From: Yuukianura sp. NJ FZ-2021
Lineage: Eukaryota
NCBI GenBank assembly: GCA_046563655.1
Contig: CM102286.1
Coordinates: forward strand, 13,392,001 to 13,456,000
Length of the DNA stretch: 64,000 bases
Direction: 5' to 3'
Made by a program: the position numbers and the translations under genes. Position 1 is the first letter of the stretch. Each line of letters starts with the position of its first letter. Below are positions 1-64,000 of this stretch, one piece after another. Under the pieces are notes generated by a model. The model was not told where the DNA came from. It saw nothing but the letters and a program-made list of their open reading frames with translations, and did not search any database.

Positions 1-1
1 T

Positions 2-1330
2 CCACATCCTCCGCATCATGTTGGAAGCGGGAGCGGAATGAGTGAACAACCTAATGGGAAAACCGCATCATTAGCATTAGGGGGTGCCGAGACCATGATG
101 ATGATGAGTACGACGACATCAGCTCCGGGAAGAATGTCGTCAAAGGCTGGAGCGGGAGGGAACAAAGCCAGTTCGGAATCCGGTTCAGAGTCGGGAGCGG
201 TTCCGGGAAGTGTCGGAACCGGTTCTACTACAAGTACTAACTGTGTTGATTTACGAGTTGGAGGTCGAAGCTGGGAGAAAAGTGGAGTAAGTGCTCCGCC
301 ACCTCGGTCGATCTATAAACCTCTGTCAGCTTTCCATGACCCTGCCGAACTAAATCTTGCCCATTCATCTACTCTAACCGCTCCACAACGCTCGTCCCCA
401 GACACTTTGAGCAGCCCAGGAGTCGGTTTCAACCAAGAACAAGACGGGAGTGGTAGCCTCACTTCAACCAAACCCTTATCCACCACATACGTTCTCAAGA
501 ACCTTCATCACATTTATCTGAGAGTCAAGGAGAAAGCAGGAGAAAGTGGCACAGATTCTCTCAGTAGTCATCTCACGCCTACGATCAATAATAACACGGA
601 GCATCACGGCCACCACCAAGCTAGTTCCGCTCATTTCAAAACACAGCAGCAGCAGTTCCAGGCTTCACTGAATTCGGTTCCACCGAGTGGCGGATCCTCC
701 AGAAAAGCGAGCCACCCAGCTCATCTCCGCCCGTTTAATTATTTTATCCCTGGAACTCCAGATATGAACAATCACGATCACTCAATCTCTGATGAAACCA
801 AAAAGAAAGTAATTGATTTAAGTGGAGTGAGTGAGGTCAATCCAGGGCGGGAAAAAGTGACCTCCCTCAGTGAGAAAAAGGCTAAAGATGGTGGATCTGG
901 GGGAGATAACATTAGGATTCCACTTCCGAGACCAATCAAAGGCGAATCTAATTACACCAGAAACAAGAGACTTCATTCCTCATCACTTAATTCCCTAACC
1001 TCATCCTCCAATCTTTCCTTTGACGAGGAAGAAGAAGAAGAACCAGTGGAACTGCGCAAGAATTTTAAATATTCCCGCACTTCAGAGCCAAAATTGAAAG
1101 GTCACGCGGCAGCATCAGCATCGCCAGCATCCTCTTCGCAGTACAATGACGATGACGGTGACACAGCAGTTGAGCATGGCCAAGGAAGTGACATTGTTAA
1201 TGTCCTTTCAGAAACGGAACCTGAAGATGATCACACTAAAAGTGAAAGTAGCGATGTTGAAGACGCTGAAAATTTGGAGAGTTTAAAAAACTACAGAACA
1301 GGAACTAGTCCAGAAAAACTAGTTGAGTGA
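2..1330 (+). CDS. 3' terminal coding exon of an unidentified gene; Ser/Gly/Glu-rich, probably disordered protein, truncated at the window edge
   Basis: 430-aa ORF 38..1330 stays open upstream to the window start (CCA CAT CCT CCG...). GC content drops sharply after the TGA. AATAAA hexamers lie near 2195 and 2211. No recognisable folded domain. Confidence 0.75.
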   Translation, partial: PHPPHHVGSGSGMSEQPNGKTASLALGGAETMMMMSTTTSAPGRMSSKAGAGGNKASSESGSESGAVPGSVGTGSTTSTNCVDLRVGGRSWEKSGVSAPPPRSIYKPLSAFHDPAELNLAHSSTLTAPQRSSPDTLSSPGVGFNQEQDGSGSLTSTKPLSTTYVLKNLHHIYLRVKEKAGESGTDSLSSHLTPTINNNTEHHGHHQASSAHFKTQQQQFQASLNSVPPSGGSSRKASHPAHLRPFNYFIPGTPDMNNHDHSISDETKKKVIDLSGVSEVNPGREKVTSLSEKKAKDGGSGGDNIRIPLPRPIKGESNYTRNKRLHSSSLNSLTSSSNLSFDEEEEEEPVELRKNFKYSRTSEPKLKGHAAASASPASSSQYNDDDGDTAVEHGQGSDIVNVLSETEPEDDHTKSESSDVEDAENLESLKNYRTGTSPEKLVE

Positions 1331-4136
1331 AATAAATTTAAAAATTAGTTAGTCATTGTATCAATTAAAGTCCTATTTTTAATTAGCATTTAGTAATTAA
1401 CACTTAGTTCTACTCATTCATGTGATTCTTGATAGGAGGAGAAAGGTAAAATGAAAGTTAGGCTGTTGTGTTTACGACATAAAACAAAACCTGCGCATCA
1501 AAATGAATTATTCAACACTTTCTTCTGAGAAAGTCAATTAAGACGTGTTTTGAAAACAAAGAATACTTGTTGAAAGCGTCGCAATTAAATTTAAACTTTT
1601 CACCGTGTTTCTCGCTACTGAAATTTCCGCATGTAACTCTATTCAATCTCAGTGGTGGTAAATTTTAGCTTTAAATTTTATTACAATTAATTGAAATTCC
1701 AGCTAAAATTATGATTGTTTCCAATTTTAAGAAAGTTCTAACTTACAAAGTTTCTGTTTCATAATTTTTTTAGAAAGAAAGTTAATTACGAATTGCAGTC
1801 CAATTTTTTTAGTCCGATGTCATTCCTTTGTTTTTCATTCAAACTAACATTAACTAACTTTTCATAGATAAACTTCTAAGAATTGTGTGCTTGATTAAAT
1901 CTATGTCATAATTGCAATTACAAAAGCAATTAACACACCCAATGGTCGTGATAATTAATTTAACTTAAGTTACGCAGTACTAATAAGGTATTAGAACTTT
2001 AGAATTTGGCTTTGACGCATAGCATCATAAAATCTAACTCGTCATAAGTTATGATAATTAACTTATTACAAATAATTATTGCTAGTTTAGCCTAAAATTG
2101 AAAACCTAATTTAAGAGGACAACAACAAAAGATTTGTGGAAATTATAACTGTAATGGTAAATTCAAAATTTCAAAAAAAAAAAGTCTTGGAAATAATAAA
2201 ATGTGTCTAAAATAAAATTCTAATCAACTACAAAAATACACGCCAGTATCGAACAAACTAAGCAACTGAAGTAAAGCTTAAAGAACTAAAACCGTAAATA
2301 TTCAAATGGACTTGAATTTTGACTCTCTTTTGAAAAAGTGAAAGTAGCATTAAATTAGCTCAGATTTACGAAAAATCAAACAAAAAGTTGACATTTGAGC
2401 TAATCTTGATTAGAAAGTTACTTGTTGAGGAGATTGTTTATTGAGAAAATTGTTGTGCACCAAACCCTGTTAGTTTTTCTAGTACTAAAGTACTAAAAGT
2501 ACTAAAGAACTTTCAGTCGTGATAGTAAAAAACGTGATTCATAGTCGGAGAGTGTTGATTGAGTTTAGTCTTTAGCGTTATAGGTGGAGGATGACACAAG
2601 ATAGATTGACGTTGTGGTAAAAGGTATAAAATTGATCATAATAATAACATTAGGTGTCTCAACGACTCTCAGACTCCCGGGAATCTTCCTGGAAAGACTC
2701 AATGCCCTAATGGATCTCCTCCCGAATGTTCCCGTTTTTAGAACTCCCGGGTAATAACAACTCTGGTGCGGCTGCACACTATAATGTTAGAAGTAGGGGG
2801 AGATTGAACGCTAGAAACTGAAAATGAGATTTATTTCCGTTTGAGTTTCATGAGATGACACGTGACATGCCTTGCGATGATAATCATGAAAGTGGGTAGT
2901 TTTCTCCGCATTTTTCCACTTTCTCCCTCACTCTCCACTTTCACTTTTTCATTTTTTTTTTCAACTCAATTCCAAGGATTCTCCTGTCTCAGCTCAACTC
3001 TCTCAAAAGTGGGAGTTGATTTGATGGGATGTGCGCAACTGAAAATCCAAATAAAACCGTATACTTCGTGGTTACTCAAACTTAAACAGGAAGAAAGCAC
3101 ATAGCCTAACATGACACACCGCACCCTACTAAAAAGTAAAAGTATAGAGCGGGAAAACCAATTCAATTCCTGGAGCTCCAGATAAAATTCTGCTCCACTC
3201 TTTCATCCGCATAAGTCAGACAACGGGGAATCGTCAAACGAAGAAAAGAATCAAACATTTCCACTTTCTCGGATCTTTTTTTTCAAAACCTAACAAAAAA
3301 GAAGCTGGTTTGCATAAAAATCAATAACAAGAGAGGAGCCTTTAGCGTGTGTATAGATATGGAGACAGACTTTCACTTTCTCTACATATGTTAACAACTC
3401 CCAAATAGAAAATTGTTTTTCCCTAAACAAAAAAAAAGGCCTGGAGAGTCGCTGGAGCTTTCTCCAGCGAAGGGGATTTGGTCTCCCTCGCCGCCACAAA
3501 CAAATCTGTGGCCAGAGCTTGGAGGCTTGAGCCGGGCTGAGGCCAAAAGTCCAAGCTTGGGAGAAAGTTCTCCAAGTTTTCACCTAAGGGGCATCGGGGT
3601 CAGACAGCCAACTTCCCTCAGCCCGCCCACTGCCCCTCCCTGCCCCACCACCACCAGGGACTCATGCCATTGAAAATGGCTTCCACTGTGGAAGTTCCAT
3701 TTGAACCACCACCAAAATACCCGCCAAAAGAGAACCACTTACAAAAGTTCAATTAAAGGAATTCCCGTCTCCCCATTTCCTCATCATTACCCTCTAATCC
3801 ATAAATGTGTTCTAATGAAAATCCTTTTAGGGTTTTGGGATAACCTTAGTCTTTGACTATAGACCACTAATACTCAATTCTCATTTCACCCCTAAGCTCA
3901 TTTAGTACCGTAAATTTCCCACTTTTATAAAAAAAAAGTACTTTTTTTTTTAAAACAAATTCGACAAGTTTTCAGCACCACAAATAGACAAGGTCAAATT
4001 TTTGAAATTTAAATTAAGCCGCCAAATATCTCGAAATTTCTGTCAATGTTAGCAAATCGTTTTGAGTTATACTGAAATTTTCGAAAATTTTCATTTATTT
4101 AAATTTTTTCCATAAAAACTCCCGCCATAAAAAATA

Positions 4137-4328
4137 TACCGTAAAATTTCCAATTGCATGAGTCGATACAAAATATTACAGTTACCGTAAAATCACAAAT
4201 TGAAGGATACTTCCAGTATCACTCATCGTAAAATCAATCGTAATTCGTATTTACGAAATAGTCACTTGTGATTTTGCGGTTGTATTAAAATTGAATATGT
4301 GCCGGACATTTTTGGCAAAATTACGGTA
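4137..4328. mobile_element. Nested MITE-like inverted-repeat element with TACCGTA...TACGGTA ends (Tc1/mariner/pogo-like termini)
   Basis: Outer arms taccgtaaaatttccaa (4137) / ttggcaaaattacggta (ending 4328). Inner arms taccgtaaaatcacaa (4183) / ttgtgattttgcggt (4266-4280). A further taccgtaaatttcc end lies near 3906. Confidence 0.55.
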
Positions 4329-5190
4329 ACTTTGAAGCAGTAAAGGAGAAACAGTATATTAAGCGCCCTTTAGACCGCATTGACCAAGCCAAGACTTAGA
4401 GTCGGGTGATCGTCTAATAAAATAAAAGGAGGCACTTGAGCTTGGTAATTTAGTAGTACACAAATAAATTGCTCCAACTTTTTTTTTCTTATTTCGGGAA
4501 AAAGTAAGGCGGGAAAAGAAATAAAAGTTAAATTGAGCTACTTTTCCTGAAATCAGTCTAACTGATGAGGTGCCTTTAGGTTAGGCTGAAAAAAGGAAGA
4601 CAGAAAGGTCAGCTTCCTACGATTTACCCCAAAAACGCTTATTTTGTGGAGGCTTTTAAGAACTTGACATCCTCTGCCCATTATATCTCTTTTCCAAATC
4701 CATTTGGATCACTTTCTCCTCCAACTTTCCCCTGCTCATCATCAGTCTTACTAGGCTAGGCTAGGCTAAACCTAACATTTTAGACTAACCTAACCAAAAG
4801 TTTCTTATTCCACTGCCCATCTATTCTACTGCCTAACCTCTCACAAAGGAATGCCCATTTCTGACAGACTAATAATTTTTTCCTTTTCTCTTATAACCCC
4901 AACCCAGACTAAATTACAGCCATATTCCTCTCTTTTTGAAAGAACACACAACACTTCTTTTTCTTTCCGCTTCAAAAATTCAAAAAAGTGTAGATTTTTT
5001 TCAGCATAATTTTGAAAAAGAAAAAGAGAAAAGCTCTTCCCGGTTCCTTTAGAATTTGAAATCTCTCCATCTTTTCACTTCCTTTTTCCTTTACTAAAGA
5101 AGAACTTTTTGAAAGCAAAGTGTCCTCAGACTGATGAATACATATATGGGAATTAGAATCCACTTTCACTTTACACATAGACAGTCATAC

Positions 5191-5234
5191 TATCTTATAT
5201 TATAGTTATTATATCTTATATTATAGTTATTATA
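5191..5234. repeat. 21-bp tandem duplication (tatcttatattatagttatta x2)
   Basis: Direct inspection. Confidence 0.85.
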
Positions 5235-7187
5235 TATAACTTATAATAATACAGGAAATATACTCATCTAAGGTTTTTCTTATCTCATTTGAGATGCAGG
5301 CAGAAAGCCTTCTTTTTAGATTTCCTTTTTGCTTGACATAGAACATAAGCCTTTGCAATTTCTTGAAAAAAATGGGTGAAAGCTTTTTTTAAAAAAAATG
5401 CTGAAGAATAATCATCTTCTGGAGAAGAGAGAGAAAGTGGAGTTATATGAAAAATATGTGAAGTGAAATGAGTCAAAAAGAAATTCATAATAACTCAAAG
5501 CAGATTTTCCTTTTTAGAGGCAAATGATGGCTTTTACCTTTGTGACAGAAAAGAAAGTGCGGGAAAAAGCAGCAGAGGGAAGTTCATTATAAATTAATTC
5601 AAAGAGAGCGAATCAGGGAGACGGATTTCTCTTTCATTTTTTTGAAACAGTAAACTTTTCTTTTGATATTAGATCCCACTTAAGACAAAAAATATAAATA
5701 AGGATTGCTACTATTCTTAGGAATTCAAAATTTTAACAATTTAAAATATACATAACTTCCGTGAAACTAACTTGAAATTTTAACAGCCTTAACTTTTCTA
5801 AAACTTTTTTTTTGTCCATTATGACCAAATCTATTTACGATTAGTGGAAAGACCTAATTGGTTTTTGTAGAAAATGTAATTGAGTAAGACCAGGAAACTT
5901 GAAATTTAAAACTTTAACAAAAGTTTGTTTTTCTTTCTTTTCTTTTTTTGAATCTACCCGCGTCTGCCTGTGTGCCCATAAGGTTGTAAGAGTTTCTTTT
6001 GATTTGAAACGTGCATTTGAAAACATCTAATTTCGGTTGACGACTTTCACTTTTTTGAAGAACTGAGTAAACAGGATTCTGGAGTAGGAAAAAAATAATA
6101 CGATATGAAGATAATTTAAAGTTTTTCAAAGAAGTCTTTTTGAAGAGAAAGGAAAGTGAAAGTGGAAATCTGATTTCCTTTTTCCTTTGGTTTCCTATTC
6201 TCATTTTAATAGGAAAGTTAGTGTAGTGTATGTCTACACTCTCCACACAGGAGAAAGTACTAAAAGAAATCTCCAGTGAAATGAATTGAATCAAATGTAA
6301 ACAAATGTTTTTTCTTTTCTAAAAAACTTTTCTAAATTCTAAAAAAGTGGAGAAAGCAACTACTGGTTTGGTCTACTCCTCGTTTACTCTGCACCACTCA
6401 CTGAGCCGTAAACAAACGAGATTTGTTTTTCTTTTGAGAAACTAAATACTTCTTCTGGGACCAGAAACCCTATTTACAGTTTTTTTTCTTTTACAAGTCA
6501 TCTTCAGTTTCATTTCATCATCTTTTGTAACTTTAGGATAAGAAAATGAGATATAGGATAGTTATATCGTACAGAAGCATAAGGATTTATCCTAAGAAAG
6601 ACTATAGGATATCCCTTGGACTTTTCTAAGGATTTTCACTCTACCCCTTTTATTTTCTACGTTTTCCTCGATTTAACTTGTTTTTCTGCTCCAACTTACC
6701 TTTTCTCCATCATCGGTTTCACAGTAGGGGGAAATTCTATTCCACTTTCACATTTTTCTTTTCTTTTTGAATTCAAATCTTCGCAGAGCATCCAGAATCC
6801 TTAGCCCTTCAGGCGTAAACATATGCCGTTAACTGTATGCGGACTGGAACACAAGTTTCTGAAAAAAAAAACAGAACGCGTCAATATTTTCAAACAAAAA
6901 AAAATCTAACACTTCAATATTTTCAAAATACACACACATAAAATTTCTAAACTTGGAAATACTCTCGAAGCAACCTTAAAATTCAAATGTTACCAACCAA
7001 TTCAGAATTTTTTTTCCAAAATTCAAGTTCAAAATTTCATGGCGGCGTCAGAATTTGTGACGTGTTGTCCATGCACACGAATCAATGTAAAATGAGCTAA
7101 TTAGTTTTAGTTAAACTAATGAAAGTTAGTTAATGTAATACTAATCAACGTCTTAATATTAAACTAATAAAATCTGAGTCACCTTAC

Positions 7188-7650
7188 CAAAACATCATGA
7201 TTGGTGGATGAAGCGTAGCATGTTACGGCAGTTGTAACCTTATCTGTGGCGTTTGGCATCGCGGCGCTTGCACTAGAAGCAGTTAGATGATGCCGTATTA
7301 GTATCACTGAAAACAGAAGCGACGGAATTTGGCACAGAGAAAGCAATCCGAAGCTTCTTAAGAGCCGTTAAGGCATAATGGCAAATGACAACGACAATAT
7401 CTTCTTCGCCAAAAAATTTCCGAGTCGGGAGAAAGCATGGAGAAAGTTGGCGGGAAGCGAGGATTGACGTAATGGCGGTTCCAAAAGCAAACGAAACACA
7501 TAGACTTCTGTAACATAGCGACCAACATTCAACATCAAATCATGCTAGCATCTGTAAAAAGAAAAAAAGCGTTATCAAATGCTGTTCTCTGACATTCACT
7601 TGGCATAAGAAGGTAATTCTCTTACACTGTTTTGGTTTTTGTTACTCACC
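7188..7650 (-). other. Probable 5' exons of an unannotated minus-strand transcript (exon ending at 7650; intron 7649-7552; exon 7551-7188)
   Basis: Consensus donor CG|GTGAGT at 7649. Strong acceptor ttttttctttttacAG at 7552. The 98-nt intron is typical of this genome. Donor TTG|GTAAGG at 7187. The region lies downstream of the GKAP1 polyA signal (~8082). Confidence 0.45.
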
Positions 7651-8638
7651 GAAGAGAAAGTTGAAGCGAAAGAAAGGAAAAAAAGTTTTATAAAAACAAG
7701 TTCGGAAAACATAAAATATAAAAATGCCTAATGAGATCTTTTCCTGGAAATGAAAAATATAGAGATACTGGGAATGCTTTTTGGCACCTTCTTTTCATTC
7801 CTTTCACTCGAAATACTGGCAGTAGTGCTCGGAAGTATTCTGGTACATACTGTGCTCAATGGTAATAAAGGATCATAAAACATTTGGCTTGTGCTTGGCA
7901 TAGTCAAGTATAAGGAGAAAGTTTTTCAGGGTTATAAAAGTCGGCAGGTATTCTACCGGGGATTCAACCGAAAAAATCCGCCTTTCACTTCATCTTTCAA
8001 AAGGATTTGAAGATTTCAAGATTTTTTCAGATTTTTTTAGAATCCTCTGAAACTAGATGGTTAGCGACAAAATAAATGTGATTTATTAAACTTACGGTAC
8101 ACAGAGCACAGGAAATGAAGATTGTTTTGTGTGTCGAAATTGTGGCCGCAAAATGAAGCCTTCTAGGCAAGAATTAGACACGTAACTACTTACAATTAAT
8201 GAAGAAAATTAAAACTATTAATTTGACAAAGCCAATTACTTTGACCAATGTTTCTGAAAAACGAACTTAACTTAAAATTATTACAGAAAAGATTCGGGTT
8301 TAGTGTAAAGTGTAAATCATGTTCCTGACCTTCCATAACAGAATCTGCATCAGAATCTATTAACTCACTGGGTCCATAGGCATCTAATAGTGGAATACTT
8401 TCAAAGGGCTTCAATTAGCAGGGATTTTACATGTAGAATGTAGAAATATACAAATAGAACATACGTGGACAATGTGCGTTGCACTCAGGAAAAACAAGTC
8501 ACTACTTGTACTTAACTTACAGTTGTTCCTGACCTTCGAGTGTAAATGCTAAGTAGAATTATGAAAATAAGTATATTTTCATAGTATCCGAGATTTCGAG
8601 GAGAAGTGGAAGCCATACTGGAGTAAATACGAACTGAT

Positions 8639-10104
8639 TTACTGAGAAAGTTCGTGCTGTGAGTGAGTTCGGCCGTGGATCCGACGAGATTGCTAAAAAC
8701 ACAAACGTTGAAGATTAACAGTTGTGCTAATTGAAAGTTAAAATAAGCAATTATAAAAATAATTATAGATAATTTTTTTTATAAATATTTGCGTTTTACC
8801 TCGCTCATCTTCTTCACCTCCATCATGGCTGCATGTGAACGCGAACGTTCTTGCTCCAACTGTGAATATGCATTTTTGAGCTCATCGTTCAAATCCTGGT
8901 TCAATTTGGTCAGCTCTTGGTTGGATTCGGTCATCTTCTCCAAGTCTCGTTGAAGATGAACTTTTTCTTTAACTGCAAAAATACTTCCGTGATTAGCAAA
9001 CATCACTTGTTGTTTTTACGCTTCAATTAACTTACGTTCCGAATCATTCAATAGTCCCAGCAACTTCTTGAAACGAGCCTTAAACATGTCAAGCTCCTCC
9101 TCTAAGGCATGCTTGTCTTTCTCCAGCTGAGAAATAACGATTGTCAAATCTCGGTCGTCCATCTCTTCCAACCCATTGACGGTAGTACTTGGTGGTATAA
9201 CGGGCGTATTCGCATTACCGTTCACAAAATGCTGTTAAAAAGTGACAGTACATGTGAACATTTTAGATAACAAAATAGAGGAGAATATCAAATGTCAATT
9301 GCTTACGGCGTTCCGGGAAAGTAGCAAAGCTCTCTCCTCGGCATTCTGCTTATCTTTCAATAGCTCCATTTGAGTCTCAAGACGCAAGCGTTGAATAACT
9401 GACTCCTCGTCGACTGGTTTAACGGAACGATTAGCGTTGGAGTCGGTGGCAGTAGGTGATAAGGCTTGGTTAAACTCGGCTATCGGTACGGCAGGTTTCT
9501 TCTTTTTCTTTGGTTTAGAGGAGGTTGCGGCTCCAGTGGTGCCTTGCGATTTGTCCTGTTGGTTCTTTTGAAACTCGAGTTTGGACTGTAAAATGGCTTC
9601 TTCCAACTGAGATTGGTATTCGGCAGTAACATACTATCCAAAGGAAAAGACATTATGAAATCAGAATTAAAACATTGAACTCGCAAAGTGTCATCAACGT
9701 ACCTCTGTATCTCGTTTTTCCCAAGCATCCCAATCCAACACTGCTGCTTTCGATTTAGGCTTGTCACCTTTGTTCTGACTCTTAGATGATTCCCCGGTAC
9801 CGTTTGCTGCGTTCTTCTGTGGCTAGCACAATAATCATGAGTAATCAATAGAATTAGTGAATACAGCCATTCTTGCAACGAACAACGAAACACAGAACGA
9901 TACCTTATTATTATTTGCATTTGTTCCTGGTGTAGGCTTCTTGTCTTTGGCCTTCTTTTGAGCTGCAGATGAAGCGCTTGATTTTGCCGAGCCAGAGGCA
10001 GTGGTGGTAGAATTCGACGGCTTTGCTTTACTTTTCTTAACAAATGGGTCGGATACATCGTCGGTAAGCAACGCAAAACGAGATGCGACAGTAGAGAAAG
10101 CCAT
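8639..10104 (-). CDS. GKAP1: G kinase-anchoring protein 1-like coiled-coil protein; coding exons 10104-9904, 9822-9703, 9633-9307, 9231-9036, 8972-8800, 8692-8639
   Basis: N-terminal ASRFALL motif, W..W.KRD...Y...LEEAILQSKLEF block and a C-terminal coiled coil ending LEQERSR, all as in GKAP1. All introns are GT-AG with consistent phase. Minus-strand AATAAA near 8082. Confidence 0.8.
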
Positions 10105-11434
10105 GTTCAGAAGCAACGATTACCTGTTACAAGAAAAAAAACACGTCATTATTTAAAATGCAAATACATATCACTTTTAAGTTTAACTGGAATTGGCATT
10201 GGCAGTGACAATGAGGAATGCATTGACAGCTTTTTTTTAGAAACACCTTCTTTTTTTTACTCAATTACCTTTGAAATGATTGAATGGATAAATCCACACT
10301 GGCACTCCCGAATCCGAAATGACCTGTGTTTCAGTGACCTCTTCGACCACACCCAACAATGAATTGGCAATTGAATACTCCCAACCCGTAGACTCGACAA
10401 ACAGGATACAAACAAGTGGAATGACCTGAAAAGCAGATGCAAAGACAAAAGAAATCAAACAAAAGCATAAACGGAATGAGAGACAGACGTAAACAATTTC
10501 AGCTGGACTAAAAAAGCTCGGTTGAAGAGAAATTAAATCGCATCAATTGTAACCACAAAGTGTAACCACCAACGCTGTTTTTTGTAACCACCCTAAGTTT
10601 ATAACTACCATGGGTGGTTGTAAACTAGAGTTGTTTTCTAAACTTTAAACAACTAAGCTAACAATTGCATTGCATTAATACTGCAACCTTGAGGGGATAC
10701 AGAAATGTCGTCGGTGGGTAGTTACTACAATGAATGCATTTATTTTACGTCGACCAGAAAATCAGCCGATCCTACAAAATTCTCCTCGGATAACGAATTC
10801 ACCCGCTTTACCAGAGCCGGAAAAGCATCATTAATCGATTAAGGTTAGCTACTACCACAAAACATAAGCTAACTAACTTTGATTAATTAACACGATTCAC
10901 TACGTTGATTGACTCGATTTATTACTTGCATAACTTAAATCTTATACAAGCTTCTTAAATCTGATTGCGAATTACACAACTTGTTCACCGGTAAGTTCCA
11001 TTGTATAACAAAAGCAAAAATCCTTAACTTTAATTTAATAAATTAATTAACACCGTTAATTGATACACTATAAATTGCAATTTCCAAACCCATTCCTACC
11101 TAGTATTTAACAAACAAAATGCAAATAACAATACTCTACTTGGTCAATTTTAAACGTTGCCAATTGAAATGGCTACGTTCCTTCTCCTTGCACGATGAAC
11201 CTACTCTAACTACGATCCTACAAAACGTTTAGCGTTCGACGGAAAAAATGAACGTTGTCTTTAAGTACTTTGGGAATTGAATCACAAAACGTTATGATAC
11301 TTGAGACTGCTGCTCAATCCGAAAACGTTTCCGAAAATAATTTATGTATCTTTGTTTCAACTTACCTCTAGGAGGATAAGTTTTTGTTAAGTAAAAGCAA
11401 TTAAGTCCAGTCGACGACTCAGCTCAAGCAGTCG

Positions 11435-14400
11435 TCATTTGATTGATCCTGGAGTTGAGCGTAAAGACGTTGCCGGAGATGCTGGCGGAGTGTGCAGTTT
11501 AGGTTTAATACTGGAACCATGCTTTATCGCCAGTCGTTTTGGTGGTACTGGAGGAATATTTCCGGAGGACGTTGTTGAGGTAGAGTTGGTATCATTTGAA
11601 TTTGATATGTGGATCTGATGACTTGCATTTATCCTCCCTTCAGACAAAAACAGCAAAGTTTAATACTGAATGTCACATTTTACAAAAATAAGAGTTCAGA
11701 AAGTCAATTACTGTTGGAAATGTCCATCGTACCGGTACTGGGAGATATTGTTACGTTCTCATATGGCGAAAAAGATGACATGAAGTTAGGCCCGGTTGTC
11801 ATGCGCCTTGATGGTGCCGAATGCTGTCCAGGTTGTGATGAGTTGGATTGATCGCTGAATGCAGGCATTGCATGACCAGAAGTTGTAGAAGAATTATTGG
11901 ATGACGCTCTCACGGTGGAAGTGAAACTTGAGCCTGAAAGTGAACATTTTAGTGAAAAAAATGTGCGTCGCATTGAATTTAATGCAAACCTTACCAGAAG
12001 CTCTGCTGTTGCTTCCGGTCACAAATGACGACGTGGGAAGTACTGGAGAAAACACGTTTGCCGCAAATTGCTCAAATGTCGTCCGAACTTTGTGATTTTG
12101 AATTATCGTTGAAAGGGCTTTGGCCCGTTCTTGAAAACTAAAAAACAAGTAAATCTCATACAAAATTGTATTGATTCTACAAACTAAATTTTGTTCTTAC
12201 TGATGCTGGAAGTAAGGCAAACAGGATCTACGAGCCCTTGAAGCATTGATGGCAGTAGATCGCACCAAAAGGGCCAATACATCTCCATGTATCACAGCTT
12301 CATTGTGCAGTGGTCCGAAATATGGAATCTGTACAGCAAAGCTCAAGTTAGATTTTCCATAACATTGGACAATAATCAACAGATGCTGAGTAAATACAAA
12401 CCATTAAGCACCTACCTCTGGCTTTTTTGAAATTTGAATTCGAAATAGGCCATATCGAAGTGGATAAATAACAATGAGGACGTCACAAAATTCTGTTGGA
12501 ATGATGTCTCTCCTGTAGTCACGTTTGTGTTCAGACCAAACGATATGCACTTCGTCGTTTCCAAGATGGCGCGTCTAGCAGTAAAATAATTCATTCTTTT
12601 AGTTGCTTTATAAAGCGTTGTTAGTAGCAAACTACTTTAGTACACTAGGCAAAATGCTTGGCAGTACTGTAAAATACCTTTAGCAGTAAACTTTCTCCAG
12701 TATCGGACGGAAGTCTTGTAGAAACATGGAAGATGACTTCCGTGAATGAAGTCGCTGTACAATTAATCAATCCAATTAAAGATTGGGTCATATTAATTTA
12801 CATGCATTAATTTAAACATCAGCTCCTGAGGACACTCACTCACCATAATATGGAGCTGTTTCTCCCGAATTTTTGTTTTTTGGTAAACCGCCCATAAATC
12901 CTGTGTGTGTTTCCAGTTCCACTTCCCATCCGAGGCCTTAAAAATTTTTCTTTTCAAAAAATTTTTTCACTATTTTCTTTGAAGTGCTCGTAGCTAACCT
13001 GATACAAAGTCTTCAAACTCTTCACTCCCAGCAGTATTGCACAAAATGGATTGCTTGTCCTCTTGACCATGGGCAACATAAATGACAGCAATCTTGTGAA
13101 ACTCACGACATGTCTAGAAAAAACGAAAATCCAAGTTCAAAATTCACAGCATTTTGAGCGAAATTGAACTAAATTTAATTTGTACTTCCACTACCTGGTT
13201 ATCCAAGTGTTTTAACTCTCTCAACAGCTTTTCATCCTTGTTCAGAAGATAAATGCTGGACCGCTTCTCCCAACCATTAAATCCAAGTTGGCTAAACAAA
13301 CGTCTACATCTGAGAAAACTGGATGAAAAATTATTTCTTGACGAAGCTCCAAGTGACAACGAATTCTCTTCGCTTTCCATAATGTCATGTGGTAGATCGC
13401 TTCCACACTGAAGAGACTTTGCACGCATTCTAAGAAAAAAACAACAACTTGTAAATGTCGAAATCAATTCCAATATTGCTGCCTACTTCTACTTACGTCA
13501 CATCCAAATCTACGGTTGTCAAGTACTCAAACTCTGCGCTTCTCTGACTCACGACAGCCCCAACCACGTCATCTTCCTGGTCCTGCGTCAAGGTCACTGG
13601 TGTTGCCCAAGGAGTTGTCAAGGATTCTCCATTTTTCAATAGACATTCTGGACTGGTATGACCAATGTACTCCAGTAACTACATTTCATGAGAAAAAAAA
13701 ACACAATGTCATTCTTATCATCTCATCATGGAAAACTTTTCATATTTATTACTCACGTCGTCCAAATTATCAAGATCTTCCGCAGAATTCTCAACGGTTG
13801 GCAAGTTTCCAGCGTTTCTGTGGCGTACAGTCAACCTAGCCCCAATTTGTGGAAAGAACGATCCCGTTATGGCAGAATGGAAGTAAATGTCTTCTGAATG
13901 TCTTAGTTGTGGCACCCCGAATGAAATCTCATTTTCATCTACAATGAAACGAAGAATTTCTAAAAATACTGGAACAATGTGAACCACATATTAGCACTAC
14001 AGTCGTAAAACTTACCAGCTGAATTTGTTGGACCAAGCAGACAACTAGCATCCCAGCACGCTTTGCCACTCAAATCCCTTAGAATCAGCCGAACCTGTGA
14101 CATGGGAATTTTGTTACTCGAGTTCGCTAAATTGTCTTCTTCAGCCGGCAGCTCAATCATTGTAAGCAGTGTTTCCTCGTCGATAGCAAACATCTGAAAA
14201 AAATTCAAGCAATTTATAACTTGAACGTGACTTGAAGTAACTATTTTAGCAAACCTGTAAATTCGGAAGAGAAAACACATTCAGTTGAAGCTCTGTTTCG
14301 TCTAGTCCAAGGTCATCATTTTCAGACACAATGGAACAACAACGGGCAGCACAATTGGAAATTGGAAAATGTCCAAATTGTGTTAGAAGGTGCGACATCA

Positions 14401-17400
14401 GCTGAACAATAACAAAACAAAATATAAAAATTCATTCCAAATGGACAACTCAGCTGAACTTAAAAAAAAACATACCGAACGTGCTGCAAGTTTTATCGTC
14501 TGCAAGTCTTGTGCCATTGTTGCCGTGTCGCCTTCAGTCGATCTCCTATCGGTTGTGTTGTGGAGGTCGTCAAACGGAATATTTGGATCAAATTCCTCCG
14601 AGAAAGTTGTCGGAGACGAAGGTTTTACTCCAGGACTTTGATGTCCGCGTGCCACCATTTGCAAAACCTGAAGACAAATAAGCATAGTCAACAGATTTCA
14701 AAATTTCCGAAATATACAAATCAAAAATCAGTAACGCTTACATCAAACACTGATGGTAGAAGTTTTTCACTGTCATTTGCCATTGTGTCCAACAGAATCT
14801 CCAGCGGAGTTCTCATCACCCATTCACCTAAAGTCAGCATCAGCGAAATGAACAAGCGTTTCTCCACCTCCCTTGGCAAAGATGTCCACATTGAATTTCT
14901 TAGCGGAAGGGCTCGTTCTAAAGTCGATTTTAAAACCTGAAAAATAAATTCACAATCAAATCTGCTTGTCCAGTAGTCAATTTCAAAATTGACTGCTACC
15001 AAAATCAGCTTCCGTCCAACTTTTGGAAAATTGGTCATCACTTCCGTTGTAAATTCGGACAACATAAGTAGACAATCCGCGGCAACTAAAACTACGCTGC
15101 GGTTATACACCTAGAAGAAAAAAAAACAATTAGTCAAAGTCAATCTTCAAATATCATATCGTTAGACAAGTAATGTATATAGAAAATTACTTGGACAGAA
15201 GCTATCAAAACGGCAAAGATATCGTGTAATGTATTGTGCTTGTCGACGGAGAGCGATTGTGGTTCAGTATCCGATGGCGGACGGTATTTTAATTCAATCA
15301 ATTCTCTACACAGAAAAATCGTCAGAGATTGCAAAGCAATCGCTCGAGCATGCGACGTCTTCTCAACTTTGGCCGTTTTTATTAAGTATGACAAAACCAA
15401 CTGAAAATCAAAAATACAAAAATCATTTCTAGTCGAACTGGTCGAAAATTAAATCGAAAAGTCAAATCCGAAACTTACTTTCGTATATTGTGCATCTATG
15501 GGATGAAATTGTGGTGAATTTGGACGAAGAACTTTCGAGTCCTTAAAAATATCTGAAACACCGAGAATGGACCCCAGAAGGCTACTGGCTTCCAGTCTCG
15601 GATCCTATATTAATTTTTAAAGATATATAAAGCAAGTAATTTCTAACGCTAAATCTACACCTTTGACTCTCTTACATTTCTGAGATCATCGCTGCTCAAA
15701 ACAGCATGAGCTCCTTGTACTAAATCCAGCAGAAGCAGAGAAAATCCAGGAAGCATCTTGGAGATGAATCTCAGACCGAGCCGTTTCACAATTTCATTTA
15801 TAACATACTAAAAATCAAAATAAGTTTTCTTTTTCAAAAAGTGAAAGTGAAAAGTGAAAAGTGAAAAACGTCAAAAAAAATCCTCGTACCTGATTGTTAT
15901 TGATAATACATTTGTGTATTGTAGCATAGAATTTGTACAAGAATTCTGGTTGGAATGTGATATCCTGATTGGACAGTGTGATAGAACACAATAAAGCACA
16001 GGCCGTAACTTTTCCACGATGATATTCGTTTGGAAGGTTCAAAGCCTAAAACAACAAAACAAAATTCACTTTTCAAATTCACTCCACCAAAACTTAAAAA
16101 AAAACTCACTTCAAAGCACCAAGGAGCAGGCAGAAGCATTGGCGGTACTAATTCTGGAGGTGCCGGAGTCGACAGGTTGTCCAAGCTCACTCCTTGATTT
16201 TGACGAATCTGCACCAAAAAAATCAATCAATCTGTACGTCAACATCCAGCATCATCCTAAAATTCAATCCGAACTTACTTTGTTCAAAGTCGTCCAAGTA
16301 TCCGCAATGATTTGGAAGAAATGAGCATGCGTTCTTGGATTTGGAAACTGGTTGACATTTCCCAGGATTCCCAGCATTCTTCTCCACAGAATCGCTGAAA
16401 CGCTTGGCAGCCATCCCTTAACCTTCCCTCCAGCCAGCACTCCTTTCAGTTCATCTCTGTCAGCAGCATGATGAACATGACTTCCATCTGTTACAAACCA
16501 AAATTCTTCACACCTCTTCACAAAGCAATCTCAGACTATTATGCATTCATACCCAGTGAATCCCCTTCGACGTGCGTTGTAGATGCATTTTCTAAACTTG
16601 CAGTTGAAGAAGAAATTTGAGCCCAGTCAGACTGTTGTGTTACAGTTGTACTACAGTTGGAAAGTGTCAGGAGACCTTCCTTTGGAATCGATCGCCTAAG
16701 TGAATCCATAGACTTCGATAATCTACGTACTCTAAGCATTTTTGAATCCGGCGTATCATGGCCCTCTGGCGTCAGTGCAGGCCTCCTGGAACTGAGATTC
16801 CCTTCGCTCAGACTCCGCTTCAAGGCCTTTCTGTGTGGAATACTGTGGGTTGTGGATGTTGGAGAGAAAATGGTAGACTTCCGCTCAGAGGTTTGGCTAA
16901 TGTTCCGCTTCCGGGTAAAAACTGGTCCTTCAAAAATACAAAACAAATTTTACACGGAGTTTCTCTAAAACATTTTGATCATCGGGATGTAACACTTGCC
17001 TTCTGGAGTTTCGACGGAGACTTTGCTTGAAGATTCTTTCGTAGTGCCCGACTCCATTCCACGCTTCCGTTTTGCTTTTTGTTCTGTCAAACGATCTAGC
17101 GGGAGGTTGGTCAAATCCAGGTTGTAAACATGTCTCGCCAGGACTCTCGTAAGTGTCTCCATCGTTTTCTAACAAAAGTTAAACAAAATTACGACGAATC
17201 TCACCAACTAAAAAAATAATATTAAATACTAGTCAATAATATTTTCATGTTAAGCTTACCGCCCACTCCGTCACCAATTCGTCGTAGATTGTCAATTGTG
17301 ATAAGACAGATTCCAGCTGATCCCAGAGCTCTAAGGATATTGGAACGTTGAGACTTGCTTTTACCCAACTTACAATCAGAGTCTAAAACACACAAACGTT

Positions 17401-20180
17401 TAGTCAATAGTTAATCCGTGTCTCTCAGAATCTGTTAACTTGAAACTAAACTAACTTGAAACATCGCCGATGCCAGTTTTTGTCCAAGCGTTTCTTGATG
17501 TTTCGAAGTCTGATGAGTTTGGGCCTGATTGACATCCAATACTGTAGATGTAATATGCAGCAGCACCACCAGCAATTGCTCCCTGTTTGAATCACACTTT
17601 GGATTAGCAAACATCAACAATGATTTCTAGAATTAACTTGAATTTCGTCTAACCAAGTCCTTGGATCCATCCTGGTATTCATTACGGCGTATCGATAAAT
17701 GTTGAGAACACGCTTGCTGTGAAGTTAAAAAAGAATTCGATAAGTTCTAGAAATATATATGCAGTTGTTTGTGCTTACCAAATGTCCACTTGTTCTTCCA
17801 GTAACGTCACAGCACCTTCGTGTTTGGGAATTTGAACATGTAGAAAAACGGCAGCCGAGTTACAGAAAAATACTTTCAGTACTTTCTGTGCTCCAACACG
17901 CAAGTGCGACAAGTATTCCTCTCGGTTATTGTTGGCGTTGTACCCAATGGCCCCGTAGTACGAATCAGTTCTTAGGCGATTCTTTGGAGTTTCAAAGCCT
18001 GATCCACTGATATCGTCCACCACATCTCCGTCTTCAGGTTCAAGCATAAATACTGGAAGCTCAGGCACCTTGAAAATTAAAAACAACAATTAGTAAACCG
18101 TTAATTGAATGGCAGAGTAATTTTTGATTTACATTTATTTGGATCCAATCCTTGTAGACACAAATCACCCTCCGAATGGCCGCCGAGTGAACAAATGGCA
18201 ACAGCAAGGCTCTTCGAAATATCTCATGCAACAAGTTTATATTCTCCCGGGTTCCAAGTATTACGTCTTTGGCCAGCACATTCGCGTCCACATCACTGCA
18301 AAGCAAGTCACAAAGTTGAAAAAATGTTAATTGGTAAAAGTATACGTAAAGCTTTAAAGTGTTTGAACGTACTTTGGCATACTGGAGTAAGAAGTCAAGG
18401 ACTCCCGGTCCCCGGACAACGACGAATGACCACTAGACTGTAGTTTTCCACTGTCTTCCAGCGATATGTAATTAGCACTTCGCGTACTCCATCTGAAAAA
18501 TATACTACAACTGATCAACATATTTCATCGATTAATACCCCAAAACTACTTTGTCAAACTTACACGTTAGTTGGATGATAACAATCAGTTGAACGGTAAA
18601 CGGAATGAGCATAATTTGCAATCCATTTGACAAAAACTACTTGACAAGTGTACATCAGATTGCTTGCCATGTCACAGCTCTTCCTGGGTTCTGGCAGTTC
18701 TAAAAAATTGCCAACATTAGTTAATATTTTAAAAAAAAAGTTGATCTGATGTATACCTAAAACTGGTTTGTAAATATCAGTGATGACTTGGAAGTTTGTG
18801 AAAAATTTTGGAAGATAGAACTCTTTGAATCTTTCAAACAGAAAGTCCATGCTTTTAGCCCACATCTCAGGCCCACCGTTCCAGTGAACTTTAGGAGCCT
18901 GGGACACCATGAAATCCAAAATGCATTCGAGGTAATACGATGTCGCGTCTTCCGGTTGCTTATCATTGGAAGTTGCGGGTATCAACGGTGTGATTTCCAA
19001 TGGTGCAACACCAAGAGTTATGGCTGGATCGTCCATTGCTGGCGGCCATGCTGTTGCCGGAGTCGTTCCAAATCCAGGCACAAGTGATGCAAACACGTTG
19101 TGAACGTACGCTGGTGCGTTCTTGCCGAGACATTGGTACCAAATCAGAAACAACCTGAAGCACAAGTAAATCAGTCAATAATTAACGTGTTTTAATTCAA
19201 TTAATTCAATTTAATTCATTAAACTAAAACGATATCCGACCTTATTCCTTCGCGTCGAAGACGAGTAGAATTTCCTGGATGATTTAACTTTGCCATCAAC
19301 CGTGACACCGAGTGCAATTGCCATCTTCCGTTGAGAATGTCTGGACATAAGACCAGAATTTTTTCCAGCAAGTACAGAACACTTTCAAGTTCCTCTCGTT
19401 GTGCTCGATGGACTGAAAACGAAAAGAAAACGTTCAGTAATCATCAAAATCTTACTCTGACAAAGTGTAAAGCAGTTAACATTAGTATTAGCAACATGTT
19501 TTACTTGATCCGATCACATGCAAAGAAAGTTAGAAATGTAAAGTAATGTCAACAGAAGGTTAGAACATGGTGGACAGAATGTCGAAAGAACATGCGTCTG
19601 TGCGTGCAAATGGACCTGTTAGGATAAACTCACCAGTAGAATAAATGAGCGTCTCACTTATTAAGAACTGAGACCAGGAAGGAAGGTAACCTGAAATCAA
19701 TCTGGGTATTTCAGCAAATCCCGAAAAAAAATTGATGTAACAAGACAAAAAAAGCATTGAAAAGACCACAAAGAGGTGGAGACAGATTGAAGTTACAATG
19801 AAAATCTGTTGACAAGTTTAATCAACTGCGCAACCAGGATTATTTACAGCTTGATTTCCATAAATTAATAAACTTTACCTCCACGTTGCTTTAAGTTTGC
19901 TTCGGCACATACTATACCCTCGTAAACAATTTTGTAAATGGGTTCATAATGTGTGCAGAATAGAACCTTCGTCTCGATTGTATCAAAAGTATCTACGGAA
20001 ACAATAGATTTCAATTAACATAAATTATGAATGGTACAACAAACTTAAGATGTTGCATCTTCAGAACGTACCTATGATTAACTTCAAATGCTTCAACTTT
20101 GTTGGATTATCCTTCTTCCGATCAAGAATCTTCTGTGTTGACTTTTTAATGTCAATCTGCGTTTTCTGACGTCCAAACAT
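11435..20180 (-). CDS. RALGAPA1: Ral GTPase-activating protein catalytic alpha subunit (RALGAPA1/2 orthologue), multi-exon
   Basis: N-terminus [30 protein letters not shown] matches RalGAPalpha. Internal blocks [27 protein letters not shown] and [15 protein letters not shown]-terminal Rap/Ran-GAP domain with [11 protein letters not shown] and the Asn-thumb motif [15 protein letters not shown]. 5'UTR exons extend to about 20.75 kb. Confidence 0.92.
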
Positions 20181-20952
20181 CTTGTCTTGCGCAGTTACGA
20201 AAACGGCTGAGGCAAGTCCAAGCTTCTTCGACTATTACAGTAAGCACTTAAAAATACACTGCTAACTAAAAACAGTGGATGAATCTTTGTGAGCATATTG
20301 CTTCGTGCAGCAACCACCGGTCACGGTCACTGTGATTCTGTTCCAAATTTTTCTGCATGGCATCCTGTCACATTCCGATGCATAACGCTAACGGTACTCC
20401 GATGAATGCAAATGTTCCACTTCTACCTTCTAGTTAGCGTTCTTCTGCTTATCGTTGTTCTGCTCTAATGTAGATCTGTATCTGGAAAGTTAGAAGCAAA
20501 AATTAATCTCAATTTCAATTCTCAAACGAAATTTAGACGGATCCACTACATTCATTGTCGAATTGTCTATTTCGTTCATACCGTTTAACTCCAGGATTCA
20601 ACAGCCGTAAACCCCTCTCTTCAAACTTTCCGTGACTAATCAATTAGTAATCGACGAATGTTACTCTTTACCTGTTTTGGCACTTACTGCGACTAGCGGG
20701 TCGATGTAGCCGAGCCTACTATGTTTGCCGAAGTGTGAACCTTGATGATGTGATAAAAGATCATGAAGATAACAAAAAGAAATATTTTGAATTTTTGACA
20801 GTTTAATTTAAAAATTTTGAATTTGGCGCTTTTAAAATCCGAGGTAGCTTTTTCTCATACTCTCCAACCACCATCTCAAGCAGTGCTGGGCAAAAAAGGA
20901 ATTTTTTTTAACTCACTTTTCCGAAATTACAATGTTAATTCTAATTGAAAAA

Positions 20953-20960
20953 TTTTATTC
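20953..20960 (-). terminator. Candidate polyadenylation signal (AATAAA) of the receptor gene, giving a ~0.9 kb 3'UTR
   Basis: tttatt on the + strand in an AT-rich block between the receptor stop codon and the RalGAP promoter region. Confidence 0.4.
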
Positions 20961-21824
20961 AATTTCATTTAATTTAAAATAAATTAAGTTTACATAAAGT
21001 TTAAATTAACATTGTTGTAAATTTCTCAATTTTTTTTAATTGAAAGTTTAATCAGGGCTGAAACTAAACGTATTTTAGCCATAATTTGTCGTAAGATTTG
21101 TCGTAAGACTGGATAGGAACAAAACCTAAAAGGTATACTATTTAATTCAATTAACTTTTTAATTAATCATTAACTAATTAACTAATTGAAGTTTGCAACC
21201 CATTCTAGCAACTAAATTTGAAAAAAAAAGAATTGACTAAGGCCCCTCCTCCAACAACTTCTAGTTTTAGAATTTTTAAATTGAGAACCCAAATCCCGCC
21301 ATTTTGAATTCTCTGCACCAATGGGATTGCGGCGGGAGAATTTTAAAATTTTCGAACAGTTACAATATATCGCTGTTCATTTTTTGTTCTTCAAAGTTTC
21401 AACAAAACGGCCTTACCAAAAGGCCGTGTTAGGCATCCAAGTGAAACTTTTACGTCTAAAATTACATATTGATCAGCCCAAACAATTAATTGATGAGCTT
21501 GAGTTAATTAAAGTTAAAGTTAAACATTTCCTTGATTTCTTTGATATCAAAAAACACCTTAAAAGTTATGTAAGGTACACATTTTTGGATCAATCGTGGG
21601 CATGAGCATGGGCCCTACACAAATTTCACAATTTATAAGACTATTTCCTAATTTTACGTTTAATCGTTTCTTTAAACAACAAGAATTTTAACAACATTTT
21701 AAAATTATGATTTTAAAAACTGAGTTTCTGAATTCCACACATTTAAAACTCCAATCAGGAACTCCGGTTGAGTCCGCTTGAATTCGATTGGTCAAATTTC
21801 TACCGAATCAAATTCAACGATTAG

Positions 21825-24800
21825 TCAGGGTGGTTTAAGTTCCAGAGCCCTCAGGGTAGCAACTTTCTCACTCAAAATGTCTTTCTCTTTCAAAAGTTCC
21901 CGCAATTGTTCTTTTAGTTGCCGCTCAGAACTCTTCCATAACTGGATAATCTCTTGTTTTGTTAGATGACTCAAGTTGGACGATGAACTTGAGCATTTCA
22001 TCAATGGATCTTCGTCTGTGAGGTCATCGTCGCCTCTCCGGTGACTTTTGATCCCTTCGTCCAATTTGAATTCGACATGTTGTTCTGGACATTTTTTGCC
22101 AAGGCGCTTCAAGCGTTTCCGCCTCTCCGTGGTATCGGTCTGACTGGCTTCATCTTCCGCTTCTGTTTCTGACTCTTCTTCGACTTCCATGATGGTGGAG
22201 GGTGTATGGTGATGAGATGCTGTTGCCATGACAGTGGGCAATGGCAGTTCACTTCCAGCGACGTCAACGTCCACTCCGAGGATTCGGACTACTTTGGGTG
22301 TCTGTTTATTACTCTCGAGACGTGCTTGGATTGAGTAAATTGGGGCTGGAGAGGATGAGGCTGGAGACGTCGAAAACCGCGTTTCAGTCGAGTCTTGATG
22401 TTGTAAACTCTGCTGTCGTTCGTGTTTTTGGACACTGCAATAAAACATACAAAATGGATTCAAGCATTTTTGGTTGCCATTTGGCCAAAGTTGAAGAGTT
22501 TCCAAACCATTCCGGAGAAAATTTCAAAATTTCCAAAACATTTCTGAGAAAAGTTCCCAATTTCCAAAGCATTTGTGAGAAAGTTTCAAAATTTTCCAAA
22601 GCATTTCTTAGAAAATGTCAAAATTTTGAAATTTTGAAACAGAATGTGCACTTACCGTCGAATTTCTTGAATCATTTCAAAAAATTGGGCTTTACTTTTT
22701 CGTCTTCGGCGCTGTTCACGTTCCTTCTAGGAGAAAAGAAAGTTAGTTAACTAACACAAACTGTCTTAGAGAAAAGCATCTTCCTAACAAAGTTTAAAAG
22801 TGTGAAGGGCATGCGCAGAGCGCTATTTTTGTGAACTATGATGTATAGTCTACAAGCGATTCAATCAACACGACACTTTTGATTACCCTCTTGACACTTT
22901 TCTGGAAGAGACTTGTAATTTGACCTTGTCTGAGCGTGTTGACGAGTTCCTTGGCAGCATGATGCGGTGACACCAGCTCCACGCAGTTGATGAATCGATA
23001 TAATTTCTGTTCAAATAACACAGTTGGATGAACATAATTTTGAGTATGGTTCACAACATTATCATTATCATCATCATCAACCATTCTGAAAGGCTAGACT
23101 CTCACTCTTTGTTCTTTTGTCTTTTTATAACCCTGGAAATGCATGTACAGAAGTGTACAGAAATGTACAGAAAGTGTACAAAAAGTGCTCCCTGGACACA
23201 CAATGAGATGAAGGCGTTGTGAAGTTAATCCTGCTCTGTGTCCACATACACAATTAGTGTCTACCAGGGAAAACTAAACTTTGTAGTTTTCTCCCTCAAC
23301 GGAGCAAAGTTTCACAAAACTTTCTTTTCAGACGCACTCAGGCGGAACATCAAACTGACGACCATTTTGTTTCCAAATTTACACAAAAAGTTTAATTGTG
23401 CGCCACCCAAAAGTGGAGAAAACAAAATCAACTTGCTTTGTTTTCTCGACACTTTCTTCGTTTTCACTATTTCACCCCACTGATCCGTTTCAAAATTTTC
23501 GCCCAGAAAAACTATTAAATCGAATACAAGTTTTTGAAAGTCATACTTTGAAATTTAGAACACGCTGTTTGAAATAAATAATTTTGAAATTTAGCTGTTG
23601 GAAAACGGATAATAGAGAAAAGTGTTTGTTTTTTTGTTTTTAAATTGGCAGAATGACGCCGCGCTATAAAATTTCTTTTCGAAAAATTTAACAACGGTTT
23701 TTGTGGAAGTTGCGTTCTGTTTTTTCGAAAAATTTTGGTTTTTTTAAATGTTTTCCTGAAATTCATACTGGGGCTTCGTTCTTCGTTGTATTTGTATTGA
23801 TCTTCTTTTTTTTTCGTTTTAGAATTTTGATTTTAGAAATTAAAACCTAAAGAGATGAGATTTTGAAAGTTGGTTGGTCACGTAATCTTTGACCTACTTT
23901 GCAATTTGGAAATATGAGTTACACTAAAACTAACCTGTGAGAAAAACATAATATTTGGTGATCTCCAAATGGTTCCTTTTGGTTGTTTTCTAAAATATGG
24001 AAGAGCTATTTTGTAGACGAGGAGTTCCATGCTCAGAATTAAAATTCCCACGAGAGTTCCTACGCCCAGCATTATGATCATCCCAGCCACGGAGTCTATG
24101 CCCAGAGCCTGTATTAAATTTTAAACAAAACAGGGTTAGAGTTTTGGGGAAATTGCTACTCCTAAACGTCCAATTCTCAACGAGATTATTATTCTGCTCG
24201 TCATTTTCAAAACAATAATTTTCAAAATTACGAAAATTATGAAACTCACCCGAGCTCTAATGAGGTCAGAGGAACTTCGTCTAAAACACTCCAACTGCCC
24301 GTACCACTTGCCTTGCAAGTAGTCTAAATAGCCGTTCCCAATGTACTTACTAATTAAACTTGAAATGCTATCCTGCAATTCAAAAAAAAGAGTTAAAAAA
24401 TACAAATTCTTGTATAAATTTTAACAATTTTTTATCTTATTAGCTTTCAGTATGCCATCAAAATATTTGCCAACAGAAATACGTTGTGGTTGCATAACTT
24501 TTAATAATTTTACAAACTTCAAAAACTGAAAAAAAATTGTTTGTCTCTGGCTTTTCAGTTTCAAAACTTTAACTTTGAGCGGAAATGCATTTCTCATTGC
24601 CACAGCATAAGTGTCATCTAAAATTCAAAAAAAAAGTGGGAAAAAAATACCTTTGAAAATTCTTGTATAAATTTAAAATTTTATCAATTTTTTGTTAGAT
24701 TTTAGTTTGCTATCAAAATCAAAAGGAGGATGATATGGCTGCACAACTTGTAATAATTTTACAAACATCAAAAACTGAATTTTTTTTTTTTTTGTGGCTT

Positions 24801-27800
24801 TTTAGTTTAAAAATGTTTACTTTGAGCGGAAATCCTTTTGTCATTGCCACAGCATACGTGTCATCTCCAATCTTGTCTTGATTACTAACGTCAATTAAGT
24901 TACAATGTGAATCTGAGCCACGGTAGTAGTCCAGAAGCGGTCCATCTCCAATAAGTAGATCCAAACTATTGTTTCTGTAAAGCAAAAAGTCAAAATCAAG
25001 CAAAAAGTCAAAATCACACACAAAAAAGCAAAGAATCAACCAAGAAAAGTTAAAACAAAATTGAGTTTTCTGAGTTCCCAAAACCCCAGTGCCAATTTAC
25101 TCTAACAATTCAATCAGAAAGAAAACGAAATTAAATAAACCCAACCTCGTCAACCTAATTTAACTTAAGCCTAACAAACCTAATGTATCCTTACGTAGTA
25201 TAGCCTAACAAACCTAACATAACAGAATCCTTGCCAAGATTAACAAGAGTACTAAATTCCGCTACAGGACACTCCAGCATTCAAGTGGAACCACAGAGCG
25301 TGTCTCTTGAATAGCCTAACGTAACATAGCCTATGTTTTAGTCTTGTCCTCCTTTTAGTCTTTTTAGTCTTTCCTTTAGGCTATGAAACTGTCTTAATTC
25401 CACTTGGGAAGGCCCTGTAGTGAAAGTGTCCCATTTGATTTGATTCTTTTACTTTCTCCTTTACCTAAAAAGTCATTTGAACATGGAAGTGAAAGGAGTG
25501 AAAGTAATAACCATTTATTTTATCACCAGAAAAGATGCTTCTATGGCAAATTCTTTTTTGGCGGGAACCCCTAACAAAGTTTCGGCTTTTGTATAGTTAG
25601 TCAGAACGGAAGAGAGAAAAGAGCGTTGTAGATCACGGTCTTACAAGCCCACTTTACTTTCTCTCATGACACCGAACATGGAAGGGACGCTGAAAACCAA
25701 GGTTCCTTGACAACTGAATTGTATTTCCTACAACAGGTTGTCCTATAACTCGGAGTTCTCAAAAAATCTTGCATCAAACAACTTTCAGCACCTATAATTT
25801 TGTTTATACATTTTCCCAATTTTTTTTTCAAACTTTGAACACTTCAAATCTCATAGAAATAAAAATAAAAGTGGAAAAAAATTCAAAAAAAAATGTTATA
25901 GAAATGGAGGTAAAGTTTAACCCGTTTGGTTTTTGAAAATTTCGGGAACAAATTGAATAACCCAAGTTATTGGACAACCTGGTGTAGAAAAAACATTTTC
26001 TTTACGAACCTTGCTGTAAACGGTAGACAGGCTGAGAACCAGAAAAATTGTTGAGGTTGGAATTCCTGCGTGGTCGCTTTTTTAACTCAAACGAGTGGCA
26101 CGCGGAGGACTTTCTCTTTTTGTGCCTTGGAAATCTTATATTTCTTCATCATTTTCAGAAATTGCAGTGACTTTGAGACGCAGAGGGGCCGTAGGGAATC
26201 AAATGTTCCTAAATGGCCAAACTCCGCGTTTATGCTATGCCTTGGTCTTACTATAGACTTTACTTATCACGGAAGACAATCTCCTGGATACGAAAGCATT
26301 CCCAGGAGATCGACCTCGTCCAATTTGTAATTTAAGACAAATCTCACTCTAATGTCTCAGGAAAAAAGAACACGCACGGGGAAAGTTTTTTTTTCCGACA
26401 TTGTTTTCTCGACGGCGTTCAAAACTAAAAGAACACTCAAAGAGTTACGATCGAATCCAATTCAAACGAAATTTCTTTCTTTTTTTCTTTTGAAAAGGTT
26501 TAGTTGTGTTCGGTAATCGAATCCGTTAAACAAAATGGAGTTTATAAAGGAAAGAATGTCAACAGAAAATGAAAAACCAGAGAAATGAAGCAGAAATTCA
26601 AAAAACGTAAATCGGTTTAGAACGCTTTTGGTAAAAACGAACTTGTGGTAGGCACAGACGCAACTTCTATGCTGTCTTTTTGTTTTGAAATTTTGAGTTT
26701 TATTTTGTGCTTGTGTTATGAGCGTGCAGCGATGCATGCGTAGAATAGTATGAACTGAGGACGGCAGGATTTAGGAAAATAAAGCTGTGTGCGTCACCGT
26801 GTCATCTCGGATGTCGAATTTATTTATAGCCCATGTTTCTGTCAAATTTTGAAAAAAAAATTGCGCATGGGTCACAAAAGTTCAAAAAAGACACGAGTTT
26901 TCCTTTTCTGTTGGCATTGAAAGCTCAGTTTATGTTTTCACTTGAACGGAGAAAGTGGACTGTCACCTCTCTGTTTTTTTTTCCATTTCAAGGTTTTTGT
27001 AAGATGTTGGACCATTTTCGAAAAAAAATCGGCGCGACGGACTGGAAGAAAGCGAAACGAAAAGTTTGGAAGTTTGTGAAGCAAAAGCTGTTGCAAATGA
27101 TAATGTTCAAGTGAGAGTCATGCCTGTGGAGCCATGTGGAAAGACGAGGTCAACCTGAGGTCAAACACTTTCTTTTTCCAAGTTGACACAAAGTGCTCTA
27201 AAGGATGACTTATAACAATTGTAAAAAGAAAGGAGCGCCATTTTCATAATTCGATTGCATCCTGCGTTTACCGCCGTTTGCTTCACTTTTCAAACAACAA
27301 GTGCATAATTTTGTTCAATTTACTCAAGACTTGGTGTAGAAAAATATACTTTCCATAAGGTTAAAAGAAAGCATTCCTGAACCTCAAAATTTTCTAAAAA
27401 TGTTGTCAAATTGAAATTGGAAACTAGAAACCTTGGCATTGGAGAAAAAGTGGATAAAATTTAACACATTTGGAATTTCGTTTTAAATTTTATTTTTTCA
27501 AATTACAACCAGAAAACTGCGAAAGGTTGTTGGACGAAGCCGAAAATTTGAAATTTCAAAACAAATTTGTTCAATATTTCTGGACAAATTGAAAATTCCG
27601 TTTTCATCACTTTTTTTTTGGAGGGAAACGGAAGCTTCGTTAGTAACTTGATCAACGTAATGAAAAGAGAAGATGACTTCATCTTTTTTGGAAACTAATT
27701 TAGTGAAACTGGAACATCGACATGTTTAAAAACCTGGGCACGCGGCAAGTACAAATAGGGCAAATGGGAGGTTATAATCCTCCATGGGTTGACATTGATA

Positions 27801-30800
27801 AATTTGACAGCATCCAGCATCCAGGGAACGACGCCCCACGCCCAAAAGTCCTTACAAGTAATGGCCACTCACTTCCACTTTCTTCAAAACAAAGAGAAAT
27901 ACTTCCACAAACTCAGCAGCATCACTTTTTGCTAACATTTTTCAAAAACAAATCAAAGTTTTGAAAACTTTGGTTCAGGAAAGATTTCCAGAGCTTTAGA
28001 AACTTCTGCCAAAGATTTTTAACAAATTTTCGAAAAAAAAAATGCAGCTTACCTTAACATATTGACGCCTTCTTCAAATCCATGGACTGAAAATTTTTGA
28101 ATATGTTCCCACAGAGGTTGATTTTCACGCTTGATGTAAAAGTTAGTCGCTGAATTTCTAACTGCTGCTACACGTTGTGTTAATAACTGTCAATGGCAAA
28201 AAGTTTTTCAAAAATTTGAATTTCAGTCAATTTTTGAAAAATTTTTTTTCTAGAAAACTTACGCCACGATCATCTAAGTCTATTCGACGATAAAATTTGC
28301 CGGCAAAGAGAGCAGCAATGTTAGCCGTATAAGAAGCCACGAAGATAACCGAGAATCCGCCCCAAACATTAATCAAAAATTTGTTCGGCCAGGATTTAGG
28401 AGCCTAAAAAATTTACAAAATTTTTGAAATTTCGAAACAGAACTTGTAAATTATGCACTCTGGCTGTGGCGGGAAAGAATTTTTAATTGACAGGAAGATC
28501 TCCGGTCTTTCTCTTATTCAGAATTAATCTGGTTCTAGTTTAGCTTCGTTTTCTCCAACCAATTAGAAAGGCAAAGCAGAAAATGGTTTTGGCGGGAGTG
28601 AAAACTAAGACAAGCAAGATTTAAAATCTGAGCTGCCAAAATTGAATAAATTTTGGAAAAACTTTTGTTCTGGCGGTAAATTCTCTTTTCTCTTTCTCTT
28701 TCGAGTGTTTAAAAGTAATGCCTTCAAAATTGTTTAAACTGCCGCCAAAATTGAGTTACTCTCCTCCTTTGTCAAATAAATAATTCATTTCTTCACCGCA
28801 AGGGAGAAAGTGGGATGAGAGGAAGAAAGTGGTTGGAGGATTTTCACCTTCACAAATTCCAAGAAAGTGAAAGTTCACTTCGGTTTGTGAACTTTTCACG
28901 TCGGTTTGTGAACTTTTCACATTGGTTTGTGACCGTCGTCGTGAAAAATCTGAGGCTTACCTTAAAGGCAACGAGATGAGAAAACAATCTTCCCCAGACG
29001 ACCCAGAGGGCAGAGGCAATACTAAAATTTTTCGTGCGTTGTCGTCCCCAAGGATTGAGACCAAAGGGACTCAGCCATTCAAACAGCGCCACAGCTAACG
29101 CTGTCATGTTCAACCTAATTAAAAAAAAGTCAGAGGTCAAAGGTCACACCTTGTAAGTCCACCGCTGCCGGGAATCGATCACCCTCCCAAAACTTTTCTG
29201 CTTCATTTCGATGATAAACTCCCGTCACCTTGAATTTTTTTCAGTTTCTGCATGAGCTTCGAAAAAGAAATTCAGTGGACTTCAGCATGTCGGAAGAAGT
29301 TTGTTGTTTGAATCTGGCGCGTATTCTGCACATGCGCCTCTGTACCTCGCGCTTAAGTCGCGCTCCACTGAAACTCCAATTTCATTAAGATGCATTGGGA
29401 CAGAAGATGTGCTGAGGCGTGTTCCGCCCCGCTCTGGTCCGTTCTGCACTTGACTCTTAAAATGGGTTCATAATTTATTTGCCAAAGGAAAGCAGTTTGG
29501 CAGAGACAACTTTACTAGTAAAGACGTTGTGTTTAGCGGAGAAAGTTTTGGGCTAAGTTAGATTTCCAGAAGGAAAGCGGCGGGAGTCAAATGGAATTTG
29601 AAGCTTTTAGAGCTATGATGTTATTTATGTAGATTTTAGAGAGTGAAAGTACGAGCGCGGTTTGTGTCCAAACAATAAACTGCACTTGAGATGTTTTGTT
29701 TTGGGGAATTTGATCTGTCAACCCGGCTCTCACTGAGTTACCGCAAAAATTCTCTATTTAGTACCAGGCTCGTAAAAAGTTTCAGCAAACGGGACAAGAT
29801 TTTTGAAAACAAAATTTTTATGACCTAACTTTTTAGCAAGCTTTAAAATGAAGGAGAGTTAATACAAAATTTTTTTTACAAAGTTCATGTCAAAAACCCG
29901 TAAAAAATTTTAAAAAAAAATTTTTTTTCAGGTTTAACGCTCATGCTGCAGTGCGGGACGGCCTTAACATTTTTGCAATTTTGAAAAGCTAAAAAATCAC
30001 AGTGTGCCAACAATTTAGTAAAAATTGGAAAATTTAACAATTTGTGAACCACTTGGACTTGTCTATTTCAAGAATTTTAAAATTTTTCAACAAATCGTCT
30101 GAAAATCAGTTTTGAACTAACCAAATTTTTCATCACAATTTTTTTATGAAACGAATTGCGAAAAGATTGTTGGAAAGTTGATTGGACTCGATGTGGTGTC
30201 TATATGAGAACTTGTGCTGTAACTCACTTATGGCAGTACACATCCCCAACTCTGGAGGGAACTTTTGAAACAAGTCTGAGCACTACATTCATTAAGGAAC
30301 TGCCAACTTTTGGCTCTGTTCGGGTAATGAAGGAGCTCAGCAAGGGCTCTCCTACTTTTCGCACTTAACATCCGAGGCTTCTGCTGGTTCTGGAAGATTT
30401 GGAGCATTAGGCGGGAGAAAGTTATGCTATGTGAGGTTGTGTCTACTTACGTCAGAAAGATCGCAGCCCATAACTCAAAGGAGAAGGGAGCCAAGAAGGC
30501 CATGAGTGGGACGTCCTGTACTTTCGACATCCCCAGAAACCCCACGGCAGAGAAGAAGAACGGCGTGGAAAAGTCCACGGCGATGGAGCGGACAGAGGTC
30601 ACGGAAAATGGGGCAAAACTCATGTGGGCAGATCCAGTGACCAACACCTCCATCAGCCCATTCCACGAACCATCACTCTGCAATTAATCACAAACCAAAA
30701 TTACAACACTTTTTATCACGTACAAAACACCACCAGTGTCACGCGTCACGGATTTAGTACGTAGGCACTGCATACTACGTCAGCATGAGAGAGGGTGACT

Positions 30801-33800
30801 TCGGGGTGCGAAATGCAAAAAAAAATTCTAAAAAGGAAATTTTCAATGGTTTTTTTTTTGGAGACTCATATCTACAACATTCTGAAGAAGACTATTCATA
30901 CGATTTTGTTCGTCTGTCTGTCTGCAACATTTTTTTTTAAATTTTAGAGTTAAGATTAATTTTTTGGCTTCAAAAAAAGAAATTTCGGAAAAAAGCTGGA
31001 GAAAATGGGTAACTCGTGTTGATTTTGGCAAAAAAAAATTTTTTTTTTCACAGAGAAAAACTTTAGCTTTTTTCTCTCCTGTTTTGGTGCAATTTGAGAT
31101 TCGGTGGAAAAAGTTTTGTCCCGCAGGAGAAGAAAGCATGCAGGACGCATATTATTTTTCTTTTTGAAATTTCCGTCAAATCAGGTTTAGTTTTTTGTTT
31201 GTTTCTTGTTGTCTTTTTCGCGCTGTGCTCGCGACTGTAACTAATGTACAGCCTTGTCCAAAATGATTATTTCTCTGTCACTTATTTCAAGACAATGAAC
31301 CGTTAATAACAAGTCGTCTGTAGCAGTTCGCTCTAATTCTAAAATCTAGTCAGTAGATTTCCGATTTGAAAGCTTCTTTTCACCAATTAAAAGACGAAAA
31401 TCCTTAATCACGGATAGTTGGATTCCGCTAGATGAAACTGTAGAATCGTATCTCATTCAAATGTTTCCGCGTGAAGCTGAGAACAGAAATTCAATTCAAA
31501 TGTTTCCGCTCTTTCTTCCTGGAGAAATGGGAAGTGCGCAGACACATTTTAATTACAGTTTCGTATCTTGCAATCTTCACCTTCCAGCAAAGGAAAATGA
31601 AAAGTTAGGAGAAAGCCTCCGGTGAAAGCAACTTTCTTCGTCGACATAAATCTTCTCCCTCCTTTACGACTTGCACAACTTCCTAATTGGGAAGTAAAAA
31701 TTTAGCTAGGTCAAAGATCATTAATCATTGCCAAAAATTCAAAGTTGGCACATTTTTCAAAAGTTCAAACATAAATGCGGGAGGGGCTCAAACCTCGGCA
31801 GGTTTTTTGGAAACCTTTCACTCACTCATAGCTAATCAACATCACAATGTAAACCTTTGATGAGGAAGACAATTGAGTACTAATTGCTCATGCAACCTTT
31901 GAAGCCATTAATTAAGTTACTTACACCAATTTTTTCATTAACTAAACTTCATTAACTTTGGATTCTGGCGCGAAGAAATACAAATTTCAAATATAAAAAA
32001 AAGTTTCATAGCGGTCGGAATTTCAGAATTTGAAAACTTTTTGTGCGTTATTCGTCGCTTCCTTTGAGGCCCTCAGATTTGCTGGAAGCGAAGCGCGGTT
32101 ATGCGGGATCTTTTGAATTTAACAAAATGAAAGGCTTACAAGATGAAATGATTGAAATTTTATGTTCCCGCTCTTTCTATTTGTCGGAGTATATGAAACT
32201 CGTGGCCTCAAAATGAAACTATTCAAAATGAAAATAGATTCAGTGCGGTTCTTCATTTTGAGAAAAACTGCTCTAAAAAGCGACAGTTTTTGATAATGTG
32301 CAAATTTGGAATGGGAGGGAGAAGCTATTCTCGTCTATGCCTTTCGCTTAATACGATCCCATTCCACTGTCATATTGACCGTTGCCATTGCACTTTAAAA
32401 ATAAATAATGGATTTTCATACGATTTGGAAATTTCAAAATTGGCGCATGTCTGCTCTAGTGCTTTCCCTTCTAACATAACCTCAAGGAAAAAAGCCAAGT
32501 AAAAGCGACGGCGTGAGAAATCAGAAGAAATCTGAGACTTGGTGAAAGTTTTCGCATCAAAATGGATTTCGGCTGACGTCTTTTCCGCTTTTAGCACATC
32601 ACGTGATTTTGCCATCATAAAACTCTCAAACTTCTTGAAACACGATAGTGAGCAAATTCAATCCGACTATTTTCAAAAATCCAAATTTAGAATCTAAAAA
32701 CTAACAATTTGAGAATCATATTTCCAAAAGTCTAAAGTGAGAATCCAAAATCAGCATTTCAATATTTTCTTCCATCTTTTTATCTAGTGTTATTTTCCCC
32801 CACTTTTGTAAATTTCAATTTTAAGAATGTGTTTTCAAAAACATTAATCTAACTTAACGTTAACTGTAAAACATCTAATCCAGACTTGGTCTTAAATTAC
32901 AAATGACAAGTTGGCTCAAAACTGATGATCTGCCTAATCCTAACCGCGACTTTTTGACTCATCAGCAAAGTTTTTCAGGCGAGGTCAAATCGATGCGAAG
33001 AAACTTTCTCCAAGCTCATCATTACTCTTCATCACAATTGAAATTTTAAACGTCAGCAGACGGAACAAACAACAGTAAGAGCTCACATACCATAGTGTGC
33101 CCTCTGAGACTTATGTCTGGTCTTCCCATAAACTAGAAAGTAACAATTTTGACCAATTTGAGTGTGTTTTCTTTCCGCCAAGCTCAAAATTGGACCACGA
33201 TTCCACTGCAAGTCAGAAGCTCAATGTCTTGAAAAGGAAATGATGAAGAAGAGGTCGCTTGGTGCCTAAGACCGCTTTTCCTTTGAAAGTAGAAGCGGAT
33301 GGACCACACAATGCCTTTGGGGAATTGTTTACGCGCTTGTTTTTGAACGACCTAACCTAAATTCTTTTTATGAGGAGACAAAGAGAGAGGAGGCGGTTGG
33401 AAACGTTACTTTCACCACATTTCCCTTGACTCTGGACGTTCATTTTGTGGCTGGAGAAAGTGGACCATGCTGGAATGGCGGAAAACAACGTCATTCCTTT
33501 CCTTGTTAAAGGAACGCAGAAGGTCATTTCATTATAAAAGTAGTTTTTCAAAACCTACCCTTAGCCTAACTAAATTTAAACTTAGGTTATGGAGTTCTTC
33601 TTACCAAACGTGTTCCAAAGTATCCATCTGGAACGAGGAACAAGTCAATTTCAAATTTGAGTTCCCGACTGATACTAGTGAGCAAATCCATGGCAAGTCC
33701 ATCACAACAGGCCAATTTGTACAGATTTCCGTCTATGTTTCCTTGGTCAAATTCGGCAAATATTATTGCCAATTCATCCTGTTCAACAAAAAAATCGATC

Positions 33801-36800
33801 ACCGTTGAAAATAATCGAGAATCGATTACTCAGAACATGCAATAACGACAAGTTTTCTCGCAAAATACACAACTGCTTGTTCTTACTGAGAAAGTTAAAG
33901 AACTTTCACCAGTCGACTTTCAATTTTAAAAAAATGGTTTTCCAATTTTCAATCTTTCTAATTATAAAAATTTAATGTTTTTCATTTTTTGAAAAGTGAC
34001 GCTTCTCTATAGTTTTTTTAAAACTTTTTTTAGAAGCTTTTATGTAAAAGGGCCAAGTAAAGTTGAAAATGGAGAGGAAAATTTTTTCTTGAAAGAGAAA
34101 ACTAAAGTTTTCTTGCAAGAATTTTTTGTGTTTGTTAAAAAAAGTTTAACGGCGTCCAAGAATGTTTTTGGCAGTGTAGAGCGTCAGCGTATTTTGGAAT
34201 TGTTCGTATACTTGGCCTAAGTAGTAGCTGTTTGGAGATTTATGTGACCACACATGCCTTTGTTCACAAACTTACTTTATTGGTAGTGTTGACCTTGAGA
34301 CAGGGTAATCCGATTACGCAAGTCCTGTTATCCTCTGCATCAGCATCCATGACAAATGGAGGAGCTGTAATTGTCACTACACGATACGACTTCAAGTGTC
34401 GATCTCCAGAACCAAAGATTTGACCTCCTGGCCAACGAATAGTAGACACATGAGCGTCATCATGTGACGCATTCCCCACACGACGCCATTCCCGCTTCGA
34501 CTCCCCGCCAACTCCGGACTCAATTTCAACGAGATTCAAAATTTCAAAAGTATCGATATCTTCTAGTGCTCGATGCTTTCCTCGCGTATCACCCAGTGTC
34601 ACTTCCTCCATCTGATTTCGAATTTCTCTAAAAATTACAACAAAAGTTCAACAATTTTAAACGTAAGAACGTGGTTCTTTGTACATTTTTTTGTGAAAAG
34701 TGTTTAAGGAATTTAGCATGAGAGAAAGCTGACTTTCACTTTAAGCTTTCCCGCTGTTACACGTCGAACCGACTTTTGTGACAACACATTTTTCTGTTAA
34801 AAATTTTTTCTCACATTAAAAAATTTGAAAAAAAATGGAAAGTTTTTCACAGGAATCTTTTGTGTGCCACTCAAAGTCAATTTTTGAATCTCCTTGTTTG
34901 CTTTTCAACTTTTTTCAATTTTCTGTTCAATTTTTTGAAAACCAAATTATTTTCAAATATTTTTTCAGATTTTTCCAATTTTGGAAAAACGCGTGCCCAC
35001 TAACGAAGCGTCGTCTAGGAAAACGTTAATTTTATGCTTAGCAATGCAGATAGTTACTCTTACCACTTCCTATTTTCACTAGAGGCTGTTTGGCAGTTAA
35101 GCGTAAGTTATGTTGTTCTGGCGTTAGGCTAAGGTTAGGTTAGTGAAATACTAGGTTACAACCGGGAGTTAGGCTACCCTTGAGCACAGAAGTACAAGTG
35201 TGAAAGGTTAACCTAATTTAAGATGTTCTTTGAGAAAAAGTTTTGAGTTCCAGCGCCTATCTCTAGGCATTTCTAACATTTTTTTACTTTCTCTTCCATT
35301 CACCAACGTCTCAGCGGGAGTCACAGAGAAAATGGAGATCCGCATTTACAAAATAACGCAAACAGCCCCACTCCATTCTTGGAACAAAACTTATGCGCAT
35401 GCGTGTCTCCATTTTTTTTTGTCGCAAGTGCTCCACGGCTTTTGATGTGACCTGAGAGTCTAACGGGAGAAAATAATGACAAACCGTGTTGGGAGAACTG
35501 GTTCAGCATCACAAAAATTTTATTTTAAATAAATGTGCTTTCAAAATGAATCTGCTAATTGTGTTTGGTGGGAAGCATAAGAAAAGAAACATTTTGCTGC
35601 TAAAGGTTTAGGCTGGTACTTATATTGCCATTTGCCATAAATAATTTTTGTTCGAAAATTGTTTCTAAAAACTACAAATCATTAAACCAACAACCACGTA
35701 CACTTGGAATCTTAAGCGGCTCCTTTTTCACCTAAAAACACTTTGAAAAAATTTAGCCTCGGGATATTTCGGAGTCATTTTAGTCTTGTTAAGACTTCAC
35801 GAAGATTTCAAAAAACAAAGTCAAAGCAGTGGAGAGGTTGACAAAAATCTAAAAGAAAAGGCTCTTGCACATTATGAAGGTAAGTTACTAAAATATTGAT
35901 ATAATTATCTTACCTTTCCTGAATATTAAAAAAATGGGTCTAAAGTTCTGTTTTGCACTTTAATTTAAACTTAAGGACAGAAGTCTTAGAACTTCAAAAA
36001 AAGATAATTTTCTCAGAACTTAGCTAGAAAATTATCCGCGTGTCTTTTGATAATTTCCTTTTTTTTTTTAGAAAAACAGTCTGAGTAATGTGACATTTGC
36101 TTATTTGTTCATTTTTTGTAGTTTTTGTGGGAAAACGGGGAGCCAGAGATTGCTTATTGGTTTTTGGGGTCAGCCATTGAAAAAGCCAAGCAAGTTGAGC
36201 GTGATCGCATAGATCGTTTAACAAAGGCAACGATATATGTCAGGATCGCTAAAGACGAAGAAAAAGGAAGCGCAATACAACGTCGAAATGAGGCATTTTC
36301 ACAATTTTGCAACGTAATCTACGATATCATGGATCTGAAGGCAACGATGGACTTTTTAGAAGATATAGTTGGCACACAAAATTAAATTATTTATCCAAAA
36401 ATAATTATTGGAGAACTGGTTCATCATCACAAACAGAAATTCTATTTTAACAAAATATGCCTTCCCCATGAATTTGCTGTCTGTTGGGAAGCATTAGAAA
36501 AGAAACGTTTTGCTGGGAAAGGTTAAGGCTGACACCTTTTATATTGCCAAAAATAGTTTGTGTTCGAAAATTGTTTCTGAAAACTACAAACCAACAACCA
36601 CGCACTCTTGGAATCTTAAGCGGATCCTTTTTTTACTCAAAAACACTTTGAAAAAGTTAGCCTCAGGATATTTCGGAGTCATTTACTATTGCTAAGACTT
36701 CACGTCAAGTTTTCAGAAAACAGTCAAAGCAGTGAAGAATTTAAAGAAATTTGTAAAGAAAAGAAGCTTGCAGATAATGAGGGTAAAGTTACACTAAAAT

Positions 36801-39800
36801 ATTGACAATTTAACTTACTTTTACTGGATATTAAAAGTATGGGTATAAAATTGCGTTTTGCATTTTCTGATTTTTTTTAAAGCTTTGTAATATGACTTTT
36901 GCTTATTTGTATATTTCTTGTAGTTCTTTGTGGTAGACTGGGAGCTTGAGATTGCATATTGGATTTTGGAATCAGCTATTGTGAAAGGTGAGCAAGCTGA
37001 GCTGGATCGCCTAGAACGTTGGAGGGAGGCAAAGGCATACGTTACGATCGCTAAAGAAGACGAAAAACAAAGCGCAATACAACGTGAATATGAGGCACAT
37101 TCACAATATTACGAAGTAATTTTCGGTAAATTCGATCTGGAGACAATGTTGGACATCATAGATGCTATTGTTGACGCACAAAATTAAATTATTTATCAAA
37201 AAAAAAATTCCTCGAACTTACAGAAGAATTTAAGGTTCTTTTTTTAAATATAGAATTGAGTCTAGCCTAGCCTACTTTGTACCCAAGGTTGCTATAGCGC
37301 CCATTTCTACAAATGCGCTAAGAGGTTTTGCCATAACTACGGTTTCAACGAAATTGTTTGTTTTGAATTTTTTCTGCGATTTGTTGACCTCTTGCCATGT
37401 GAATCAAATGGGATTCGTATGAAATTCGTACCAAAGTTGTTTTTTCTTGTTTTTTTTTTAAATCGGAGTTATGACATAACCTTCTTACGCCATTTGTATA
37501 AATGGTTGCTATAGCAACCTTGCTTTGTACCATTACGGGAAACGACCTAAAATCAAAATCTACTCAATAGCATAATGCATTCATCTCGTTTTTTTCCCGA
37601 AATTTTTAATTAGAAATTTTGAATTAAAAACATGTTGAGAAAAAGAAGAACTTTAAAAAATTCGTACGAACCTGGCTAAGACTTGAGCGACTTCCTTCCG
37701 GACGGGATTTGGGGGCGTTGTCCAGCATGAGACATTTGGAAAGGATGAAACCAAGTCCAGAATTGTCTTGGAATTGGAAAGTGATCTAATTCTGGTAGAG
37801 CCACCACCATTGTGTGAGATTCCACCAACCGCCCCACCACTTGACGTGGAAACGACAACATCGTCTTTAATGGATCGACTAAACCTTCCAGCATTCGAGG
37901 AAGGGAAACTTGAAAAATACTTTTCCCCGCCCCGCAGCTTTCTCTCGGAGATTTTGAAATTCTTTATGGAGTGCAGAGCTCCCGCCAAAACTTTCCCAGT
38001 TCTCTTCGTTGTGTACTTGGCAATGTGCTGAGGTCTGCGTGACCCACGAACTGCCAGCACTCCGCTAGGCATCCACTCAGGAATCACTTCGTACTGGAAT
38101 TGAGCCAAGAAAGGAAGAAAAGTTAGTCCAAAAACCAATTCCCAATATTGAATGTTTTTTCGGTTTCACTTTGTTACTAACATTAGGTATTAGTTTAGGC
38201 CTAGACAAAAGCCGCGCTCTTTTCGAATTCCTACTTTCACTAAGGCTACTAACCGCCAAAACTTAGTCGTACGTGACTTTCACTTTTGCAGGAATTCCGA
38301 GACTTTACTGCTACACTCACCACCTACAAAGCACAGACTTTTACTGCTACTTTCACCACCTACAAAGCACAACCTGACTAACCTAAAGTATCAGTTATTG
38401 TTGATGTTAACAAATGTTAAAAAAAAGTTGTGTGTTTTCAGTTTATTACAAAATTCCAACCCCCCTTTCCCTGCCACAAAAATTTACCCCCCGCTGAGCC
38501 AAAATTTTAAGTCAACCGACTACAAATTTTTAAGATTTTAACACTGTTTCAATTAGATAAAAGAAAAACTGGATAATGATTTTTCCAAACAAGTTTTTAG
38601 ACTTTGAGAGAATTTCTTTTTTGTGCCAATGAGAATTTTTTTTTTGACAAACATCTATATCACTTAGCAAATCAGAATTGGCAAAAACAAATCATTTGGG
38701 AAAGTAGCATTTTGTGGAACTTGTGTTTCATAACTTTCTCTTCTGCTGACACTCCCCACTGCTGCTTTCCCGCCACTTAAACAAACATTTGCTTTAGGTT
38801 TCCTCTCACTTTAGCTTGAGACAGGCAGCCAAGGAACTGCGGGAAAGCACGCTTTTCTTTTTCTGTATTTCAATACAACAGGAAGAAACTAGCATTCGAC
38901 AGCCCTCGGCAGCATCTGGCCTTCAGCCTCATTTGGCCAATCGAAATTCACAGCAGCGTCAACGCTTTAGCACCTTCAGGGCCTTTCTAATGCCCAAAGG
39001 ATTAGCAACGGCTTAGCATCCGTGAGCCTTAAGCTTTCTCCGTTCTAAAACCTAACGTAAACCTGCAGATTACTTAACCTTTAGCTGGAAACAAGAAGAA
39101 ATAGTAAGCATAAGCAACACGGACTAACCTAATTCCGCAATTCCGAGCTTTAGTATAGCTTGGATTAGAATTTTCTAGATCCAAAATGTTAGGCTAATTT
39201 TAGGTTTTGAGGTTAAGTTAAATAAGCGCAGGCTTTTGCCAAGGTCGTTAGGTTTCCAAATTTCACCATTTAGAGAGCAAACACCAAATTTTTGTCTGAT
39301 CTTAAAAAAACCTAACTTTTACGTTAGTTTTGTAATTTAAGTTGAACTTACATGAAAATGTGGACCGACGAGGATAAAGACATAGTCACCATTGAGCATA
39401 CGTAGTTTTTGGGCAGCACGGAAGACTTGAAGGAGAGATCGGTCGGAGCAGAGGAGGACGACGATCCCTTGAGTGTCCTTGGCCAACTGAGCCAGAGCCC
39501 TTAAGGCTCCATTCGAACTTTTCGTTTTCATTGTCAAGAAGTGGGGCCTTAGGAGGGGACTTGTGTCAAGGTCATTGCCTCCGTTCAGTTCATAGTCGAA
39601 GGGAAGAGAGGGGGGCCCTTCGTTGGCATCCACTGCGGACGGTAAGTCGTAGTCGTAGAAGTCGGAAGTGTTCGGGAAATGGGCCGAACTGAATCGTCGC
39701 TGTCTGGAAGCAGTGATGTGAGTTAACTCCTCCTCCCAAATCCTCTGGGAACTCACGACAGCCGGAGTGTCATCGACAAGAACAGTGAAGGAATGCCAGT

Positions 39801-42800
39801 GGGATACAATCAAAAAGCGTCCAAGAGCTCGAGCCACTTGACGGACGGATGTTGACAAGCTGATATAAAAGTCTTCTTTATCCTGGTTTCCAAAAAAAGT
39901 TAAAGTCACACATTTGGACAAGGTTTATTGGCTTTGATTTTCTCTAACAGGTTGAGTAATACCTCGTGCTTTTTTCGATTTTGCAAAAAAGAGTGTCTTT
40001 CACTTATTGGTGTCGTAGTCATAGTCGATTTTTTTTAAATTTTACATAAGAATTGGTACCAATTTTTCTTTATTCATTTTTTTTTCAAGCGAGGTAGTAA
40101 TCAACCTATTAAAGGAAATTCATTTTTTGTTGTCAAGGAACCTTGCATTTCTAGGAAAAATTGCCACATGATTCGCACGACCTCAACTGAAACCGGTCTG
40201 TCTGAAACAGACGCCGAGCTATTTATCGGATACAAAAAAAAATCCGATTTCGGGACAAGCATTTTGCTGTATAAAAAATCGGGTTTTCTGGACAAACATT
40301 TTGAGTTTTTTTGTTTTCATGAAAAAATCTTGAGATGTCAAACACAATTTTTTTCAAATAGGGAATGTCAACACGCAAAAAAGTATTATCTTGCGTCATG
40401 GCGTGTCAAAGTAAACTTTTTTCCCGCGCGATGTTTGAACATCCAAAGAATCGATTCACTCTGACGCATCTTCACTTTCGACATTTCAATAGCTACAACC
40501 TGTCAACATCATTTTTTCAACAATTTTTGATCAATATCCAACAATAGTTTGAAGTTTTTCGAAAATGTACACAAAAGAGAACTTTCTTCTACTTTCTCTG
40601 CTTTTGCGAGACCTTGTTTTTTGTATTCCAAGCTAAGAAGTTTGAAATGAAAAGTTCCAGTTTGAATTCATGAATTTTTCGTTTCCATAAAACTATAATT
40701 TTACATAAGGTTGAACACTACTTTTTCTTTTGACAGTGATTCATTTCCTGTGTGTAGCCCAATGAAACTGTAATTGAATTTTGAATGAAGCCACGTTTCC
40801 AACCATTTTTTGAGACTACGACTTTCTCCAGAGCTGTATCATAAATTCCGGTGTTTCGTAAAAAAATTTCGGTTTTTTTGAAAACGTGATTTTGGAAGTT
40901 CAGGAGCTAGAACTTTTTTTTTGAATTTTTATCACTTTAGGGTTACACTTTCCATTTAGTATTGTTATTTATTTTCCTCTTTAGGAAATTGTCATTGCAG
41001 GAAACTAGAAGAAGAGCCTCGTTTATGACTTTTAGCGCCACTTTTTTGTTGCAAAGTGATCCGATTCCGAAAAGTCCAGAAGACATTTCTTTGGACAAGT
41101 TTTGTATTTTGGAGAAAGTGGAACACAGAGCAAATGAAAGTCAAAAGTCTTTGGGGTGATCCTTATTGAAGACATGAGGTTTTACTTGAGGAGGACGATA
41201 CGATGCCGTCCGCCCAAGAATCAATTCCAACGTTACAATAAATCATGTCAAAAACTAACGATACAAGAAACGAACTTGAGACTTTGGAAGCAGCGATTCT
41301 GGAATCAACTGGGGTACTTTTCTAAAAAAAAAAACTTTCTAAAAAAACACAGCAGACTTCACTTGATCTTCCTTACTTCCTCTGTTTCTAGTTTCTAAAA
41401 AAAAGTTTTAGAAAAAGAGAAAGTAGGAAGTAGAGAGAAAATCTTTTGCGATTTTGAAATCATTCCTCTAAAACCTCTTACAGGAAAGTCTACAAAATCT
41501 TCGTAGTGATTCAAAATCGAAAATTTCTAGTCGAATATTTAGATTTTTTGAAATTTAAAATTTGTTCAAAATCCAATGCTTTCACTTCCGCTCCTTCTTT
41601 TGCGTCATGTTTAAATAAAAGTAAGAAGACAGTGATCGCTATAGATCACTCAAACTTTTGCATTTAAATTTTCTGCATTGATGCTCATCCAAGCAATCCA
41701 GATTCAGCGAAGCGCTTGACGCAGTACTAGACGAAACGCTGAAAATGTAAAAATGTGGGAAAAGTGGAAATGTTGCTAGAAAAAGCGCTGAAAATCTGTT
41801 TAAAATTCCAGGTTGTGGAGGAAAACGAGATTTTGAGAATGATCGACGATGACCGTAAGCCTATAAGCTTAGTGACTGACTGGCAGCAATTTTTTAGGCC
41901 AAATTTTGAAAATATAATTTCTTGTGAGAATTTTTGAAAAAAAAGAACGAAGGTGTTAATAAATGTATGCTGAAAACTTCCTTCCCTCCCGCCGTGTCAC
42001 TGTCACTTTTTTCTTAATGAAAATTTTTTATAGAATAAAATCGATTCCCTCTCACTTCGGTTTTCTCTTCTACTTTCTCTTTTTTCTTAATTTTTTTTGT
42101 CTGAAAAACCTTCTGTTCTAAAAATCCATTTCCCATTTTATAAAAGTTTTAGAACAGGATAAATGAAGTGTCTGTGGCTCTAGTAAGAAAAAGCGCGCAG
42201 TGAATCAAAAATCCCCTTCGGCTTTCCAAATCCTCATGCATATGCATGGAGGTCGGAAGTAAATAGTGGTTAGGATCTTTTGGTTTCAAACGGAGAAAGA
42301 AAAATCTGCCACTTTCAATCTCTTTTTCCATTTCTCCTTTCCTTCTTCTTTTTCAGCATTTGTCATTTATCATCTCCTTTGACTCAGACCTCTATAAGGT
42401 ACTGTGAAGCCTTGCAAACCACGTGATTCAAAAAATTTTTAAAAAAAAATTGGCCTAGAATTTAACATCCGAAAAAAAGTTTGGCTAGAAATTTGTCAAA
42501 AGCGGAAATTCCTTATTAAAAATTGGACAAAAGGAGAATAATTCGACACTGTACAGCATTCATGTCATTTCCAAATTTTTTGGGAATAATTTAGCTCACT
42601 TTTCTTGTGTGTTTGATAAAATGAAGAAAAATGGATTTCATGTCCGCGGAAGAAAATACTCGCAGAAATCTCGGAGCATTGAAAGACTAAATCATGTGTT
42701 TCTCATGTGATTTGACTTATTGACTTTGACGTCAAAGGTGGTTGACCTTTTCAAAAAAATAATCCGCATTCCCTAAAGTGGTGAAAGTTATTTGCGTACA

Positions 42801-45800
42801 TGATAACTTCCTAATGCAAACCAAACAAACTTTCACTTCATATTTTCCAAAAATACTTTTCGACAATTTGTTTTTACTTTGTGATAACTCATCGTTAACT
42901 TTTTTTAGTCCCTGCGTAAACACAACAATGTTTTATTTTCAAACAAAGCCAAAAGTGCAGAAACTTTTTTTTTGCATTTCAGAAATTCTCCCATCTTCTG
43001 AACTTTTTCTAAACAAAGCAATATATTCTAAATTGGAAAAAAAATGGGCAACTCAGCCCTAATGTTTCCTACTTTTGTAAAATCATTTCTCAGAATCGGA
43101 TGTCCCCGTGGACTCATAAACGTAACTGTTTGTGTTTATGTTTTTTTACTTATGTACTAAAGATAAAGTTTGCGCGGAAACAATGTCGCTGTGTTGTGAT
43201 TGGTTGCTGGTTTGATTTCTACTAAACACGCTACGCACTCATTTCTACCAAAAGTTTACGACTATAGTGTTAAGTTTTATGGAAAGTTAAGGAACCGCGT
43301 AGGTTCCAAAGCGATTCTGGAAGCCGCTGATGCTGAAATGTCTTTATGAAAACATGAAAGCTAAAGTGATAATCTGTAATGACACTCGCTGATAATGGGA
43401 TTTTACTATATAATATGTTAAGTATAATATGCATTATACACATAGTGTGAATTCACCTGACTTTCACTTACCGATTGATCTTTACTTCCGCTTTCACTGC
43501 CTTTCTCAATTCTTGTTTGAGGTTAACACTTTCCCTTCGCACCATAAAACACTGTTGATGTGTTTAGCAAATGGGTTGACTTTATGGTAAAAGCTATGCA
43601 TAAAACCACATGCGTTTCGTTTTGAGTAAATGTTAACTCAAAAATGAAATGCACATTAGAGAGTTCCATTTCCTAAATGTTCGAAAACCCGAAATTGAAA
43701 AAGTTCAGAAAAAAAGTGTACCAAAAGCATAACTCTAAACCCACTCTTATGTAAATAGGGTTAGAAATAAAGAAAATGAAAAGAGAAAGAGAAAAAATTA
43801 GGAAAAGTGAAAGTTCCGTTTTTTTGGTTCCTCTTTTGTATTTCTGGGAAATGTCAAGTCGGATATGAATTTTGAAATTGTTCCATGTTTGCAGAAGGCG
43901 CCGTTTTTTGTTTTTCACTTGAAAACAACATCTTGATTGTGGAGATTGTGCCGAAGGGAAAAAAGTTCATATTTTTTCGTATTAACTTTCATGATTTATG
44001 AGGCGGAAGGGCAAGATCATGAGGAGAAAGTTGAGTCGAAGACTTTTGAGACAATGCGAAAAGGAGGAAAGACTTAATCAAGGCAGACATCAACTGTGCG
44101 CATCTGTTACGCTTAAGCGCTTCTCGCCTTCTATTCAGCCCCTTAACATGCATTTTGATATTTTCGACTCAGCAAAGAAAGTATATACATGTAGTTATTA
44201 ATAAAGTTTGACATGTAAGGATGTATGATGGAGTAGCCTGCAGGTTGAAGTACTCGCATGCAGGTACTGCAGTGGTTTTTCAAAAGCACAAAAACTGCTG
44301 CCAAGTATCAGTCCAGACAAACAGTACTTTATGGGAATCACTTCATGCTGGAGCTATACTTGCAGTTGCAACTGAACGAGAAGGAATACTGGAGTATAGC
44401 TTTGGGAACAATTTTGGTTTAGAAACAATTTTTTCGAAAAAAAAAATTCATGTTTGAAACAATTCTTTTTTAAGCAATTCTGTTCGAAGCAATCTGCCAT
44501 TTGAAGCAATTGACCTTTAGCAGCAAATCGATTTGAAACAATTCCTTCACAACAAAGTGCTTAACAGAGGCGCAAAACATATTTTCTTACATATTACATA
44601 TTTTTAAAAAATATTTAGCAAAATATCTTAAGATTTTGCCAAAAAAGTAGCATTTTTGCAAATTTAAACTATTTGTCATGCACATATCGCTCATCAATGG
44701 TCCATGTAGTGTTGGGATAATTTTTTTTATATAATTTTCAACAAACAACATAGTCACAACATAGCCACAACATAGTCACAACATAGCCACAACATAGTCA
44801 CAACATAGCCACAACATAGTCACAACATAGCCACAACATAGTCACAACATAGCCACAACATAGCCACAACATAGCCACAACATAGCCACAACATAGCCAC
44901 AACATAGTCACAACATAGCCACAACATAGTCACAACATAGCCACAACATAGTCACAACATAGTCACAACATAGCCACAACATAGTCACAACATAGCCACA
45001 ACATAGTCACAACATAGTCACAACATAGTCACAACATAGTCACAACATAGCCACAACATAGTCACAACATTTTCAAAAATAGTACACTAAATCAAAATTT
45101 TTCCGGAATAGGTGTTCTGTAATACTCAATCCCAACTAATGTTGTGTAGTAATTTTTAACATATAGCTAAATATATCGTAAAATAAAAAATATTTTAGGA
45201 AATATTTCACTGATTTTTACTACATATTTACATACATATTTCACCGGTTTTAACAACATATGTTTTGCGCCTCTGGTGCTTAGAAACAATTCATTCGAAA
45301 CAATTGCGTGCTACCGTGCAGGAGTACTCGAGGGATGAGTATTAATGATATTAGAGTAGACGAACATGAATGTTATGCACGCCGGCTAAAAATGCAGTGT
45401 TGCTGGATGGATAAAATATTTATTCCACTCTCCACGAAGGTGGTGGATGTATCCGGATTTTGTTGGTTTCTTCCGGATGAAAGTCCATGGAAACTGGATT
45501 TTATCCGGATTTATCCAATTACGCGGTGGATATCATCTGGACGAAATGCTAAAAAAGTTGATATCCAGCAACGCTGTAAAAATGTGAGAATTTTGTGCAG
45601 AAGTACTTGAGCAAGAGTATTTTTGTGCAGGAGTACTTGATGAGTTAGTGCTTTTTGCTGGAGTATTTGAGCCGTGAACATTTCAACGTCTCAAATACTC
45701 TTGCCCGGGATTATCTCAAAAGCTGGAGTGCGTAATCATGTAAATCATGTTAGGGAATGCAAATGCTGAGTATTTCAGTATTACTTATACTGCCAGTATT

Positions 45801-46503
45801 AACTTACCTTGTGAATAGTATCCAAAGGATTTGCATACTGGGCTGATCCAATCAGTGGAAGAGCAGCAGCTCGTGAAACAAGAGAAAGCACTTGCTCTCC
45901 AGCCACATTTCCCACGAGGTCAACCATGGCCAACGCCTTCGTCTTGGCCAAAAAATCACAAAACTTTGACACTAGATGCGGAGTAAACGTTGCATTGCTC
46001 TGATGACCTTGACCTCCTTTCCGTTTATGCGCAAGGTCAAGGTCACTCGGAGGGTCAAGGTCACGCACTTCATGTTCTGGATGAACGGGCACCACAGACT
46101 CATTTTGTATCACAAACGTTCTCACTCTCCACGTAAAGTTTCTTGCTCCGCCATTATTGCTTGGTGAATCGTAGTCTTTTTCCCAACCGCCAGAATTCAA
46201 AAATCGGTTGAGAGCTTTTGCTGCTCCTAAAGAAACATTTGAAGAGTCTGCCAAAATTGCAACAATTTCAATTCGAATGGAACTGAGGGCAGGAGTAATC
46301 GGGGGTTTGGGTGATCTAAAGAACGAAGCCGACGGTTTCCGACTTGAGCCGACTTCGTTTTCATCAGCGCCGTTTTCAAATTCAGAATCGGTGGAAGTGG
46401 CATAGATACTGGGAGACCAAAACACAATTACTAATAGAACCATCTTCATAAGAACTGGTGAAACTGCTTGATTCCTTATTCTCCCTGTCACCCACATCCA
46501 CAT
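21825..46503 (-). CDS. NMDA-type ionotropic glutamate receptor subunit, GluN3/arthropod NMDAR3-like; coding exons 46503-45808, 39882-39352, 38093-37672, 34627-34276, 33778-33605, 30677-30451, 29114-28961, 28403-28263, 28186-28053, 24974-24821, 24372-24250, 24108-23935, 23006-22887, 22726-22656, 22434-21825 (14 exons plus the terminal exon)
   Basis: Signal peptide (MVLLVIVFWSPSIYA) and amino-terminal domain. S1 segments YRVVTITAPPFV, CCDGLAMDLL, WNGLMEVLVTG..PFSVTSVRS..VDFSTPFF. M1 FEWLSPFG. M3 SYTANIAA. S2 IGDGPLLDY. M4 LGIDSVAGM. All junctions are GT-AG and in phase. The start Met is uncertain (46503 or a nearby downstream ATG). Confidence 0.9.
22500..22625. repeat. ~31-bp degenerate minisatellite (about 4 copies) in the last receptor intron
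   Basis: Repeated unit ttccaaa.catt...gagaaaa..tcaaaat. Confidence 0.75.
24373..24864 (-). repeat. Tandem duplication (~245-bp unit) of a whole intron plus the last 44 nt of the preceding S2 exon
   Basis: 24373-24617 aligns with 24618-24864. The exon copy at 24574-24617 reads DTYAVAMRNAFPLK versus the original DTYAVAMTKGFPLK (4 nt differences in 44). Confidence 0.9.
25724..25990. mobile_element. MITE with ~30-bp imperfect terminal inverted repeats
   Basis: tttcctacaacaggttgtcctataactcgg versus the reverse complement of cccaagttattggacaacctggtgtagaaa. A related end (tttctacaacaggttattcaataactcg) occurs near 54506. Confidence 0.7.
28867..28932. repeat. 21-bp tandem repeat (~3 copies, tcggtttgtgaacttttcac) with fold-back potential, in the intron after the M1-M2 exon
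   Basis: Direct inspection. gtgaaagttcac at 28867 is the near-inverse of the repeated gtgaacttttcac. Confidence 0.75.
35874..36385 (+). CDS. Nested antisense orphan gene, copy 1 (ATG AAG | intron 35880-36121 | exon 36122-36385; 89 aa), or pseudogene
   Basis: Donor AAG|GTAAGT and acceptor ttttttgtAG, phase 0. Gapless 43/87 aa identity with copy 2 and the same stop position. Confidence 0.45.
36777..37187 (+). CDS. Nested antisense orphan gene, copy 2 (ATG AGG | intron 36783-36923 | exon 36924-37187; 89 aa), or pseudogene
   Basis: Donor AGG|GTAAAG and acceptor tttcttgtAG, phase 0. Paralogous to copy 1 within a tandem duplication of about 35489-36407 / 36408-37205. Confidence 0.45.
38301..38371. 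repeat. ~35-bp tandem duplication
   Basis: gactttactgctac..tcaccacctacaaagcaca occurs twice. Confidence 0.85.
44565..45275. mobile_element. Non-autonomous hAT-like element (MITE) carrying an internal minisatellite
   Basis: Perfect 18-bp TIR cagaggcgcaaaacatat (44565-44582 / 45258-45275). 8-bp target-site duplication gtgcttaa / gtgcttag (7/8 match). No transposase ORF. Confidence 0.85.
44745..45070. repeat. 11-bp minisatellite acaacatag(t/c)c, about 30 copies
   Basis: Direct inspection. The units differ only by a T/C polymorphism. Confidence 0.97.
45395..45576. mobile_element. 182-bp hAT-like MITE
   Basis: 14-bp TIR cagtgttgctggat / atccagcaacgctg (1 mismatch). Perfect 8-bp TSD taaaaatg (45387-45394 and 45577-45584). 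Confidence 0.88.
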
Positions 46504-49500
46504 GTCACAGTTCACAATTTATGAAGCTTAGAGTAACTCAGGAAGTTGATGATGGCGGATTCACAGACCGTAAAAAAGAAGCGCTTCCACTTCCTCTTCC
46601 AATTCGGCTTTTTCGTGTTTTTCGGTTTTTTCGTTTTTTCTCAAAGCAGTTTTTCTTGGGAATCGGAAGTTTCAGGAATTGTTTCCGGAGAGCTCGTTTC
46701 GTGGTAGCGTTGTGGTTCTAGCGTCGTCACATGAAAACCAAACAATGATGTCAGTTTTGGCGGTTTTTTCAAACTTTTTTCAGTTTCAAACATGACTGTC
46801 TTCATCAACAAGCTGAACTGTCGCCCCAATCATCCTAAATTTCAAAAAAAAAAAAATCATGTTTTTAAACTTTGTGCAGACAGAACTTTCTTCTTTCTCT
46901 TTCACAAAGTTTTTTTTTCTAATTTTATTCATACGAAGTTTTTTTTGGCTAAAGCGGTTTCAAAAGTTCCTGTTTAACACTGCATTTTTTAGTTTTTGAA
47001 AACGTGAGTAACGCATTGCATACAAAAGTTCATTAGCATATAGTACAGAAGAGAATTTCGAAATTTACAGCGACTTTTTTCTTCTTTTTGTACTGACTAC
47101 CGGTGTATAGCACGTCAAAATTGAATTAACTTTTAGAAAATGTACGCGTGAACAAGGACAAGCCCAATTTTCTCGTTTCTCCTTTCTTTGAATGTGTTTC
47201 TGCGGCATTTTTTTTGCTTTGCATCCCTCAGTTGCTCATATATTTCAATTGTTATTCAACTCCAGCCTTCTTCAGCTTCTTCTTTTTTCTAAAAAACTCT
47301 GTTTTTAAAAAAAGTAGAAAGTGAACAAGCCTCGAAGCCTGTAGGGATCTATAGTCTCGTCTCTAAACTTACAGCCTACTCCAAGGACTCGTAAGATTCC
47401 CATGCCTTCAGTAATGAAAATTGGCAAGTCACTGAACTTTAAAAATTGTGTTTGCCTTTTGCTACCTTACAAGATATCTTGTTTTTCCAAAAACCAATCT
47501 TCACAAGAGTCATAAACAAAATTTTTTGTTAAAAAATTGAGATAAAAGAAAGTTTGTTTTCTTAAGAAAACTTAAAACTTTCACCTGAAAGAAGCACTCA
47601 GGGTGAAATCGAATTGGAACAATGTAGTATATGGAAGATGTTAAAGATAAAAACGTGTGTTATGAATAACGAAAAAGTTTGTATGTCGTAAGAAGTGGTT
47701 AGGGATTTCCAGTGGTGCGCTTCCAGCGTCATTGACGCTGGAAGCGTTATTATGATTCTGTAGACATAGAAGAGAAGCATTTTAAGCGTAGGTTTCAGGC
47801 CAAGGGAAAATGGATCCCCAGGCGCAGCCCACTTGGATCCTGTCCTCTTCAAAGCACTATCAGCTTCATTTTCAGAAGAAAAAAAAACGAATTTCGAAAA
47901 AAAAAATCTTTCAGCATTTCAAGTATAGTCTATTTTTTGGAAGCATGGAACCAGAGGGCGGAGCTTAACTTTCACCAGTGATAGCGTTTTCACATTTACA
48001 GTAAAAAAAAACTCTGCCTTCAGGCTATCGACTTTAGTTTTAAAGAATTGAATTTGGAAACTTTGTTATAAGCAGGGATGCCAAAAATATTTAGTCTCCA
48101 TACCCGTAATGTTAACATAAAACATATTTCTGTTTTTTTTTTGTTAGAAATATTTATTTATTTGCCCATGCCCTTAATAGTAAATGACTAAATATTTCGG
48201 CGGTTTTTAAAAAAAGTGTTTTTTGTTGTGAATATTTTGGGCTTCTTAGCACATACTTTTGACAAAGCTGTTTATAAATTTTTTTTTAAAAGGTTAAAGT
48301 TTGAAAATTAAATTAAGTTAGATTTTGTGTGTTAATTGAGTTAGGTTTTTGGTTAAGGCTAAGAAACACGATGGAGGTTTTCATTCAAGAATGTTTGTTT
48401 TGATGCTTTCCTTGGATTTCGGTTTAATTCGTCTGAGGATATGGAAGTGAAGGGTCTTAGAATTCGGTTTATGGAGGAGGGGGGACTTAAGGTCCTCTGG
48501 GACTTCAAACTACAAAATTAACTTGTAAAACTTTTGTCTTTTTGATGCTTTTCTGCATCTAAAGCTAGAAACCACAGACAGAAGTTTAAGATAGTACGTG
48601 AAGCTTTCTCCGCTTTTCCATTCCGCACCATTTCCCAAGGATTTTAATTAACCAGTCCATTTTCCAGCAGATCTTGTGCACAAATGAAACATTTATGGCC
48701 AAACACCAATCAGATCCTCTCGAACTTCCGTTTGCATTGGTGTTCGAAAACTTTCTCCAAAAGCCATTATGTTGTTTGGGTTGATTTTGAACCTAAACTT
48801 TGAACTTTTGAACTTCAACGTCAACCTTATAATCCTTTGTGTTCAAAAACACACACTTGACCTGAGTAAACAAACTTTTAAATTTATAGATCCACTTCAT
48901 CTTCAGTTATTGCCCTTCCTACTCCCTAACCTAATCTAAAACAAAAGCATAACTTGAACGACATAACATAGACACAACAACATCAGAAAATAAGGAGCAA
49001 ACAAAATAACATTTCATAAAAAATTTCCTAAACATGTACTTAACATTTAATGTTCGTGTGACACATTACAAAATTTTTGCACGCGTGGATGTATTAGAAT
49101 GTGTAAGAAAAACTTTAAGCTGACGAATGCTTTCACTTTTTTTTGTTTTTGGACTTTTATTTTTTTTAAACTGTCTCTGTACATTACTCATGCTCTGTGA
49201 AATGTAAAAATAAAAGTTCTTCAAGCATTCTAATTCCTTTGCGTTCCAATTTCTGTTAATTTATGTTTACTGGACTCCTTTTATCCAGGAACTTTTCTCT
49301 TACTTTCTACTTATACAGGGAGCACTGGAAAGAGTTTTGCACAGGATTTATGTGGAGTCGTTATTTTTGTAATGGAAGCCAAAAAAGATTTCTGGAAGGA
49401 CTGCTAGTATAGTCTAAGGGGTAAAGAGGTGCCTTTCACCCAGAACTAAACTTTCTCCCTGTACTTGCATACTGAACTTTTGGTTATAGAAAATCAATGG

Positions 49501-51079
49501 TTTGGAACAGAGGATACAATTCCAGTCATTCAGTAAAGCGGGATTTGGAGATTTTTTTAAACAAAACATCAAACAAATTTTTCTAATTAAAACAAATTAA
49601 ACTGAGAGCCGTTTCACTCTTTTCCGACATTTAGAACCATCCAGGCTTTCAAATTTTTCTACTTTACCTAACTCAGCCTAATTCAATTTGGCCAAGTTGC
49701 CTAGTTCAAACTCAAATTTCAAAAAAATGCAAACCTAGCCTAACTATGGACGCATTTTGCAAATTCAAAAACTTTTTTTTTTTACTTTCAACTGTTAGGT
49801 TCAAAAAAAAGTTTGGCTAGACATAAAAAAGTAGGAAGTAGAAGCTATAACCCTAACCGAAAGCGTTATAGAAAAAAATGTTATTTTTAGGATAAGTTTC
49901 GCATCAATTGTGTTTTTGGTATTTTCATTTAAAAAAAAACTACTAAAAGAAAAGAAGTTAAACTTAAAAGTATTTTTCCAATTTTCAAATTTCGGCGGGC
50001 TAAAAACCATTTGCGAAAGTCTTGGCTAGACAATCGTTAGTCTTTTTAGACTCTTCCATGGTGGATCTTCTGTGGATCGACTTAAATTAGATTTTGAGAA
50101 AGAACGGAGTGCGGGAAAGTTGGAATTGGACAGTGACGACGCCCTCTTAAATTTAAACTCCCTCTCTTACGATTAATTTCATACTGAGACACATTCGACT
50201 TTTACAAACTACTTTCTCCTGATCACGTAACTGAAGATTCTCAATTCAAACTCTCCCGCCAACTACTTTAACTCCCGCGCTCTACTTTTCAAAAGATCAA
50301 GTGACAACAACTGATTTAAGAAACGCCGCTGCAATTTAACATCCCTTCCGTCGCAAACTCGTTTTTTTTTGTTGTGCCCATTAATAAACTTCGTTAGTAT
50401 TTTCAGCAGCAGTAGCCATTACATTTCAAAAAAAATTGTTTTCAAAAAAGCGGGAAAACTCTTTTTTGAAAAAAAAATTCAAAAATTATTCCAGCTCAAG
50501 GTTTGCAGTCTAACGCTTTGTGTTGTTCTAGGAAAATTCCTTTTGAGCTTTCACTTAATCCTTGTCAGATTCAATGACTTTTTGGTTGTTGTAATTTGAG
50601 CAGGAAATTTGCAGAGTGGAAAAGAACGATTCAAGTAATTGCGAGTTTTCAATTTCAAATTTTTCAACTGTCGCGGTTCACTAATTTGCCAATCATGCGG
50701 CTACTCTGCTCCAAATGCATAACAGACGGCAACTGGCGTACTTGCCGCTCCGTTTCCTCAAACTAATTTATTTTCACGAAAGTACAGAATTGTATTAACA
50801 AAACAGAAAGAAGAGAAAGTCAAGGCTGAATTTTAATTTCCCACCAAGCTGCTTAACCACAAGGCGGCAGATTTTGAACAACGGAATTTGCTCAGCAGTT
50901 TACCGCCATCACCCTGCTCTCAAGTCCAGCAAGCCTAACTTACCGGGCACTCCTGGACGGAATTTTTTCACTCGTCTGGGTATGAAGAGAATCGTACAGA
51001 CGGACAACTTCCACCAAAATTCATAACTTGTCAAATCAAAAAAGATCTACAAATTCAAATCAATAAGATGTAATATAAC

Positions 51080-51165
51080 CAGTGTTGGTGGATATCCACT
51101 TTTTCGATATTTCATCCAGTAGATATCCAGCGTCTTTGAGCTTTCGTCCAGTTTATCCGGATAAA
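51080..51165. mobile_element. Fragment of the same MITE family as 45395-45576, opposite orientation
   Basis: cagtgttggtggatatccactttttcgatatttcatccagtagatatcca aligns with the reverse complement of about 45520-45576. Confidence 0.65.
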
Positions 51166-54100
51166 AGTGCTGGAGAGGTGGGATATAATCCAATTGAATC
51201 CTACTACTTCCACAAATTTCGACCAAGATGGAAGAAACGTTTTATGCGTTCATCAAATACTGTATACAACTTCTAACATTTCGGTCCCCTGTCCGTAAAT
51301 TTCCGTCCATTACAGTTCGGCCATGCCTTACTTGGCGTTTAGGGAAAGTGCAGGTTTCGGCAGGAAAACTGAGTAAAATCAGTTTATAAAGATTTTGTCC
51401 GGAAGGTTTCAGGGGCGTGACTGTCCGTCCATAAGCGTCCATTGATTCAGGAGGAATGGAAGACCAGAGCGTTAGAGAAAGTAAACACGGTTAAATGTGA
51501 AAGTGAAACTTAAATTGCTCTTTTGCTTTCTTCTTCCTTGGAAAACTGAGAAGATGAATGAAGTTGCGGCGGCTGCTGTGGACAATGGGATTGGTTTGGC
51601 CTCTTTTGAAAAGAAGGTCATGCATCTTTATCTTCTTAATAATAAACGCCTTTGTACTTTCTCCGTTTCCCTTACCTCACCACTTCTTTTCCAAAATATT
51701 AGCCTTGCCTATTGAATTTTCAAAAAAAAATTGGCGCTTAAGTGAAACTGAAAACAGAAAAGTTTGAAAAGAGAAAGTAGGTTTGAAACACGAGAAAGGA
51801 AAAAAAATGAAAGAAAAATGAAATGGAGAAGATAAGAGAAACGGCAGAAAAAGAAGAATAACCCTTGCAACTTTTGTTCAACATTAGCCTTCTCTTTTTT
51901 CAAATCCTTCCGCTCCACGCGCGCGACTTTTTTGAAAGTCTTTTTCTTCTAATCCATGGATTTCAAATGGAATAGCAATCAGGATCCAGAATATCATTGG
52001 CTGGAGTATTCCGGGATCTCAATTTCCAACTTTCAAATCAGTACTGACTTTCTCTTACGCCTCAACTTTTACGAAATTAGACACGGAGAGAAAGCGTCTG
52101 TCGCTTCGGCTACTTTCACCAAATTTTATTCAAGTCTAGTGAGCACAGGCGCGAAAGAAAAAAAACTCATTGTACGAAAACTTAGAAAAGAAGAAGAAAA
52201 GTGGAGTTTGAGCTAACAGAGAAACAGGCAGAAGAAAATTAGTTTCATTGTGTAAAAACGTATCAAGAAATTTTAGAGTTCCAGTGAAAAGCAAAAGTTG
52301 GGCTGAACAATTGGCGCGAAAAATGTTTCATTTCCGGAAATTCCCGCTCTGTTACTTTTTTTTTTAGAAAAAGTGTGACAGAGCCGGAGATTAGAACTCA
52401 CGACTACACTTTCGAGCTTTTCAGAGCATTTTTTTTAAGTTTTTTTTAGAAAAACTTTCCCGTCCAGGACAACAAAAGGTCCAGCATTTTATGATTCATG
52501 AACCTTATGGTGTTTTGTTCACCATTTTGTAGCGGGAGTTCAACAAACTTAAATTTCAAAACGAGAGAAAGCGCGCCTTTTCAAAATTTTTCTCCCCCCG
52601 GGATTCTAAGGTTCCTTGACAGCGAAAAAATAATTTTCTTTAACAGGTTGGGTACTACCTCGCTTGTTCATAGAAAAGCGAAAAAAACAAATCCGAAAAA
52701 TTCCTACCAAATCATATGTACAATTTAAAAAATTCGGCGGTATTGTTATGACTACGATGCCCGGAAATGAAAAGACACTTTTTTTTGGAAAATCAAAAAA
52801 AAAAACAAAACAAAAGGTATTACCCAACCTATTAAAGAAAATTAAAGTCAACAAACCTTGCCGGGACTTCATTCCTTGGAGCTTTTGAAAGTAAACTCAC
52901 CCTTTTGAATTGTGGCGGCAATTGCTCAAAATTTTTGTAAAAGCGGTTATAAAATTTATAAAAATTTATCATTTCTTTTCTATACAAAATGTTTTTTGTT
53001 GACTCAAAAGATCCTATTTGCTACTGCTGTTGCTTTCTTTTTAGAAAAAACGTGAGGATCGAAAGCCGTTAAGTTTGGCTACAAGAAAAAGGCTTTCTGT
53101 TTTGCCCATTTATGTTGGTCGTGTGCGTAGCTGGACACAAATTTTATTTCTACTTTTTTCTTGACAGTTCAAATGACGTTCATCCTGTTTTTTTTTTGTT
53201 CAATTTCATTCTTCTTCGTTTTTTTAACGCTGAATGTTTCTCGAACAGAGTCAGAGGAGTTTTGGCTCCAGTCCAGCAATTTCCGACGAAGTTAAGCCCA
53301 CTTTCACTTACTTTCACCCAAGGACTTTTACTGGCCCACTTTTTCCCGCTTTTTTTTTTGAAAAAGAACTGAAAAACATGTCTTGAAATAGACCTTGGCA
53401 AAGATAGTACACAAGAATCCTTGGACTTTTTTAAAACTTGGAGCGCCAAGTTTGGAGCCTTTAAAAACGGAACCAACCACGAAGCCCCGTTACTTTCTTA
53501 AACAATTCAAATTTGATTTCAATCTCTTATGCTAGTCTTATAGCTTCCTTGACTTTTGATAAAAGACACTTAACTTTTGTTATAACTTAAAATGGGTTTA
53601 GGAAGAAGCTTAAATGACTTTGAACTTCACTCAAAAGTTGTTTGGAGTCAGGACACGGAAGAATGGCACGTTCTGAACTTTTTTTTTTGAATTTTCCCGG
53701 GCTAAACTTTAGATCATATCCGCAAGGTATTCAACTTTCAAACAAATAGCACGAGAAGATCTGAGAAAAACTAACCGTAACTAAAGCTAAACCACAAATA
53801 TGAACAGAAAAAACAAAATTTCCTGGAAAACTGTCTACTAAAAATTTCAAATTTCCATTCAAACTTTAAACATTGAAAGACTTTTCAAAAAGTTCGACTT
53901 TTTTCCCCTTCTTTTAAAAAATGTAAAGCAAAGTTTAATATAAACTTCGCAACGTTTGCTCATGCAGTGAAAAAAAGAGAAAAATCAAATTCATTTTGAA
54001 AGAAAGTGAGACAGTTTTGACAAAATCAAAAAAACTTTCTAAGCTTTTTTTTGAAACTTTTACTTTGTGGAATTACTTCTAAATTCAGTGAAACTTTTAC

Positions 54101-54328
54101 TTTAAAAAGCACGTTTTAAACCAAATACCGTGGGCTAAAGTCAGTAAAAACTGAGAGAGGGCCCTTAAGTCTCCTCCTGCTCTATTTTGTCTTACGGTTT
54201 TTCAGGAATTAAATCTTGTAAGATCTTCGTTCTCCTTGGTGGCTCTATTTTTATAACTTTTTCTTACTGAGACCTTAAAACCTGTCCTTAAACCTTTGTC
54301 ACTAGTGAAAGCTGCATAACCGAGGTCT

Positions 54329-54691
54329 GGCCCCATGCCATTGTTCCGAATCAATTGCTTCGAAGGACATTGCTCCGAAAAGTAAATTCGTCCAAAAGTC
54401 GGATTGCTCCGAAAATAGTAGTCTTGTGAAATATAACTCAACCAAGTGTATGTAATCTCATGATTGTTAACCTAACCCAAGGTTGGTAAACAAGCAGATT
54501 GTTGATTTCTACAACAGGTTATTCAATAACTCGACGTTTTTCAATTTTGTTAAATAATTTGCAAAACTTGGACGATAATGCCAGTTTGTTTAATTTGTGA
54601 GCAAAGTGTCTTTTGGAGCAATCCACTTTTCGGCAATTCATTCGGAGGAATTGATTTCGGAGCATTTTATTCGGAGCAATGGCGTGCTACC
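54329..54691. mobile_element. Fold-back element whose arms consist of ~14-15-bp attgctccgaa-type subrepeats
   Basis: Left arm gccattgttccgaatcaattgcttcgaa... is the inverse of the right arm ...ttcggagcattttattcggagcaatggcgtgctacc. A related degenerate right arm (ttcgaaacaattgcgtgctacc) ends near 45315. Confidence 0.65.
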
Positions 54692-56486
54692 CAGGGGGCT
54701 ACTGCAGAGGACTCTGGAAATAATTCTTAGAAAAGACTTTCTCTTCTTTTTACAGAGATTACTCCTCCATTCAAATGGCCTATTACTATTCAAATGTCTT
54801 TTTTATTTTTAGGATTCAGGCAGAAATTTACTTTCACTAAAAAGTTATTTGTAACCTTTGACTTCTTCTGACTGTCTCCAATTCATTACTTTTTCCTCTT
54901 TTTAATTCCACTGATGGCCATATTTTTTCAGTTTCAAAATTACAACGAGAGATCAAATGTTGAATCTCAATTTCTACTTTTTTGAAAAAAAAGTGGAGAA
55001 ATTTAAAATTTGATCACAAAAATGGGAAGGTTTTGAGTCTTATCAGATTCATGGTTAGATTATTCCTGAAGTAGCTCCTGGTTATGCTGGGATTACGTTA
55101 GGTAGAAAGCCAGTTTTCTGATTTTGAGTAAAATGGCCATTTTACATGTTCAAATGCAGGTTCGAGATTAACCACTTCAGAAGAAGACGTGTCCAGAATC
55201 TGGAATAGACGCAGGAGCGCGTGGAATTTAATTTCAAACCTTACCATTTCAGGAACTAGTCCACAAATCACTGCTAAATGGGCTTCTAACACTTTAGATT
55301 TTCCTGGAACAGTGAAAGTTTAAACAGAAGTGAGAGGTCAAATCGCTCAAAATCTCTTAGCAGCACAATCCAGTTGACCTCGCAGATTTATCCAGTAAGA
55401 CAAATAATACTTCACAAGCCAAAAGGAAAGTACCGAAAACTTTTAACTCCGTTTTCAAATTTTAAAATTGTTTTCTGAAATACGCTACTAAACTTGTCGT
55501 CAAAAAAGTTCGAAACTTGGAAAAAAGCGTCACACCACAATTTGAGGTTTGGCACAAGAAAAAACGGTGCCGAAACAAACTCAGCACAGCACAAACTTTT
55601 AGTCAAAAGTTAACGTAGAAAGTTCACGGAAGTTTGTTGTTTTGAAAAAGTTTCCTCCTTTTTTCTAAAAATATCTTAAAGTGAAATGAATTAAGTCCTA
55701 ATTATGGAAATGTTAATTTGAATTGATGAATCAAATTATTAAGGAAAGTAGGATAAGACGGAGATGGTGTCTCCTTCGGTGAAATACTTGGAATGAAGAT
55801 GCTGGAAGCGTCCTGCTTCCATTCTGGATCTCCAATAGGAGAAAGTGATCTTCCTCCAGAATCCGTAGTGTAGACTGCTGCAAAGCAAATGACGTCTTTT
55901 GCTATAGACATGATCGTGCAGAAAGTTCTGTCCGCAGCTTTCACTTGGGAGAAAGCGGCCTCAGTTAGGGTTTGGAAGCGCCATCTTGCGGAGGGTGAAA
56001 ACTTAAGTCAAAGGAAATAACTAACTTGAGTTGAATCTTTAGTTGTGTCAAGTAATTAGAGTAATTAAAAATTATCATTACATTAACGTTACAAAATGAT
56101 AAAAAGCAAAACTATAATTTGTGGGACAATAACAAAAATGTTGTTATTGCTCTCAAATTTGCATTCTCGAGAACAGGGTGTGAGAAACTTCATACATTTT
56201 TTTTTAAATTCAAATAAAAATGCGGGAACCTTATATTTCAATTTTTGCGTAATTTTTTTTAAATTCCAATTTTGAAGTTGAATTGGTTTTAATTAGAAAC
56301 TCTGCCTGCTTGACAAAATTAACTACTAATTAATTTAGCTAATTACTAATTAAGTGCTTGAACCTGATTTGTAGATTATATTAGCGAGAAGTTAGCCGAC
56401 GGTATTCCTTGGAAGAAGTGGTTTCATTTCCGGCTGCGCAGAATTATCAGTTCAAGAGTTCATCAGTCGACACTCGACATTAATTA

Positions 56487-57770
56487 ATGTCGTTCATTTA
56501 CTCACCAATGACGATCATACAAACTGGGTGTAAACTATTTCAATCGAAGCCTTTGCATCAATGTAAGTATCTTTCGTTGATTTGGATTTAATACAAGAGT
56601 TAGTATGGACTGTGAAAGAAAAATATTAGTTTCGTTTGTAATTCCTCTCTCTTTGTGATTAGATATACCGTTTCGGAATGCCGGGCACGCTAAATGGCAG
56701 AATATTATGCATACCAAGATGGCCAATGATGCCAAGAAGAATGCCATCCGAACTAGGATAGCGCGACAGATGAAATCAGCAATCCGAGGTTCGTTTTTTG
56801 CTAATGTTTCAATAATTTTCTTTCATTTTCTTCATCATCATCCGTAAAATAAACTGGTGGACATCATTGTTTTGTTTGTAATCAACAGAAGGAGGCAGTG
56901 CAGATCCTTTAATTAACAGACAACTGGCTGGTATAATTGAAATCGCAAAGTAAACGTTTCAAACATCTACAATAATTGTATAGGAGACTATTTTAACAAT
57001 CATATTTCTGCAAACCAGGAATAATCAAGTGCCTGCAGAGAACATTCAACGGATACTGGCTGACAGCAAGGTGGGGTGCTTAAATTAATCGCTGTTATAT
57101 TTTAATTTATTGTTGTTATTAATCAGTAGGATGCTGCCAAAAACCTCAAGCTGATTCCATATGCTGTAAAGGGACCAGGACAGTGTGTCATAATAATCGA
57201 CACGGAGACTGACAATACGAACAGGATGAGACAAGAAATTTCAACTATCGGCAAGAAACTGCAGTAAGTAACTATTAATCAATTAATATTAATCTAACCA
57301 CTGGGTCAACTGTATTTTGACTACGCCCGAAGGATTCCAAAGTACGTTTGCAAAACGTTTTCCTTGTGATTAGGTGTTCAGTAGTGGATATTGCTGGAGT
57401 GCTGTATCTATTCAATCATTTTGGCATCATTTTGTGTTCAGAATACAATGGAGTTCCAGTTACAGCATCACATTTAGATAAAGCAGTTGGTGATGCCATT
57501 GAAGCGGGTGCTATAGATGTAAATCTACGTGAAGCAGACGAAGAGTATGGCACAGTTCTTGAATTTTCCACTGATCCTACTCCTAACACTTTCTATCCAG
57601 TAATCAACGCTTTGAAAGACTTAAAGTACAAGGTGACCTACAGTGAATTAGAGTACATAGCACACAATCGTTTGGAGCTCACTGAGGCGCAGATAGAACT
57701 TGTAAGTACTTTTTGTGAGAAGGTGAGTAGTCACCAGGGAGTACTGCGACTATTTGACAATATAGCGTAG
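56487..57770 (+). CDS. TACO1: Translational activator of cytochrome c oxidase 1 / YebC-PmpR family protein (mitochondrial)
   Basis: Spliced N-terminus MSFIYSPMT...FRNAGHAKWQNIMHTK.ANDAKK matches the YebC AGHSKW.NI motif. Also EGGSADP..N..L, GPGQCVIIIDTETDNTNR, AIEAGAIDV and C-terminal VLRLFDNI. Confidence 0.9.
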
Positions 57771-58179
57771 TACTAATTGGCTTCAGGTTTGGTAATAAAA
57801 ATTTTAATAATATAAATCGACAATTCTAAGTAGGGGAGACGTCTTACTCTAAAAATTTTGCTAGGTAAAAACAATAATTAAAAGATTTGTAATACTATTG
57901 TGGATAATTTCCTCCTGTTTGACAAGTTTAGTTGTATCATTCACATAATATAGTTGTGTAGCAGCATCCAGAATACTTGCTATTCGATTTCCGATTTGGT
58001 GTGAGTGAAATTGTGCTGTTTCGATACTAATTTTTAAAATTATCTCCTGGAAGTACTGGAAAGCATACCAGATACTAGCTAAATTCAGTTTTTAAACATG
58101 CAAATAAAATTATGACTGAAAATTATAAAGCTAAAAACTAAAAAGCAAACTTGTAAGATAGACTTAGGAAATCATGGAT

Positions 58180-60766
58180 TCAGAGCATAACGTTGTTGGA
58201 TGAAGAAGAAGAAGAAGGGAGGGCATGCGTAGTGTTCGAAGCATAGTTGGTAACTCGTTGAACTTGAGTTGGATGGGGCAACATCACTGGAAAGTCTCCG
58301 TCAGTCCATAGAATTAAGTTGTGTTCCGGAAGTTGTGTAGCAGTGAAATGATCTTTGAGGAGAATTTGCGAATAGTTGCAATGGGTCACGTAGGCTTCAT
58401 TTTCCCTCGCAGGATCGCAGGTTTGCCGGTACAGATCTAAAGTCAAAGAGTCAGATTAGTGTTTACTTAAATTCTTTTAAACTCTAAAGTTTTTTTGAAT
58501 TTACCTCTTAAAACTGTTGACGCCCATAGTTGTACATGAACATCCGGAATTTTTGAAGCGAGTTGCATAGCCGGAGTGACCATGTTCATACTTTCTCGAC
58601 TGTTACCGAGCGCCAGAAAGATATGTCCAAGGAGAACGAGGGAACAAGATGTCAAGCGGTTCAGATCCTCGGCGTTGGCCATTTTCAAGCTTTCCCGCAA
58701 GTAGCGCCTAGAATATTGAATCATCTTTGTAGTTTTAACTCTGGACGCAGTGAGTAGTAAACAGTTGGAACTTACTTTGCATCGTTGAATCTCGTTTGGA
58801 AGAAGGACTGCAAGCCCTGAACGTAGTAAGCCGCTGCTCTTAGACTGTGACAAGTTGACGGAAGTGTATCCGGGTTTATCCGGTCGAGTAACCCCTGGAA
58901 CTCGTTTTCCCGCTTTGTGCGAAGGTAGACAATTGCCAAGTTCAAATGCACGAATGTCCAAAGATCTCGTTCTTGTGAAGCCTAGAACGACAATAGACAG
59001 CTGATTTAACTAAAATTTCATCATCGTCATCGATAAGTTGTAAACTTTTTTCATGTTTTCGAACCTGCAACGCTGCGGAGAATTGAATTTCAGCTGCTTC
59101 CATGCAATTCATTGACATGGCATAAAGTCCGAGCAGAGTGTGAATAGGGGCTTTGTGAGAAATGAGAAGTCGAGGATGCTGCTCACACAAAGCACATGCT
59201 TGTGAAATTTCCTGGAATCCAAAACAAGTTTAATGTTGAGTTCGGTTAGTTAGGTCTAGCAAAGTGTAGCTTACTGATTATCGCTTACTTGAAGCGCCAT
59301 TGTCTTATTTCCCATGACCAAACGACACATTATGATCTGTTCGAGTAGAAGTAACTGGAATGTGCTTAGGATTGGCTGCTGTTCATAAACTGCAAAATTA
59401 AGAAATGTTTGAGGAATGAGCATGCGTTTAACAGTTTAGTTTCAGCATATGCAAGTTACCTGATGTTTTGTTTCGTAATTTTTCGATCTGAATTAGTGCC
59501 TTGTCGGTGTACTTTTGGGCTTTGTCCAAGTACCCGCCTTGCATTGAATGCATGGCAGTAATCAAGTAAACCAAAACGCACAAATGTTCCTTCGGCATCC
59601 ACATGAACATGTCCCCAATATTTTCAGTTGTAAGTTCTGCAACATACACCATTACCATTGTGTTACTAGCTTTCCATTACGTCATTTATCTTAAAGTTCG
59701 ATTGACTTACCTTCATCTGATGGCCAGGTTGGTTGAGTTATTGTTTGAATACTCTGTTGAAGCTGCTTTAAACTCGGCTTGACACTTTTAATTTGGCCAG
59801 CCATTAAGTAGTGACAGACCTGAAACAGATTTGGTGCTAAGTCTTCAGTTCAGGATTTTTGCTCGGTATTGTCTTACCTGTAAAACAAGGAAGAATACTT
59901 TGAGGTATTCCTTTTGATGTGGATTTCCTTGCCAGGCTTCTACCAACAAACTGGCTTGCTGAAACAGCGGATGAACTTCTTGAAAACGCTTGGCTATCAA
60001 AAGCAACTAAACGAAACAAAAGTTAGTTAAAAAGTTGGGCTTGACTTCAGCGTCGTTAAATTTTAATAGTTACCATTGCTTTGCTGAGTAGAAACAATAC
60101 CCGGGTGTAATTGGCTGAAGCATATTCTGCATATTCAACTCCGAATCCCAGCAAACTACATGCTGATGTGTAGTCTTTCTCGGAAGCATGGATTTGCTGG
60201 AAGAAATAGGAATAAAGCAGGTCAAATTACAAGAACTTGAATTCTAGAAAATTACACTGAAATAGGCTCACTGATAACTGGAAAATTAGTCGACAGTGCC
60301 AATACACGTTGGCATTAGAGAGCTCGACCGCTTTTCTTAGAATTGGCTTCGACAAATTTGACTGATTGAGTTGTCCATACACTACAGCAAGCTGACTCGC
60401 TGCTTCAAACTTCACCTCGTCGAAATTCGCAATAGATTGTGAAAGTGTCCACTGAAAATCAAAAAAAAGAGTCCAGTAATTAGTGAACCAAAATTTTAAA
60501 TCAAACGGTTTTAGTGTCTGTTAACTTACGGCTTGTTCTAAATGGTTGCGTGCCAAATCAGTGTTCTTTGTATAAGTAAATAGGATGTTCCCCAGTTGAA
60601 GATGAGTTCTTGCTTCTACCCGAGGTGGAGGTGTAAAACTGAAAACAGCTTGGAGACATTGGATACACTGCTTAATATTTGGGGGTTCCGTGGTTCGGAA
60701 GTATTCAGCGATACCCAGCAATGAGAGATACCAAGCATCTTGATTTGAAGCCGAGGCCAAGGCCAT
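58180..60766 (-). CDS. MAU2: MAU2 chromatid cohesion factor (Scc4, cohesin loader subunit), multi-exon
   Basis: [27 protein letters not shown]...[93 protein letters not shown]. Confidence 0.96.
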
Positions 60767-63322
60767 CTTGTAAGTGATTAATCAGGAATTGCCGTAATCG
60801 ATGCAAACTCCTTGTCCTTTGTCCGTTCTTTGTTTGCTTTTAGTTGTTTTTAAAGTTAACGATTAATTGCAATCAAAACAGAAATCATATGATGCTACTG
60901 AATTAGAAAAAATCAATTTGAATATTTTTGTTGTTGGAAATTTTTGCGGATGAGACACTTCATACCCGGCACCTACTTCAATGTCGGGCATGCAAAATGC
61001 TTTAGTTTATTATTTGATACAACGAGAAGCTTGGCAGTACCGGAGTTGTATATTGGTAATGATAAATATAACAACAAATTATTACAATAGTTAGCAGTAC
61101 ACAAGAATACTCAATTAGTGTAAATCGCTAATATACGTTGTTATTTTGAATGATTTAATTGTCCATTCTTGAAATTACCTAATGGTGTGCAGAACTTTTA
61201 GTGAAGCCATCCGACTTCAAATTTTAAATATTTCGCGCCATTTGCCACGAAGTGAGACGGACTGAAAAGTTGTTTGGACAGTAGTAGCTAAATTATTCTC
61301 ATTCAGTGAGACTTCTTAATTACTAAACAATTTACTAGAGTAATCCTCGATAATCGAAATTATAACTCGTGATTAACTGTAGGTATAAAATCTAAATCTT
61401 TGTACAACAATTTGAATTTCATGTGGCAAGGATCAATTGCTTTTTAATTAAATGTAGTTCATCGTTATTGGCACAACCAAGTCTTTGTCTCATATTTCTC
61501 TGCCACACGTTAAAGGCGGGTTAAATTTTTAAATTTTCAATCGGCGGTCTTCAACCACGTTCTTCTTTCTTTGTCCTGCGGCATTACACTTTTCAGCAAA
61601 ATTTAAAGGTCACGAAACGACCAGTTAACGTATCCAGTGAATCTGGCATAGATTAGTCCAGTTCGGGGTAGAGCGTCAATACTTCCGGGTCAGGTAACTG
61701 CTGTGTCCGTTATTTCGTTGTTTACTATGCATTTTTTGGGTATGTACTTTTGCTTTAATATTTATATTGTACGTGTAATAATCCGACATTCTTTCCGAAC
61801 CATGCTAAACGACCACCTATCGTATTTAATTGGTTTTCAATTGGCTACCTTTGGGTTTAAGCGTTCTTAGTTTAGTTACGAATATTCATCGTTTGATAGG
61901 CAGCGATTCAGTAATGGAAAGCGAAAATATAAGTCATTCACTCTAGAGTTGTTTGATACGTAATACAATGCTAATACAACTTTTAATTTCTAGGCTTGGC
62001 ACTTGGCAGATCACAGAAGCCTCACTTTGATGTTGCAGCTGCATACTCTACGAAATGTATCTTTTGCATTACATCGGGATCAACATTTTGACGAACACGA
62101 AATGATCTGTTCCTGCACCGAGCAACAAGATGAACCTAGCCCAGTAGTGATTTGAAGTGGAGTGATTAGGCAGCCGAGCCAAATGCAGTGGAGAGACCTA
62201 GAGGGAAGATGATAATTATTCCATTTGGATCCGAAGGAAGATTGAAGATAGGCTTCTAGTCTTCTATATCCATCTCGCCTCTCCTTGTTGTGCTCTTCTG
62301 CCTCTGCCATTTATCCCATTATTCTCTAAAATAAGTGGAATCCATTCCATTGGGATTTGGAAGGAGATCGGAAGAACACAAGAGGCAAAAGGGGAACGGA
62401 ACCAACACACATTACACCATCATGTTCATTCTACACGGCAAGACGCCAGCCACACCATACCCCATCTACTACTCGCCATATTGACTCAATTTTACTAGCC
62501 AACAAACAAATCTTCTTGGGAGCCATTGACCCACCGACGAGATATCAACCTCACATGTCACGCCCGTAAACAAACAAGCGCCTACAGGTCAAGGACACGT
62601 TGGATCAGGTCAGTTACCTTTTCACTTTACTTTCTCTCAATGTCGCCTGCGTATGAATTAAATTACTTAACGCATCGGCACCCACCACACCACCAACACC
62701 GGCGGGGGTGATCCGTTAACTTTCAATTACAAACTGCCCTTACAAATTAATTGTTAATTTGTATTCGTCCTATTGGTGTTGTGCTGTAGGTAAGCCGGTT
62801 GACCGTTAGAAAATTAATTGTTATACACTTGGGAAACGTTAAAGTTATCCGATAACCGATGAATTACGGACAAATTACATGCAATGATGGGAGTAATCAT
62901 ATCATCAAGGTACAAAGTATCAAGTAGTAGTTAGGTGTTGGCATAGTGTATCGTTGTTAAGCTAATAAAGGTGTATAAAAAGTTCACAAAATCCATTTAT
63001 CACAACGAACACAATGCACGATAAACTTAAAACTTAAGTTGACGAGTGGTTCCGCTTCAACTCAGTCCGCGTAGGCGTAGTTTACTAAAAGCACCAATAC
63101 GATTGGCCCATGATACAAAGCAGTAATTCCAAAAATACGATTTTTAGATAAGTCAATCCGCATTTTCTACAAACAGTAAACGAGTTTCCATAAATAGGGA
63201 AGACGTACAAAAAATAAACATTTCGCTTTAGTAGCTAAGTTTAGGTCGTAAAGAAACGCTGCGTTGCGGTTATCAATGCCGAGGTCACATCCGACCGAAA
63301 CACTTTCTGAAGCCAATCATAA

Positions 63323-63540
63323 TCAAATCGTTGTACAATTAACGATCAATCTAAACAATTTAACAAAAGATAGATTTGTCTGAATCATGATCATTGGGTA
63401 TGAAAGTTGTGGTGTCAAGTCAATTGTGTCACCTCCATCTTCGTCATCAGATTCGGATCGGGTGTACTTCGAGAAGAGGGGGGTTGGGTCCATTTGCAGA
63501 AAGTTTTTGGGTGGTGGTTGTTCTGTTGGTGTCATTTTGT
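63323..63540 (-). CDS. Possible terminal exon of a minus-strand gene (acidic, Pro-rich peptide ...QMDPTPLFSKYTRSESDDEDGGDTIDLTPQ...)
   Basis: Good acceptor tttcttttcattAG at 63541-63543 and GC-richer, coding-like composition. The reading frame and upstream exons are unresolved. Confidence 0.3.
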
Positions 63541-64000
63541 CTAATGAAAAGAAATATAACCACATCCCGTCTTCTGCTCATACTCACAAAGAACGAAGAA
63601 AGTAATCGAACCGAGCATAACATTTTATAAGGCGAATGTGACTCAGGTCGGAACGACTCTCACAAGAAGCACAATCAGCATTTTACAACATTTTTAATCC
63701 ACACAAGTAAACTTGCCAAAAAAAATTAACGTTAATATTTACTTGATTCCGTTTGTTGGTGTCATCCGAAATTGTTTTTATATGTTGTGCCGTTAGTTCA
63801 ATTCCGGTTGCGAATTCTTAAAAACAATTTTACAACAATGTTCGCAGTTTTACAAAGACGAAGCGAGTTTTGGTTTTATAAAGTGGCTCGACTGCAATAA
63901 GTTGGCAACGGACACAAATCAATAAAAGTGCAAGGTACGGCCTACTCAAGTATCCATGAAATTTATAACGACTTTGCATTCTAAGATCAAAATGTGAATG

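Follow-up and report, generated by a model that had tools for sequence, protein, structure and literature searches.

A conserved UGA-CUA stop codon and ten-codon extension suggest programmed readthrough in an NMDA-type receptor gene of a springtail-like arthropod

Introduction

Can the stop codon of a glutamate receptor gene serve as a switch that gives some of the subunits a second C-terminus? This question is raised by a locus on the minus strand of the window (the whole 64,000 nt stretch of DNA that was analysed), where the coding sequence of a receptor subunit ends at UGA-CUA and the same frame remains open for ten further codons, up to a second UGA. UGA with C at position +4 is described as leaky and as over-represented among the readthrough genes of insects; readthrough itself is described as abundant across Pancrustacea (PMC5100048, PMC13278127). 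An earlier note on this DNA had proposed that readthrough, stimulated by a stem downstream of the stop, appends a PDZ ligand similar to that of GluA2. Here, the gene, its stop codon and the sequence beyond it are compared with those of relatives, and the proposal is weighed against other explanations.

Results and Discussion

The host gene and its last exon

The features of the locus are listed in Table 1. The last coding exon is assigned to the receptor gene because a tblastn search with the Allacma fusca protein P0001 joins it to the three exons preceding it in the table, the middle one of which is 91% identical to the Allacma protein (in an alignment that takes in five flanking residues). 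It consists of the T of a split Arg codon followed by 202 codons (VQKHERQQ...ALELKPP), and carries the conserved motif PIYSIQARLESNKQTPK and, at its C-terminal end, a coiled-coil-like stretch. The gene matches the Pfam families Lig_chan, Lig_chan-Glu_bd and ANF_receptor. Among solved structures (PDB), the M1-M2 exon is closest to GluN3A (3.8e-10), with GluN2A/B at about 2e-4; PDB searches with two other exons gave no matches. Judged by these similarities, the host gene is predicted to be an NMDA-type (GluN3A-like) glutamate receptor gene of a springtail-like arthropod, compatible with the NMDAR3-like identity given in the earlier note.

Table 1. Features of the receptor gene 3' end and of the sequence beyond its stop codon
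Feature	Position	Strand	Basis or remark
M4 transmembrane exon, end ...NIMFFSQ, donor gttagt	23935..24108	-	tblastn with Allacma fusca P0001
Exon KLYRFINCVELVSPHHAAKELVNTLRQGQITSLFQKSVKR	22887..23006	-	tblastn with Allacma fusca P0001
Penultimate exon, KEREQRRRRKSKAQFFEMIQEIR + CG, donor gtaagt	22656..22726	-	tblastn with Allacma fusca P0001
Last coding exon, NMDA-type receptor gene	21828..22434	-	tblastn with Allacma fusca P0001; relatives P0002-P0004, P0006
Pro-Pro codons immediately 5' of stop	21828..21833	-	protein tails and DNA of relatives
First stop, UGA	21825..21827	-	TGA in window, L001 and L002; same in divergent haplotype of run X4
Putative readthrough extension, ten codons CTA...ATT (LIVEFDSVEI)	21795..21824	-	comparison with L001 and L002
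Second in-frame stop, UGA	21792..21794	-	30-nt spacing same in 3/3 sequences
Hairpin	21776..21819	-	RNAfold; strong in window species only
Small second hairpin, GGACUC / GAGUUC(C)	21758..21775	-	81-nt fold; not conserved
Second extension (hypothetical), 28 sense codons before TAA	21705..21791	-	3'UTR-like; relatives show no similarity

The stop codon and the ten-codon extension

The coding sequence closes with CTT AAA CCA CCC and the stop TGA, and continues as CTA ATC GTT GAA TTT GAT TCG GTA GAA ATT to the second TGA, which is followed by CCA ATC. All elements of the earlier reading (UGA-CUA, the peptide LIVEFDSVEI, the second UGA, and a TAA at 21707-21705) are present in the DNA. The extension ends in S-V-E-I, with V at -2 and I at 0, and the second UGA would give the extended form its free C-terminus. 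By direct reading of the window and of two related contigs, L001 and L002, the other two frames close within four codons or fewer (GAC TAA; ACT AAT CGT TGA). A ten-codon open frame is unremarkable by itself.

Relatives were retrieved by protein searches. A search for longer proteins gave a single match, from Allacma, and an all-against-all HMMER comparison gave five, from which P0005, a repeat protein, was set aside as unrelated; two further protein searches brought no new relatives. The DNA comparison comprises three sequences, the window plus L001 and L002, which are contigs of one metagenome and represent distant relatives. The seven known protein tails (7/7) all end in [K/R/Q]-P-P at the same place. 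In both relatives with DNA, as in the window, the two Pro codons lead into TGA-CTA, exactly ten codons and a TGA (window, TGACTAATCGTTGAATTTGATTCGGTAGAAATTTGA; L002, TGACTAATTGTTGAGTTTGATTCGGTTGAAATATGA; L001, TGACTAATCGTTGAATTTGACGAGGTCAAGCTCTGA), so that the stop is TGA and the next triplet CUA in 3/3 sequences, and a frame-preserved extension occurs in 2/2 orthologues, as the readthrough proposal had anticipated. The third positions of the Pro codons differ (CCA CCC / CCT CCT / CCA CCA), so that what is kept is the pair of amino acids.

Synonymous (neutral) sites of the last exon are saturated among the three sequences: at residues that are identical, four-fold sites differ in 37/50 cases between window and L002, 22/31 between window and L001, and 22/36 between L001 and L002. 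For the same pairs, the amino acid identity is 67, 46 and 50% over the last exon, and 100, 70 and 70% over the extension. Window and L002 differ at four of the 30 nt, all of them third positions and synonymous, and the peptides are identical (10/10); when four random substitutions were simulated, the peptide was unchanged in 0.29% of 200,000 trials (p about 0.003). The L001 extension, LIVEFDEVKL, shares seven of the ten residues with the window, the changes being S>E, E>K and I>L. Over the three sequences the variable columns fall on six third, three first and one second codon positions, which is coding-like although not decisive alone. The extension is ten codons long in 3/3 with no indel between the stops, while both flanks of the 30-nt block show indels or are unalignable. 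Over 90 nt past the second stop the ungapped identity is 21-31%, and local alignment of 60 nt past this stop found no significant similarity (p 0.11-0.37). The pattern of substitution supports the view that the extension is coding, despite the saturation of neutral sites.

Haplotype variation points the same way at the stop. Five DNA sequencing runs from two studies contain the region, and the haplotype comparison at the stop comes from run X4 (the listed contigs of run X5, organism B, miss 21786-21879). The divergent haplotype of run X4 retains UGA-CUA, and the single extension change listed for it, TCG>TCA, is synonymous. Pattern scans gave no matches among viral contigs; the sole match among genome contigs, in a bacterial MAG (L003), has upstream stops and no homology, and was rejected as a chance occurrence.

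RNA structure and the sequence beyond the second stop

The long stem described earlier can be drawn in the window as claimed: 21817-21802 pairs with 21792-21778 in 15 bp that include one U-G pair, with C21805 bulged and a 9-nt loop (21801-21793). Extension codons 2-8 contain its 5' arm, the last base of the second UGA is the first of its 3' arm, and the stem starts 5-8 nt 3' of the stop. RNAfold adds two or three outer pairs and gives a minimum free energy of -14.2 kcal/mol (z = -3.16; 3/200 shuffles were as stable), a value reached by 1.0% of 9137 46-nt windows, and by 0.33% of the 2417 GC-matched ones, on the minus strand of the window. Both the hairpin and the UGA-CUA context are out of the ordinary, with the reservation that each was chosen post hoc.

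As a conserved stimulator, the long stem did not hold up, the corresponding sequences of the relatives being no better than shuffles (L001, z -0.61; L002, z -0.81). The RNAalifold consensus reached -2.28 kcal/mol with two-sided change in 1/11 pairs, no convincing compensatory changes were seen in the stem among window, L001 and L002, and 160-nt folds gave a different structure in each species. A likeness by eye between the 3' arms of window and L001 (TCGAATTC vs TCGGATTC) was dropped, since unbiased local alignment gave p 0.275. The long hairpin may thus be, at most, a species-specific booster. The small second hairpin of the earlier note was seen in the 81-nt fold, and haplotype variant C21759G breaks its closing pair. 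Double readthrough, which would add the second extension, finds no support: similarity between the species stops at the second UGA, and in run X4 three of the four listed haplotype changes in this putative second frame are non-synonymous.

Proposed mechanism and the tail motif

Programmed UGA readthrough, to which we give a probability of roughly 0.7 from comparative sequence evidence, is preferred because Pro-Pro-UGA-CUA, the ten-codon length, the second stop and the peptide have all been kept in both relatives despite the saturation of neutral sites. Most ribosomes would terminate at the first UGA and release a subunit ending in ...KPP, and a fraction would decode it by a near-cognate tRNA, with Trp, Arg or Cys expected at this position. 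The latter would translate ten more codons and halt at the second UGA, yielding ...KPP-X-LIVEFDSVEI. The signal would be the leaky context itself, that is UGA, C at +4 and CUA, possibly together with the preceding Pro-Pro and the conserved bases that follow.

The function of such a tail is a separate matter. Class II PDZ ligands have the form hydrophobic-X-hydrophobic-COOH, and SVKI of GluA2 belongs to this class (PMC5818740). The tail ends in SVEI in the window, SVEI in L002 and EVKL in L001, in each case directly before the kept stop, so the class II-type pattern V-x-I/L is retained in 3/3 sequences. A short peptide with hydrophobic residues at 0 and -2 is, by a rough and uncomputed estimate, not rare by chance. 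GRIP binds the C-terminus of GluA2, and Ser at -3 of the window tail corresponds in position to GluA2 Ser880. By analogy with GluA2, V-x-I/L-COOH might act as a class II ligand through which some of the receptors are anchored to a scaffold, a reading that we consider somewhat less probable than its opposite.

More tentatively still, Lys/Arg-Pro-Pro, UGA-CUA, the ten codons and the second UGA could together form a compact cassette of some 45 nt, kept since deep springtail evolution, that works as a translational switch: an adjustable share of the GluN3-like subunits would receive a class II PDZ ligand of the GluA2 type. Slow-terminating Pro-Pro would then be part of the signal, Ser or Glu at -3 would parallel GluA2 Ser880, and synaptic anchoring set by recoding would have its first example among ionotropic glutamate receptors.

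Alternative explanations

Termination could be entirely ordinary, with the conserved 33 nt being a non-coding 3'UTR element (for instance, a site bound by a protein, or one half, the 5' one, of an RNA structure) that is codon-like only in appearance. Third positions of the extension differ less (4/10 between window and L002) than those of the exon (61-71%), which places some of the conservation at the level of the RNA; CTA, GTT and TTT are moreover the same codon in 3/3 sequences, and the stretch forms the 5' arm of the unusually stable window hairpin. Such an element is nevertheless improbable, given that every window-L002 difference is synonymous (the 0.29% of the simulation), that the edges of the block coincide with two in-frame stops 30 nt apart without the indels of its flanks, and that the 3' arm which a structure would require is not kept in L002. 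Even less likely is that the tail is translated after loss of the stop in the mRNA, through an undetected splice form or through A-to-I editing that turns UGA into UGG (Trp). Retention of the UGA ahead of a coding-like tail would be explained equally well by editing and by readthrough, and glutamate receptor mRNAs are classic editing targets. However, the A of this UGA comes after G, the 5' neighbour least favoured by ADAR, and in none of the three sequences did the stop region find a duplex partner, up to 1 kb away in both directions, that outdid shuffled queries (best values -15.8, -20.9 and -15.1 kcal/mol; shuffled means -16.3, -19.0 and -17.2). A splice form is opposed by the window sequence, which has no AG acceptor from the stop up to the conserved codons. 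That the UGA encodes selenocysteine is very improbable: it is kept in 3/3 sequences, but there is no fitting SECIS, and the second UGA ten codons on acts as a terminator. Searches for SECIS or any other Rfam family (E up to 5) gave six weak, unrelated matches in 2.2 kb around and downstream of the stop in the window, and three in the whole of L001 and L002.

Another possibility accepts readthrough but gives the extension a different role, such as a trafficking or ER-export signal, a degron or a coiled-coil cap. The invariant residues, LIVEFD, lie upstream of the last four, and positions -1 and -3 vary, as might be expected of a function unrelated to PDZ domains. Against this, the free C-terminus falls at exactly the same place throughout and keeps V at -2 and I/L at 0, the two positions by which class II ligands are defined, and LIVEFD is invariant over bases on which constraint at the RNA level acts as well. 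A role of this kind seems to us possible but on the unlikely side.

Implications and comparison with known systems

If the tail of the readthrough product is made, one mRNA would yield two receptor forms that differ solely in their scaffold-binding end, a kind of control that vertebrate receptors achieve via separate subunits and phosphorylation. Conserved readthrough would then reach the base of the hexapods, and ten-codon extensions, often missed by genome-wide screens, could be functional; gene models of this NMDA-type receptor would be due a readthrough isoform. Searches of an open-access library returned no account of readthrough in ionotropic glutamate receptors, NMDA-type or other, nor any in Collembola.

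The closest parallels are the Drosophila and Anopheles readthrough genes of Jungreis et al., described as having a conserved TGA-C and a coding signature that extends to the following stop in frame; neural genes are among them (PMC5100048). The host here differs in being springtail-like rather than an insect model, and the comparison consists of three sequences in place of a formal PhyloCSF score. At ten codons, the extension sits at the lower limit of the k-mer test reported for those species (regions of at least 10 codons; PMC5100048). The alphavirus UGA-C with its extended 3' stem (Firth 2011, PMC3159437) and Drosophila hdc (PMC5100048) have in common with the window a UGA, C at +4 and a stable stem. 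The alphavirus element is reported to be conserved at synonymous sites (PMC3159437), whereas the stem here is not kept in relatives.

The mammalian UGA-CUAG genes (OPRK1, OPRL1, AQP4 and MAPK10; Loughran 2014) likewise combine UGA-CUA with short extensions (14-29 residues) and include membrane receptors and channels, and in several of them PDZ-type motifs of classes 1 and 3 were predicted by pattern (PMC5100048, PMC4999894). The next base here is A (CUAA), and none of the genes named in these accounts is a glutamate receptor. In peroxisomal readthrough (MDH1, LDHB, fungal PGK1/GAPDH) there is, as here, a very short extension (7-19 residues) with a C-terminal short linear motif, by which one mRNA serves two destinations; the motif described there is PTS1, in place of the hydrophobic-x-hydrophobic end (PMC4999894). 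SVKI of GluA2, a class II ligand of PICK1 (PMC5818740), has V at -2 and ends in an aliphatic residue, as do SVEI, SVEI and EVKL. The GluA2 ligand is constitutively encoded, whereas the putative ligand described here would appear only after recoding, and on an NMDA-type subunit.

The receptor gene and its stop codon

Lig_chan, Lig_chan-Glu_bd and ANF_receptor are matched by minus-strand exons of the window. The best match of the M1-M2 exon among solved structures is GluN3A (3.8e-10; GluN2A/B, ~2e-4), two other exons found no match in the PDB, and the putative label 'GluN3-like' is a best-hit statement. Among the relatives of the last exon only one is named, an uncharacterised springtail protein (P0001, Allacma fusca), which was used in tblastn searches and, together with splice-site reading, gave the exon chain in the table below. 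Since the M4 exon and the three that follow join in frame, the receptor gene has its stop at the first TGA. The surrounding sequence agrees letter for letter with that given in the earlier note, and the other two frames are both closed within four codons.

Features of the receptor gene 3' end and related contigs
Feature	Sequence	Positions	Strand	Basis or content
M4 exon	window	24108-23935	minus	tblastn with P0001, splice sites
Exon	window	23006-22887	minus	tblastn with P0001, splice sites
Penultimate exon	window	22726-22656	minus	tblastn with P0001, splice sites
Last exon	window	22434-21825	minus	tblastn with P0001, splice sites
Pro-Pro codons	window	21828-21833		
Pro-Pro codons	L001	1045-1050		
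Pro-Pro codons	L002	3565-3570		
First stop, TGA	window	21827-21825	minus	after GAA CTT AAA CCA CCC
Extension	window	between both TGA stops	minus	CTA ATC GTT GAA TTT GAT TCG GTA GAA ATT
Second in-frame stop, TGA	window	21794-21792	minus	
TAA	window	21707-21705	minus	28 sense codons past second TGA
P0003	L001	421-1158		

A partial second copy of the S2 exon 3' end and intron start is also found on the minus strand (24556-24624 versus 24812-24976), the copies reading ILDDTYAVAMRNAFPLK/VKV and IGDDTYAVAMTKGFPLK/VNI. An in-frame stop precedes the partial copy, and no copy of this kind was seen in the translated interval of L002 (a metagenome contig of a relative); it may have arisen by local tandem duplication or be a dead alternative exon. 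In the last intron (minus strand, ~22440-22620), an ORF-like ...FLRN.LE..F... motif repeats in two frames, suggesting a tandem or dispersed repeat.

Conservation of the extension

Searched all-against-all with HMMER, the last exon retrieved five proteins; P0005, a repeat protein, was excluded from these matches. The C-terminus is ...KPP in P0002, P0004 and P0006 and ...QPP in Allacma, while P0003 reads ...ERPP-W-LIVEFDEVKL-W-..., with W at both TGA codons. P0003 was called in prokaryote style on a metagenome contig of eukaryotic origin, and the conserved extension was exposed because the gene caller read TGA as Trp. A scan of the JGI metagenome collection from which it came gave its own contig (L001) and L002, a second and closer relative, in which the S2 and M4 exons of this receptor gene and those after them are also present. 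A degenerate-pattern match at 601-623 of L003, a bacterial MAG contig (Aggregatilineales), was dismissed as chance, having stops upstream and no homology.

From first to second stop, the window reads TGACTAATCGTTGAATTTGATTCGGTAGAAATTTGA, L002 TGACTAATTGTTGAGTTTGATTCGGTTGAAATATGA and L001 TGACTAATCGTTGAATTTGACGAGGTCAAGCTCTGA. The UGA-CUA and frame-preserved 10-codon extension for which the earlier note had suggested looking in relatives are present in both contigs, with no indels between the stops; the protein alignment is gapped just upstream. At identical last-exon residues, four-fold sites differ in 37/50 (window-L002), 22/31 (window-L001) and 22/36 (L001-L002) cases, so neutral sequence has been randomised between these lineages. 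For the same pairs, amino-acid identity is 67% (123/184), 46% (84/181) and 50% (87/173) in the last exon and 10/10, 7/10 and 7/10 in the extension, the L001 changes being S>E, E>K and I>L. All four nucleotide differences between the window and L002 extensions are third-position and synonymous, and the peptide was kept in 0.29% of 200,000 simulations of four random substitutions. Past the second TGA, ungapped identity over 90 nt is 27%, 21% and 31%, and local alignment of 60 nt gave no significant similarity against 2000 shuffles (p 0.37, 0.28 and 0.11).

A divergent contig (record 12) of DNA sequencing run X4, which shares its sample with the likely source, differs at 26 letters and has 13 gap letters over 21400-22500 (1.1 kb); it represents a second haplotype or else a very close relative present in that sample. 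UGA-CUA is unchanged. Among the differences listed, the last Pro codon (CCC>CCA) and the extension (TCG>TCA) each have one synonymous change, the exon 10 synonymous and 4 non-synonymous, and the hypothetical second frame 1 and 3, respectively; these counts are small and may be incomplete, with 7 more differences lying outside those listed.

Because third positions vary less in the extension than in the exon (4/10 against 61% differing, window-L002), and the codons CTA, GTT and TTT are identical in all three sequences, an overlapping RNA-level constraint on the bases just after the stop is suggested, most simply as linear context. Directly before the stop, [K/R/Q]-Pro-Pro occurs in all seven known tails (window, L001, L002, P0001, P0002, P0004 and P0006), and the Pro codons vary at third positions among the window, L001 and L002. 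Pro-Pro ahead of a stop codon slows termination, and the pair may belong to the readthrough signal.

RNA structure

The hairpin reported in the earlier note is present: 21817-21802 pairs with 21792-21778 (15 bp, one U-G, C21805 bulged, 9-nt loop), and a few further outer pairs appear in the RNAfold prediction (MFE -14.2 kcal/mol, z -3.16). Three of 200 shuffles fold equally well, and folds this stable occur in 1.0% of 9137 46-nt same-strand windows and 0.33% of 2417 GC-matched ones. The second small hairpin likewise appears in an 81-nt fold. As a conserved signal, the long stem was not borne out: the same 46-nt span is near shuffles in L001 (-11.8 kcal/mol, z -0.61) and L002 (-6.1 kcal/mol, z -0.81), RNAalifold gives a consensus of -2.28 kcal/mol, in which 1 of 11 pairs has a two-sided change, and the 160-nt folds of the three sequences are unlike one another. 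L002 encodes the identical peptide, yet keeps only the apical 7 pairs, and TCG>TCA in the X4 contig disrupts the pair G21804-C21790.

Interpretation of the stop codon

Sequence comparison points to functional readthrough at the first UGA, to which we give a probability of about 0.7. Selenocysteine is an unlikely reading of the UGA: searches of 2.2 kb of the window and of the complete L001 and L002 contigs gave no SECIS at E up to 5. A-to-I editing, a less likely but possible route, would turn UGA into UGG; no duplex partner beating shuffled queries was found within 1 kb either side of the stop, and the candidate A is preceded by G, which the neighbour preference of ADAR disfavours. A purely non-coding element is a less likely but possible reason for the conserved stretch, given the substitution pattern and the way the stretch runs exactly from stop to stop in the three sequences. 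The recoding switch originally envisaged is partly supported: conservation favours readthrough and the tail motif, and does not support the hairpin as a conserved signal or double readthrough.

The predicted extended forms end in SVEI (window and L002) or EVKL (L001), with V at -2 and I/L at 0 kept and -1 and -3 variable. The kept positions fit the requirement of a class II PDZ ligand, hydrophobic-X-hydrophobic-COOH, of which GluA2 SVKI is the textbook case (PMC5818740). The invariant part of the extension is LIVEFD, not the last four residues, and we regard a class II PDZ ligand as a possible, somewhat doubtful role for the tail. Peroxisomal signals added by short readthrough extensions are described as established, and pattern-matched PDZ motifs are mentioned for the readthrough extensions of, among others, OPRK1, OPRL1, AQP4 and SYTL2 (PMC4999894).

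Searches of an open-access library found no description of readthrough in springtails or in ionotropic glutamate receptors, NMDA-type or other. In both insects and Daphnia readthrough is described as abundant, and TGA-C as the favoured context (PMC5100048; preprint PMC13278127). In flies and mosquitoes, functional readthrough is called from a kept leaky stop with coding-like sequence running exactly to the following in-frame stop (PMC5100048), and the window, L001 and L002 show this pattern.
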